The position numbers and the translations under genes are program-made. From Cyanophora paradoxa CCMP329 (taxonomy: Eukaryota > Plantae > Glaucophyta): DNA of 64,000 bases. Positions 1 to 64,000 of the stretch are shown in pieces; within the stretch, counting starts at the first letter, position 1, and each line of letters starts with the position of its first letter. The stretch is from contig QPMI01000615.1 in NCBI GenBank assembly GCA_004431415.1, positions 62,001-126,000 of the forward strand, read 5' to 3'. Below the pieces are notes generated by a model. It searched no databases. It saw nothing but the letters and a program-made list of their open reading frames with translations, and had not been told where the DNA came from.

Positions 1-880
1 CAGTGTCTCCCTGGGCTTAGGCTTAGGAGGCTTAGGCTAATCGTAATTCTTATAAAAAAAATTAATTATAAGCTAAGTCACTGCGTCGTTTTTGGACCCT
101 GCTTAAGCTTTCCATGTCTAGCTGATCGCAATAGTAGTTTCTTAGCTCCCTTGATGGCCGTAATCGTAATTCCTGGTCCTTGAAGCTTATATTAGCTATG
201 TATATATAGCTATGGGTGATCGTAATCGGCACGGCATAACGTTAGCTTCTCAGCTCCCTCAGGGCCTGCCCTGGGCTTGGCCTTCGTAAATCGTAATTCT
301 TATGGGTTGGTCTTAGCTCTCCTGGGGGCAAGATGCTGTAGTCATTTCAATGATAACCGCACTTCGCTGGCTATCTGCTGGGGGTCGGGCTGCAGCGGCG
401 GTGATACCTGCGAGGCCGGCTCCACCTACTCCCGTCTGATCCTTCGTGTGCCATACACCCCTTGACGACCATGTGCACTTGGGAGGGAGGTATCACCGCC
501 GCTGCAGCCCGACCCCCTAGCCACTTGACCAGAGCTCGCCTCCTAGCCCCCGCCCCCAAAGCGAGGGGGCCAGCAGCCGCCTAGCCCCGCCCGATCGTAA
601 TCGAAATCGTAATCAGGCCAGGGCTCCCCCCGCCTATAGCCCATCGCAATCGTAATCGTACTAATCGCACAGACCTCTCGCAGGAGCATCTTCATCCGCT
701 ACGGCACGGGTGTGGACGCGAAGCGCCTGCTCAGCTCGTAGCTAGGCTCGGCTCCCATCCCCTTTTTTCCATCAGGGCACCAGTCCCTGCGGGTTACGCT
801 CTCACCCCGAACAGCACGGGTATAGTTAAAGCGTTGACGGTCTAGGAGTGGTCCCGCGCGCCCGTAGCTTAGAAAGAGCA
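1..880. mobile_element. Right part of long-TIR non-autonomous element (family 1); right arm 518-880, internal ATTACG-motif region upstream, truncated by window edge
   Basis: 518-880 is the near reverse complement of 6330-6686 and ends ...GTAGCTTAGAAAGAGCA. The upstream part repeats ATCGTAATTC motifs matching the interior of the 42178-42739 copy. Confidence 0.8.
380..517. repeat. Perfect 30-bp inverted repeat (hairpin or mini-MITE) inside the element
   Basis: GGGGGTCGGGCTGCAGCGGCGGTGATACCT (380-409) and its exact reverse complement at 488-517. Confidence 0.9.
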
Positions 881-1064
881 CCCCCTTGTGCACGTCACAT
901 CGTCATTGCAACAAAAACATGGTTGCCATGCGTGCAGAAATCCGCACTAAAAGCGAATGGCTCCAGCAGCGCGAGAAGACGAACGTGGCGGAGGCGACGA
1001 CATCTGCACCTGGGACGTACGGATCGGCTGCACCTGAATCGCAGCGATGTGAGGAATGCCGAAT

Positions 1065-3527
1065 TCAATTCAGAACGGCGGCAAAAGAATACCGAGCTGT
1101 AGAGCGGCTGCTGCACGGGTATAGGGATGCCGTTGCCATACGGGTTGTTTGAATTGAAGCTCGCGGAGTGGTAAATGGACGGCTGGCCTCCATATGTGGG
1201 AGTGGGATCGTATACGCCACTGTGGAAGAGGGGGGAGGAGGAGGGAGGGGGGGGGCGGGGAATCCCGGGTCAGGACACCCCACAGCGATAAACACATGCA
1301 CAAGATCAACATACCTTCCAATAGGTTTCGTGACCGATGGAGAACCAGCGTATCCACCAGGATTCGATGGCCGTGATGGCGTGAATCCCGAGTTGTAAAT
1401 GACGGGGTCCTTGTACTGAGCGCCACTGTAGCCATACGTGTCACGTCCCTGCGATCTTCCTCGTGAATACTTCGAAGACCGAAAGCAACTGAGAAAATTT
1501 TCAACATACAGTGCGGAGTGCTTCCTCGAACGTGATCTGCCTGAAACGGGCAGCACAGACATCCCGCTGCATGGCATCGACATTTGCTCGCAGAGCCTGC
1601 ATATCGGACACCGCGTCAGGTGAGCGTTCAGGGAGCACGCAAGCGTGAGAGAGAACAACAAAGGCCCCACCTCCAGCTCAACGAACAATGCCCGTGTTGA
1701 TGGCGCCCCGCTCTGATAGATGGCAGCGCTAGAGGCTGTGAAACTCTGGCCATGCTTGCTCTTCAAAGTCGCAGGAGGTGCAAGATTGAGGGGAGTTCCT
1801 GGGCGAAGCTTCTGGATCTTGTGCTGCTCAATAATCTCCAAGCCTTTCCAGCTGTTTGTGAGCGATAGCCTAAAATTCCAAAGAAAACAGAACACACCCT
1901 CGCATTTCCGGTCGTCCAAGTACGTTTCCGGCATCAGTGTCTTTCCTTCCAAGGTGACAACCGCAGCATATGTGCACGAGTCACTGGGCCCGAAGTCGGT
2001 TGTCCGAATGACAATGTACTCGTTTTCGTGGCTGCACAAGTGTTCACTGAATAATCCCGGTAATGAGCCGGGCCTCGCGTACCCTGGAAGTGCCTTGACG
2101 GTGACAAATCCTCGTGCAGGATCGTCCATGATAGGAAGGCGCTTGGTGTCGAACTTTCCATTCAGGTCGTGGTTTGCCTGGCGAGGAAGGTGAACAACAG
2201 CCCTCAGTACGACAAGAGGAAGGAGACGCGACGATTGCTGCGTACCATCAAATACACATTCGCACCACGGAATGTCTCGAGTGCCGGAGAGCACACTTCT
2301 CCGCTCACCTGGCTACAGGTCAGCAACCGCCCACACGAGACCTTTCGGTCAGTCGCTCGGGGGTGGCTCACCCTCCGCGGAAACATCATCCACTTCCTCC
2401 GCAGGGGGTGGAAGAAGACGGCCTTGTGACCCAGGAAACCCTGCGAGAAGCACTGGTCAATCACTCGACGCCAACAGCCGCCCCGGACCTGCGCACATTC
2501 ATGCAGCCGCAGGCAATCTGCATCTTCCGGTACTCCTCGAAAAAGTCGATCGTCTCGACTTGGAAGTCGGGGGTCACCCGCTTCACCTGTGCGGCCTGCT
2601 CAGAAAAGCATCAAAAAAGCAGATTCCTTTGGTAAAGACCTGGCACGTGTCCGGGTGGTCAGTTCGCCCCTCTCCGCCAATGTATAGCAAATTCTCTTTA
2701 ATGGTCATCCACCGAGCCTTGAAGGGCCGCCCGGTGGAGTCGGAACCAAGGTTCACGCGCGGGATGGCGTTCGGTCCCTGGATCTCGACCAGCATCGAAG
2801 TCTTGTTGTCAACCTGCATGCATACGTGATCGCAACAGAATCAACGCCAGGCGACGGAAACGGTGCGAACCGATAGAAGCTGGCCGTTCCAGATGACGAG
2901 CTCCACGAGCTCGAGGGCCTTGTTCTTTGCGCCAAGATTTCCCACCTCGTACTCGCCTGGAGGCACATTAAAGACAAGCAAAGAGAAGACATCGAAGCTG
3001 GGCGGACCAATGTAAACAACAGAGTACTTTCCGCTGGCATCCTCGCGGAAGAGATCGAAGAACCGCAGTGTGGGCACGCGTTCCTTGCCTTTGAAAGTCT
3101 CTCCGTCCGTCGCTACGGCTATCCGGTACAGAATCCCCGGACTGCGCAAGCGAGGTTGCAGAAGAGGAGAACCAGTCGGCGCCGGCAGGGCGCACGCTCC
3201 AGGGTTCCCGCTCCAACTCCGCGTGAACTCCGCTTCTGTCGCCTTCCACCGGGAGATGGCTAGAGCGCGACTGTCGATGGCAGACTTGACTGCGCCGCAC
3301 GTTACGTGGAAGTGTGGCGCGCATCTCCACAAAGCTGCGGACCGGCCTGCTTGGCGTTGAAAACATCTGACTCCGCGGCCGAAGACGGCGCCTCGATGCC
3401 GAAGCAGCGCTTCCAGACGCTGGGTGCGGTGAGCGGTCACGCACGGCGGCGGCGGGCGGGCGGAAGCTGGGGCGACGCACCTAGCGACACAGGAGAAACC
3501 ACCGGATTCCTCTTCGTCGTAGGACAT
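1065..3527 (-). CDS. Divergent apyrase / calcium-activated nucleotidase (CANT1/SCAN-1 family) with C-terminal low-complexity extension; multi-exon
   Basis: Colinear motifs YRIAVATD, LELVELVIWNGQLLSV, FKARWMTIKENLLYIGG, KWMMFPRRVS, RGFVTVKALPG and VTLEGKTLMPETYLDDRKCEG match CANT1 propeller motifs. The 3' end is approximate. Confidence 0.75.
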
Positions 3528-3742
3528 GGCTGAGAACGAGGGCCTGTTTGGCCCGTTGACTTTTTTTCACACAGCCACTCGTACCCCCGTGGCTGCGCCT
3601 CGCCTCGCCGCTTCCAGCGGGCGCTGTTCAGCCGTGGAGTGTCTATTTCTTGCTTTCTCTCTCTGTCTCTATCTAGGAAGTTTCCGCGTACGGGCCCTCG
3701 GAGCGAGGTGGCTAAAGGAGGTCTAGCGCATCCGGCGGCATC

Positions 3743-6130
3743 ATGGATCGGGAGGAGAACGACCCGGCACTCGACCTGCTCATGGAAATGGCCGCCACGC
3801 GCCCTCCCGAGCGCTCCAGCTACGCAGACTCCTCCGACGAGGAGGGCGAGACTGAGGTGCCCGCAGGCCGACCATGGCGTATTGCAAACTCTGATCGTAT
3901 GCGCAGGAGCGCAAGCGCCTCCGGCAAGAGTCGGACTCAGAGGGCGCGCAGGCGGGCTTCAAACCGTCTGACAAGAAGGGCGCGCTTCCTTTGCGGAAGC
4001 GCGCGCTTATGCGAGAAGACCATGAAAATGAAGCGGTCAGTATAGCATGTCCTGCTTTCCTGCTGCAGCCTGACGACTAGGCAGGCCTCCGCTCAGCGTG
4101 ATGAGCCGTCGCCTGCGCCAGCCGAATCAAGCCGCGGTTCCGCGAGGGGCGCTGATTCTGGGAAAAATGCTGAACGGTACTGCATCTGCAGGTGAGGGTG
4201 GCTCCGTCGCATCATCGCCCGGCATTCACGCTGTCGGCTCGCCTTTAGATCGACGGAAAGTTCGGGATTCATGATCCAGTGCGACGAATGCGAGGATTGG
4301 TTCCACGGAAAGTCAGCTCTTTCCATCCGTCCGCTGGAACTCCTCCATTCTAAGCGGAGCACAGATGCGTTAAGATCAGTCGCACGCAAGCGAAGACCCT
4401 GACGAAGTACAAGTGCCCTCTCTGCTCCCCGAAGTCAGCCGATGCGCCGAGGCCGACCGATCCAGTCAGTGAGCCTCCTGCAGAGGCATCATCTGGTACG
4501 TCTGAATTTTCGCACGTGGGAAGCTCTTACCTGGTCGCTAGGTGACCCAGCAAAGCGTAATGTCAAAGGCAAGACGGGAACATGGAAGCGGGACCAGGTT
4601 CAACAATCAACAAAATCATCTGAGAAATCCGAGAAGCCTCTCCCGCCAAGGGTAGGCCTGTGACGCTCACGTGTGGTGTTTGTTCCACCAATTGTCGTTC
4701 AGGGGCGGCCTGGCTCGCCGCAGACATGCCAGAATCCGGTATGGCTGCTTTTTTTTTATGTTGTCAGTCGTTGTTCGAAGAGCAATCTACTGCAGATTTG
4801 CGGGGCTTTTGCACGGCCTGGCAGCCAGTACTGCAGTGAAAGTTGCAAAAAGCTGCAGAGTTCCTTGAACAGCTATGGCACTTCAGACCAACCCAAGCGC
4901 CTTGATATTCTTGGCCTAATGAAGCGTCCAAGTGCGAACATTGGATTCGCAGTGGCGACAGCAACGGGCATCAGCAGTCTGTCGAATTTAGCAACCTTAA
5001 AGCCGCTCATTCCTTCGACAGCGCCCGCTATTGCCTCTCTTCCTCTTCCTCGTTCTGGTACTTGTTCTTGCATTCACCTCGACTCTTCTTCCACTGATTG
5101 CTCTGGCCAGCGATTGAGGAGAAGCTTACTGCGGAATTCAAAGTTGAGGACATGGACGATGAAGATCTTCTTGGTCGCGTGAAAGATAATCCGAGCGCCC
5201 TGGACAGTGAAGATTTGGCCCGTCTGGAGGATGGATATCGCCAAAGACAAGAATGCGAGCAAAGGTGCTCTAAAAACACCCACGAGTCACTCATTCCAAC
5301 TGTTTTGCCTGGCCAGACTTGAACTTCTCCAAGACAAGGGGAAGCGTTTGGATGCAGCGATCGAGAGGGCTTCCACATTGTTAGCCACTGATTCCGAACT
5401 TGAAGATGTGCGCTTCCTTGCCTCGGTTTCTTGGTTTCAACCAACTCACCAATTGTGCAGCGTGCTGGTGATGACGATGCTGGTTCAGCCATTGTAGATT
5501 GCAGTATCTGCGGGCAGCCTGTTGCAAGCAAGAACTTCTCAAAGCATGTTGAAAGCTGCTCTCGCAAGGTGCGACTCGATGCTGTATGCTGTGATTGCAC
5601 GAAATCCCTGACACGGCGCCTTTTTCTTTGAAAGGAATTGGAGACGCTTGCTGTTACCAGGCGGAAGGATGGAGATGCCGACGGCGAGCTCTGCGGACAT
5701 GCCATCTCGAAGGCAGGGAAGCGATGCATGTATCCGAAGGCGTCATGTCCGCTTCATTCAGCTCTTGCAGTATCTGCTGGGAAGGTGCACATATAGCTGG
5801 CATAGCGCAGACCGATTCTCACCGTGGTCATCCAGGTAATGAAGAATCAGCTGTGTGGATGTCCTCTCGATCAGACTCCCGATGATGTCTGCATGGTTTT
5901 ACGTTCGATTTGCATGCGGCACTCGGGCTGGGAGTCGATCCAGCGAGGAAATCTTCAGCAAGAGATACAACATCAGGTTCGCATGGGCGTTTCCTTATTG
6001 TTTCTTCTGCACGGCTTGACGTACTTCAATGCAGCAAGACGTACTTTCGAAGTTGACAGAAACAGAGACACGAATCATGAAGGGCCTCCGTGCCCGCTAC
6101 CTTGTACGTCTGAAGGAGACAATGAGCTAA
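3743..6130 (+). CDS. CFP1/Spp1-like COMPASS subunit (PHD finger plus Set1-interacting C-terminal Cys/His region); no CXXC domain seen
   Basis: YCICR..FMIQCDECEDWFHGK..C..YKCPLC PHD finger; ARPGSQYCSESC, CSICGQPV..HVESC and LCGCPL..C..C.RHSGWE match the CFP1 C-terminus; last exon ends RLKETMS-TAA at 6130. Confidence 0.8.
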
Positions 6131-6153
6131 GTCTGAAGGAGACAATGAGCTGA
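6108..6153 (+). repeat. 23-bp tandem duplication of the CDS end including the stop codon
   Basis: GTCTGAAGGAGACAATGAGCTAA followed directly by GTCTGAAGGAGACAATGAGCTGA. Confidence 0.9.
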
Positions 6154-6329
6154 GAACGTTTTAGGCTTGCCGCGACTTCACAGTACAAATTTGAAGTAGA
6201 AGCGGAAGCTCGAAAACAATTTAGCCATACGAAAGCGGATGTCCGGTCCGCGGCTGTTGTAGCTGCTGGGTGCCACACTGCACACTTCGCTGGAAATAGC
6301 CGAAATAGTGCATAAATAGCCGCTCCTCT

Positions 6330-6686
6330 TGCTCTTTCTAAGCTACAGGCGCGACCGGACCTCCTACCTCGGCGCTTTAACTGTACCCGTGCTGTTTGGG
6401 ATAGAGCGTAACCCGCAGGGACTGGTGCCCTGATGGAGAAAAGGGAATCGGAGCCTAGCTAGCTACGAGCCGAGCAGGCGCTTCGCGTCCACGCCCGTGC
6501 CGTAGCGGATGAAGATGCTCCTGCGAGAGGTCTGTGCGATCAGCACGATTACGATTGCGATGGGCTATAGGCGGGGGGAGCCCTGGCCTGATTACGATTA
6601 CGATTACGATCGGGCGGGGCTAGCCGGCTGCTGGCCCCCTCGCTTTGGGGGCGGGGGCTAGGAGGCGAGCTCTGGTCAAGTGGCTA
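6330..6686 (+). mobile_element. Family 1 element, left arm only
   Basis: Starts TGCTCTTTCTAAGCTAC; near-identical to the starts at 15581, 22106 and 42178; contains GATTAC tandem hexamers. Confidence 0.85.
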
Positions 6687-6722
6687 AGTGGCCGGAGCAA
6701 TAGTTTCGATAGTAGTAGTGGC

Positions 6723-7747
6723 CTACTCACAAGGATCACATGTACAGGTAGAGCTTTCCGACTGAGCTAGTGAAAAGCAGGACCAGCATATTCGTTGTGT
6801 GGATCCGTTGTCGCATTCAATGCGAAGCCAGTCGCCAATACATTGGATGAAAAACCTGCACACGAGGGGGCTCTGAGAAAAGCATTGCAGGCTTCGTGGC
6901 ACATGTGCACATGCACCGTCGCTTTACAGCTGATGCCCATGTCCGCCCCAGGACTTCACGATCTGTCCTTGCTTGCACTGGCTGAATTTTTGTGGCTATA
7001 ACCTGGGCTCCTGACAGGGAAGATAGTTTTCTTAACTCGAGAGCAACTGCTGTAAGCAGCTGGAAATAGGCATCCTGTGGACTATTCAATTACAAATCCA
7101 ACGCGATCTTGCCAACAAATAAGATAACCTGGTCCATGACGCGATCTTGCCAACAAAATGATGAAGCAGAATCCAAAATGATGAGCTCGAAATGCATACT
7201 TGACGTTGGCAATGAGGATTGCAGTCGACGAATTGCACTGAGCAGCTCTATTGATGAAGTGCAGCGGAGAAGATGCAGATTTCTGAGACAAGACTCAACA
7301 AACGTGAATTTCTCCGAATCAGGCATGCCAGCCTGAGCTTGCCTGTAGGAAGCGGATCTCAGTGCTGATGTTGATTTCCAGCAGTCGGAAATGTGCACCG
7401 CTTTTTGAGAAGATGAATGAACAACAGCAGAGGGAAACGACAATCCGCGTCGATGTACACGGCGTGCCTGCCACCGGCAACGCAGGTCGCCAGGAGCTGT
7501 GCTAACTTATATCAAAATTTCGGGGATGATGGGGCGGGCACCACACCTCGAGTGCAAGCCTTGTCTTTCCAGATCCGCTCGGGCCTGTGATCTCAATGAT
7601 TCCGGGTCTCTCGAATGTCTCCAGCGCGTCCTTGAATGCCACAACATCGGCCAGAGAGGCGTTCGACGCGCGGCCCCGAGCCCTCCACTCAAGCGCCCTT
7701 TCATCTGGCAGCAGCGCTTCGTCGAAAGGAACATCGACTGTTGCCAT
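6723..7747 (-). CDS. XRCC2: RAD51 paralog, XRCC2-like
   Basis: Walker A GIIEITGPSGSGKT; Walker B region LIILDSASSFCWQDRV (XRCC2-type LILDSLSAFYWIDR); short protein lacking the RAD51 N-terminal domain. Confidence 0.7.
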
Positions 7748-8189
7748 TGTATCTGCTGTACGCGACGTCTGAATTCGCGTTCGCTGTGCTTCGGGGCCCC
7801 CGGGCCCCGCGGCTGTGAGTTTGAATTCGAGTGCACGAGAATGTGCGCGGGGCCGATTTCCGCAGGGAGGTCGACTTGGAGACGTCCGGATCTAGACGCT
7901 TCCGGGAATCTGGGCTCCGGGCCGACCTCCAACTTGTCGACGTCCGGTCAAAGTGCCAGCGCCGACCGACGTGAAGCCTAGGCCTCGAGCTCGAGCTCAG
8001 CTGAGCGTTGTCGAAAAAAGGGTTGATCGATTGAAATTAAATTTTTAAAGGGCCTTCCAATCGCTCAAAAAGCCTCGATCTAGCTCGGAGCTTCAACGTT
8101 AACGAGCCGTAGTGTTTCGCGATCGAATTCGACGTCGACAGACTCCGAGTGTTTTCGCCTCGCTTATACCCCACTTATAAAAATTACAG

Positions 8190-8302
8190 CCGACTTACGG
8201 ATCGACTTACACTTACACCCCACTTCCACTCCCACTATAGCTAGTACTTACGGCGGCTCCAGGCTGACTTACGCCGTAAGTGGCAAGTCACTGGCAACCC
8301 TA
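8190..8302. mobile_element. Partial right end of family 2 MITE (degenerate tandem copy)
   Basis: CTTACGGCGGCTCCAGGCTGACTTACGCCGTAAGTGGCAA...GGCAACCCTA matches the 8650-8696 end. Confidence 0.7.
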
Positions 8303-8323
8303 GCCGTATGTGGGCCCTAGCTA

Positions 8324-8696
8324 TAGGGTTGCCGCCTACACTTACAAACGACTTACGTACTACGGTAAGTGACTTAACGTACACTCCACTTACACTTAAG
8401 GCCCCCAAAAATCGACTTACGGCCGTCAGTCGTAAGTACTAGTCGCCCCCCAGGATACCCCCTTCGACCAGCGAAAAAGGAACTAATTCGGACCCAAAAC
8501 GATCTAGAAACACTGTAAAATTTAAAGCGTGTTTCTCGCTTGTTCAGCAGTCAGTGCGCAGTGCAGTCAGTGCTTAAACACGGAGCCAACCTCACTCCCA
8601 CTCCCACTTACGGCGGCTCCAGGCTGACTTACACTTACACTTACACTCCCACTTACGGCGGCTCCAGGCTGACTTACGCCGTAAGTGGCAACCCTA
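8324..8696. mobile_element. Family 2 MITE with short TIRs TAGGGTTGCC...GGCAACCCTA and ACTTAC subterminal repeats (hAT-like)
   Basis: 10-bp terminal inverted repeat and many ACTTAC/GTAAGT motifs near both ends; no clear 8-bp TSD. Confidence 0.65.
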
Positions 8697-8916
8697 GCGG
8701 TAGGGGCACAAGTCAAGTTGATTGATCCGGATCGATAGCCGATGATCCAGAGGAGCGATATTACATACGGTACGGCCTTTGGATTCAATCTCGCTATCAA
8801 TCACGATTTCGGTCAAGGATTGTTCGATCTCGATTACGATAAGCGCAGCCTGCTAACCTAACTAATTATACTACCGGACCCAGCTGCAGTCCCATGTCCA
8901 GCTGTGAAGTTAAGCC

Positions 8917-10606
<1,690 letters not shown>

Positions 10607-10988
10607 GGCGGCTTGGAGCGGGTGCGCCCGGGCGCGGAAGAGAATGCCTAGAAGAAGAAAATCGCTCTTATCAGCACGCTGACGCGGCAGCGCGATCGTT
10701 ATCAGCACGCCGACGCGGCAGCGCAAGGCTCACGGTCGGCCTCGAACGTGGAGACGGGGGGTGCGCTGAGCCGAGAAAGACCCGGGTGAGGTCCTTTACG
10801 GGCTTGCTCGCGGTGGCTGTGCGCTGCTGCTGGGCAGCCTGGGCTTAGGGTAGGGGTACACCCGTTTACGCCTTCGCGCAGAGAAACGAGCAGCCGGTCA
10901 CCGGGTCGACGGCAGCACTCACTGTGCTTCTCAGCTTCAACGCGGACACGAGCTTACAGCGATTTGGAAGCAACCTTTCAACTTAACC

Positions 10989-13900
10989 ATGGCGAGCCCA
11001 ACGGCACTTCCAGAGGGCGACGCTGAGCTCTGGAGCGGTGCGCCCACATCGCCGTCGTTGCCTGAAAGCGCTCTCGCCGACTCATTCTCGCCCCGCTGCT
11101 CAGTCAATGACACCATTGGACGGTACGCCAACCTGAACAAATTTGATCGTCCTGCCCTGACCGCCCCCCCCGGCGCCCGCAGTAACCTTGAGAGGTCCCC
11201 ATCCGCTCCTTGACGCTGGCATGATCAGCTCCGACACAGTACACGCCGTGCGCAGAGTTTTGGACAAGGCGCAGGGGGTCATGTCTTCGATTTTCGGCGA
11301 CGACAAGGAGCCTCAGCGCATCAGGTTTAGCCGGGTCTATCAAAAATACGTCTAGACATCTTTGATCGCCCGCGCAGCACCACGCAAATTAAGAAGGTGC
11401 CGACCGCAGTGGCCGCTGCACAACAAGCGCAGGCAAACAAGCCGAAGACGAGCACATTCTCCTTCTTTGGCGGAAGCGCATTGCTCAAGGAATTCAACCT
11501 AAGAGACCAGGTTGCCTCTGGCGGTGCTGGCATGACATGGTCCGCCATTTCTTTCTGGTGCTGGTCATGTTCCTGAAACGGGCCCGACAGGCGTATTCAC
11601 GCAGCCTCGCGGAAGAGCAATAACGAGGAGGTTTCTGTGTGGATTTTCGACAAGAAGGTGCCTGGTTGGACTTGTTGGTGGTATAGTCAACGTTAAACTG
11701 ATCATGAATGCAGATAATTGATAGGGTTCCTAAAAACAGCCAAGAGACTGCCCTCGAAATCGCACGCAAAGAGGTTTGTCGCATGCTTGTCTTGGCTTGA
11801 TAGCTGCCTGAGTTGTGGTGCAGGGCACTCAGGTGGCACGATTGCGGTGCACATGTCCATGTCATGGTATCAAGCAGCTTTGTTTTTCTAAGCGCCTGGC
11901 AGCCATCCGCATATCATCCGAGTGCTTAATTCTGCCGAAGAGAGCAGGTATATTTGCCAGACATTACATGCGCTTACGTATCTCAACTCTCTCATCAGCA
12001 AGGACATGGTTTACGTGACCGAACCTGTGGTTGCAAGTCTTGCCAACGTGCTTGGCGATTACAGAAACCTGCCGTCTGCACCGAAGCACGTTCTTGATGC
12101 GAAACTTCTCGAGCTCGAGGTATCCCCGATATCCCAATGTGATGAAAGTCATTTCCCACTGATCACAAGCGCAGATAAAAGGAGGGATGTTGCAGCTTGC
12201 AGAGGCCCTAAGCTTTCTCCACAAAGATGCGAAAATGATACACCGCTTTTTGAGCCCGGAGAGTATCTTTCTTACAGCGAAGGTAAGTGATTGCGGATGT
12301 TTCGTCTAGAACATCCTGAGACCTTCTTCTGCAGGGTTCCTGGAAGCTGAATGGATTCGGCTTCTCCGTCTATTGTGTGTTTGGTTTTGCAGGTCTTTTA
12401 ATTTTTTTGACTTGTGTATTTCCGCAGGGAACCCGGACAGCTCATCCAAGGTCCTTTACGTCCCGTTTCGATTCCTTTCGTAACTAACGTTACGCACTGA
12501 AAATGAGCAGCCTCCAACAGTGCAGTACGAGTCTGATGTCACAAGCCCGTTTCCGTTGCAGCCCCAAATGGGGTGGTCAGGTCTCCAGATGAATCACTCA
12601 TTTTATTTGAACTGTTCTTCTGATACAGGTGTGCAGCTCCGGAGCTGCTTGCCGGAGAAAGCTATGATTACTCTGTCGATATGTTTTCCCTTGGTCTTCA
12701 TTTTTTTGTTGCTTGTTACTTGTGCTCTGCTCATTTGTGTAACAGGAAGTCTCTTGTATTCTGTGTTTAATTCTGGCAAGACGCCCTTCTCTTCAGCAGG
12801 TGTGATATCAGCAACCGAAATGATTCCACTGTGGCTAACAGATCGCCTCAGAGAGGAACATGACTGTGTTCCGCAAGCAAGTGACCACAGGCTCATTCCC
12901 TCTAGAGAATGTTCCTTTGTCCCTACAAGGTGATGCCCACAGCTGTTTCGCTCATTTGTGGCATTGAGTCCAGTGCACAGATGTCTTAAAGCAGCTTCTC
13001 TCACATGCACCGAAGAACCGTCCCGATGCCAAGACCTTCTTATCATCAGCTTACTTCAATGATGTCGTAAATGACGCTCCAATTTCTTTTCTGAATTTCA
13101 TCCGCTAATCTTTGCTATCCGCCTTCATTTGACAGCTTTTCAAGGGTGATTGCTTGGTTGAATAGTATCCGGTTTCGAACCATGACAATCGTCTGCAGCC
13201 ATCCGATACTTGGACACGTTGCTAGAGAGGGACAACAACAGCAAGGCGCAGTTTTTCAAGGCACTTCTCACTCTCTTGCCGAAATTTGAGCAGAAAATTG
13301 CGATTCAGAAGGTTGTTGTGTACTCGCTCTCTTGTCTTAGTTTGCCTCACCATCTCCAACAGGTTTTGCCTCCAGTTCTCGCCGAGCTCCGACATGCAGC
13401 TCTCCTTCAGCACACGCTGCCAGTCGTCATGACTATTGCTGAGAATCAGGAGACTGCAGATTTTCAAAGAGATACTCTTCCTGCTCTCGAGCCAGTTATG
13501 GCTTCAGCAAATGACACTGCGGATGTTATTTTCATCCTGTGAGCTTGCTCATTATAATCTGTCAACTTACCATGTCTCTAATCGCCGTTCTCAGGCTGAA
13601 GCATATGCATACTCTTCTTAGCAAAAGCACGCCGGACGCCCTGAGAGACTGTAAGCAAACCAATGTCAGCAATGTGTGTTCAGTGGTGCTTACCACCATA
13701 CTCAGTTGTACTCCCAATGGTGTTCAAGGCATACGAGGGCTCAGCCAAGGATGTCCAAGACGAAGCTGTAAAGTCTACGGCATTGTTTGCTGACAAGGTG
13801 GTAGTTCTGCTGTCTTCTTTCTTTTTCTGTTGCTCACCGTCAATATCTAGATCGAGAAATCCACACTGCGCTCCTCAGTTCTGCCAAGGCTTCTGGTAAA

Positions 13901-15546
13901 TTGGAGTACTCGCATTTAACGAGCTAGCGACTAATGCTCTTGCATTGAAGAATATCATCATGGAGACGTCGACGGATACCTTGCGCCAGAATGCCCTAAT
14001 CGTCCTGTCCAAGATTTTGCACCTGCTCGACCGCTCTAGCCTGGAGGATCCAATCATGCCCGCCTTGGAAAAGGGCATAGCAGCTGATCGCTCGCAGCGA
14101 ACTGTGGTCTGTGCTTCGTCCACTCAAACACATTTGGCTATGATCGACCTGCACGGCAGGTCTGCATTCTCGGTGTTTATGAACAGATTTCGAGGCAGCT
14201 GGGCGAAGAGGCAGTTGCAACGAAAGTGCTACCTGTTCTCTGCCCCATGATGTCGGCATTTTCTTCTCACTCAGGCTCCCATCCACTGATTGCATGTGCA
14301 CAGGTATGAGCGTTCACTTAAATTGGAGCAGGTGGGTGTTTTGTGCACTTCCAGCCGCGGTTACGTATGTATGGCATGTGACATGTTCGCAGTTCCTTCT
14401 ATTTGTCAACAGCATCAAGAATCTGATTAAGCGGATTGAGGCAAAGAGGTGCCTCGAGCTGAAGGAGACTGAAAGAGTCGAGGAGCAGGAGTCGGGCAAG
14501 CGCATTCAAGCACCTGGACACAACTCATTGCTAGATGATGCTCCTAAGAAGGGCCACGATGATGATACAGACTGGTCCAGCATTGCTGCTGGGGTGAGTT
14601 AAATTTCAGTTTCTTTTTGATCCCTGATCGCTTAGTTTGTTCGCAGGGCGCCGAATCGCAGAAGTCTGCACCCAGAGCCGAGCCTCGACAGAAGAAGGCA
14701 GAGGTCCTGCCTGCGCTGCTTGGTGACTCTCTGCTTAGTGACGAGGTTCTCCCAAGCAACAGTCAAATGGCTCCTTCGCGGGAGGAGCTGCTTCCAAAAA
14801 AGCTCGATCTGCCTGCTGTGTCTCAGTCACCAGTTCCGGTTGCTTCAGCCCAGTCTTCTGCAATGTCCGTGTCCCCTGTATCTTTCGGTTCTCTGGCGTC
14901 AGCAGCCACTTCCCGGTCACACTCTCTGCCCTTCAGCTCTATTTCGTCGTCGTCTGCACCAGCCAACTCTCTTCAAAGCCTTGCAACTCCGTATTCCATG
15001 CAGTCTATGCAAGCAATGCAGCCCCAAGCGGCCTCTCAGCTGTCGTGGCCAGCCCAGCCAACTGCTCAACAGAGTATGCAGGCTTTGCCCACCGCGTCTG
15101 CATTTGCGCAGCCCATGGCTGCAGGCATGAACATGCAAAGTATGACCAGTACCACCTCCCTTCAAACCCTTGCAGCTCCGTATTCAATGCAGTCAATGCA
15201 AGCAATGCAGCCCCAACCGGCCTCTCAGCTGTCGTGGCCAGCCCAGCCAACTGCTCAGCAGAGTATGCAGGCTTTGCCCACCGCGTCTGCATTTGCGCAG
15301 CCCATGGCTGCAGGCATGAACATGCAGAGTCTCTCAAGTCTTCCGGCTACAGGCCAACTGCATTTTCCAGGCCAGTCAGGCATGCAATCCATGATGGCGA
15401 TGCAACCAGGCATGCAATCCATGATGGCGATGCAGCCAACTGGCACTGGAGTGCCGATGCAACCAGCTGGCATGGGCAGCATCTCGTTGCCCATCGGCTC
15501 CCCGCCGGGTATGCTCGGCAACAGCACAGGTGGTAGCCTTCTTTAG
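10989..15546 (+). CDS. SCYL2: SCY1-like pseudokinase (SCYL2/CVAK104-like) with HEAT repeats and Q/M-rich repetitive tail; many small exons
   Basis: ASGGAGMTW, VTEPVVASLANVLG, LAEALSFLHKDAKMIHRFLSPESIFLT, DNNSKAQFFKAL and HEAT-like helices. The start codon is uncertain. Confidence 0.8.
14971..15330 (+). repeat. In-frame 189-bp (63-aa) tandem duplication in the SCYL2 tail; a 30-bp GMQSMMAMQP repeat follows
   Basis: Units start at 14971 and 15160 and are near-identical in DNA and protein. Confidence 0.9.
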
Positions 15547-15580
15547 AAAGAGCCAATTGTTCAGGAAGTAGCCAACCGAC

Positions 15581-15967
15581 TGCTCTTTCTAAGCTACGGG
15601 CGCGACCGGACCTCCTACCTCGGCGCTTTGACTTTACCCGTGCTGTTACGGATAGAGCATAACCCGCAGGGACTGGTGCCCTGATGGAGAAAAGGGAATT
15701 GGAGCCTAGCTAGCTACGAGCCGAGCAGGCGCTTCGCGTCCACGCCGGTGCCGTAGCGGATGAAGATGCTCCTGCGAGAACGATTACGATTACGATCGTA
15801 ATCACGGTTGCGGCGGGCTATAGGCGGGGGGAGCCCTGGCCTGATTACGATTACGATTACGATCGTGCGGGGCCCTGCGGGTTACGCTCTATCCCTAACA
15901 GCACGGGTATAGTTAAAGCGTTGACGGTCTAGGAGTGGTCCCGCGCGCCCGTAGCTTAGAAAGAGCA
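15581..15967 (+). mobile_element. Family 1 element with both termini (internally deleted, 387 bp)
   Basis: TGCTCTTTCTAAGCTACGGGCGCG ... CGCGCCCGTAGCTTAGAAAGAGCA; lies between two convergent stop codons; no TSD visible. Confidence 0.9.
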
Positions 15968-15972
15968 ATGAG

Positions 15973-18531
15973 CTAGCTGATGATATTCGAACCTGAAGCA
16001 AAGATCCGTGCTAAAACGGTTTGAACAAGTGTTTCTAGTCGCACTTGGGCAGCATAGTCCAACTGGTAAATCTTGCCGAATGTTGTTGCCAGAGTGTGGG
16101 CGTCTGAGTCCTCGTAGATTGCAAGTTTGGCAGAGCTACCGGTTGGAAGCATGACCTGAAGACATTCCAGCACGGGTCAGAGAGGATCAGACACGACATG
16201 TTGATGCCCTGCACCTTGAGGTACATGATTGGTTGTGTTCTGGGTCTACATGATCTGGGTCTTTCGGTTGAGCGGTTGCAATGCGATTGCGATTGCGAGA
16301 GTTTCCTGGGTGGCGTTGGCGACTAGTAGCATAGAAAAATGTCGACAACAAATGACGGACCCTTTTGGTTTTCCGAGTTCTTCAAGCTGCTTGACCTTCT
16401 CTGCTCTTGTCTCGATCCCTCTTCTGGTGCGTTCAACGAAATCGGTGAATCCTTTTGGCACGTGTCGCTTGTTTGACCTACGAAAAGGTAATGATGCACA
16501 AGCAAGTCATCCATCATAAAAAGACATACACATTCGGGCTCCCATGAGTTGTTGGTTTAAATGTGCAGTAAGCTTGAACCTCTTGCTCCTCAGTTGTAAG
16601 AGGAGTTGCCCTTGACTCTTGTTTGTGCAACTGAGCCGGTGATGGAACAGCCTGCTCTTTCCTCAGCAGCAAGCTCGATGGATTTGGATAGCAAAGGCAG
16701 AGAAAGTCAGGAGAACCTTCAAGGCGAATTTCGGCCTGCTGAACTGGTGAGAGTACAGCGATGCAATCTTTTTGCTCTCCTCATTGATAGCAGGCCGAAA
16801 CGTACATCCCTGTTGGCAGCGAATGAGCAGCAGGGAAACATGCAAGTGTGAAACACACCTCCAGCTCTTGTTTCTCAAGCTCCTTCCTGATAGACTCCTT
16901 CCTTGCGCGCAGCTCTTGTGCCTGATGTGATCGTGAACAAAGCGCCCTTGCTGGATGAGGAAATAAGATAAAAAAACCTTGTGCATGAGAATCTGGTAGC
17001 GGTGTTGTGGGCTCTGTGCATACATTGCTTGTAGCTTCGACATAAATCGCTGGTCACTCGCAACCTGTGTCATAAGGCATCAAATTTCGCATTGTGTGAG
17101 AGTGATAACCGTAGCAGAGACCAACCGCAAGTTGCTTGGAATGCTCGTTGAGTGTTGGCGCGAAGGGCAGTTTGCTTTCGAAAGGTATGAATCTCAAATG
17201 CCTTGTCGGAGTGTATGCAAGCCTGCGTACACTTGTAAAACACAAGCCAATTGCACTAGGTCTGGACCCTAGAATCTTAATCATAATCCCCATAGTGTTC
17301 TAAATCGTTCTCGTAATCGTGATCGTAATAGAACGCTGAGTCAAGAGGATGCGAATTTCGCACTTGTTTGTATATAAGCGGCGTAGAACCTTCAGCACAT
17401 GGCTTTCAACCTACAATTGTTCTCAGAAGAATCCGCGAAGAAGGAAACTCGCAATTCGGGTTACCATGCTATCCTGGAGTCCATCAACATCCCCTGACAA
17501 GACTGAAGATGCCTCGGCTGCATTGGCAGACCCACTGCGTGCTGCAAGCTGCCTCATGACCCTGCAATAAATGAGCCCATGCATCGGATAACAATGAACT
17601 AGATCAGCCAGGAATGCCTGAAAAAAGTCGCGAAGGAGACGTATCCGGTATCCTCGGGATCCAGCAGTGTCCACAGCTTCCCAGTTATGAGGCGGTCCAT
17701 CGGCCTACTCCCATCGTGAGAGATAAATCCAAGGCGGGAACACGCTGCCTGCAGCTGCTTGAATGTGAAGGATTGCCTCCCTTCCGTGTCGATCTCGTTG
17801 AAAACGGCTCTGAGTTCCTGCACGAACACTGTCTGAACATCATGTGAGAAAATGGACACTAAATCACTCTGGACCTTTTCGAGACGAAGGCGGGCGAGCC
17901 TGTGAGATTCCAATGAAATTGAGGGCTTTGACGGCCCAGCCGAACCCAACTCGCTGAGCCGCTCCCGTATCACGCTTCTGTGCAATGCCTCCGCATGGAA
18001 ATGATCCTAAAAAAGCGTTGGCAATGGCGAATTGAACTATTCTAAACCGAAAAGCGGAAAACGGAAAGCAAATGAATCAATCCAGATTCAGTTGCAGAGT
18101 ATCGGAAAAAAAGCTAATTGTAATCGAATATGAAGATCGAGGCAAGGACTAACTCAGCGCACGTGGATAGTCCAGCCTTCTGGGAGCGCGCGATGCGAGC
18201 TCCGCACAGATGTTGCCAATGACTCGTTAAGAGGCTCATCTTCTGGCCGGTACGCATCCAGCAGGACGAGAGAGCAGCTGGAACGCGGCGGCGAGCCTCG
18301 CGAGGCGGGAGTTGAAACCCCCTCATCTGCCGCGTATGCGTTCTCTTCACCATAAGCCGCGTCGCTCGATGGCGCCGAGCGGGGCCTGCGGCTTCTCCGT
18401 TTCCTCTGGCTCAGCTCGCTAGCCCAACGAAACAGCCTGCGAGGCACTTTCAACTATGCAGCATTCGGCGTATGCACGGTCAACGCGGCTCACTTCACAT
18501 CGCCCAGGCGCGTTATCAGCTCCTGCGCCAT
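15973..18531 (-). CDS. EF-hand-containing hypothetical protein with CTFRP-like repeats
   Basis: VFNEIDTEGRQSFTFKQL and LLDPEDTGYVSFATF EF-like loops; LPFAPTLN and CTFRPAIN repeats; exon 1 MAQELITRLGDVK splices in frame. Confidence 0.6.
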
Positions 18532-18863
18532 CGGCCTTACGGCCCTCCACGGGCTCCAGGCTGGGATCAATCGCAGCGTGGCTTGCGCCTCCGTGGCTTG
18601 CGCCGCAGCGTGGCTTGCAGAAACTGAGGAGGCTGCAGAAACTGAGAATGCTCCGGGAACCTCACCTGGCAAACGGCTAAAGGGGGGTACAGAGAAAACA
18701 ATTTCTGGAGTTAGCCAAGCGTGCACGTACGCGCAACTTTGGCAGCTCTTGACGTGTGTGCAACGTTGCTGGTCTTGTAGCTGTGACGTGTGACCTTAGA
18801 TCGCGAAGGCGACCGAGAACCTCGAGCTCGCGCCCCGGCCAGTCTCCGGGCGCCCTCGGCTGC

Positions 18864-21800
18864 ATGGATGCCGCAGGAGAGCCCCCCGCCACAGAAGACG
18901 CGCCCGTAGCAGCAGCGCACCAGCCTGCGGCTCAGCCTGAATTGTCGCGTAGCTCCTCAGCTTCACACAGCCGGCCAGCTTCGGCTCCGAGGGCAGCAGC
19001 CGAAGACCGGCAGCTCGAGGATGCGGTCATTGCGGTGGTTGAGCAAGCAACAGCGGGGGCGGTTGCTGGTGCCGACGGTGCCACAGCGACAGCCGATGCG
19101 GCTGCGAGACCTGAAGCTGCAGCGGCTTCAGCCCCTGCGTACCGGCAGTCTGTGGATGTGCCTGTCAGTGGGCAGATCAAGAGCGGTGTCGTTGCTGCGG
19201 CCACTGAAGGTCCCCACGCCGAACAGGAATCGAGCCCTCAGGAACAGGCTGCCTCGGTCCCCTCTTCGAAGCTCCCGGGTAAGTCAAGGGCGCATTCATG
19301 CTAGGCTCTCCGCATTTTGACGCCTTTTTTTTGGAGTGAGGAAAAGCAAAACCGAGAAATCGAAAATCCCGGCAAGTCATGGCGTAACCTTTATCCACAT
19401 TTTCCACGCTCAAATCTGCAATGCAGACACCTGTACGTCAAGAACCGGGGATGCTAAAGCCAATTCATCAAGACGAGGGCGCGCCATCTGAACCCCCGGT
19501 TGAAAAGCGTACTTCAGAGCAGCATTGGCAAGCCATCAAAGAGCTTGAGAAGAAGAAGCTGGCGCTGAAAAAAAAGCGAATGACTGAAGATATGCGGAAA
19601 ATCGAGGAGTGGCAAATCACTGTGGGCCTCTGCAAGATATGTCTATTTAGAAATTTGATCTGATAATCTCCTCAGGCGGAGGCATTGAAGAAGAAGCATG
19701 AAGAAGACAAGGAAAGGAAAAGGCAGGAAGTCATGGAACGTATCCGCGAGAGGGAGAAACAGCGCCTGGAGGAGCAGAGGATTCGGAAGGAGAAGGAAGA
19801 AGCAGTTTTACAGGTAATCGTAAACGCAATTCTAAGCTTGCTAAAGAATCCATACAGCGCGCTTTCGTTATCGCAACCTAAAGTTCTGGGCTTGAGCTCC
19901 ATCTCTAATAAATTGCGCTATTTGTGATCGCACTCGTTTTTTCAGGCCATTGGAGAGGTCCAAAAGAGCAGACAGGAATTCGAGAAGCAATTTTTTACTC
20001 CTCTTCCACCAATTGAAGCAAGGAGAAGGAAGTACAAAGAGCCATCGTCGACACAAGCAGCAGCAAGCGCAGAAGCGTCAACGTCAAGCGCTCAAGTCGC
20101 TCGACCCCCCAAAAGATCGGATGCAGGGTTCAAGCCATTGTTTGCTCGTCTGGAAGAACAATTTAAAGCAAGGTCTGCAGCAGTAAAACAAACCTGAAGG
20201 CTTGTTGACTGAGACTGCGAAATAGAGAAGCTGCAGAACAAGAAAAAGTGCGTCAGGTCATCACAAAAATGCGGGGTACGAACTTTTCGTGGTATATCTT
20301 GCATACCTCACTCAAGCACTGTACTCAGAACGATACCGGCCCCCCGACTATGGTGCACTCGGACTCTGATAAAGTGCATTCTTCTCCGACTTTATTTATA
20401 CGCAGATGAGATGAAGGCAAGAGAGAAAGAAATTCTGGAGCGCCTGGAGCTTGCTGAGAGACAGAAGAGACTGGAGAGAGAAGCGAAACAGCGGGAGGAG
20501 ATGGAGCGTGCACCTGGGATGAACGTTTACAAGGGTCGAACACGGGTACTTCCCACTTGAAAGTGTACACGCTGGGGCAATCGCTTATCCTTTCATTCAG
20601 GCCAAGGTTGAGCAAGAGATTGAAGAGCGCAAGAAATTGCAAAGAGAACAGGAAGAGGCTGTGCGGCTCCGATTAGAGCGAAAGCAACAGTACGCCAAAC
20701 TCGTTCGCGAGGTGTGTCATGTTTCTTGTTGTCTCTCTTTATGCGGCTTGCACATCAAAGCCAGTAGTAATCAGGTTTCGACAGGTTTTCGTTGCAAAAC
20801 ACAGTGAACATGATCAGGAGCACGATGGGCCAAGCAGTCGTGCTGTCAGAGCGGAAAGAAATGGAAATCGTGAGCATAGACACAAGTCCAAGAAGCACAA
20901 TCATCAACATCGCTCACGGAGCTTATCTCGGAGTTCACGGTCCTCGGCATCTGGAGATAGGCTTCCAACGATTATCAAGAAGGGCAAGAAGGAGAGTAGA
21001 GACAAGATACCAACGAAACGTCAGGAAGGTAGTGTGATTTTGTTTTGCATTGAGTGCGGTTTTTTTTATGCTTCGCGTTCAGCATCTTCTTCATGGCACC
21101 ATCATGAAGTGCTTCCGCCTATAGACAACCGAAATGCAATGGTGAGCAACTCTGCTGACTGTAAGACCGTTTGGTGACACTCACATTGCTGGGCAGGTTC
21201 TCAGACCATTGTCAGACACAGCTGTGCAGCGACAAAATGATCGCTATGGCCAGTCGCTCACTCGAAAGCTGCCTGCTGAAGATTTCGTTGATGGCCAAAT
21301 TGTTGGTCGAGAATCAACACTGCCCCAACGCTCACTGAAGAGCAGGGAAGACATCCCGCCAGCTCCAAATGACCTAGAGTCCGCCGTCCAACATTTTGTG
21401 ATTGAAAATCTTTTAAGAGATGTCGAAAAAGAACTGTGTATGCCATCCGGTTCAGGAAGCAGTGGTGAGCTTTTGAGTTCATTTTTTTTTGTTGAGTTCA
21501 TTTTTTTTGTATGTCATGTAATGATTACTGCAGACAGATCCAAACAAGTCAGTGCCTCCGAGTCCGAGAGCGAGGATGTCTTTGAGTCCAGTGAATTCAC
21601 TGACTCCAGTAGAAGCTCCAGCTCTCATCGAGCCGGCGACCCCAACATTCTCTTGAAGCAAGGCCGGGCCGGGCCCCGCGGCCGGCAACGCCATCCTTCG
21701 CCAAAACCGCCTCAAAAGAAGAAACCAAGGCCACCCAAGCTCGAGCAATTACAGCTTGTGAAGAAGGAGGCTGAACAACCCGAACCAGAAAAACGTCGGC

Positions 21801-22051
21801 CAAAGAAGCCCAGGCCACCTGTCTTCGATCGGCCAAAGAGGCCCAAGCAAGAGGTTTCAGCCCGCGTAAATGACCACCCTCCAACAAAGCGGCAGCTGCT
21901 TGCCAAAATCAAGCAAGAGATGCGTGGTCGTGAAGAATTTTCCAATCCAATCGATCTTTCGGCTGACGATGGTCTCCTTGATGAGGATGGGGATTTAGAC
22001 AGCTACATCGCCGCTTTCAGGACGAAGATCGCAGTGCTTCAGTCACAGTGA
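18864..22051 (+). CDS. Hypothetical charged coiled-coil protein
   Basis: Spliceable E/K/R-rich exons (KKKHEEDKERKRQEVMERIRE, KQQYAKLVRE) ending YIAAFRTKIAVLQSQ-stop. Confidence 0.6.
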
Positions 22052-22105
22052 TGTGTGTTTATAATATACCTTGGTTTCGGATTCATTTTCGTTGGGGTCA
22101 CGGTT

Positions 22106-22207
22106 TGCTCTTTCTAAGCTACGGGCGCGACCGGACCTCCTACCTCGGCGCTTTAACTGTACCCGTGCTGTTTGGGATAGAGCGTAACCCGCAGGGACTG
22201 GTGCCCT
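22106..22207 (+). mobile_element. Family 1 element, truncated left terminus
   Basis: About 100 bp near-identical to 6330-6430. Confidence 0.85.
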
Positions 22208-22488
22208 ATACTATGATATGTACACTGCAGCACCGCTGCCGCGGGCCCAGCCCACTAGCTAGGCCTAGGTCACCCACCATCCGGGCCCTGTGTGCACTCT
22301 CAGAGGGGTAATGCTCCTCCGGATCCCCACAGATCTAGACACTGGCAACTGGCACATGTATACGGCGCCACCGGGTGCTAGCTGTGTACGTACCCCTCGT
22401 CTGGCGACCCCGGCGCCGACCCGCGGGCGCGCGTATATCCAGACCGGCCGCGCCGAACCGCATCGTTCGACGCTGACGCTCGCATCTC

Positions 22489-25400
22489 ATGGCGGCCATC
22501 GGGGGCCCGACCATCGGCGGGCCCATCAGCGTTGACTTGACGGATGCAGAGCCGGGCGCGCGAGGTACATCCCAGTCGCATAGCTTTGGCACCGCTAGCT
22601 CAGCGTCGCCCCTCTCTCCGAGAGAACTGCTGGACACCGTCAACGAACTCCGCGCCCCTCTGTTTCGCGGTCCGCGGATCGACGCGCGCTGGGATCGCAT
22701 CGCATCGCGTTCTGACAGCACGTTGATTACAGGCTTTGGTGCTTCGGACAGGCGAAGGTCCGACACTGCCGGCACAGGTCCTGCATCAGATGGCGACGAG
22801 GTTCGCCTGGCAGCTGCGCTCGAAGCCGCTTAGTAAACGATTTAATGCCTGCTGCAGACAGGGGATCTCGTAACAGGCATCTTGCACCCGCACCCGCGGA
22901 CACCGGAGAGCAGCAGCCGCTTCAGCAGCAGCTTGCGAAAGTCCAGGAGAAGCAGTTTTGAACTCAGCAAAGAAGATATTCGGACGATCGGTGCCTGAGC
23001 GTAGGCTAGCGCGTGCGTTTCGCCCACCGACGCCGACACAGACTGGCTGGAGCCGTACCAGAACGCGGAGCCGGAGCAGACCAATGCGCGTTTGGGGCTG
23101 AAGTGCGGCAGAGATCTTCCTTGACTCACGCGTGTGCATCGCAGGTGAGAAAGAGTTTCATGGCGCACCTGAAAGTGCTTTACGACAACTGCCAAGGCTG
23201 GATCCTTCTCCTCCTCGTCGGTGCGGCAACAGGCTGTGCGCCCTCTTGGGGTTGATTCGATGACAGACGCGCGCATGCCACCGCAGGTGTCATTGTTGGT
23301 TTGCTTGCAGCCCTCATCGACGTCATAGTCGACAGGGTGCGGGGCCGTCGGTGGCACTGGCGAAAATTGGGGCTCACCCTTCTAGGCAGATGTCCGACTT
23401 GCGCTTGGGATACTGCTCCTCCTCATTTCTCCAGAATCGCGTGCAGTGCTGCGCAAGCTACCCCAATTTCTGTGCGGCCACTCGTCGCGTCCGCCCAACT
23501 GTGAGGCTCACGCCCAGGCAGCCAAATGCACGGAGTGGAAGTCCTGGTCTGCTCTGGTGGGGGCGGACCCGGACTCTAGCGCCGGCACGGGATTCGATCT
23601 GATATTCTTCCTAGGAATCATGGTGCGCGCGCGTTCTCTTCGACCGCTGTCTCCAAGGGGGCCCTTGACCGCAGCTGCAGTTGGCGATGACCATCACGAA
23701 TGCGTATCTCGTCATGCGTCTCGCGCCGATGGCGGCCGGCTCTGGCCTCGCGGAGCTCAAGGTGCCTCGAAGCTTCTCATTCTAGGACACGCGACGCGAG
23801 CGCTGAGCCGAGTCCAGGTCGTGCTCGAGGGTTTCTCCATTAAGCGATTCCTCGCCTTCAAGACACTCCTCGTGAAGGCTGTCGGAGTGGTTCGGGCGCA
23901 CCCCGCTCGTCTTCAGCCCGCCCCGCTACCGGCGCTGAGGCCCGCCCCGCAGACGCTCTCGGTTTCGAGCGGGCTGATCGTCGGGAAGGAGGGGCCCATG
24001 GTGCACCTTGCGGCCTGCGTGGGGAACGTTCTCTGCGACTTCTTTCACATGTACCGATCCGATGAACGTTCGCCAACCCTCTTCGCCGGCGCCCCCCTCG
24101 CAACCCGCCCATCCGCCCTGCCGAGCTCGCGCCTCGCAGGGCGCAAGCTCGAGATCCTGTCGGCCGCGAGCGCCTCAGGGGTCGCGTGCGCGTTCGGCGC
24201 GCCCATCGGCGGCGTCCTGTTCACGTTCGAGGTCCGCCCGCCGCCCGCGGTCCCTGCGTTCGTCGCGTCACCTAAAGGCCCCCGCAGGAGCTGGCGACTT
24301 TCTTCCCCCCAAAAATCATGTGGCAGACCTTCTTCTGTGCCTTCTTCTCCGCGTTCATCGTGCGGGTGCGGCGCCCTGGGCTCTTTCCGCCTGCAAGGCG
24401 CGACCCGGCGCGGCGCGCAGCTCTGCAACCCATTCCACAACGGTAGCGCGGTGATGTTCGAGGTGCGGCGGGGCGCGCGGCGCGAGGGGGCCGGCCTCGG
24501 CCGCGCTCGCGACGCGGGGTCTCGGCAGGTGGTGCACAAGGAGCAGTGGCAGTGGTTCGAGGTGCCTGTCTTCATGGTGCTGGGCGCGATCGGAGGCCTC
24601 CTCGGTGCGCGCTGCGCGAGCGCACAGGGCGCCCCCCGCCGCCTCTTCTCGACGCGCCCCGCGCTACGCAGGTGCCCTGTTCATTAAGGCGAACATCGCC
24701 CTGAACTCATCGCGCTACAAGGAGCTCCGCGCCAAGTACCCCGTGCTCGAGGCCCGCCGCCCGCCCCGCCCCCCGCCCCCCGCCCCCGCCGAGGCGCCCC
24801 TCGCGCAGGCGACCGTCGTGACCATTGTAACGGGCCTCGTGTGCTACTGGAGCGCTTTCTCCCGGTGCGCCGCGCCGCCCTGCCTGTCGCGCCGCACGCT
24901 TGTCCCCCACGCGCCGCTCAGCGAGCACATGGAGACGCTCCTCCGCCTCCTGATCAACGACTGCGATGGTAAGCCTCGCGCCGCGCGCGCCGGGCCCGGC
25001 GCCAGTCGAGCTCATGCGGCCGGCGCAGTGGACGCGACGGTGCGGTCGGAGATCTGCCGGCAGACGGCCCCTTTGAAGCCGATCCTCCACCTCCTTGGCA
25101 CGGGCATCCTCTTCACGCTCCTCGGCATCTGGACGCACGGCGCGAAGGTCCGCCTGCTCCCCTCGCCCGCACCCGCCCCGCCCCGCCCCACGCTGTTGCC
25201 GGCCCACAGATCCCGATGGGCCTCTTCATCCCCTCCCTCACCATTGGCGCCTGCTTCGGGCGTGCCGTGGGCATCATCGTGCACGTCGCTCAGAAGTGAG
25301 GCCGGCCGGCCGCTTCTCCCCGCCCCGGCCTGGCTGCTCACCATCGGCCCCGCACAGGGAGTACCCGCATCTCGCCATCTTCAGGGAGTGCGCGGAGACG

Positions 25401-25575
25401 GAGGTCACGCGGGAGTGCGTGAATCCGGGGGTCTTCGCCATCGTCGGCGCGGCCTCCATGCTCGGCGGTGCCCCCTCCGCCGCTCGCCGGGGCGTCCCCA
25501 CCCCGCTCATCACGCAGCGCAGGCGTCACGCACATGTCCGTGTCGCTCGTCGTGATCATGTACGAGGTGCGCCAT

Positions 25576-25606
<31 letters not shown>

Positions 25607-27152
25607 CCGCGCCGGACCGCGCCGCCACACGGCCGTCGACCGGCCGCCGCGCCTACGGCGCAGATCACTGGAGGCGTCACGTACATCCTGCCCGTCCTGA
25701 TCGGCATCATCTTCTCCAAGGTCTCGTCCTCTGCCTTCGTCGACGGCGGCATGTGCGCCGCGCCCGCCCCGCCCCGCCCCCTCGCGCCACCCGGCCCCGC
25801 TCAATGCCCGCGACGCAGGACGGACTTCCAGATCCGGCTGCGGATGCTGCCGGCGCTGCGGAACGCGCTGCCAAACCGGACGACGGGCACGGCCGGGGAC
25901 GTCATGGTGACCCAGGTCGTGGACCTCCAGGCCAAGAACCAGACCCTCAAGTCCATCCGTGCGCCCCCCGCTGCTGCTTGCCCCCCCCATCGCCCGCCCC
26001 CTCGTCGTCCTTCCGCTCGTTTGCCGAGCGTCTGGCCGGCAGGGGAGTTCCTGGAGCACGACAGGACGATCCGGCCGAAGGGGCACCAGGGCTTCCCCGT
26101 CGTCACGGAGGACCGGCGCGTCATGGGCTTCGCGTTCCGCGTCCAGCTCGAGGAGCTCCTCCGTGCGCGGCCGCCGCCCCGCCGCCGCCCCGCCTCGGCC
26201 TCCGAGCCGCCGCCGCAGACAAGGCGGAGGCGAAGCGGCTGCCGGACTGGACGCCCGTGCTGCTGGACCCGACGGGGAGCGAGCCGAGCGCGCCGAGCCC
26301 CTCGGGCGACCCGTCCAAGGCCGACCGGACGCCGCCGGAGCGCCCGACGCCGCCGATGAGTCTGGGGCCGAACATGAGCGTGCCGAGCGGGGCGGCGGTG
26401 CCGCTGGCGGGGACGCCGCACGGGCTCAACCTCTCGACCGCCTCGCACGGCTCGTCGAGCCAGCGGCCAGCGCCGTCGCGGCGCGCCTTCAACAGCGCGA
26501 GCATGGCGATCCCGAGCCCGAGCGCCCTCGCCGCCTCGGCCGCCAGCAACGAGGAGGAAGGGACGCGCACGACGAGCGGGCGCTTCCTGCCGGCCCGACA
26601 ACCCAACTCCTTCTCGGGCACGCCCTCCGGCACCTCGATGCGGGCGCGCAGCTCCGCCCCGCACCACATGGTCCGATTCGACATGTCCTCCGCCGTCGAC
26701 CGCGTCCGCCCCGCCCCGCCCCGCCCCGCCGAGCGCCCCGCCGACACCCCGTGCTCGCAGTACCCCATCCAGATCGGGCCGGAGATGCCCCTCTCCCGCG
26801 TGTACGGTCCGCCCGGCTTGCGCCTCGAAGCCCGCGCCCCGCTCGGCGTGCGGCCTCCTCACCTCCGGCCCGCGCAGACATGTTCACGAGCATGGGCCTG
26901 CGCCTCTGCCTCGTCACGAACCACGGCCGCCTCGTGGGGATCATCAAGCGCAAGGATCTGGTACCCCCACCCCGCACGGTTGGTCCCCTCCCCGTCGATC
27001 TGACGCCCGCGGTGCAGGCCAGCAAGTGGCGGCCCAAGCGCTCCGAAGCAGACGGCGCGGGGGGGGCCGCGACGGCGAGGAGCGGTGACGAGATTCCGAA
27101 CTCGCCACCCGCCGACCCGGAGAACCCAGTGTGGGAGGAGGGATACCGGTGA
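22489..27152 (+). CDS. CLC-family chloride/proton transporter (ClC-3/4/5-like) with C-terminal CBS domains
   Basis: GSGLAELK, GKEGPMVH, AFGAPIGGVLFTFE|E, PMGLFIPSL, GVTHMSVSLVVIMYE, GFPVV and GIIKRKDL motifs across more than 20 exons. Confidence 0.9.
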
Positions 27153-27156
27153 CCGC

Positions 27157-27242
27157 AGGATTACGCTCTATCCCAAACAGCACGGGTATAGTTAAAGCGC
27201 CGAGGTAGGAGGTCCGGTCGCGCCCGTAGCGTAAAAAGAGCA
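27157..27242 (-). mobile_element. Family 1 left-type terminus in reverse orientation, flanked by a direct repeat
   Basis: Reverse complement of about 22106-22190; ATACCGGTGACCGC at 27143-27156 and 27242-27255. Confidence 0.85.
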
Positions 27243-27978
27243 TACCGGTGACCGCCGCCCATCTTTTTTCTTGCGCCCCTCTCTTTTTGGCGCCAGTTTT
27301 ATGTAGGCAAGTGCAATGCATGTTAACGTTTTTAACTGGACCATGATAGATGCCAGGGCACTGGGAGGGATGGCTAGCGTCTACATGCATTCGCGACACA
27401 TGATGTCAGCTACTAGGGCTAGCTAGATAGTTGATCAATTCTAACAAATTTAAAAGGGGCCCGCCGGGCCGAGGTCTCAGAGTCTGCACTAGCTATGGCC
27501 TATTAGCTAACTTAGTAAATCCGACGGCCGCGGCTCGAGTCCAACGTCAACCCCGGGCCGGGGCCCGGGCCCCGTCCAGCCCGTCTAACCGTGAACTTTC
27601 CTAGTTAACTTTTCATAGTATATAATTAGTAAATCAATTGCAAGCCAAGTTCCAACTGCAGCTCGAGCTCAGCGGCTGGCAAATTCAGTGCTGCATGCGC
27701 AGTGCATGGCATGCGCACGTGGCAATCATTTGGATCTCATATCAAAGCCTTGCCAAGTTGAACTTCGGAAGCCCAACGCCATGCAAACCCCTCAGATTAA
27801 AGTCCAACGTATACCTCGGCGGCCGGGCACGCCGTGTGTGATGGATGGCCCGTCCAACCGCAGATCAAGGTCCAGCCTCAATTGCAAGTCAAAAGTCTAA
27901 CCCCCGTCCGACGGTCCAACCCGTTCAACCTCAGCAGCCTTGCTCGTAATTGCAATCGAAATCGAAATATTCTGCGTC

Positions 27979-30049
27979 TTATTCTCCTCCGGAGGTTTCG
28001 CCGCCGAGCGTGCTTGTGCCATCCCCAACCAGCGTCGTGGCCTGTGCCTTGCCGTCCGCGATGAGGCCCTGCATCTCGAGCGGGGTGGGGAGGTAGCGGT
28101 ACGTGCTGGAGGCGCCGGTCAACTCCTCTTGCAGCATCCATGAGCGCGACTGTGCCCTTCGAAAAGCCCGCCTCTGCGTGTGCAAGTACTGCTGCAGCAG
28201 CTGCCACTTTATCGCCCTGCGCGGTGCGAGATCGTCCGAGGGGCCTGTCGCATATGCATGCTCTGTGTGCGCACTCTGGGATCGAAGATAATACTGAGGC
28301 ACGCCTGCGCACTATGTATCAGCGAGGGCTTGTTCATGATTGAACGCACCCGCACCGCTTGGGCTTCTTAACTTGGTGCAGCGACGAGGGCTTCTTCGGC
28401 TTTCCCTGCGCGCCGCCTCAAAAGCGAGCTCTGACGGATCGATCTCCGGGACTTGGGGCGCAAAATGCGTTGGGGCGCACTTTGTCCTTCTCAGCTGACC
28501 CCTTCTCGGGCTCCTTCACCCCCTTCGACTCCGTCTCCGCAACGCATCGGTCCCACAGCTTTCTGCATCGCCCCGCGTCGGCCGCCTGCGGGCTGCAAGG
28601 TACGGTAGCCGCTGCGTCGCGCGCACCCGAGGGCCGCGAGGCGCGCCCGATGCACGGAGAGGAACGCTCGGACGTACTTCTGGCACCTCCGCACTGCGCA
28701 AAAATGGGGTGAAGCGCCGATCGGTGCCCCGCGGGCGCAGGGGAGGGGCGGCGCACCCTGGAAGTGGAATCGCTTGACGAGTAGAATGACAGCGCGCTGC
28801 TGCCCCAGGCTCTTGAGGAAGCTCTTGACGATCTGCCGGCCCCGCCAGCGTGAGCCCGCCGGACGCCGGAAGGCGCCTCGCGTCGCCTGGCGCACCTCGA
28901 CGGCCTCGCCCCGGCGCCGAGCCCGGAAGCGGAGGAGGTAATTGTAGAACGGCTGCCGGATGACGCGGTACGCCTGCGCGAAGACGAGCATGCGGAGGCG
29001 CGCCGCTCGCGGTCGCCACCATTTCTGCCCGCCCGAGATCGGCCGGCGGCCAAACGCACCACGGGGCCGCCGTCCCTCTCACCTGGATTTTGCGCGCCGC
29101 GTCACCGCGCGTCTTGTTCATCTCGCGCACATCCCTCCCCCGCACGACCTGAGCGCTTAAGCGGTCGTACGGATCGAAGCGCTTGGCGCCAAGCGCACCT
29201 CGGACCACCACCTGGAAACCCTTATTGCGTGGACCATAAGGGTCAGCCAGCGCTTTTGCGTGTCTTGCTGCGTTGTAGTGTCAGCAAAGAGTCGGGCGGC
29301 CGGCAGCAGGCCGGGGCGCGCACGATGTGCTCGCGGGCCCGGGCCTCTTCGGCGGCGCGCTGCGCCCGGATCTCGAGCTCGGCCTCGCGCAGGCGCGCCG
29401 CGTCCCGCCGCGCGTCGAGCTCCGCCTGCAGCCTCGCCCGCCGCTCGGCCGCCAGCTCTTGCCTCCGCACCTCCATCGCGTTCTGGTCGCGGTCAGGATG
29501 ACCACAATCTACCACACTCATTTCCGGCGCACTAGCTCCTCGTATCTCCGCATGCGCTCCGCCAGGGTGGCCCCCATTGCGCGCCTCTCTCTCACGGCCT
29601 CAGCGGCCGCCCCCACCGCCCGGCGCTGCTCCTTGACCGCGTTCTGGAGGGCCGCCAGCTCGTCCGAGTTCTGCCGCAGGTGCTCCAGCTTTTTCCGCAG
29701 CAGGTCTCCGGTGCTCAGCCTCTGCGCGCTGGCGCCCGTCCCTGCGAGCAAGTCGAAAGCGCGCCGGGACAGGGGGCTGCCCGCGCGCGCGGTCACCAGA
29801 GCTTGTCGTCGGTCGCGGCCTTGCCCGGCGCTTGTCCACACCGTCGACGAGGCCTCCGCTCGTCGCAGGCCGTTCGGCGCGCGGGCCACGGAGATTGGGC
29901 GTCGACTGAGCGCCTGTGAGCGACGGAGAGCCACGGAAGGCGTTGATCAAAGTCTGTATGTCGCGGTACGTGGCATCGAAGTCTGGCGCTGGCTTGTCGG
30001 CCTTGAGGTTTCCACTACTCAGAATGCCGACGCCCTTTGACTTCTCCAT
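27979..30049 (-). CDS. Hypothetical coiled-coil protein with IQ-like motifs
   Basis: Spliceable exons with A/R/E coiled coils, AARKIQ and VRRCQKYVRAFL segments; boundaries approximate. Confidence 0.5.
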
Positions 30050-30401
30050 TTCCTGTGCGCAGGCAGCTGCACCGCTCAACTTGCGGCTCAAGGCTCCAAT
30101 CTGGACCGGGGCGGCGATGGGCTCAGCATGCCACTGCAGCGTTCAATCTAGCTGCAGTCTCTCAAGGTCACTCAAGGCTGCAGTCTCAGGCTCTCAGCCT
30201 TGAGGACTCTAGCTGCGTGGGAACTTCTGCCTGAGCGGATAAGCGATGGGCAGGCGTTGTACCCCACAAGCTGGTTTGTCAAAGTTCGACCGATCACGAG
30301 CCCCTCGCTCTCCAAAAGATCGAGCCCATCGGACGACCAGCACGACCCAGACCTGAGCGAGGCCTCGCGAGATCAGCGCCTCGCAAGCGCCAGCGCTCGA
30401 C

Positions 30402-33400
30402 ATGCACAGCCACCGCAGCGAGTTCAAGCAGCAGAACAAGACGCACAAGGCGACCCATGCGTCGAATCGCGTGCTTAACGAGAAGGCCCGGGGTGCGCTG
30501 CGTTCACGATCGCCGCGAGCCAAACTGACCCCCCGGCGCGTACAGGCAAGGTCGAGCGCGTTCATCGCGCTCCCGTAAAGTCTGCATCCAAAGCCGCGGC
30601 GTTGCACAAGAAGAACCGCGTCAATCACGCCAAGCAAGTCGCGCAGCAGAAACGCTCGGCGACGCTCGCGAAGAACAGGGCCGAGGGTCGCCCGCCTAAA
30701 TGCGTGGTAATCGCCGCTTCTCTTCAAAGCTCGCGCATTGTTGTGTTCACTGCCGCGCAGGCGCTCATCGCGCTCACGGACGATGCGGACCTTGATCTTG
30801 CGCACACGTTGCTGCTGAACGAGTGCGGCGTGGAGACGCTTGTCGTTCCCGAGACACCAGTCACATGCAGGTACAGCCGAGCTTGTCGCCCGGGCTCGCT
30901 TTCCTGCCTTGACCGGTTGGCAGGCTCCCCGGCGAAAAGCAGCGCGTTACGATCATCAAGTGCCGGCGTGATTTCGCAGTGATGCTCGACGCGGCGAAAG
31001 TGGCGGACACTCTCTTCTTTGTTCTTCGCGCCAACTCGGAGCCGGACTTCATCGGGCAGACCGCAGTCAGCATCTTGCGCGCCCAGGGCCTTCCGCACGT
31101 TATGGGCTTCCTACAGGTGCGCCCGCGCGCCTCCCGTCTGCGCTCAGCAATCAGCCGGCTCACGGCACCGCCGCTGCAGGGCCTGGACGACGTCGCCCCG
31201 AAGCACAGGAACGAGGTCCGGCGCGCGCACGCCCTCTACCTGGAGCAGCAGTTCTCGGGCGAGTGCAAGCTCCTCCTCCTCGACACGCCCGCTGTGCGCC
31301 TGCGCGTGCATCCGCGGCCCCGCCCCCGCCCGCCGCGCCTCGCTGGCCGGCGAGCGAACGCCCGGCGCAGCACGCGAAGCAGGCGGTGCGGGCCGTGTCG
31401 ACCTCCAAGATCAAGGAGCTCGCATTCCGGCACGAGCGGGCGCACCTCCTCGCCGAGCGCGTCGAGTTCGAGCCCCAGGCGTCGTCTTCGCAGGTCAGTG
31501 CGGGGCCCCCCGCTTTCGCCCTGACCCGGCCGGCGCTCTTCCTCGCTGAGGCTCGAGAGCAGGGCACGCTGCGGATCTCGGGATACGTGCGCGGGGGGCG
31601 GTTAAGCGCGAACCAGCTGGTCCACATCTCGGGCGTAGGGACCTTTCAGCTCGGCCAAATCGACGGGCCCGCCGACCCCGTGCCGACCAGCCACCAGGTC
31701 GAGGGCATGGTGCGGCCCGTCCCCTCGGCTCGCGCGGCGGACGCTGGGGCTGAAGGCGGGGCGGCAGGAGGGGGCGTCGACGGTGCTGGACAGGCCGGAC
31801 GCGGAGAAGCAGGAGCCGCTGGCGTCGGAGGCAGCGGTGGACCCGATGGCAAACGAGCAGACGTGGCCCTCGGAGGAGGAGATCGCCAAGGCGTCGGCGG
31901 GGAGGCGGCGGGTGATCAAGCGCCTCGCGAGGGGCATGTCGGACTACCAGGCCTGCTGGATCCCCGACGAGCTCTCCGAGGGCGAGGAGGCGGAGGCGAG
32001 CGACGCCGGCGACGGCCACGACGACGCGAGGATGAGCGACGCCGGCAGCGACGCGAAGCGCAGCGATGGCGAGCCCTGACACCCGCCCGCCCGCCCGCCC
32101 GCCCCGCCCCGCCCCGGCCGCGGCGACCGATTAACGCGCCCGCCAGACGCGATGGAAGCCGAGGACGGGGGCGGGGGCGACGCGGCGAGCGCCGATGACG
32201 ACAACGACGAGTACAAGGACAAGGACGACAACCGGTGCGCCGCGCCGCCTCGCGATGGATCTCCCCGGCGAGGCCCCAATTGGATAGCATATGATGTATA
32301 CCACGTAAGGGAGTCGGCCGAAACGGCCGCTCGCTGACCGAACAACTATTCTTTTGTCACTACCACTGATCGCGATCCCCTTGCTTGACGCCCGCATGCC
32401 CTCCTGCGAGCGCGGGCCGCCCCCGACCCCCTTGGCAGGGTAGAGCTGGACCCGGACGTGCAGCTGGTACCCGACCACGTCCAGGTCCGCCCCGCGCCCT
32501 TCGCGCGGTTCCGCCGGCCTCGCCGAGCAAGCCCTGTCGCAGTTCGACGTGGAGACGCAGGCGCGGATGCGGTTCGGGCGGTACCGCGGCCTGAAGAGCA
32601 TGCGGTCGTCGCCGTGGGACCCGAAGGAGAACCTGCCGCTGGACTTCGGCCGCATCTTCCACTTCGAGCACTTCAGCAGGACGCGGCAGCACGCGCTCAA
32701 GCTGGCGCAGGAGCACATCGTGCCCGCGGGGACGTGGGTGACGCTGCACGTCGCCGACTTCCCCGCGGCGCGCGTGGCGGAGCTGGACCTGAGGCGGGGC
32801 CCCGTCGTCGTGGGGGCCCTCCTCCAGCACGAGAACCGCACCTCCGTCCTCAACTTCCTCGTCACCAAGGTGCCCCCGCCCGCTCGCCGTCCCCCGCTCC
32901 CGCTCCGTCCCTCGCCCCTCCCCACGCCGCGCCGCCGGGGGCAGAGCCCCTCGTGCGACGCGCCCGTGCCGAACAAGGAGGTGCTCGAGGTCCATTGCGG
33001 CTGGCGCCGCTTTGACGCCTCGTGCCTGTTCTCCCAACATACGGTGCGCCGCGCCCACACCGCCCGCCCCGCCTCTCGCACCCTCCGATGCCTCGGCAGC
33101 CCAATGCGGACAAGCACAAGATGGAGAAGGAGCTGCCGGCGTCGGGCCACTCGGTGGTGACGGTCTTCGGGCCGATCACGTACCCGCCCTCGCCCGTGCT
33201 GCTGTTCAAGCGGGACGCGAGCGGCGTGCGGACCCTCGTCGCCTCCGGCTCCCTCAGCTCCGTCGACGCCGACCGCATCATCCTCAAGAAGGCTCGACCC
33301 CCCGCCCCCCCGCCCCCGCCTCCCTCCGGCCCGCGCTGAACCCCCCTCTCTGCCAGATCGTCCTTTGCGGGCACGTCTTCCGCATCCACAAGTCGCGCGC

Positions 33401-33746
33401 CGTCGTCAGGCATATGTTCTTCAACCCCGGTGCGCCGGGCCCTCCCCGCTGACCCCTCTCTTCTTCTGTGCCTGACCCCCCGTTTCAGAGGACATCAAGT
33501 GGTTCACGCCCGTGCAACTCTGGACGAAGAACGGCAGGATAGGGCACATCCGAGAGCCGCTCGGTAAGACCACGCGCCCTGCGATGCCGGAATCGTCTGC
33601 TGACGCGGCGCTGACCTCGATCGCGCGCAGGCACGCACGGCTACATGAAGTGCCAGTTCGACGCCCAGTTGCGGCAGGACGACGTCGTCTGCATGAGCCT
33701 CTACAAGCGGGTCTTCCCCAAGTGGCCCAAGCCAGCGGCCTCCTGA
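30402..33746 (+). CDS. TSR1: Pre-rRNA processing protein TSR1
   Basis: [94 protein letters not shown] and LYKRVFPKW. Confidence 0.95.
32282..32378 (+). ncRNA. Intronic box C/D snoRNA, SNORD70-like (predicted 18S rRNA Am512-equivalent guide)
   Basis: C-like box ATGATGT at 32291, D box CTGA at 32366-32369, guide TTGTCACTACC complementary to conserved SSU rRNA GGUAGUGACAA, terminal stem GGATAGC/GCGATCC; lies in an unusually long, lower-GC intron. Confidence 0.8.
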
Positions 33747-34278
33747 GTCTGCGCCGGCGGATTGCAGCTCCGCTAGCGCTGAAGGCGGCTTCCACCCGGA
33801 ATGCTGCAGCTGCAGCAACTCTTTTTCAAAATGCGGTTTCAGATTTGAACAGTCTTGCGAAGTTTATGATCAGTGTAGGACTAGCCTAGTGAGCTCGAGG
33901 TATATATTCTGTATGCCATGATGCCTAGCGAATGAGAGGTCGCAATCGACTCTCAGTCTCATCAGAGTCTTACTGCGCATGCATGGCCCGCGGCCGCGGG
34001 AAATTAAAGGGCGGGGGCTCGCGCTCACTGACTCGTGAGTCAAGGGGCTCCAAATTAACTAGTAAATTTCGCGCGTAATTGCACACAAGATTCCAGGCCT
34101 GGAAAGTTGATGAGCGCGCTAGCGCTAGCTATAGCGCGCGCTGTGTGCAAGCTTAAATTTAAAGGCCGCCGGGCCGGATTAAATATTCGATTTGCAATTT
34201 GGAAGGAATGAAGGGAACGTCTTCGGGGTACAGTCACTGAATCAGGTTCGGCTCGAGTCGGCGGTCCCGGAATCAGCC

Positions 34279-35698
34279 ATGGGCAAGTTCGACAACATCC
34301 TTGACACTATCGGCAACACGCCGCATGTGCGCTCGCCCGACGTCGGCCGAATTGGCCCAGTTAGAGAAGGATTAACGTCGAGCCGCCGCTCGCTGCGCGC
34401 AGGTGAAGATCAACCGGCTGTATGGAGACCGCCACAAGGTCTACATCAAGCTCGAGAAGTGCGCGCGATGACCGACTGTCGGACCGCTCGCTCACAAGCC
34501 TGCAGGACGAACCCGGGCTCGTCCATCAAGGACCGCATCGCGCTCAGCATGATCGAGGATGCGGAGAAGCGCGGCGTTCTCATCCCCGGCGTCTCCGAAA
34601 TCATTGAGCCGACCTCCGGTGCGACCCGGCGAGCGCCCCGCTCGCGCGCGGCGCGGCCTCTGACCTGAGGCCGTCTCCGGCGCGCAGGCAACACCGGCAT
34701 TGGTGAGGCGCCGGTGGGCGCGCGGCGGCCGGCGGCGCGGGGCGGCTGACGGCGTGAGCACGCAGGCCTGGCGCTGGTGGCGGCGGTGAAGCGCTACCCG
34801 CTGACGCTGGTGATGCCGGAGTCGATGTCGATCGAGCGGCGGCGGATCATGGTCGCGTACGGCGCCAAGCTCGAGCTGACGCCCCGCGAGAAGGGCATGC
34901 CGGGCGCCATCGCCCGCGCCAAGGAGCTGGTGCCGCGGGCCCCGCTCGGGCCGGCGGGGGCGCGCGGGGCCGGCGGGGCTGACGGGGGGCGGGCAGCACG
35001 CGGAGAAGGCGAACTCGTTCATGCCGCAGCAGTTCGACAACCCGGCGAACGTGGCGGTGCACGTGACGACGACGGCGGAGGAGATCGCCCGCGACTTCCC
35101 CGAGGGCGTCGACTACCTCATCACCGGCGTCGGCACCGGTCCGCCCCCGCGCCCCGCCCCGCCCCGCCCCGCCGCCGCCGACCCTCGAGCTGGGACGGGG
35201 CGCAGGCGGCCACATCTCGGGCTGCGCCAAGGCCCTCAAGCAGAAGTTCCCGCACATCAAAGTCTTCGCCGTCGAGCCGGCCGCCTCGCCCGTCCTCTCC
35301 GGCGGTGCGCGGGGGCCGCCGGGGCGGGTCCCGGGGCGGGGCGCGGGCTGAGGCGGGGCGGGGCGGGGCGGGGCGCAGGGAAGCCCGGGCCGCACCCGAT
35401 CCAGGGGATCGGGGCGGGCTTCATCCCGCAGAACTGCCACACGGATCTGCTCGACGGGGCGATCCAGGTGACCAAGGAGGAGGCCTTCGAGTACGCCATC
35501 CGCGCCGCCAAGGAGGAGGGCATGTTCGTCGGCATCTCCTCGGGGGCCTCCCTCGCCGCCGTCGCCAAGAAGCTCCCCGAGATCCCCGCCGGCGCCACCG
35601 TCCTCACCTTCTGCTACGACACCGGCGAGCGCTACCTCTCCGTCGACGGCCTCTTCATCGCCGGCGACTCGGACATCCGCGTCGCTGGTGCCAAGTAG
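34279..35698 (+). CDS. cysK: Cysteine synthase / O-acetylserine (thiol)-lyase, copy 1
   Basis: [20 protein letters not shown] (PLP lysine), [43 protein letters not shown] and DTGERYLS. Confidence 0.95.
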
Positions 35699-36033
35699 AG
35701 TGCGAGAACCCCCCGGAGCAGTGCTTGTGTTTCAGCTACTAGATCGACCATATGAAGTTTAAGCCAAGCATTTGAACAGAATTGCTCGCAAACGCTACTG
35801 TATTATTGCGGAGCGTGAGAGCCGCCCTGTAATCCAGTGCATGCATATCCGTGCGTTTTCCCGGTGCGGCCTGACAGCTAGCGGCGCCAAAGCGGTATCG
35901 CGAAAAAGTGAGACGCTGTGCGATCCTGGGCTAGAGAAGCACCTACATTACAGCGTATCACGTAAATAACTGCAGAGCAACTTGCGAAAGCAATAAAGTA
36001 CATTGGAGCCGGCGGAGAGCGCGCGCGGGGCGC

Positions 36034-39233
<3,200 letters not shown>

Positions 39234-40121
39234 GTCTACGCGCTAAAAAGCACTGGGAATGCGGCTAAAAGAGACTGCGGGCCGCTCTGGACCTGGTTTT
39301 TGGAGTCCGGAGGGGTACAGGTATAAAGTGAAAGTGGGTGATCTACGTGTACGTACGTATACTTAGGCCTGGCCATGGCAGCGGCTATTGAATATGTCAT
39401 CATAGTATAGGGGATTAATATATATATTGCCAAATCAAGCCCTTGAAGCCTTGAATTCGAAGCTCTGCAGCTGATCCTAGGCCTTCGCAGCCACGGCACA
39501 AGCGCACGGCATGTAATCATAACACATGCGCATGTGTAGCAGAGGATTTCCCACAAGTACTTCGAAATCTCTTTTTTTTCTTATGTTTCTTTTCCACACC
39601 GTGACGGTTTTTTTCTCTAGATATATATCGATCTGCCAGGCTTGTTGTATGAATTACTGGTTCGGAATCGAAATCGAAGTCGTCCAACATCGTCGACATC
39701 CAATGTTGACGTTAATTATAACGTTAACCCATGCATGTGGCCATAAATATGTCGCCGAGTCGATGTCAGGCACTCTTTGGCACTTCCAAAGTTCCGAAGT
39801 TCTACTTCCGATTTATATATATATATTGCCAAGTTGCGATTCTCTGAAATAAAAGTTCTTCTGCTCCGGTCCACACGTGCACGAACGTTAACATTAACAC
39901 TGGACATGAGATTCGAATTCATCTGATGTTTCGCAGCATTATATTAATTGATCTCTCAGAGTCTGAATTGAATTCCGAATTTGAAGTTGACGTTCCGAAG
40001 TTCCGAATTCAAAGTTGACGTATACTAGACTAGTATAGCCCCAATTGCAAGCATGCCTGTGCATATGCATGCTTGAATGAATTTGCATGCTTGATCGAAT
40101 TTGCAATGTAATTTGCAATCG

Positions 40122-40459
40122 GTTAGGGATGAGAGCGTACTACGGTAACCTGGCCCGCGCGCAGGGACTAGTACTGGTGCCCTGATGGAAAAGGGAATTG
40201 GAGCCTATAGCTAGCTAGCGCTAGCTATAGCTGCGTATACTATATATGATACGTATATATACGTATATACGAGCTGATCATGACGTCGACTCCATGCGCA
40301 TGCACTGGGCCATGCAGTGAGCACTGCAGCTGGCGCTGCGCATGCGGCAGGCGCTTCGCGTCCACGCCAGTGCCGTAGCGGATGAAGATGCTCCTGCGAG
40401 AGGTTTGTGCGATCAGTACGATTATGACCACGATTAGGGGGCTAGGCCTAGGAGGCGAG
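40122..40459 (+). mobile_element. Degenerate internal fragment of family 1 element riddled with palindromic insertions
   Basis: Colinear blocks GGGATGAGAGCGTA, CTGGTGCCCTGATGGA, GGGAATTGGAGCCTA and GCAGGCGCTTCGCGTCCACG..GATGAAGATGCTCCTGCGAGAGG match 6398-6545. Confidence 0.85.
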
Positions 40460-40543
40460 TGCAGCTGGTCCCCCGCTCAGGTCCCGATCCCTGTACCCCG
40501 CCTCAGGTCCTGGGCCCCTGGCGCTCGGACTAGCGTTCCAACG

Positions 40544-42158
40544 ATGGCGACGGAGTTCCTGCGCCAAGTCCGCCAGCGCATGCCAGGCGCGGGCTACGGG
40601 GACTTCATGGCTTTGCATCGTGACTTCCTGCACGATCGGTACGGCCCTCCTGCGCATCCGCGCCCCGGCCGTAGAGCACTCGCACGTACATCATGCTATC
40701 TTGCGCACGTTTTCGAGCTCCCGGCCCTGCCCCGAGCAGTCTCGGGCCTGAGCTCCAGCGCGTCGCTGATCAGACCTCGCCCCCGACAGAATTGATGCGC
40801 CCGGCTTGGTCGATGCTATCGACAGATTGTTCAAGCATCAAAGGGATCTAGCTCGCGGCTTCCGTTCTCTGGTCCCGGGCTTGGAGAGACTCGTCCGCGA
40901 GCAACCGGAGCGCGAGCGTGATTCGCAGTCTGAGCAGCCGGCGACCCGGAGAGAGCAGGAGGCTGGACCTGGTCCTGTCGCCGTAAAAAAGCGGAAGCTC
41001 TCCGGCGCAGCCCTAGCCCGACACAGGCTCGCGGAGCGAAGGCGGCAGCTTCTGAAGCTTGGAATCGATCCAGCTACAGTTCCTGTAGGCAGTCTGAGCG
41101 ATTACGCATACAAGGAACCTCCTGCCGAAGACCCGGCACCAGTTGTTGCTCTGAAGAAGCCACGAATTGAGATCGACGCATCCCAATTGCAAACTACTGC
41201 AGGCCCATCATCGTCGACACCTCGTTCTCTCACTGCTTCTCCTGCTCCTGTCTCGGATTCGTCTGCACGCCGAGGTGCTCTAGTTTGCCTTTGTGAAAAA
41301 GCCGATTTCCTAATCGCAATCGTGGCTGCAGCGCCACCAACACTCTCTGCTCCCCCTCCGATCGCTGCATGCACGTCATGTGGGACGACCGACTCTGAAG
41401 AATGGCTGCGGGGCAACGGACACGACCTTTTCTGTGCAACGTGTGTCCCAAGTGGCAAGAGTGCAACTGGAAGTGCTGGCAAGGGTGCAGCTGGCAAGGG
41501 TGGTGGTGCTGCCGGCAAGGGTGGAGGCGCAACTGGCAAGGATGCAGGAGCAGCAAGTAATGGCACAACAGCTTCCGGAAAAGGCGCAGCTGGCAAAGGA
41601 GCCGGAGGTTCTGGCAAGGGAACAAGTGCAGGTGGGAAGGCTGCTGGTTCTGTCAAACAGGGTCGCAAGGCCAGTCTCTTCAGCGCCGTATTTTATGGTT
41701 GCACCTGACATGTATGCAATAGACTCCTTCAATCGACTCGTCCTCAAATGGTCTCAACTCTACAGGCAATGGCAGTGCAAGTCCTTCAACTTTGCAGGTT
41801 TACACTCCAGGAGCTTGAAAGCTTGATATTAAATCTCCGAGCTCATCATTCCGATCGTTCTCCACAGCAACGACGATTTATCAAGACTGCAAGCGATCTG
41901 GTTCGGTTTGCAGCAAGAGCTTCCATTGCTGGCTGCGACATATCTGATGACGAGACATTCGAGGGCTCGCCTGATTTGCAGTTTCCTCCAATCGCTTCAC
42001 CCTCGACGTCAGCAGTCTCGGCCCTTCTTTCAGTCGCCAATGCTTCAGTTGACACCGGTCTCACAACTGGCTCAAATCCAAGCCCTCGACAACAAGAAGC
42101 ATCCGATCTTGAGCGACACCACATGACTGGACAGGAGGTGGTGGAGCCAGTAGCATGA
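40544..42158 (+). CDS. Protein with N-terminal PAH (Sin3-type) domain, GATA-type zinc finger and Gly/Lys/Ala repeats
   Basis: FLRQVRQR..YGDFMAL..|IDAPGLVDAIDRLFKHQRDLARGFRSLVP (PAH-like); CTSC-x17-CATC with conserved W; GKGAAGKGGG repeats. Confidence 0.7.
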
Positions 42159-42177
42159 TGACGCAAATCAAACTACA

Positions 42178-42739
42178 TGCTCTTTCTAAGCTACGGGCGC
42201 GACCGGACCTCCTACCTCGGCGCTTTAACTTTACCCGTGCTGTTTGGGATAGAGCGTAACCCGCAGGGACTGGTGCCCCTGATGGAAAAAAGGGGATCGG
42301 AGCCTAGCTAGCTACGAGCCGAGCAGGCGCTTCTACTACATGTGTGAAAGCAAGCAAGCTCCATGGCTCCACGAGATCTAGAATTACGATTACGATCAGC
42401 TCCAAGCCAAACGTGATGTCACCGTCATGTTTTAGCTTCGTAAGCCTTACATAAGCGCTAGCCCGCTCCCATACAAATTGGCGACTGCGGGAAACGGCCC
42501 AGGCGGCGATCTAGAATTACGATTACGATCAGCTCCAAGCATCAGCTAGACAAGAATTACGATTACGATCAGCTCCAAGCATCATGCAGCTCAGCTCGTA
42601 GCTAGCCTCGGCTCCCATCCCCTTTTCTCCATCAGGGCACCAGTCCCTGCGGGTTACGCTCTATCCCTAACAGCACGGGTATAGTTAAAGCGTTGACGGT
42701 CTAGGAGTGGTCCCGCGCGCCCGTAGCTTAGAAAGAGCA
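42178..42739 (+). mobile_element. Family 1 element with both termini (562 bp)
   Basis: Left-type arm 42178-42334, three internal AGAATTACGATTACGATCAGCTCCAAGC repeats, right-type arm about 42588-42739. Confidence 0.9.
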
Positions 42740-43718
42740 GTACTACGGTAGACACGCGAACACCGCACAGAGGCCCCGAATTCGGTGGGGACATGCAACA
42801 CCCATGAGGGACCGGGACCACTAGCACTAGCAGTTAATTGTTGAACGTGAATCAGCGCTCATCCTGTAGCTGGCATGATCAGCCGCTGAGCGGCTAGCCC
42901 ACAACTTGGCAACGCACATTAATATTGATCCAGATTTGGAGAAAGGCCGGGCCGGGCCCACCATGGACATTCTCTTCGAATTCCTGGATCCGATGATCAT
43001 GATCCGGACCGGATATATATAGTTTTCAGCGAGGGTATGGTCGACGTTACGACTTCATTGTTACATACATATACGGATGTGCTAATGCAAATCGTAATAA
43101 GATCTAGAGAGGCCCACCATGTACCAGTTGCAGATACCAGCTTCAGCTGCAGTTGAGAGCGCTCATGCATGCAGCGGCTGTAGCTATAGCTTTATGGATA
43201 AAGCTATATATAGCTAGCTAGCATGCTCACGTGCACGCACGCCATGACGTGAGCACTACGATCAGCTTGCAATTGGCGAATTAAACCCCGAGCCCCAGGG
43301 CCCCGTCCAACCCCCTAATCAAAATTCAGCACATTGATCTATCAGCACATGTACAGTGCTAGCTATACATATATATAGACTTATATATAGTGCTAGCGCT
43401 AGCGCTAGCCCCAATGACCGGTACCTAAAGGATCTCGAATCGAGTTGGCCTCAAGGTGCCTCGAGCTCGAGGGTCAAGGTCCGCCCATACGTATACAAAC
43501 TTTTTTGTATGGGAGCGGCCAGTTGCAGCTTGGGCGGCCGCCCTGACCTCCCGGAGTCCACCTTCTAGATCTGCAGCTGGCAATTACTAGTTAAATTGTG
43601 TTATATGATCAATCGTAGCAAAGAGCGACTGGATCTGAAACACAGATCGAGTACTAGTATAAGATGCAGGATGAAGTGGTAGATCAGGTTATTTTTCACG
43701 TATGGCGCAAAATTTGTA

Positions 43719-43769
43719 TGCTCTTTCTAAGCTACGGGCGCGACCCGGCGGCGGCGGCGGCGGCGGACC
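43719..43769 (+). mobile_element. Family 1 terminal remnant with internal CGG expansion
   Basis: TGCTCTTTCTAAGCTACGGGCGCGACC-(CGG)n-ACCT versus consensus ...GCGACCGGACCT. Confidence 0.75.
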
Positions 43770-43899
43770 TTCCCATCGCCACCGCAGAACCGCAGAGCAC
43801 CCTTTCGAATGACGAACTGCGAGCCGCGCGCGGACGCGTTCAAGGGGGAAGGTGAAGAAGAGGGGTACCAAGGCCAAACCCCAGGGCAAGCTGCAAGCG

Positions 43900-44909
43900 A
43901 TGGATGCGAACTACAGCTTCAGTCTTACGACATTCAGTCCATCAGGGAAGCTTGTACAGATCGAATATGCACTGAATGCGGTTGCGGCCGGCGCAACATC
44001 GCTTGGCATCAAAGGTGCCCTAGCAATGGCGCAGGCTATGCATCAAAGGCGTAATCGCTGACGCGCTGCAGCGACGAATGGAGTCGTGCTGGCAACGGAG
44101 AAGAAGCTGCCGACGGCACTCATCGACGACAGCACGGTCCAGAAAATCTCGCTCCAGAGCGACAACATCGGCGTCGTGTACTCCGGCATGGGCCCGGATT
44201 CGCGCGTACTCGTCCGCAAGGGCCGCAAATCCGCACAAGCGTACCACCGGATGTACAAAGAGGCCATCCCGGTTTCTCAGCTCGTCCGCGAGATTGCGTC
44301 CGTGATGCAGGAGTACACGCAGCAGGGGTCCGCTCGCTGCCCCCTCCAGTCGGCGCCTGCGCAGCTGACCATTTCGCCTCGTCCGCGTAGTGGCGTGCGA
44401 CCATTCGGCGTGTCCCTGCTCGTTGCAGGATACGACGAGCAGGGCCCGCACCTGTATCAGGTGCGCCCGCGTGGATTGCTGCGCGTACGCGGCATGCCGA
44501 CTGTCCTCAGGTTGACCCGTCGGGCTCGTACTGGGCGTGGAAGGCATCGGCTATCGGCAAGAACTTCGTGAACGCGAAAACATTCTTGGAAAAGCGGTGC
44601 GTACTCCAACGTGCCTTTATCGTGCCGTGAACTCACATTGACCGGTGCGCCGCGCCCGCAGTTACAACGAGCAAATGGAGCTCGAGGATGCAATTCACAC
44701 GGCCATTTTGACGCTGAAGGAGGTGCGGCCCACCGCGCGTCCGCGCTCCTCGTCCGCTCGCGCGCCGCCCACGGCCACTCCCTCGCTCGCAGGGCTTCGA
44801 GGGCGAGATGAACGAGCGTAACATCGAGATCGCTGTCGTCGGCGAGGACAAAAAGTTCCGCGTCCTCACCCCCGCCGAGGTCAAAGATTACCTCTCCGAG
44901 GTCCAATGA
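43900..44909 (+). CDS. PSMA2: 20S proteasome subunit alpha type 2
   Basis: [50 protein letters not shown] and [15 protein letters not shown]. Confidence 0.95.
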
Positions 44910-45462
44910 TCCAGCTCCGCGCCCCTCGTTTCCCGCGCCGGGCGCCGCCCCTCCGATCCTCCCGCCCGCCGCCCCCGATCTCCGCGTCTCCGCTCCCGCC
45001 ACTGCCCCCTTCGTCCTCCCTCTTCCCCCCGCTCCCTCCCTTTGGGACCCTGCGGTACTGCGAAGTCCGCCTGTAGATCTGAGCAGCTGTCCAATTGGCA
45101 GACCGTTGGACACGGTCAAATTGGCCAGCATTGCTCCGCCGCCGGCGGGGCGGGGCGCGCGGGGCGCTAGAGGGCCCGCACGAGGCTCCGCATGTAGTCG
45201 GTCCAGAGGGCAGAGGGCCAGGGACAGTCCCTCGCCGAGTCGAGGGGGAGTCTCACGAACGGTAAATCCATATTCAAGCGAACAACACCCCTGACCTTGC
45301 GCTGAGACACTATAGCTAGCCAGACTCGAAATTAAAGCATGCGCAGCCAGTTCTGAGAGAGGGCACGACGTGATGTCCAGGCGCTAGCCCGGCGCCGGCG
45401 AGTTTGGGCGGCCCCGGCCTCGCCGAGGCCACCGCGATGCGTACTGGATGCGCGCGCGCCTG

Positions 45463-46025
45463 TTACCTCTCCTTCTTGGCCTCCTGCGACTTCGCGGCCG
45501 CGGGCGGCGCCGGAGGCGAAGCTGGAGGCAGCGTGTAGACCTGCGCGTGCGGCGGGAGTCGGTCTATAGCTAGCTATAAATCTGAGCGCCGCTGGATTGA
45601 CTCAGTGAGTAGCGGACCAAGTACCCGACCAGCGAGACGAGGATTGTTCCAGACAAGCAATAGGGCAGCATCTGCGGCCCCCCGAGCCCCATGAAGCTAT
45701 TGCCCGCGGGCCTGCTAAGATTGGTTCGCACTTGCAAGATCATCAGCGCCGTCTGCACAAGCGATCGGAAACGGCCGCGCGCGCGCGCGGGCCGATTGAT
45801 CAGTTTTCTGGTTTGAGCGCGCAGGCAAGCTACGGACCCGCGAGTTTTTGTACGCGTCGGGGCCATGCTCAAACAAGAGCCCGATCTGGTGCGCGGGTCA
45901 GCGTAGTTTTGTACGGGACGAAGGCGATTGCGCGCCAAGACCGATGATGGCGTCACCGCACACGCTATAGCAAGCACGAACATCCCTATTATCACGGCGG
46001 AATTCGGACCCGGTGCTGCGGCCAT
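45463..46025 (-). CDS. Small hypothetical membrane protein (multi-exon)
   Basis: Hydrophobic segments VIIGMFVLAIAC and CLSGTILVSLVGYLV; spliceable to the last exon VYTLPPASPP..KKER-stop. Confidence 0.45.
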
Positions 46026-46091
46026 GGCACCGGCCTGGGTACCGCCTATCTGCGGCTGTAAGAACCTCCTGCTTTTTTGCCCAAACAGCTC

Positions 46092-46483
46092 ATGCGGCTA
46101 AGCCAAGTGCATGTGTGGATCGTAGGGGCGTCCAGCGGCTTGGGCGAAGAGGTCCGTTGCGGCCGGCGACCGTCGGACACCGAGCGCGAGCGGCATCAAA
46201 CGCACGCGCGCGTCCGAGCGCTTAACCCCGTCGCGCAGCTAGCGCGATTATTGCACAAGCGCGGCTGCACTCTCAGTCTAAGTGTGCCGATTGCCGCCGA
46301 GCCGCCGCGCGGCGCCGGCGCCGACTAAGTGTCCGGCGCTAATCGCAGGTGCGCGGCGCGGTGATCTTTTGGAGGCGCTTTCTAAAGAGCTGCAATCGTC
46401 CAGCCAGAGCTCGCAACCAGTGCGAGTCTTCCCGCTCGACGTTGGCGACGCGGAGCGAGTCTTCGCCACTGCAGAGCGAGTGC

Positions 46484-46523
<40 letters not shown>

Positions 46524-47534
46524 CCCCTGCGCTGCGGCACTCGTCACCTCTCGTATCTCTTCTGATCGCGCACAGGTCCGCAGCGAAGGCGGAGGTGCGT
46601 CCTCGCATCGCCGACCGGTTGCTCTCGCGCAACGCTGAGAACAAGCGCGCGCCCGGCTGCATGCTGGCGCGCGCCGCGGCGCCCGCAGCGATCGACGTGC
46701 TGATCGTGGCGGCGGGCATCAACCAGCGGGGCCTCGCGACGGCCGATGTGGACGCGGCGCTTGCCGAGCGCGTCGTGAGGACGAACCTGCTGGGGGCCAT
46801 CTTCGCCGCGCAGGCCGTCCTCAAGCCGATGCTGGCGGCGGGGCGGGGCGCCATCGTGGGCATCTCGTCGCTGGCCGGCTACCGCGCCCTGCCCGGGGCC
46901 TCGGTGTACGGCGCCTCCAAGAGCGCCCTCTCCTACTTCCTCGAGACGCTCGCCATCGAGTGCCGCGGCACCGGCGTCCTCGTCTCCGACGTCTGCCCCG
47001 TGCGCCCCCGGCGATGGCCGGGCCGGGCGCTGACGACGGGCCGGCCCCGAGGCGGCCCCCGCCTCCTCTCCATTCCATGCTGCCCGAACTGCCGCCCACT
47101 GACTGCCCCGCAGGGCTTCTTCGAGAGCCCAGCGACGAAGGACCTCGGAAACGTAAAGGCTCGCCCCGCCCCCTCTCTCGTCTAGGGTCAAGCCGCCGCA
47201 CGCTCTGACCGGCGCGCACTGCGGCAGCCGATGGAGATGGCGGCGGAGCAGGTGAAACTCATGAGAGTCGTTGTCGTGTGCTGATGCAAACCCCCACGCA
47301 GGCGGCGCAGGAGGTCATCTCTGCCATCGAGGCCCGCAAGGAGCACCACGGCGCGCCCGGCCCCGGGCGCCATCCCAGGCCTAGATGTGGAGGTGACGGA
47401 GGGGGCCCGGGGCCGCAGGCTTCCCCTGGCTCTTCGAGGCGGTCATCATGCGCGCGCAGCGCTGGCTCCCACGCTTCCTCTACAACCCCGTCATCGCCAG
47501 GCTCGCCGTCCCTCTGCCAAAAGCACCGGCCTGA
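46092..47534 (+). CDS. Short-chain dehydrogenase/reductase (SDR)
   Basis: WIVGASSGLG Rossmann motif, IDVLIVAAGI, TNLLG, ISSLAG and catalytic YGASK. Confidence 0.9.
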
Positions 47535-47618
47535 TGCATACGCGCTCAACAAGCGGTCTGGTCTATCGGCGTCTGTCTGTCGCTGCGCTGGGAAAGGGCT
47601 GGCGGGGCTTGGGCCTAG

Positions 47619-50600
47619 CTACGCACTCTGCCCCTCGCCGACGGGGGCAGCAGCCTTGGCCGCGGCGGGGGCGGAGGGCGGGGACTTGCGGGCGGGTGGC
47701 GCCGAGCCGGCGGGGCGGAAGGGGCGCGGCTTCTTCGCAGCGGCTGCCGGCACGGGGGCCGCCGCAGCGGCGGTGCCGGGGGTCACGAGGGGCACGAGCC
47801 CTCGGGCCTGCCCATCTGCAGCCGGCGCGTCCGACGCAGCCGCGGGGCCGCAGCGCCCGCCGCCGCCACCGCGCTGCCCTTGTTGCGGTTGCGGGGCGGG
47901 CGGGGCGGGAGCGGGCCGGTGGCCGCGGGTGCGGCCGCCGCTGGGCGGGGGCGGGGGCGGGGGCGGGGGCGGGGCGGGAGCAGCCGCGGGGGCCGGGGCC
48001 GGGGCCGAGGCGGGGCGGCCGGAGCTGAAGCCTCCTCTGAAGCCTCCGCGGGCGAAGGCGCCGCGGCCGCCGCGGGCGCCGCCGCGGGGAGGGTAGCCCG
48101 GCGGGGCGCCGATAGCGCCGCCGCGGCCCGTGGAGCGGAACATGACGCCGCCGCGGGCGCCGTGGGTCATCGCGGAGAGGCGCCGGTTCTGGGGCAAGGC
48201 GTGGGCGGGGGGGAGGGGGCGGGGCGGAGGGTGCAGGGGCACCAGCTCGTTGCGCTCTTCGATCTCCTTCTCGAGGGCGGGGAGGAAGTCGAGCTGCTGC
48301 TCGATGAGCATGCGGCAGCCCTCCGCCGCCTGCGGCCCCCGCGCGTCAGCCCGAGGGCAGAGCGGGGCGGGGCGGGCGGGGCGGCGGCGCGCACGTCGAC
48401 GGGCCCGACGATGTGGACGATGGAGGAGTCCGGGTGCGCGCTGGCGAGCTCCTCGTCGGCCGTCGGCATCGCCTCTGCGCGGCCCGAGGGAGGCGTGGGC
48501 GGGAGGGGGCCCCGGGCGCGGGAGGACGGGGGGGGGGCACCGGCGCCGTGGTCGGAGGCGTCGTCGTCGAAGTCCGCCTCCTCCTCGTCGGCCCCCGCCC
48601 GGCGCCGCCCGGCGTCCCCCGCCACCCCGCCCCGCCCCCGCCCCCGCCCGCGGGCCCCGCCCCGCCCGCCCCGCGCCGCGCCGCCGGCCCTGCTCCGCGA
48701 ATCCACGAAGTCGATGCGGTAGACGCCGCCTGCGCTCCCGGGTCGGACCAGTCTCCGAGGCGCGGGGCGAGCGAGCGGGCGGGGGCGGGGCGGGGAGCGC
48801 GGGCGCACTCTTCTCCTTGATGGACTGGATGTTGGCGCCCTTGGCGCCGACGATGCGGCCGACGAGGCTCGAGGGGACGGCGAAGCGGATGCGGACGACC
48901 TCGAGGAGGCGGCGGGCCTGCTGCACGGCCTCCTCGCTCGCCCCCGTCACGTACACGGACCCGTCGTCCTCGATGTCGATCCGCTCCACGCCCGCCACCG
49001 CCTGCGCCTTCCGCAGGTTCGCGCCCCGCGCCCCGATCGTGGTCCCGATCAGGTCCCGCTCCACCTTCCCCCGCGTGAGTGGCGGCCAGGGGCGAAGAGG
49101 CGGCAAGGGGGCGAGACGAGGGCGGAGCACCGTGAAGCAGAGGTGGACCTTGCCGTCGACGGCGGCGGCGGCGGCGTGCGCGGGGGCGACGGCCGCAATG
49201 CTGGCGGCGGCGGCGCGCACGTTCTTCCGCTCCAGCTCCGCCGCCAGCTTCTCCGCCAGCGCGCTCTTCTCCTTCGAGATCACGTACGCACTGCGCGGCC
49301 GCGAGGGCGCAGCGTGGGCGCGTGCGGCAGCAGGCGAGATGCGGCAAGGCCGGCGGAGAGCGCACGTGTGCTTCTGCCGCACGTACGAGTCCGCCTGCGC
49401 GAGGGGCGCTGAGCGGCGGTGGCCGCCGTGGGGCGCGCCGGCCGGCCGGCGGGGGAGGGCGCACGAGGAGGCGGCAGCGCTCGACGGCACGCTCGGCGCC
49501 GACGACGCAAAGCTTGAGGCGCGGCTGCCCCTGCGCCTGCTTCTTCCCGCCCTGCGCCTGCTCCGACTCCACCCAGACGCGCCTGCGCGGCGAGTCGGCG
49601 GGGGCGGCGGCCGCCGGCCCCGCGCAGCGCGGCGCACATGACGCCGGTGCGCTCGCCGAGCTCCGCGTCGACGTCCGTGCTCCAGACGCTGTGCGCCGGC
49701 GCCCGGTCGGGGAGGCCACCGGCGCGGGCGCGCGGCGGGCCGCACGTCTCGATGCCGTTGACGACGGATATGCGGCAGCCAATGGCGCTCAGGAACGCCT
49801 CCGCATACTGGCGCTCGATCGGGAACTCGGCGCGGACGAGCCGCGGCATGGAAACGACGGCCGTCCCGCGGTAGCTCGGGCGGACCGCGTCCAGCTCCAC
49901 GATCTGCGAAGCGCCCTCGGCGAAAACGTACGCGTACGCGCGACGCGCGCTCGCGCTCTCTCGCCGCCCACGCGAACCTCCTCGAACGAGTCCTCCCCTT
50001 CCCCGAGGTACCTGCGCTTGTGTTCGCACAGCCGTGAAGGCAATGGCGAGCTGGACCACGGACCGGATGACGGCGAAGGAGCCCTTCATGCTGACGACCG
50101 TCGCCTCCCCTGCAATGAACGATCGGACGTGCGGCGGAATGCTGGAGAGGCATGGGCGTACAGTAGCTGAAAGGCTCGTCGTGGTTGATCCGTGTTCGCA
50201 CCTGCACACAGCCGTTTGCCTGGCGCTTGAACGAACTACCGAAGCACGCTACGCACCTCCACAGGCGTTCCCGGCTGCGGGACGAACCCGACGGCCTCGG
50301 GCGGAACGCGCCTGACGCGTTCCAGAGGAGCGTACTCGATGTGCGAGCTCGAAAGCGGGCCAGTCGGGCCGTGAGCCTGCAGCGGGTTCAGCCATTCGAG
50401 GCTTCACGGACGACGTACACTGGCATGGCGACGAACCTGGCCCGCGACGTCTTCGTGGTGGCTCGCAGGGAATCCCTCAAAAAAGACCTGGACGGCGCCA
50501 TCTGACGCCCGCACGTCGAGGACGCGGGCCAAGTAGAAGCCCTGCGAAGTGTGAGCGAAGCTTGGTTGGGTCCGTCGTAAATCAAGCAACACACGTTCCG

Positions 50601-50645
50601 CGACACTTCCTTGACCTCGACCAGGCCGCGAGTGGCGCCCGCCAT
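47619..50645 (-). CDS. FMRP/FXR-like RNA-binding protein: tandem Agenet/Tudor, KH1, KH2 and RGG box
   Basis: LVEVKEVSRN|GFYLARVLDV, VQVRTRINHDEPFSY..ATVVSMKGSFAVI..IVELDAVRP, VERDLIGTTIGARGANLRKAQAVAGV..ARRLLE, VPSSLVGRIVGAKGANIQSIKEKS and RGGARGGRGAFARGGFRGG. Confidence 0.85.
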
Positions 50646-50836
50646 CCTCCTCTGCTGTCACTGTGTTGAGAGCTTGGGGGTACAACGTGCAACTGCTACC
50701 ACAAAAAGCGCGGACCCACACCGGCATCAAACGCCGTCAGCAGGCCCGGTGGTTTGAACTCGCCTGAAGAGCACGTCCGAAGTATCTGGCATTGAACTAG
50801 CAATCGTGCAGCCGGCAAAGTGACCCGCGCGCCAGC

Positions 50837-51870
50837 ATGGGCGGAGGCTCGTCTGGTGCGCAAGGCCTCCTGCATAATACACCCGAAGCAGCATAATAGT
50901 GCCGCGGGATGCCGCGCCCGCGCTATTTATGCTGCTTCGGGTGTATCGACGGCTGGTGAGGGCGGCCTCTTCTCCAATTGACTGCTCTCTCAGGCCTGCG
51001 CGTGTTTCCATGCTTCGGCGCGCCCCCGGTAGATCCACAAGGGCCATCACCGGCGCGGCGAAATGATCCGGAGTCGCGGCGGAAAGAGGAAGCGCGGGCT
51101 GGTCCATCTAGCAACCTCGCCCAGCAGTCTCCAGCCGCCCAGGGCAGCGGGCGCCGCGGGCGCGTTAGCCCGGGTCTCGACCCGCCCGATCCCAACAAGG
51201 CCGACACCGAGCACGAGTCGAAGATTCAGAGCAAACCCCTCTCTAGAAAACCTTCTTTCGAGTCCGGAATGCTCGCTGTAGAGCCCCTGACTCCCGCACC
51301 GCGGTCCCGGTACGCGTCCCCATGCTGCACCCGGCCTGTTCGGAGTCCAACGCCGCCTCCCGCAGGGAGGGATCCTTTGCGACGACGCATGCCCCCAACA
51401 TTCACGCAGCGCAACGCCAAAAGCTAGAGGCCGCGCGCGAGCTGGCGGCCCAGGCAGTTGCGGATCGGAAGGACAGCTCCCGAGAACGACCCGGCGCCAA
51501 CGCGGGCCCCAGCGCGCCTCCCCCCGCGGACGAGGAACGGGAGGAGGCTGCCGATGCGGGTGGCAACACCGAGCGGGATCTATTCATGAAGAAGATCGAC
51601 GAGCGTTTCGAGAGGTGGCTTCGCAAGGATGCTCTGGAGTGCATCTACGAGGCTAGGGTGCGCCCTGTCTCCTGCGAAGCAGTATCTTCCTTTGCAGTCC
51701 TCTTTATGGGCTCCTTTTCGCGCCGGCCTCCCTGCCCTCTAACAAGTGCCGGCAGGGCCAGATCATCCCACCGTGGGAGGAGGCGGATGCCGGCGCTTCG
51801 CTCGCCAGAAGCCCGTCGCGCAAAAGCATACAAGCTGGTAGCAGCTCGCAGCGCGGCGGGGGCGGGCTAG
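50837..51870 (+). CDS. Hypothetical protein, possibly N-acylated (MGGGSS-GLRVFPCFG)
   Basis: ATG 50837 exon can splice into ORF 50978-51427, then ORF 51322-51870; the 3' end is uncertain. Confidence 0.35.
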
Positions 51871-52588
51871 CGCTCGACCGCAGCCAGTCACAGCCCCTCC
51901 GCAAGTCCATTGACGGCCAGTCGGTGCGCCGCTTGGTTTTGCCTTGGCAAACTCGGACTCACCTCCTTAGCAGGCGCCCGACAACTGATGCTTCTCAGCC
52001 AGCGGTTTGTTTCGCCAGCGCTAGCGGTCGGGCAAGCCCTGCCCTCGGGCCAATTTCGAGCTATAGCGCGCTAGCGCTACTTTTCTTCGTTTCTTTTAGA
52101 GGCTACAGTTTAGGCTAGTCGAGGTTATGTTAGGGTTTACATGAACTAATATCGATCGGATCTTTTCTTGCCGCAACTAGCCCCGCTCGCGAGGCGTATG
52201 GCGTTTGGGGCTCCGACCTCGAGCCGCGGCTCGCGTGCTCGTCATTCCTCGAGAAAGTCAGGCACGCCGCGCCGCCCGCTCTATATATTGCCAGCGTAGC
52301 CGCACGCCGCGCCGGGCCGGGCCCGAACTGTTTAACCGCCGCCAGAGGGGTACACACGCTGTCGAACCAGGCTGCTGTCAATTGCAAGAAGGCTCGCCCA
52401 GCATATCGGGTTGACCCGCCCGAGGCGTATAGGGTTTCATATCAGATCAGCGCAGCTGGCGCGCCCTTCGCAGCGTTCCTTCTGAGTGTCGGTCTGTTTC
52501 CGAGCGGTCAGGGTCGCGCGGCTGGACTTTGAGATATCGTGATCTGGATCGTAGCATCTCTTGGCCTCATCCGCACGCGCCTGCAGCG

Positions 52589-54882
52589 ATGGCGGGCTGC
52601 TGGGATGGCGGGCCGCCGCCGGTGCCGTTCACGTCAGCGTCGGTTCCTATCGACCCCTCCGCCGCCGATCATTTTGAAGACTTCCCTCCTTTCAACTTCG
52701 AGGATCCGGCCGCTGAAGGCGAACTGTGCTACGACATGTAAGCGAGGAGCCGCGCGCCAGCGCTCGCGCTGACCGCCTGCGCGTGCACAGATTGATGTCG
52801 CCTGAGGAGGCAGTATCGATGCTTCCCGACCTGTCGCAGGACCTAAGCGGCGGCTTTGTTTTCGACGTGCGTCTGTTCGTGTTCTGACGCAACCGGGAGC
52901 CTTTTCGCCGATCCGCCCCGCCAGCCCCCCAGCGACCTGATCATCCTCCCCTACAATTTTGAAGATCCGCCATTACTTCAGCAGGCCGCCATTCGCGTGC
53001 GCGCGGCGTATGGTGCCTCGAAATGCTCCGTTGACGCGTCGCAGTGCACTCCTGGCCTGCAGCACGTCAGCTTCTCTCAGAAATCGCTGCCGGAGTCGCC
53101 GAGGAGAAGGCGAAGGTCGCTGGCCGAGATGCAGCACAGCGCGCCGCCCGACGGGCCCGCCCTCGGCGCAGACTTCCTGGGCGGCAGCAGGGTCGTCCAC
53201 CCGATAAGGATAAGGAGAACGCCGTCCGCAGCGCTGCAGGCGCAACAGGCGCAGTCCGGGTCGTCATTCGCCTGTTCGTCGCAACAGCATCAATTACAAC
53301 AAGAACGAGAGGAGCAGCAGGAGCAGCAGCAGCAGCAGCAGGCGGCGGCGGCGATGCGGGACGAGGCGACGAGCCCCGTGCTGCCGATCAGCCTCGACGG
53401 GCTCCTCTCCCTGAACATAGGAGGGCAGGGCCCTTCCTCCGCGCCGCGCCAGCCGGAGACGCCGCTGGCGGGCGGGCTCGCCGTGAAGGCGGAGAGCGCC
53501 CCGCGCGCCGCGGCCTCGCCATCGCCCGCGAGCTCCAGCCTGCAGGGCGCCGCCTCCGGCATGCCATCCCCGAGCCCGAAGCAGTCGGGGCCCGGGCGGG
53601 GCGCGCGCAGCGGCTCACAGCCGGGGGCCGCCCCGGCGGCGGCCATCGTGGAGCAGACGCCGGCCGGCTCGCTCCACTCCCGCCTCGTGGCCTCTCTCCG
53701 CTCCATCGAAGTGCACTTCGACCCCGTCGTGCGCCCCCGCGCCCCGCGCTTTGCCAGCCAGCGCAGCGAGCGCGGGGGGCGCCGCAGGCGTCGTACACGC
53801 GGATGCGGGCGGGGGCGGTGGGCCCCGTGGCGACGTGCGGCCCGCGCAGCGTCGAGCTGCACCGCGACTTCACCTTTGACATCGCGCCCACGGTGCGCCG
53901 GCGCGCGGGGGCGCGGGGGCGCGGGGGCGCGGGCGGGCGGGGGGGGGGACCTTTGTCTGACGCAGGCGGCAGGTGCGGGAGGGCGGAGTCGAGGTCTACT
54001 ACGTGAACACGAGCAAGAAGCACGCGCTGCGGGTCACGCCGGCCGACGGCATCGCCGAGGTCTACCCCGTCCTCGTCGCCGCCGACAGTGCGCGCTGCCC
54101 CGCCGTTCACGGGGCGAGCGGGTCGCCGCGCGTCCTTGCGCCCCCGACGCGCCGTGGGCGGCAGGCGGGGAGGCGGTGGACGGGGAGCCGATCGTGTCGA
54201 TCACGAAGGCGCGGGTGGAGACGGCGGCGCGCAAGGTCCGCGTCGAGGCGCAGGCCAAGGGCGGGCCCATGCTCCTCGAGGAGGGCGCCCAGCCCGTCCT
54301 CCAGGTGCCCCGCCCCCGCCCCGCCCCGCCCTGCCCCCTCCGACGCCGCCGCAGGCCCCGGGGCTCGTCTTCCGGCGCAAGGGCGGCTTCGGGCGGTCGC
54401 TGTACGCGATCGCGGCGGTGGGGCGGCGGCCGGACGGGGACGCCGAGCTCCTCGGCTTCATCGCCCCGCTGCGGTGCGTGACGCGGGAGGACCAGATCCC
54501 CGGCTACGCGCCCCCGGACCCGAACGCGCCCCGCGAGCGGCCGCGGAAGAAGTACCGCGTCACCTCCTCCAAGCGGAGCGGCTCCAACGACGAGCTCGGG
54601 CCCGGGCCCCCCGGCGGGCCCGCCACCTCCCCGGAGGGCCCCGCCCCGCTCCTCAGCCCCGCCGGCAGCGCCGCCGAGGGGCCCGCGCCGCTCCCGGCCC
54701 GGGGCGCGCGGCCGGAGGTGCCCGCGGGGGTGTCGCTGGCGGGGCCGTCCTCGGAGCAGCGGGACGCCGCTGAGCTGGGCCTCGACCCCCTCTCCCCCTT
54801 CCCCGTCCCGGACGAGGCGCAGAGCCTCGCCTCCCTCATCGCAGACTCCCCCTACTCCAATTTCCTCGGCGCCTGCATATGA
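52589..54882 (+). CDS. Hypothetical protein with acidic N-terminus, poly-Q, beta-rich globular core and basic NLS-like stretch (transcription-factor-like layout)
   Basis: Spliceable high-GC3 exons; QQQQ tract; RERPRKKYR after the globular region; stop at 54882. Confidence 0.55.
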
Positions 54883-56184
54883 CCGGCGCCGGCCAGCCCC
54901 CGGCCCTGCGCCGCACCCTAGGCCAGTCTCGCCGTCGCACCCCTTGAATTTGCTTCTTCTTTCAAGCCGCCTCCGCAGCGATTCGCACGTGTACCACCAC
55001 CGTTAGAGTCAGGATTGAGTTTCTGGTTCGAGATTCAATAGCCTTCGTTTACGCCAGAGTCGAATCTGAGCGTCCTGTCTTACATCGATGCTTCGTTGAT
55101 GAATTCAATATTGAGATTCCTTTCTGGTCCGGCAGTGCAGATCTAGATCTAGTTCGATCCGTTGTGAGTTCGAAAGAGTAGGGCAGATGCATTTAACTTA
55201 GTTTGACTCGCCGACTCTTGGCGCCGCCGGCCGGCGAGTCGACGCAATGCCGTGGCCCCGGGCCACCCTGCCGCGCCGGCGTGTGGTCCGACGGTCTGGC
55301 GGTCGATATTCGACAGTCGATCGAAATTTTATGATTTAATAGACCGTGAGACCCTGCAGCTGAGGCTGCGCATGCGCTCATGCCATGATGCTCCGAGGCT
55401 CAGTCCGGTTGCTCGTCTAGATCTCTTACCCTCGGCCCTAAGGCCTCAGCTCCAGTATAGTACTAGCTACGTATACTAACTTAGTAAGCTATGGACAGTC
55501 TATCGAAGCACCGTTATACGGACCGTGGCACATACTACTAAAGTTAAAACTTTCATGATCAATTTCAACTTGCAATTGATCATGACAAACTTGAAACGTG
55601 AAACTTGAAATTCTACATCTTCGAATTCGAATTCGGATCTGGAGTTCCGATCGCGCGAGCTCGCGATCGAGATAGCCCCGCGCCGCCTCGGAGTTTACTA
55701 GTTATTTCAAGTTTCTTTACACTGGATTCGCCGATCGGCGAGTCGATCCATGCACATATGCCATGATGCGTGCACTGCGGCATCCGAGTCCCGGGTGTTG
55801 CCCCTCCGCCGCGGGCCGGCCCCTCCCGGCGGGGGGCCCTGGCCCGCGGCTGTAATCATTGAATAGTATTAGATCGATATCGCCAGATCGATATCGCACT
55901 GCGGCCGCGGCACCTAGGCATGCAGCTGCCAGTCATCATGGCATGGCACTTGCAAGTTGGCGCGGTGCATTCCGAAGTTCGGAAAACTTGAAAAACTGCG
56001 GCCAGGGATGTCAACGTTCTAGCGCCGCGACGTACGGTACCGTAGTACAACGTGCACGGCGTGCCAACTGATGCTTACACGTAATACGATCATGATCATC
56101 ATGACATGATCATGATCCGAGACTGCGGTAGGTATACGTAGGTAGGCGATCAATAACTTAGTAATGCTACACCATATGGTGAAG

Positions 56185-57703
56185 CTATCGCGCGGTGCCG
56201 GCCCTGGCGGCGCTAGCGCTGGAGAGCGCGTCGGAGGGGGCCGCCTGGGCGCGCGCCGCCGCCGCCGCCGCTCCTGGCGCCGGGGCAGGTTTCGCGGGGG
56301 CGCGGGTGTCCGAGTCGCCGGCGATGAAGAGGCCGTCGACGGAGAGGTAGCGCTCGCCGGTGTCGTAGCAGAAGGTGAGGACGGTGGCGCCGGCGGGGAT
56401 CTCGGGGAGCTTCTTGGCGACGGCGGCGAGGGAGGCCCCCGAGGAGATGCCGACGAACATGCCCTCCTCCTTGGCGGCGCGGATGGCGTACTCGAAGGCC
56501 TCCTCCTTGGTCACCTGGATCGCCCCGTCGAGCAGATCCGTGTGGCAGTTCTGCGGGATGAAGCCCGCCCCGATCCCCTGGATCGGGTGCGGCCCGGGCT
56601 TCCCTGCGCCCCGCCCCGCCCCGCCCCGCCTCAGCCCGCGCCCCGCCCCGGGACCCGCCCCGGCGGCCCCCGCGCACCGCCGGAGAGGACGGGCGAGGCG
56701 GCCGGCTCGACGGCGAAGACTTTGATGTGCGGGAACTTCTGCTTGAGGGCCTTGGCGCAGCCCGAGATGTGGCCGCCTGCGCCCCGTCCCAGCTCGAGGG
56801 TCGGCGGCGGCGGGGCGGGGCGGGGCGGGGCGCGGGGCGGACCGGTGCCGACGCCGGTGATGAGGTAGTCGACGCCCTCGGGGAAGTCGCGGGCGATCTC
56901 CTCCGCCGTCGTCGTCACGTGCACCGCCACGTTCGCCGGGTTGTCGAACTGCTGCGGCATGAACGAGTTCGCCTTCTCCGCGTGCTGCCCGCCCCCCGTC
57001 AGCCCCGCCGGCCCGCGCGCCCCCGCCGGCCCGAGCGGGGCCCGCGGCACCAGCTCCTTGGCGCGGGCGATGGCGCCCGGCATGCCCTTCTCGCGGGGCG
57101 TCAGCTCGAGCTTGGCGCCGTACGCGACCATGATCCGCCGCCGCTCGATCGACATCGACTCCGGCATCACCAGCGTCAGCGGGTAGCGCTTCACCGCCGC
57201 CACCAGCGCCAGGCCTGCGTGCTCACGCCGTCAGCCGCCCCGCGCCGCCGGCCGCCGCCCGCCCGCCGGCGCCTCACCAATGCCGGTGTTGCCTGCGCGC
57301 CGGAGACGGCCTCAGGTCAGAGGCCGCCCCGCGCGCGGGCGGGGCGCTCGCCGGGTCGCACCGGAGGTCGGCTCAATGATTTCGGAGACGCCGGGGATGA
57401 GAACGCCGCGCTTCTCCGCATCCTCGATCATGCTGAGCGCGATGCGGTCCTTGATGGACGAGCCCGGGTTCGTCCTGCAGGCTTGTGAGCGAGCGGCCCG
57501 ACGGCCGGTCATCGCGCGCACTTCTCGAGCTTAATGTAGACTTGGTGGCGATCTCCATACAGCCGGTTAATCCTGACCTGCGCACGCAGAACGTCAGAAT
57601 CTGCAGCTGGGGCGCGCAAGCGCAGCTTCAACGCAGCACTAGGCTGAGCGCGCACATGCGGGGTGTCTCCAATCGTATCTAGAATGTTCTCGTACTTGCC
57701 CAT
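56185..57703 (-). CDS. cysK: Cysteine synthase, copy 2 (inverted duplicate with longer Ala/Pro-rich C-terminus)
   Basis: Reverse complement near-identical to about 34460-35673 including introns; own exon 1 [16 protein letters not shown]. Confidence 0.95.
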
Positions 57704-58072
57704 GTCGTCCGATTGCGTGTGTGGTTTGGCCTAGGTGTCGACTTGCGTCGAGGACGACGTCGGCTTCATGCGTTTCGAATTCACGTTTCGCCTCGGGTCG
57801 CAAGAAGTCTAGCGCCCTGCTGTGCACTGAACAGACACGGCCTATGAGACGCTTCTAAGTTGCTGCATTCGCCAGGCTTCTTCTCCCGCGTGGTCGCTGC
57901 TGCGAATTCGACCCGCTCAACGGCAAGAGCCGGCGCCCTGCAAGCACAGAGCCGAAGCCAGCAGGGCCGATCTGATCGCCGTGCCGGCGCCGTCGCACGG
58001 GGTCGCCGTCGGCGCGAAAACTAGCCATCGGCCGCGGGGTACGAGTATCTGCAACGCCGAACCGCCGAATTC

Positions 58073-60553
<2,481 letters not shown>

Positions 60554-60860
60554 GGGGCCCGCCCCCCGCCCTGCCCCCCCGCCCCATTCGCCAGGCCTCA
60601 GTGTCGCTGTCCCTGTCGGCGTTGCATGGTCATGACACGACAGGCGGCCGCACTGCGCATGCGGCATGCAATTGGCTTCCCCATCCCGCCTCTCTGGGCC
60701 ACCGACAGCCGCGTGCCGCCCGGCGGCCCACCCGCACTGTGCCGCACACCGCAGAACCAAGAGTATATACGTATAAATTAGGACAATCCGCTCGGGCGGA
60801 AATCGAAAGGGAAGATGCGGGAGGAATGAAGGCGGGGGCGGGAGGGGCGAGCTTGTGGGA

Positions 60861-61492
60861 TCAGAAGGCGGCGTCGGCGGCGGCGTCGTCGGCGAAGGCG
60901 GCCTCGTCGGCGGCGAAGTCGGAGTCGAGCAGGTCGAGGTCGAACTCGCACTCGAGCACGTCGCCCTCGGCGGCGTCGTCCTGCTCCAGCGAGCTCAGCT
61001 GCGCCAGAGCGTTCTGCCGTCGTGGAGAATAGGCGCCGGTCAGCTCAGGGCGAGCGGCCTCCCAAGGGCGAGGGCGGGGGACCGGAAAGAGGCGGACCTG
61101 GACATCGCTCTGGACGGCGGCCTGCTCCTCCGCGGAGAGGGCGTTGTACGCGTCGAAGACCGCCGCCATCACACCGCTCACCTGTGCGCCGCTGGCTCAG
61201 CAGCAGCCCGGCAGCTCATGATGACGCGCCCAGGGACCAGCAGGATCCTGCGCGCACCGAGGTCTCATCGAGGACATCGGGGATCGTGATGCTAGTGAGG
61301 ATCTGCGCGCCGGACATCAGGGCGCATCCGAAGCCGGGCGTGCGGCTCCAGGCTTAGGGGCCGCGGGCGCACGCTGGCAAGAGCCGGAAAGCCGTCCGCA
61401 AGCGTCTCCTGGTTCGCCTGGATGTACTGAACGACCATCGTTTGCGAGGCCGGGTCATTCAAGAGCGTCTCGAGCATCGAGATGGTCGCCAT
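60861..61492 (-). CDS. Small acidic hypothetical protein
   Basis: MATISMLETLLNDP.. exon plus an acidic last exon ..DFAADEAAFADDAAADAAF-stop, with GT-AG introns between. Confidence 0.5.
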
Positions 61493-62069
61493 TTGTGCGG
61501 GGGCTTCTGCGCTGCTCGGTCGGTCGAACGATCTAGCAAGAGCGGCGAGGAACTATGAGCAACCGAGCTGCGAGGGCGCACAGTTCTAGAACTCGGGGAG
61601 CGGAGCGAGAAGGAGCCTCGGAAAAAAAACCACAAGGAGCCGAAGACGGAGTGTAAGGAGCCGAAGAAGGAGTGCTAGTACTACGGTACGGATTCCAGCT
61701 ATATATATATGTATATATACCAGTATATATAGGCCTCGCGGCCCTCGCTGATGATCATGATCACTGAGCTCGATCGCGAGTCAGTTAATGCCTGAAGGCT
61801 GAAGCTCGTTAATGCCTCGTGGTTATATTAATTTGGGGGGTGAAGCTCGTTAATAACGACTGTCCGTCATATTGACTGGGGTCGTTAATATGCCATGATG
61901 ACTCGTTATAACGCGTTATAACCTAGTAACGCGTACGTGCTGTCGTTACTAAAAGTTACAACGGTCACGTTATAACGACAACACTGCCGCCGGCGTCCTA
62001 GCGAGGCTAGCGGCGCCTAGCGCTAGTATGAACATGTTCTAGCTATAGCTTTGTATACGTACCTGGTAG

Positions 62070-64000
62070 CTAGCTGCCGGGATTCGGATCCGGATCGAGG
62101 CGGGAGGCGCTGACGCCGGCGCCAGCCCTGGCCATGCTGCGGAACGCGGCGAAGGGGTCCTGCCGGTAGCCCGCCCCGCGGCCGGGGGGCGGCTGCGACG
62201 CGGCTGCCGCCGGGCCCGGGGCCGGTGCATCCAAGTCGAAGCTCTCCCAGGGGTCCTCGCCCGGCTCCTGCCCGTGGGGCCCAGATGCAGGTCTGGAGGC
62301 CGAGAAGGGCGGCGGCGGGTTGCCCGCCTCGAGCTCGCCGCGGGCCACCAGGGAGGGCGAGGGCGAGGGCGAGGGGGGCGCGCTGCGCTCCTTCTTGACG
62401 ACCGCAGGTGGGGCACCGTCCGGCGCGGCGGCGCTTGACGAGCAGATGCCGGCCGATCGCAAGGCGCCGGGAGGGGGCTGCGCGGCAGGCCCCGGCCCGG
62501 CGCAGGTGGCGGGAGAGGCGACGGCGGCAGGGAAAGCGCGCGGGGAGGCGTGGGACGTATCTATCGACGGTGCACGGAACGCCGGCCGCGGCCAGGAGAC
62601 GGAGACGGGCCCGCCAGAGGGGCCGGCGGGGGCGGGGGCGGAAGGGGGCGACGCGGAGGCGGGACCCCCCCCGGAGGCGGCGAGGGGGTTCGGGGCGGCG
62701 GTGGGGGCGGCCGAAGGTGGGCGGGGGCCAGCGGGTTCGGCGGGGCCAGCGCCGCCGAGCGGTCGGGGGCGGAAAGGGCCCGGGGGGGGGCCGGCGCTCC
62801 CCAGGAGCCGCGAGGAGCGGCGAGGGGATTTGGCGGGGCGGCAGGCGGCGCGCCCAAGGCAGGCGGGGGTGCGCGGAAGGCTCGGGGAGGCGCGAAGGGA
62901 TTCGAGGGGGACGGGAGCCCCAAGGCGGGCCGGGCGCCGAACGGGGTGGGCGCGGGGCCTGGGGCAGGCGGCGGAGGGGCGGCGAAGGGGTTGGCGGGGG
63001 CCCCGAAGGGCCGGAGGGCGGGGACCGGGCCGGCGGAGGCCGGCGGAGGGGAAGGGCGGCTCGGCGGGACGGAAGGGAAGGCCGATGGCGCGGCGGGCCG
63101 AGCGTGGGCGGGAGGATCTGCGGCCCGGGCCGCCGCGGGGGCCGGCGCGGGGCCGCGGGGCCGGGCAGGGGCCCGGGGGCGCGGCCGGAGAGGCTGCGAG
63201 GCCGGGGCCCTCCGCGGGCTGGACGGGGCGGGAAGGCCCCAGGGGGCGACGGGCGGCGCGGGCGCGGAGGCGGCGCCGGCCCCTGCCCCGTCCTCCGCCT
63301 TGACCCGCTTCGCAGGCGGCGCCCGGACCGCCTCGCCGTCAGGGCCGGGGGCGGGTGCTTGGAAAGAGGGTTGGACGGGGGAGAAGGAGACTTCCGAGTC
63401 AGGCCGGCACCGAAAGAAGCGCTGCGGGCGGAACCCGTCGGGGTCAGAGGCGGCGGGGTATCGGCATCCGCGGCCGGGGCAGGGCACCGAGGGCCACGGG
63501 GGGTCGTCGAAGGATGCTGGCCCCGGGGCGCCCGAGCCGCGCACGCTGGCGAAGGCCTGCGGGGGCCGCCGTTGAGGCGCAGCGGGGCGGGGCGGGCGGG
63601 GCGGGGGGCGCGGGGGCGGACGATGACGGCGGGGTCGACACCCTCGGCCTCGGCGGCGTTGGCGGCGGCCTCGTCGAACGGCCCCGCGTCGCCCCCGGCG
63701 AGGGCGCCCCACACCGTCCGCAGCCGCTGCCGCTGCGCCACGTCGGGCCCCTCGCAGAGGCCCGCCAGCTCCCGGTAGGCGCCCCCGGGGGTCCCCCCTG
63801 CCGCCCCCGGTCAGTCCAGATGATACGTGGCTCGCTCGAGGCGGGCGGGGGCCGGGAGCGGGCGGACGGGGGCGGGGCGGGGCCCTCGGCGGACTGGAGG
63901 GCGAGCTCGTGGAGGGCGATGGCGACCGCCGCGTCGCTCGCCAGCACCCGCCGCCGCAGCAGCAGCCGCGCGTGCGCTGCCCCCGCCCCGCCCGCCCCGC
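62070..64000 (-). CDS. 3' part of a Pro/Ala-rich hypothetical protein (5' end beyond window)
   Basis: High-GC3 exons (AIALHELALQSAEG, RLRTVWGALAGG, PSNPF/ANPF repeats, DPWESFDLD). Confidence 0.5.

Follow-up and report, generated by a model that had tools for sequence, protein, structure and literature searches.

A divergent FMR1/FXR-family gene in the glaucophyte alga Cyanophora paradoxa

Gene Structure and Expression of the Locus

The window, that is, the whole stretch of DNA that was analysed, comprises 64,000 nucleotides of contig QPMI01000615.1 of Cyanophora paradoxa, a freshwater glaucophyte alga; the host is therefore not an animal, as had been supposed from the letters alone in a preliminary description. 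The whole CDS of an FXR-family gene lies on the minus strand at 47619..50645, positions that correspond exactly to its stop and its start. The CDS is divided into 16 exons and measures 2094 nt with the stop codon included, an in-frame stop being located five codons upstream of the ATG. The 697-aa model is identical to the database protein P0001 (tig00021357_g20769.t1), whose id is of the form that C. paradoxa gene models bear in PMC12449267; in bioRxiv 10.1101/674762, Cyanophora contigs likewise carry names of the type tig000. All 15 introns are of the GT..AG type and 52-79 nt long, and 11 of them begin with GTGCG or GTGCC. The G+C content of the gene (73-78%) falls inside the range of the window's other G+C-rich parts.

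Exon 1 (50595..50645) encodes aa 1-17, MAGATRGLVEVKEVSRN, and its joint, found at 50540/50594 in X1, X2 and X4, was set to GT..AG. Spliced contigs, GT..AG borders and the open frame together define exons 2 (50437..50541, aa 18-52), 3 (50257..50376, aa 53-92), 4 (50162..50201), 5 (50064..50109), 6 (49978..50011), 7 (49746..49903), 8 (49638..49688), 9 (49465..49582), 10 (49366..49394), 11 (49131..49290) and 14 (48395..48474). Exon 12 (48809..49064) contains KH1 and the first half of KH2 and is recognised on its own by Pfam KH_1 (E 9.9e-15), and exon 13 (48541..48729), delimited by spliced contigs and GT..AG borders, supplies that portion of the KH2 loop which is RG-rich and acidic. The 3′ end of exon 15 (48243..48329) was placed at the sole fitting GT, its joint being absent from the list of contig joints. 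Exon 16 (47619..48188) carries the RGG box, the Pro/Ala-rich tail and the stop; it is covered by the contig pieces 48020-48188 and 47418-47933, the segment between them (47934-48019), which contains no GT, having been passed over as a repeat in the contig alignment.

Splicing, for which the preliminary description had called for RNA evidence, is documented at 14 of the 15 joints, each of them seen in contigs of three RNA-like runs from two studies. Intron 15 (48189-48242), the only one not covered in this way, was located by sequence, at an exon start that is present in the spliced contigs. The runs were classed as RNA-like by guess and not by label, and are taken as RNA because their contigs are GT..AG-spliced. 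Some odd joints in the RNA contigs (e.g., from 47871 to 49588, with CG..CG borders and extra letters) were attributed to chimeric assembly of low-complexity, G+C-rich sequence and disregarded.

Cross-contamination is known from transcriptome collections, MMETSP among them, which raises the question of whether animal or other foreign sequence has found its way into the algal assembly, or whether the locus is misassembled. This is extremely improbable, given that the locus sits within a 64-kb contig, adjoining other G+C-rich genes, and is present in 20 runs from at least seven studies under a single organism label. Moreover, the DNA-like run X15 is contiguous over 49647-50900, introns included, while the RNA-like runs are spliced, and the encoded protein is only ~27% identical to animal proteins.

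The N-Terminal Half: Agenet/Tudor Repeats and KH0

The first Agenet/Tudor repeat (50305..50627 including introns, minus strand like all features below; aa 7-76) was delineated from the family alignment, the match to the structure 4ova and the strands of the model (8-13, 18-27, 34-38, 65-68 and 73-75), and carries a disordered 20-aa insert (aa 45-62). The second repeat (49874..50271, aa 88-142) is recognised by Pfam Agenet (E 1.3e-6; 29.3 bits, above the cut-off of 27) and by the FXR1 structure 3kuf (E 3e-8), and the tandem Tudor chains of FXR1 and FXR2 match aa 24-145 at E 3e-8 and 4e-8, respectively. Three aromatic residues of this repeat, W106, Y122 and F130, align with W80, Y96 and Y103 of FMRP, positions that we take to be methyl-lysine cage or binding residues.

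A KH0-like domain with an insert of its own (49492..49846, aa 152-232) is predicted from the model only, since Pfam KH_9 gives no match on aa 130-305 even at E 1. It is followed by a long helix that connects KH0 to KH1 (49155..49491, aa 233-296; helix 232-296 in the model). The N-terminal model has a pLDDT of 85, and its ten best Foldseek matches are all N-terminal structures of FMRP/FXR proteins, with 4ova at E 2e-12 and a target-normalised TM of 0.76. In the AF2 model, the predicted fold can be superposed on 4ova/4qvz over ~250 columns spanning the Tudor pair and KH0, with a target-normalised TM of 0.76-0.78. For KH0 the model does not constitute independent evidence, because its input alignment includes animal FXR proteins. 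Searching with single exons, Pfam returned KH_1 only, because the Agenet exons are too short.

The two Agenet-like repeats that had been read from the letters are thus borne out by Pfam (for the second repeat), by the Tudor chains and by the FXR-type fold matches, the last of which come from the superposition on the FMRP N-terminal domain that had been proposed as a check. The HMM searches proposed along with it gave a divided answer, as Agenet and KH_1 are matched but Tudor_FRX1 is not; across the whole protein, neither Tudor_FRX1 nor KH_9 nor FXMRP1_C_core is matched even at E 1. The plant chromatin readers AGDP1/ADCP1 and AGDP3 share the tandem Agenet fold with the algal protein (Foldseek ranks 11-35), but their matches are much weaker (E 1.6e-5 and worse) and limited to the Agenet part. 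Having no KH0, KH1-KH2 or RGG box, they represent relatives of one domain only.

KH1, KH2 and the KH2 Variable Loop

Pfam, PDB sequence and fold matches all identify KH1 (48897..49151, aa 298-360), whose GxxG loop reads GARG. The first half of KH2 (48707..48896, aa 361-397) carries the GxxG loop GAKG, and the algal residues G345 and I383, the latter in this half of KH2, align with G266 and I304 of FMRP. The domain is then interrupted by a variable loop of 73 aa (48422..48706, aa 398-470), which is RG-rich and then acidic, includes ADEEEADFDDDASD, and appears disordered, with low pLDDT, in the model. This loop is inserted between the strands SGVYRIDF and IVHIVG, at the place of the FMRP variable loop, where the preliminary description had put its acidic insertion. 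The last strand and helix of KH2, running on as a long helix (48177..48421, aa 471-512), were assigned from the family alignment; in the model of the piece covering aa 293-512, strand 177-185 and helix 186-219 form the end of KH2.

The assignment of both KH domains, originally proposed on the motifs IGARGAN and VGAKGAN, is substantiated by two Pfam KH_1 matches (E 8.4e-19) and by the match to the KH1-KH2 chain of FMRP, 2qnd, in the PDB sequence search (E 3.1e-17). Like those of the Tudor chains, these E-values lie well outside anything that chance would give. Bit scores for this region reach 65.6 to FMRP versus 19.7 to the next KH protein. The KH1-KH2 model (pLDDT 86) has 2qnd as its best match, with a TM of 0.80-0.82, compared with 0.37 for the next tandem KH structure, and the packing of KH1 against KH2 that it predicts is FMRP-specific.

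The RGG Box and the C-Terminal Tail

The C-terminal RGG box (48015..48155, aa 520-566) is defined by sequence only; its six RGG triplets fall within aa 520-561, in agreement with the initial reading. Beyond it, aa 567-697 make up a Pro/Ala-rich low-complexity tail (47622..48014). It had also been suggested that G-quadruplex binding by the RGG box might be relevant to introns rich in G/C runs. This idea was dropped, because the RNA strand of the gene's 15 introns is C-rich (C 425, G 293) and shows no G4 motif in any of them. The gene has just two G4 motifs in the sense direction, and both fall in the coding sequence of the RG-rich KH2 loop.

Homology to the FMRP/FXR Family

The algal protein is a genuine, divergent member of the FMR1/FXR family, homologous to it in its structured domains, with KH0 as a predicted one. 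A single BLASTP alignment to an FMR1 of the mammalian type joins aa 24-395 to residues 5-316 over 377 columns (E 1e-25), which, together with the domain order, bears out the original view of a full-architecture homologue colinear with FMR1. In the PDB sequence search the nine best matches, covering both halves of the protein, are all FMR1, FXR1 or FXR2, and the next is PNPase at E 0.0024. Matches in the ESM Atlas, by features as well as by shape, are all FXR clusters, and the named proteins among the HMMER matches that were looked up are all FXR-like or contain the FXR-type KH pair.

Like human FMRP, FXR1 and FXR2, the algal protein consists of tandem Agenet/Tudor repeats, a predicted KH0, KH1, KH2 with a long loop, a helical segment and an RGG box, and it keeps the GxxG loops. 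Nevertheless, it is only ~27% identical to them, has no FXMRP1_C_core, FXR_C1 or FXMR_C2 domain, and differs in the 20-aa insert of Agenet 1, the insert of KH0, a KH2 loop that is itself RG-rich and then acidic, and the Pro/Ala-rich tail. FMRP R138 aligns with an alanine.

Agenet, KH and RGG modules are each widespread, plants are rich in Agenet proteins, and the FXR-specific Pfam models fail to match, as would be the case if unrelated modules had been assembled independently and the likeness to FMRP were only apparent. Such a convergence is nonetheless very improbable, as the alignment runs continuously and colinearly over Agenet1-Agenet2-KH0-KH1-KH2, for every domain the FXR version is the best match, far ahead of any other (for KH1-KH2, the bit scores given above), the KH2 loop occupies the FMRP place, and the KH1/KH2 packing predicted by the model is that of FMRP.

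Relatives outside Animals and the Origin of the Family

The family is usually described as metazoan; in a survey of 88 taxa, FMRP/FXR proteins were called lineage-specific to Metazoa (PMC8868631). A search of a library of papers for FMRP/FXR outside animals retrieved no report, only this statement of animal specificity. The full HMMER scan, on the other hand, yielded 495 relatives at E<=1e-3. Named non-animal relatives include proteins of the choanoflagellate Salpingoeca helianthica (P0136) and of the cercozoans Mataza sp. D1 (P0045) and Chlorarachnion reptans (P0072), and many environmental lineages are found among the FXR-like relatives, placed outside the animal clade. In the case of P0010, which is environmental, the N-terminus alone is enough for a match to vertebrate FMR1 at E 1e-25. 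No land plant or fungus occurs among the nameable HMMER matches. In word searches, the N-terminus of P0010 retrieved animal FMR1 and a single close relative but nothing else, the KH exon retrieved the window's own protein alone, and a 27-row profile was swamped by generic KH proteins; a second ESM Atlas search added no further taxa. A look-up of encoding contigs gave no record for P0001, P0053 and P0022 and a transcript contig for P0012, hence no animal genomic locus. The automatic label "Fmr1-b protein" already exists in the databases for a cluster with perkinsid members, and because of labels of this kind the novelty lies in the recognition and range of the family, not in its kind.

FXR-like proteins from protists and environmental samples (among others P0004, P0005, P0010, P0014, P0045 and P0072), as well as P0136, resemble the algal protein in the Agenet-Agenet-KH0-KH1-KH2 order, with KH0 as predicted for the alga, and in the absence of the metazoan C-terminal core, and their N-terminal scores to it (37-46 bits) are mostly above those of animal proteins (~19-34). 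P0010 shares with the alga the RG repeats in the KH2 loop. Most of these relatives, unlike the alga, have W-K-x-[DE]-E-W in Agenet 1, where the alga has its insert, and several of them reach Pfam Tudor_FRX1 and KH_9, neither of which the alga reaches; the gene of one relative, in contrast to that of the alga, is intronless. FXMRP1_C_core (PF12235) is carried by only seven of the 35 aligned family members, which are taken to be animal-clade proteins, and for this reason it is read as an animal addition rather than a hallmark of the wider family.

In the phylogenetic tree, animals form a clade at 100/98, choanoflagellates join them at 97/88, and the alga falls outside. The algal sequence sits on a very long branch (2.08) and is of deviant composition, with 47% A+G+P+R; no relative exceeds ~32% identity to it, and the deep branches are weak (69/92). 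When a clade uniting the alga and the animal core was put to an AU test, it was not rejected (p 0.107). The pre-metazoan origin that had been proposed from the sequence is the best reading, given the choanoflagellate, cercozoan and other non-animal relatives. As for the alga itself, the tree sets it outside the animal-plus-choanoflagellate clade, but only tentatively in view of the AU result.

Because of this, an old gene transfer stays a rival, by which a true FXR gene would have been gained horizontally from a holozoan or another protist. The patchy known range, the missing land plants and fungi, the weak deep branches and the AU result are all in its favour. We regard it as unlikely, as the 15 short introns are of one style, the G+C content fits the window's other G+C-rich parts, the low identity to any relative and the best tree speak against it, and the several independent non-holozoan clades are more than one recent transfer would account for.

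The FMRP/FXR family is, then, probably much older than animals. Most likely, it existed before them and many lineages lost it, and the C-terminal core domain was added later in animals. Taken jointly, there are strong grounds to consider the locus an expressed nuclear glaucophyte gene that encodes a divergent, complete FMR1/FXR member of a pre-animal family, with a function to be read from that family. The evidence is evenly poised on a more far-reaching proposal, that FMRP/FXR was already present when the major eukaryotic groups diverged, with an ancestral role in the general control of mRNPs and translation in single cells, long before there were neurons, and may survive in glaucophytes, Rhizaria, choanoflagellates and probably perkinsids.

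Proposed Function

By analogy with the family, KH1 and KH2, with their intact GxxG loops, would bind single-stranded RNA, and the RGG box and the RG-rich stretch of the KH2 loop would in addition bind RNA that is structured or G-rich while offering sites for arginine methylation and self-association. The tandem Agenet repeats, through W106, Y122 and F130, would dock on methylated partner proteins, and the long helices that follow KH0 and KH2 would permit dimerisation. The sum of these modules suggests a regulator of translation that would act in the cytoplasm, within mRNPs or in association with ribosomes.

Significance

Few human disease proteins have received as much study as FMRP, and in the usual picture it represents an animal, largely neuronal invention. 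The algal protein extends the known range of the family, and a complete, expressed glaucophyte homologue, together with the cercozoan and choanoflagellate relatives, shifts the probable origin of the family to well before animals. It separates an ancient core (the Agenet pair, KH0, KH1, KH2 with its loop, and the RGG box) from what animals have added to it, for example the C-terminal core domain. The conserved positions also provide a backdrop for disease mutations, as the alga retains its counterparts of G266 and I304, and the role of FMRP can now be asked about in a cell without synapses. If the family did arise before the major eukaryotic groups split, Cyanophora would be a unicellular system in which to study the core function that this protein had before animals.

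Gene Structure and Expression

The FMRP/FXR homologue of Cyanophora paradoxa, a glaucophyte and not an animal, is encoded on the minus strand by 16 exons, whose open frame (2094 nt, 697 aa) runs from an ATG at 50645 to a stop at 47619, with an in-frame stop five codons 5′ of the ATG. Its stretch is present in 20 public runs, all with one organism label, and the seven RNA-like runs contain roughly half of its words, a proportion expected of a spliced transcript. The gene was defined by mapping three RNA-like runs from two studies (X1, X2, and X4) and one DNA-like run (X15) to positions 47400-50900 of the window (3,501 letters). Fourteen splice joints were each found in X1, X2, and X4 and none in X15, which is contiguous over 49647-50900. 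All 14 are GT..AG on the minus strand, with introns of 52-79 nt; intron 15 (48189-48242) lies in a spot repeat-masked in the mapping and was placed from the contig exon start and the sole fitting GT. Introns start with GTGCG or GTGCC in 11 of the 15 cases and end with GCGCAG or GCCGCAG in 10. The resulting model is identical to a EukProt protein (P0001, id tig00021357_g20769.t1). Its id has the format of a Cyanophora paradoxa entry in PMC12449267 (tig00000269_g23772.t1), and an expression atlas of Cyanophora places gene models on similarly named contigs, among them tig00000361, tig00020554, and tig00020918.

The G+C content of the gene region is 73-78%, and stop-free frames are therefore abundant on both strands. 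An 862-codon stop-free frame (47619-50207, minus strand, frame of exon 12) crosses introns and wrong-frame exons and was rejected as an artefact of 77% G+C; it illustrates how deceptive ORF lists are in the Cyanophora genome. At position 47843, the X1 and X4 contigs, but not those of X2, carry an extra G in a GGGG run relative to the window, which could be a strain difference or a homopolymer assembly error; in the mRNA it would put the final ~75 codons, within the Pro/Ala tail, into another frame with an Arg/Cys-rich end. RNA contigs also show odd joints with extra letters and no GT..AG ends within 47847-49613 (47871 to 49588, 48919 to 49160, and 48795 to 48272), apparently chimeras made in assembly by joining G+C-rich stretches of low complexity. 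A short-chain dehydrogenase gene in convergent orientation (46349-47185, plus strand; Pfam adh_short, E 1.9e-23) ends near the FXR gene's 3′ end, and one 1144-nt RNA contig extends 623 nt past 47418 toward it.

Domain Architecture

Homology to the FXR family (FMR1, FXR1, and FXR2) is secure across the structured domains, with KH0 the least firm of them. The exons of the gene were used one by one as queries first, and P0001 thereafter. BLASTP against a mammal-type FMR1 (P0028) returns a single continuous alignment (aa 24-395 to 5-316, 27% identity, E 1e-25) that extends from the Agenet pair through KH0 and KH1 into KH2, of which it covers the first half, and the top nine matches among all PDB sequences are without exception FMR1, FXR1, or FXR2, in line with the FMRP/FXR homologue proposed in the preliminary description. 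The best of these is FMRP KH1-KH2 (2qnd; aa 298-397, E 3e-17); the others include FXR1 KH1 (E 5e-9), the tandem Tudor domains of FXR1 and FXR2 over aa 24-145 (E 3e-8 and 4e-8), and the FMRP N-terminal domain (E about 8e-5), with PNPase as the best match after this set (E 0.0024). Pfam recognizes in P0001 two KH_1 domains (E 8e-19) and one Agenet domain at aa 88-142 (29.3 bits, cut-off 27), in agreement with the KH pair and with one of the two Agenet-like repeats noted earlier; KH0 was detected by no sequence model in this search.

After a 73-aa insert (aa 398-470), KH2 resumes with its last strand and helix (IVHIVGPVDAAEGCRMLIEQQLDFL), which align with the FMR1 counterpart and all other members in the family alignment. 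Because these flanking elements align with FMR1, the insert falls at the FMRP variable-loop position, where an acidic insertion had been described; it is RG-rich at its start and then acidic (ADEEEADFDDDASD). The C-terminal RGG box, also anticipated, comprises six RGG within aa 520-566 and is followed by a Pro/Ala-rich tail. Among individual positions, FMRP W80 and Y96 correspond to W106 and Y122, and T102 and Y103, which with the aromatic residues we take to form the methyl-lysine site, correspond to S129 and F130. G266 and I304, mutated in patients (G266E and I304N), are retained as G345 and I383, and R138 is replaced by A166.

The AlphaFold2 model of aa 1-300, built on a family alignment of 50 rows, reached a pLDDT of 85 and a pTM of 0.77. 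In Foldseek searches against the PDB, its top ten matches are all FMRP/FXR N-terminal structures, led by 4ova (E 2e-12, target-normalised TM 0.76-0.78, about 250 columns), entitled "two tandem Tudor domains and a new identified KH0 domain". Plant tandem Agenet proteins come next, matching the Agenet part only (E 1.6e-5). The model of aa 293-512 (pLDDT 86) matches 2qnd with a TM of 0.80-0.82, whereas PCBP2, next among the tandem-KH structures, scores 0.37. Since both alignments contain animal FXR proteins, the models depend on the sequence evidence, which matters most for KH0. Searched by features and by shape, the ESM Atlas gave only FXR clusters among its top matches.

Putative Function and G-Quadruplex Motifs

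By analogy with the family, the protein would bind RNA via KH1, KH2, and the RGG box, might dock partners via the Agenet pair, and would likely regulate mRNPs and translation. A proposed link between the RGG box and G-quadruplexes in G/C-rich introns was not supported: the gene's 15 introns, read on the RNA strand, are C-rich (425 C vs 293 G), with no sense-strand G4 motif in any of them. The whole pre-mRNA contains two such motifs, both at 48616-48672 (minus strand) in the RG-rich KH2-loop codons, and they may be a simple product of GGN and CGG codons in a G+C-rich genome. Human FMR1 mRNA is described as having a G-quartet in its RGG-coding region. Unlike the 5′ introns, the four 3′-most ones (introns 12-15, 48189-48808) are built of C-tracts on the RNA strand, e.g., GTGCCCCCCCCCCGTCC, so that the template DNA strand has G4 motifs there.

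Distribution and Origin of the FXR Family

The family is usually described as metazoan, and a survey of 88 taxa, among them 6 Archaeplastida and 14 SAR, indeed treats FMRP as a lineage-specific protein of Metazoa and places its appearance around Salpingoeca rosetta and Nematostella (PMC8868631). Literature searches combining FMRP with choanoflagellates, Capsaspora, LECA, glaucophytes, Rhizaria, or perkinsids, with most subscription journals outside their scope, found no report of the family outside animals.

As the claim hinges on the presence or absence of relatives, a full HMMER scan was run with aa 1-510, yielding 495 proteins with E<=1e-3, of which 142 have E<=1e-10. Many bear the animal N-terminal signature, and a second large set, from metagenomes, Logan assemblies, and EukProt/MMETSP, bears a W-K-x-[DE]-E-W signature. 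Non-animal relatives include the choanoflagellate Salpingoeca helianthica (P0136) and the Cercozoa Mataza sp. D1 (P0045) and Chlorarachnion reptans (P0072). The N-terminus alone of an environmental protein, P0010, suffices for a match to vertebrate FMR1 at E 1e-25, and this protein has precomputed Pfam Tudor_FRX1, Agenet, and KH_1 domains. Among 35 aligned members, KH_1 is found in all, Agenet in 27, Tudor_FRX1 in 19, KH_9 in 17, and FXMRP1_C_core in just 7. An Atlas cluster auto-named "Fmr1-b protein" contains perkinsid members, which we treat as a lead only. The two top HMMER scores belong to mirid-bug proteins (P0002 and P0003; Lygus hesperus and Apolygus lucorum) in which FXR-type KH1-KH2 modules are repeated and Agenet is not detected, suggesting that the KH pair expanded specifically in insects; one of them, of 1189 aa, is encoded on a 56-Mb contig. 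Separately, an intronless FXR-like gene (P0172) lies at L001:2001-3875 of a 14.8-kb contig (GCA_977009605.1, CDRMYP010000517.1), adjoining an NAD(P) transhydrogenase gene; at 90% identity it clusters with P0055, a protein that groups with Chlorarachnion reptans.

The phylogeny (50 rows, 334 columns, LG+C20 PMSF) excludes ten rows that were fragmentary or very long (P0110, P0082, P0070, P0044, P0047, P0121, P0071, P0048, P0027, and P0015). Animals form a supported clade (100/98) with the choanoflagellate pair as sister (97/88), and the alga falls outside both in the best tree, together with a chlorarachniophyte clade (100/100) and other lineages. This topology speaks against contamination or a recent animal source, but it places the alga only loosely: its branch is long (2.08), its composition is deviant, and a tree joining it to the animal core is not rejected by the AU test (delta lnL 3.3, p 0.107). 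An old transfer of an FXR gene into the glaucophyte line is a less likely alternative. The simplest reading is that the FXR family is older than animals, as first suggested, because choanoflagellates stand as sister to animals, as expected, and several non-holozoan clades branch deeply. The evidence supports the Cyanophora gene as a divergent new member of the FXR family, which brings this family into a glaucophyte, a lineage where it was not expected.
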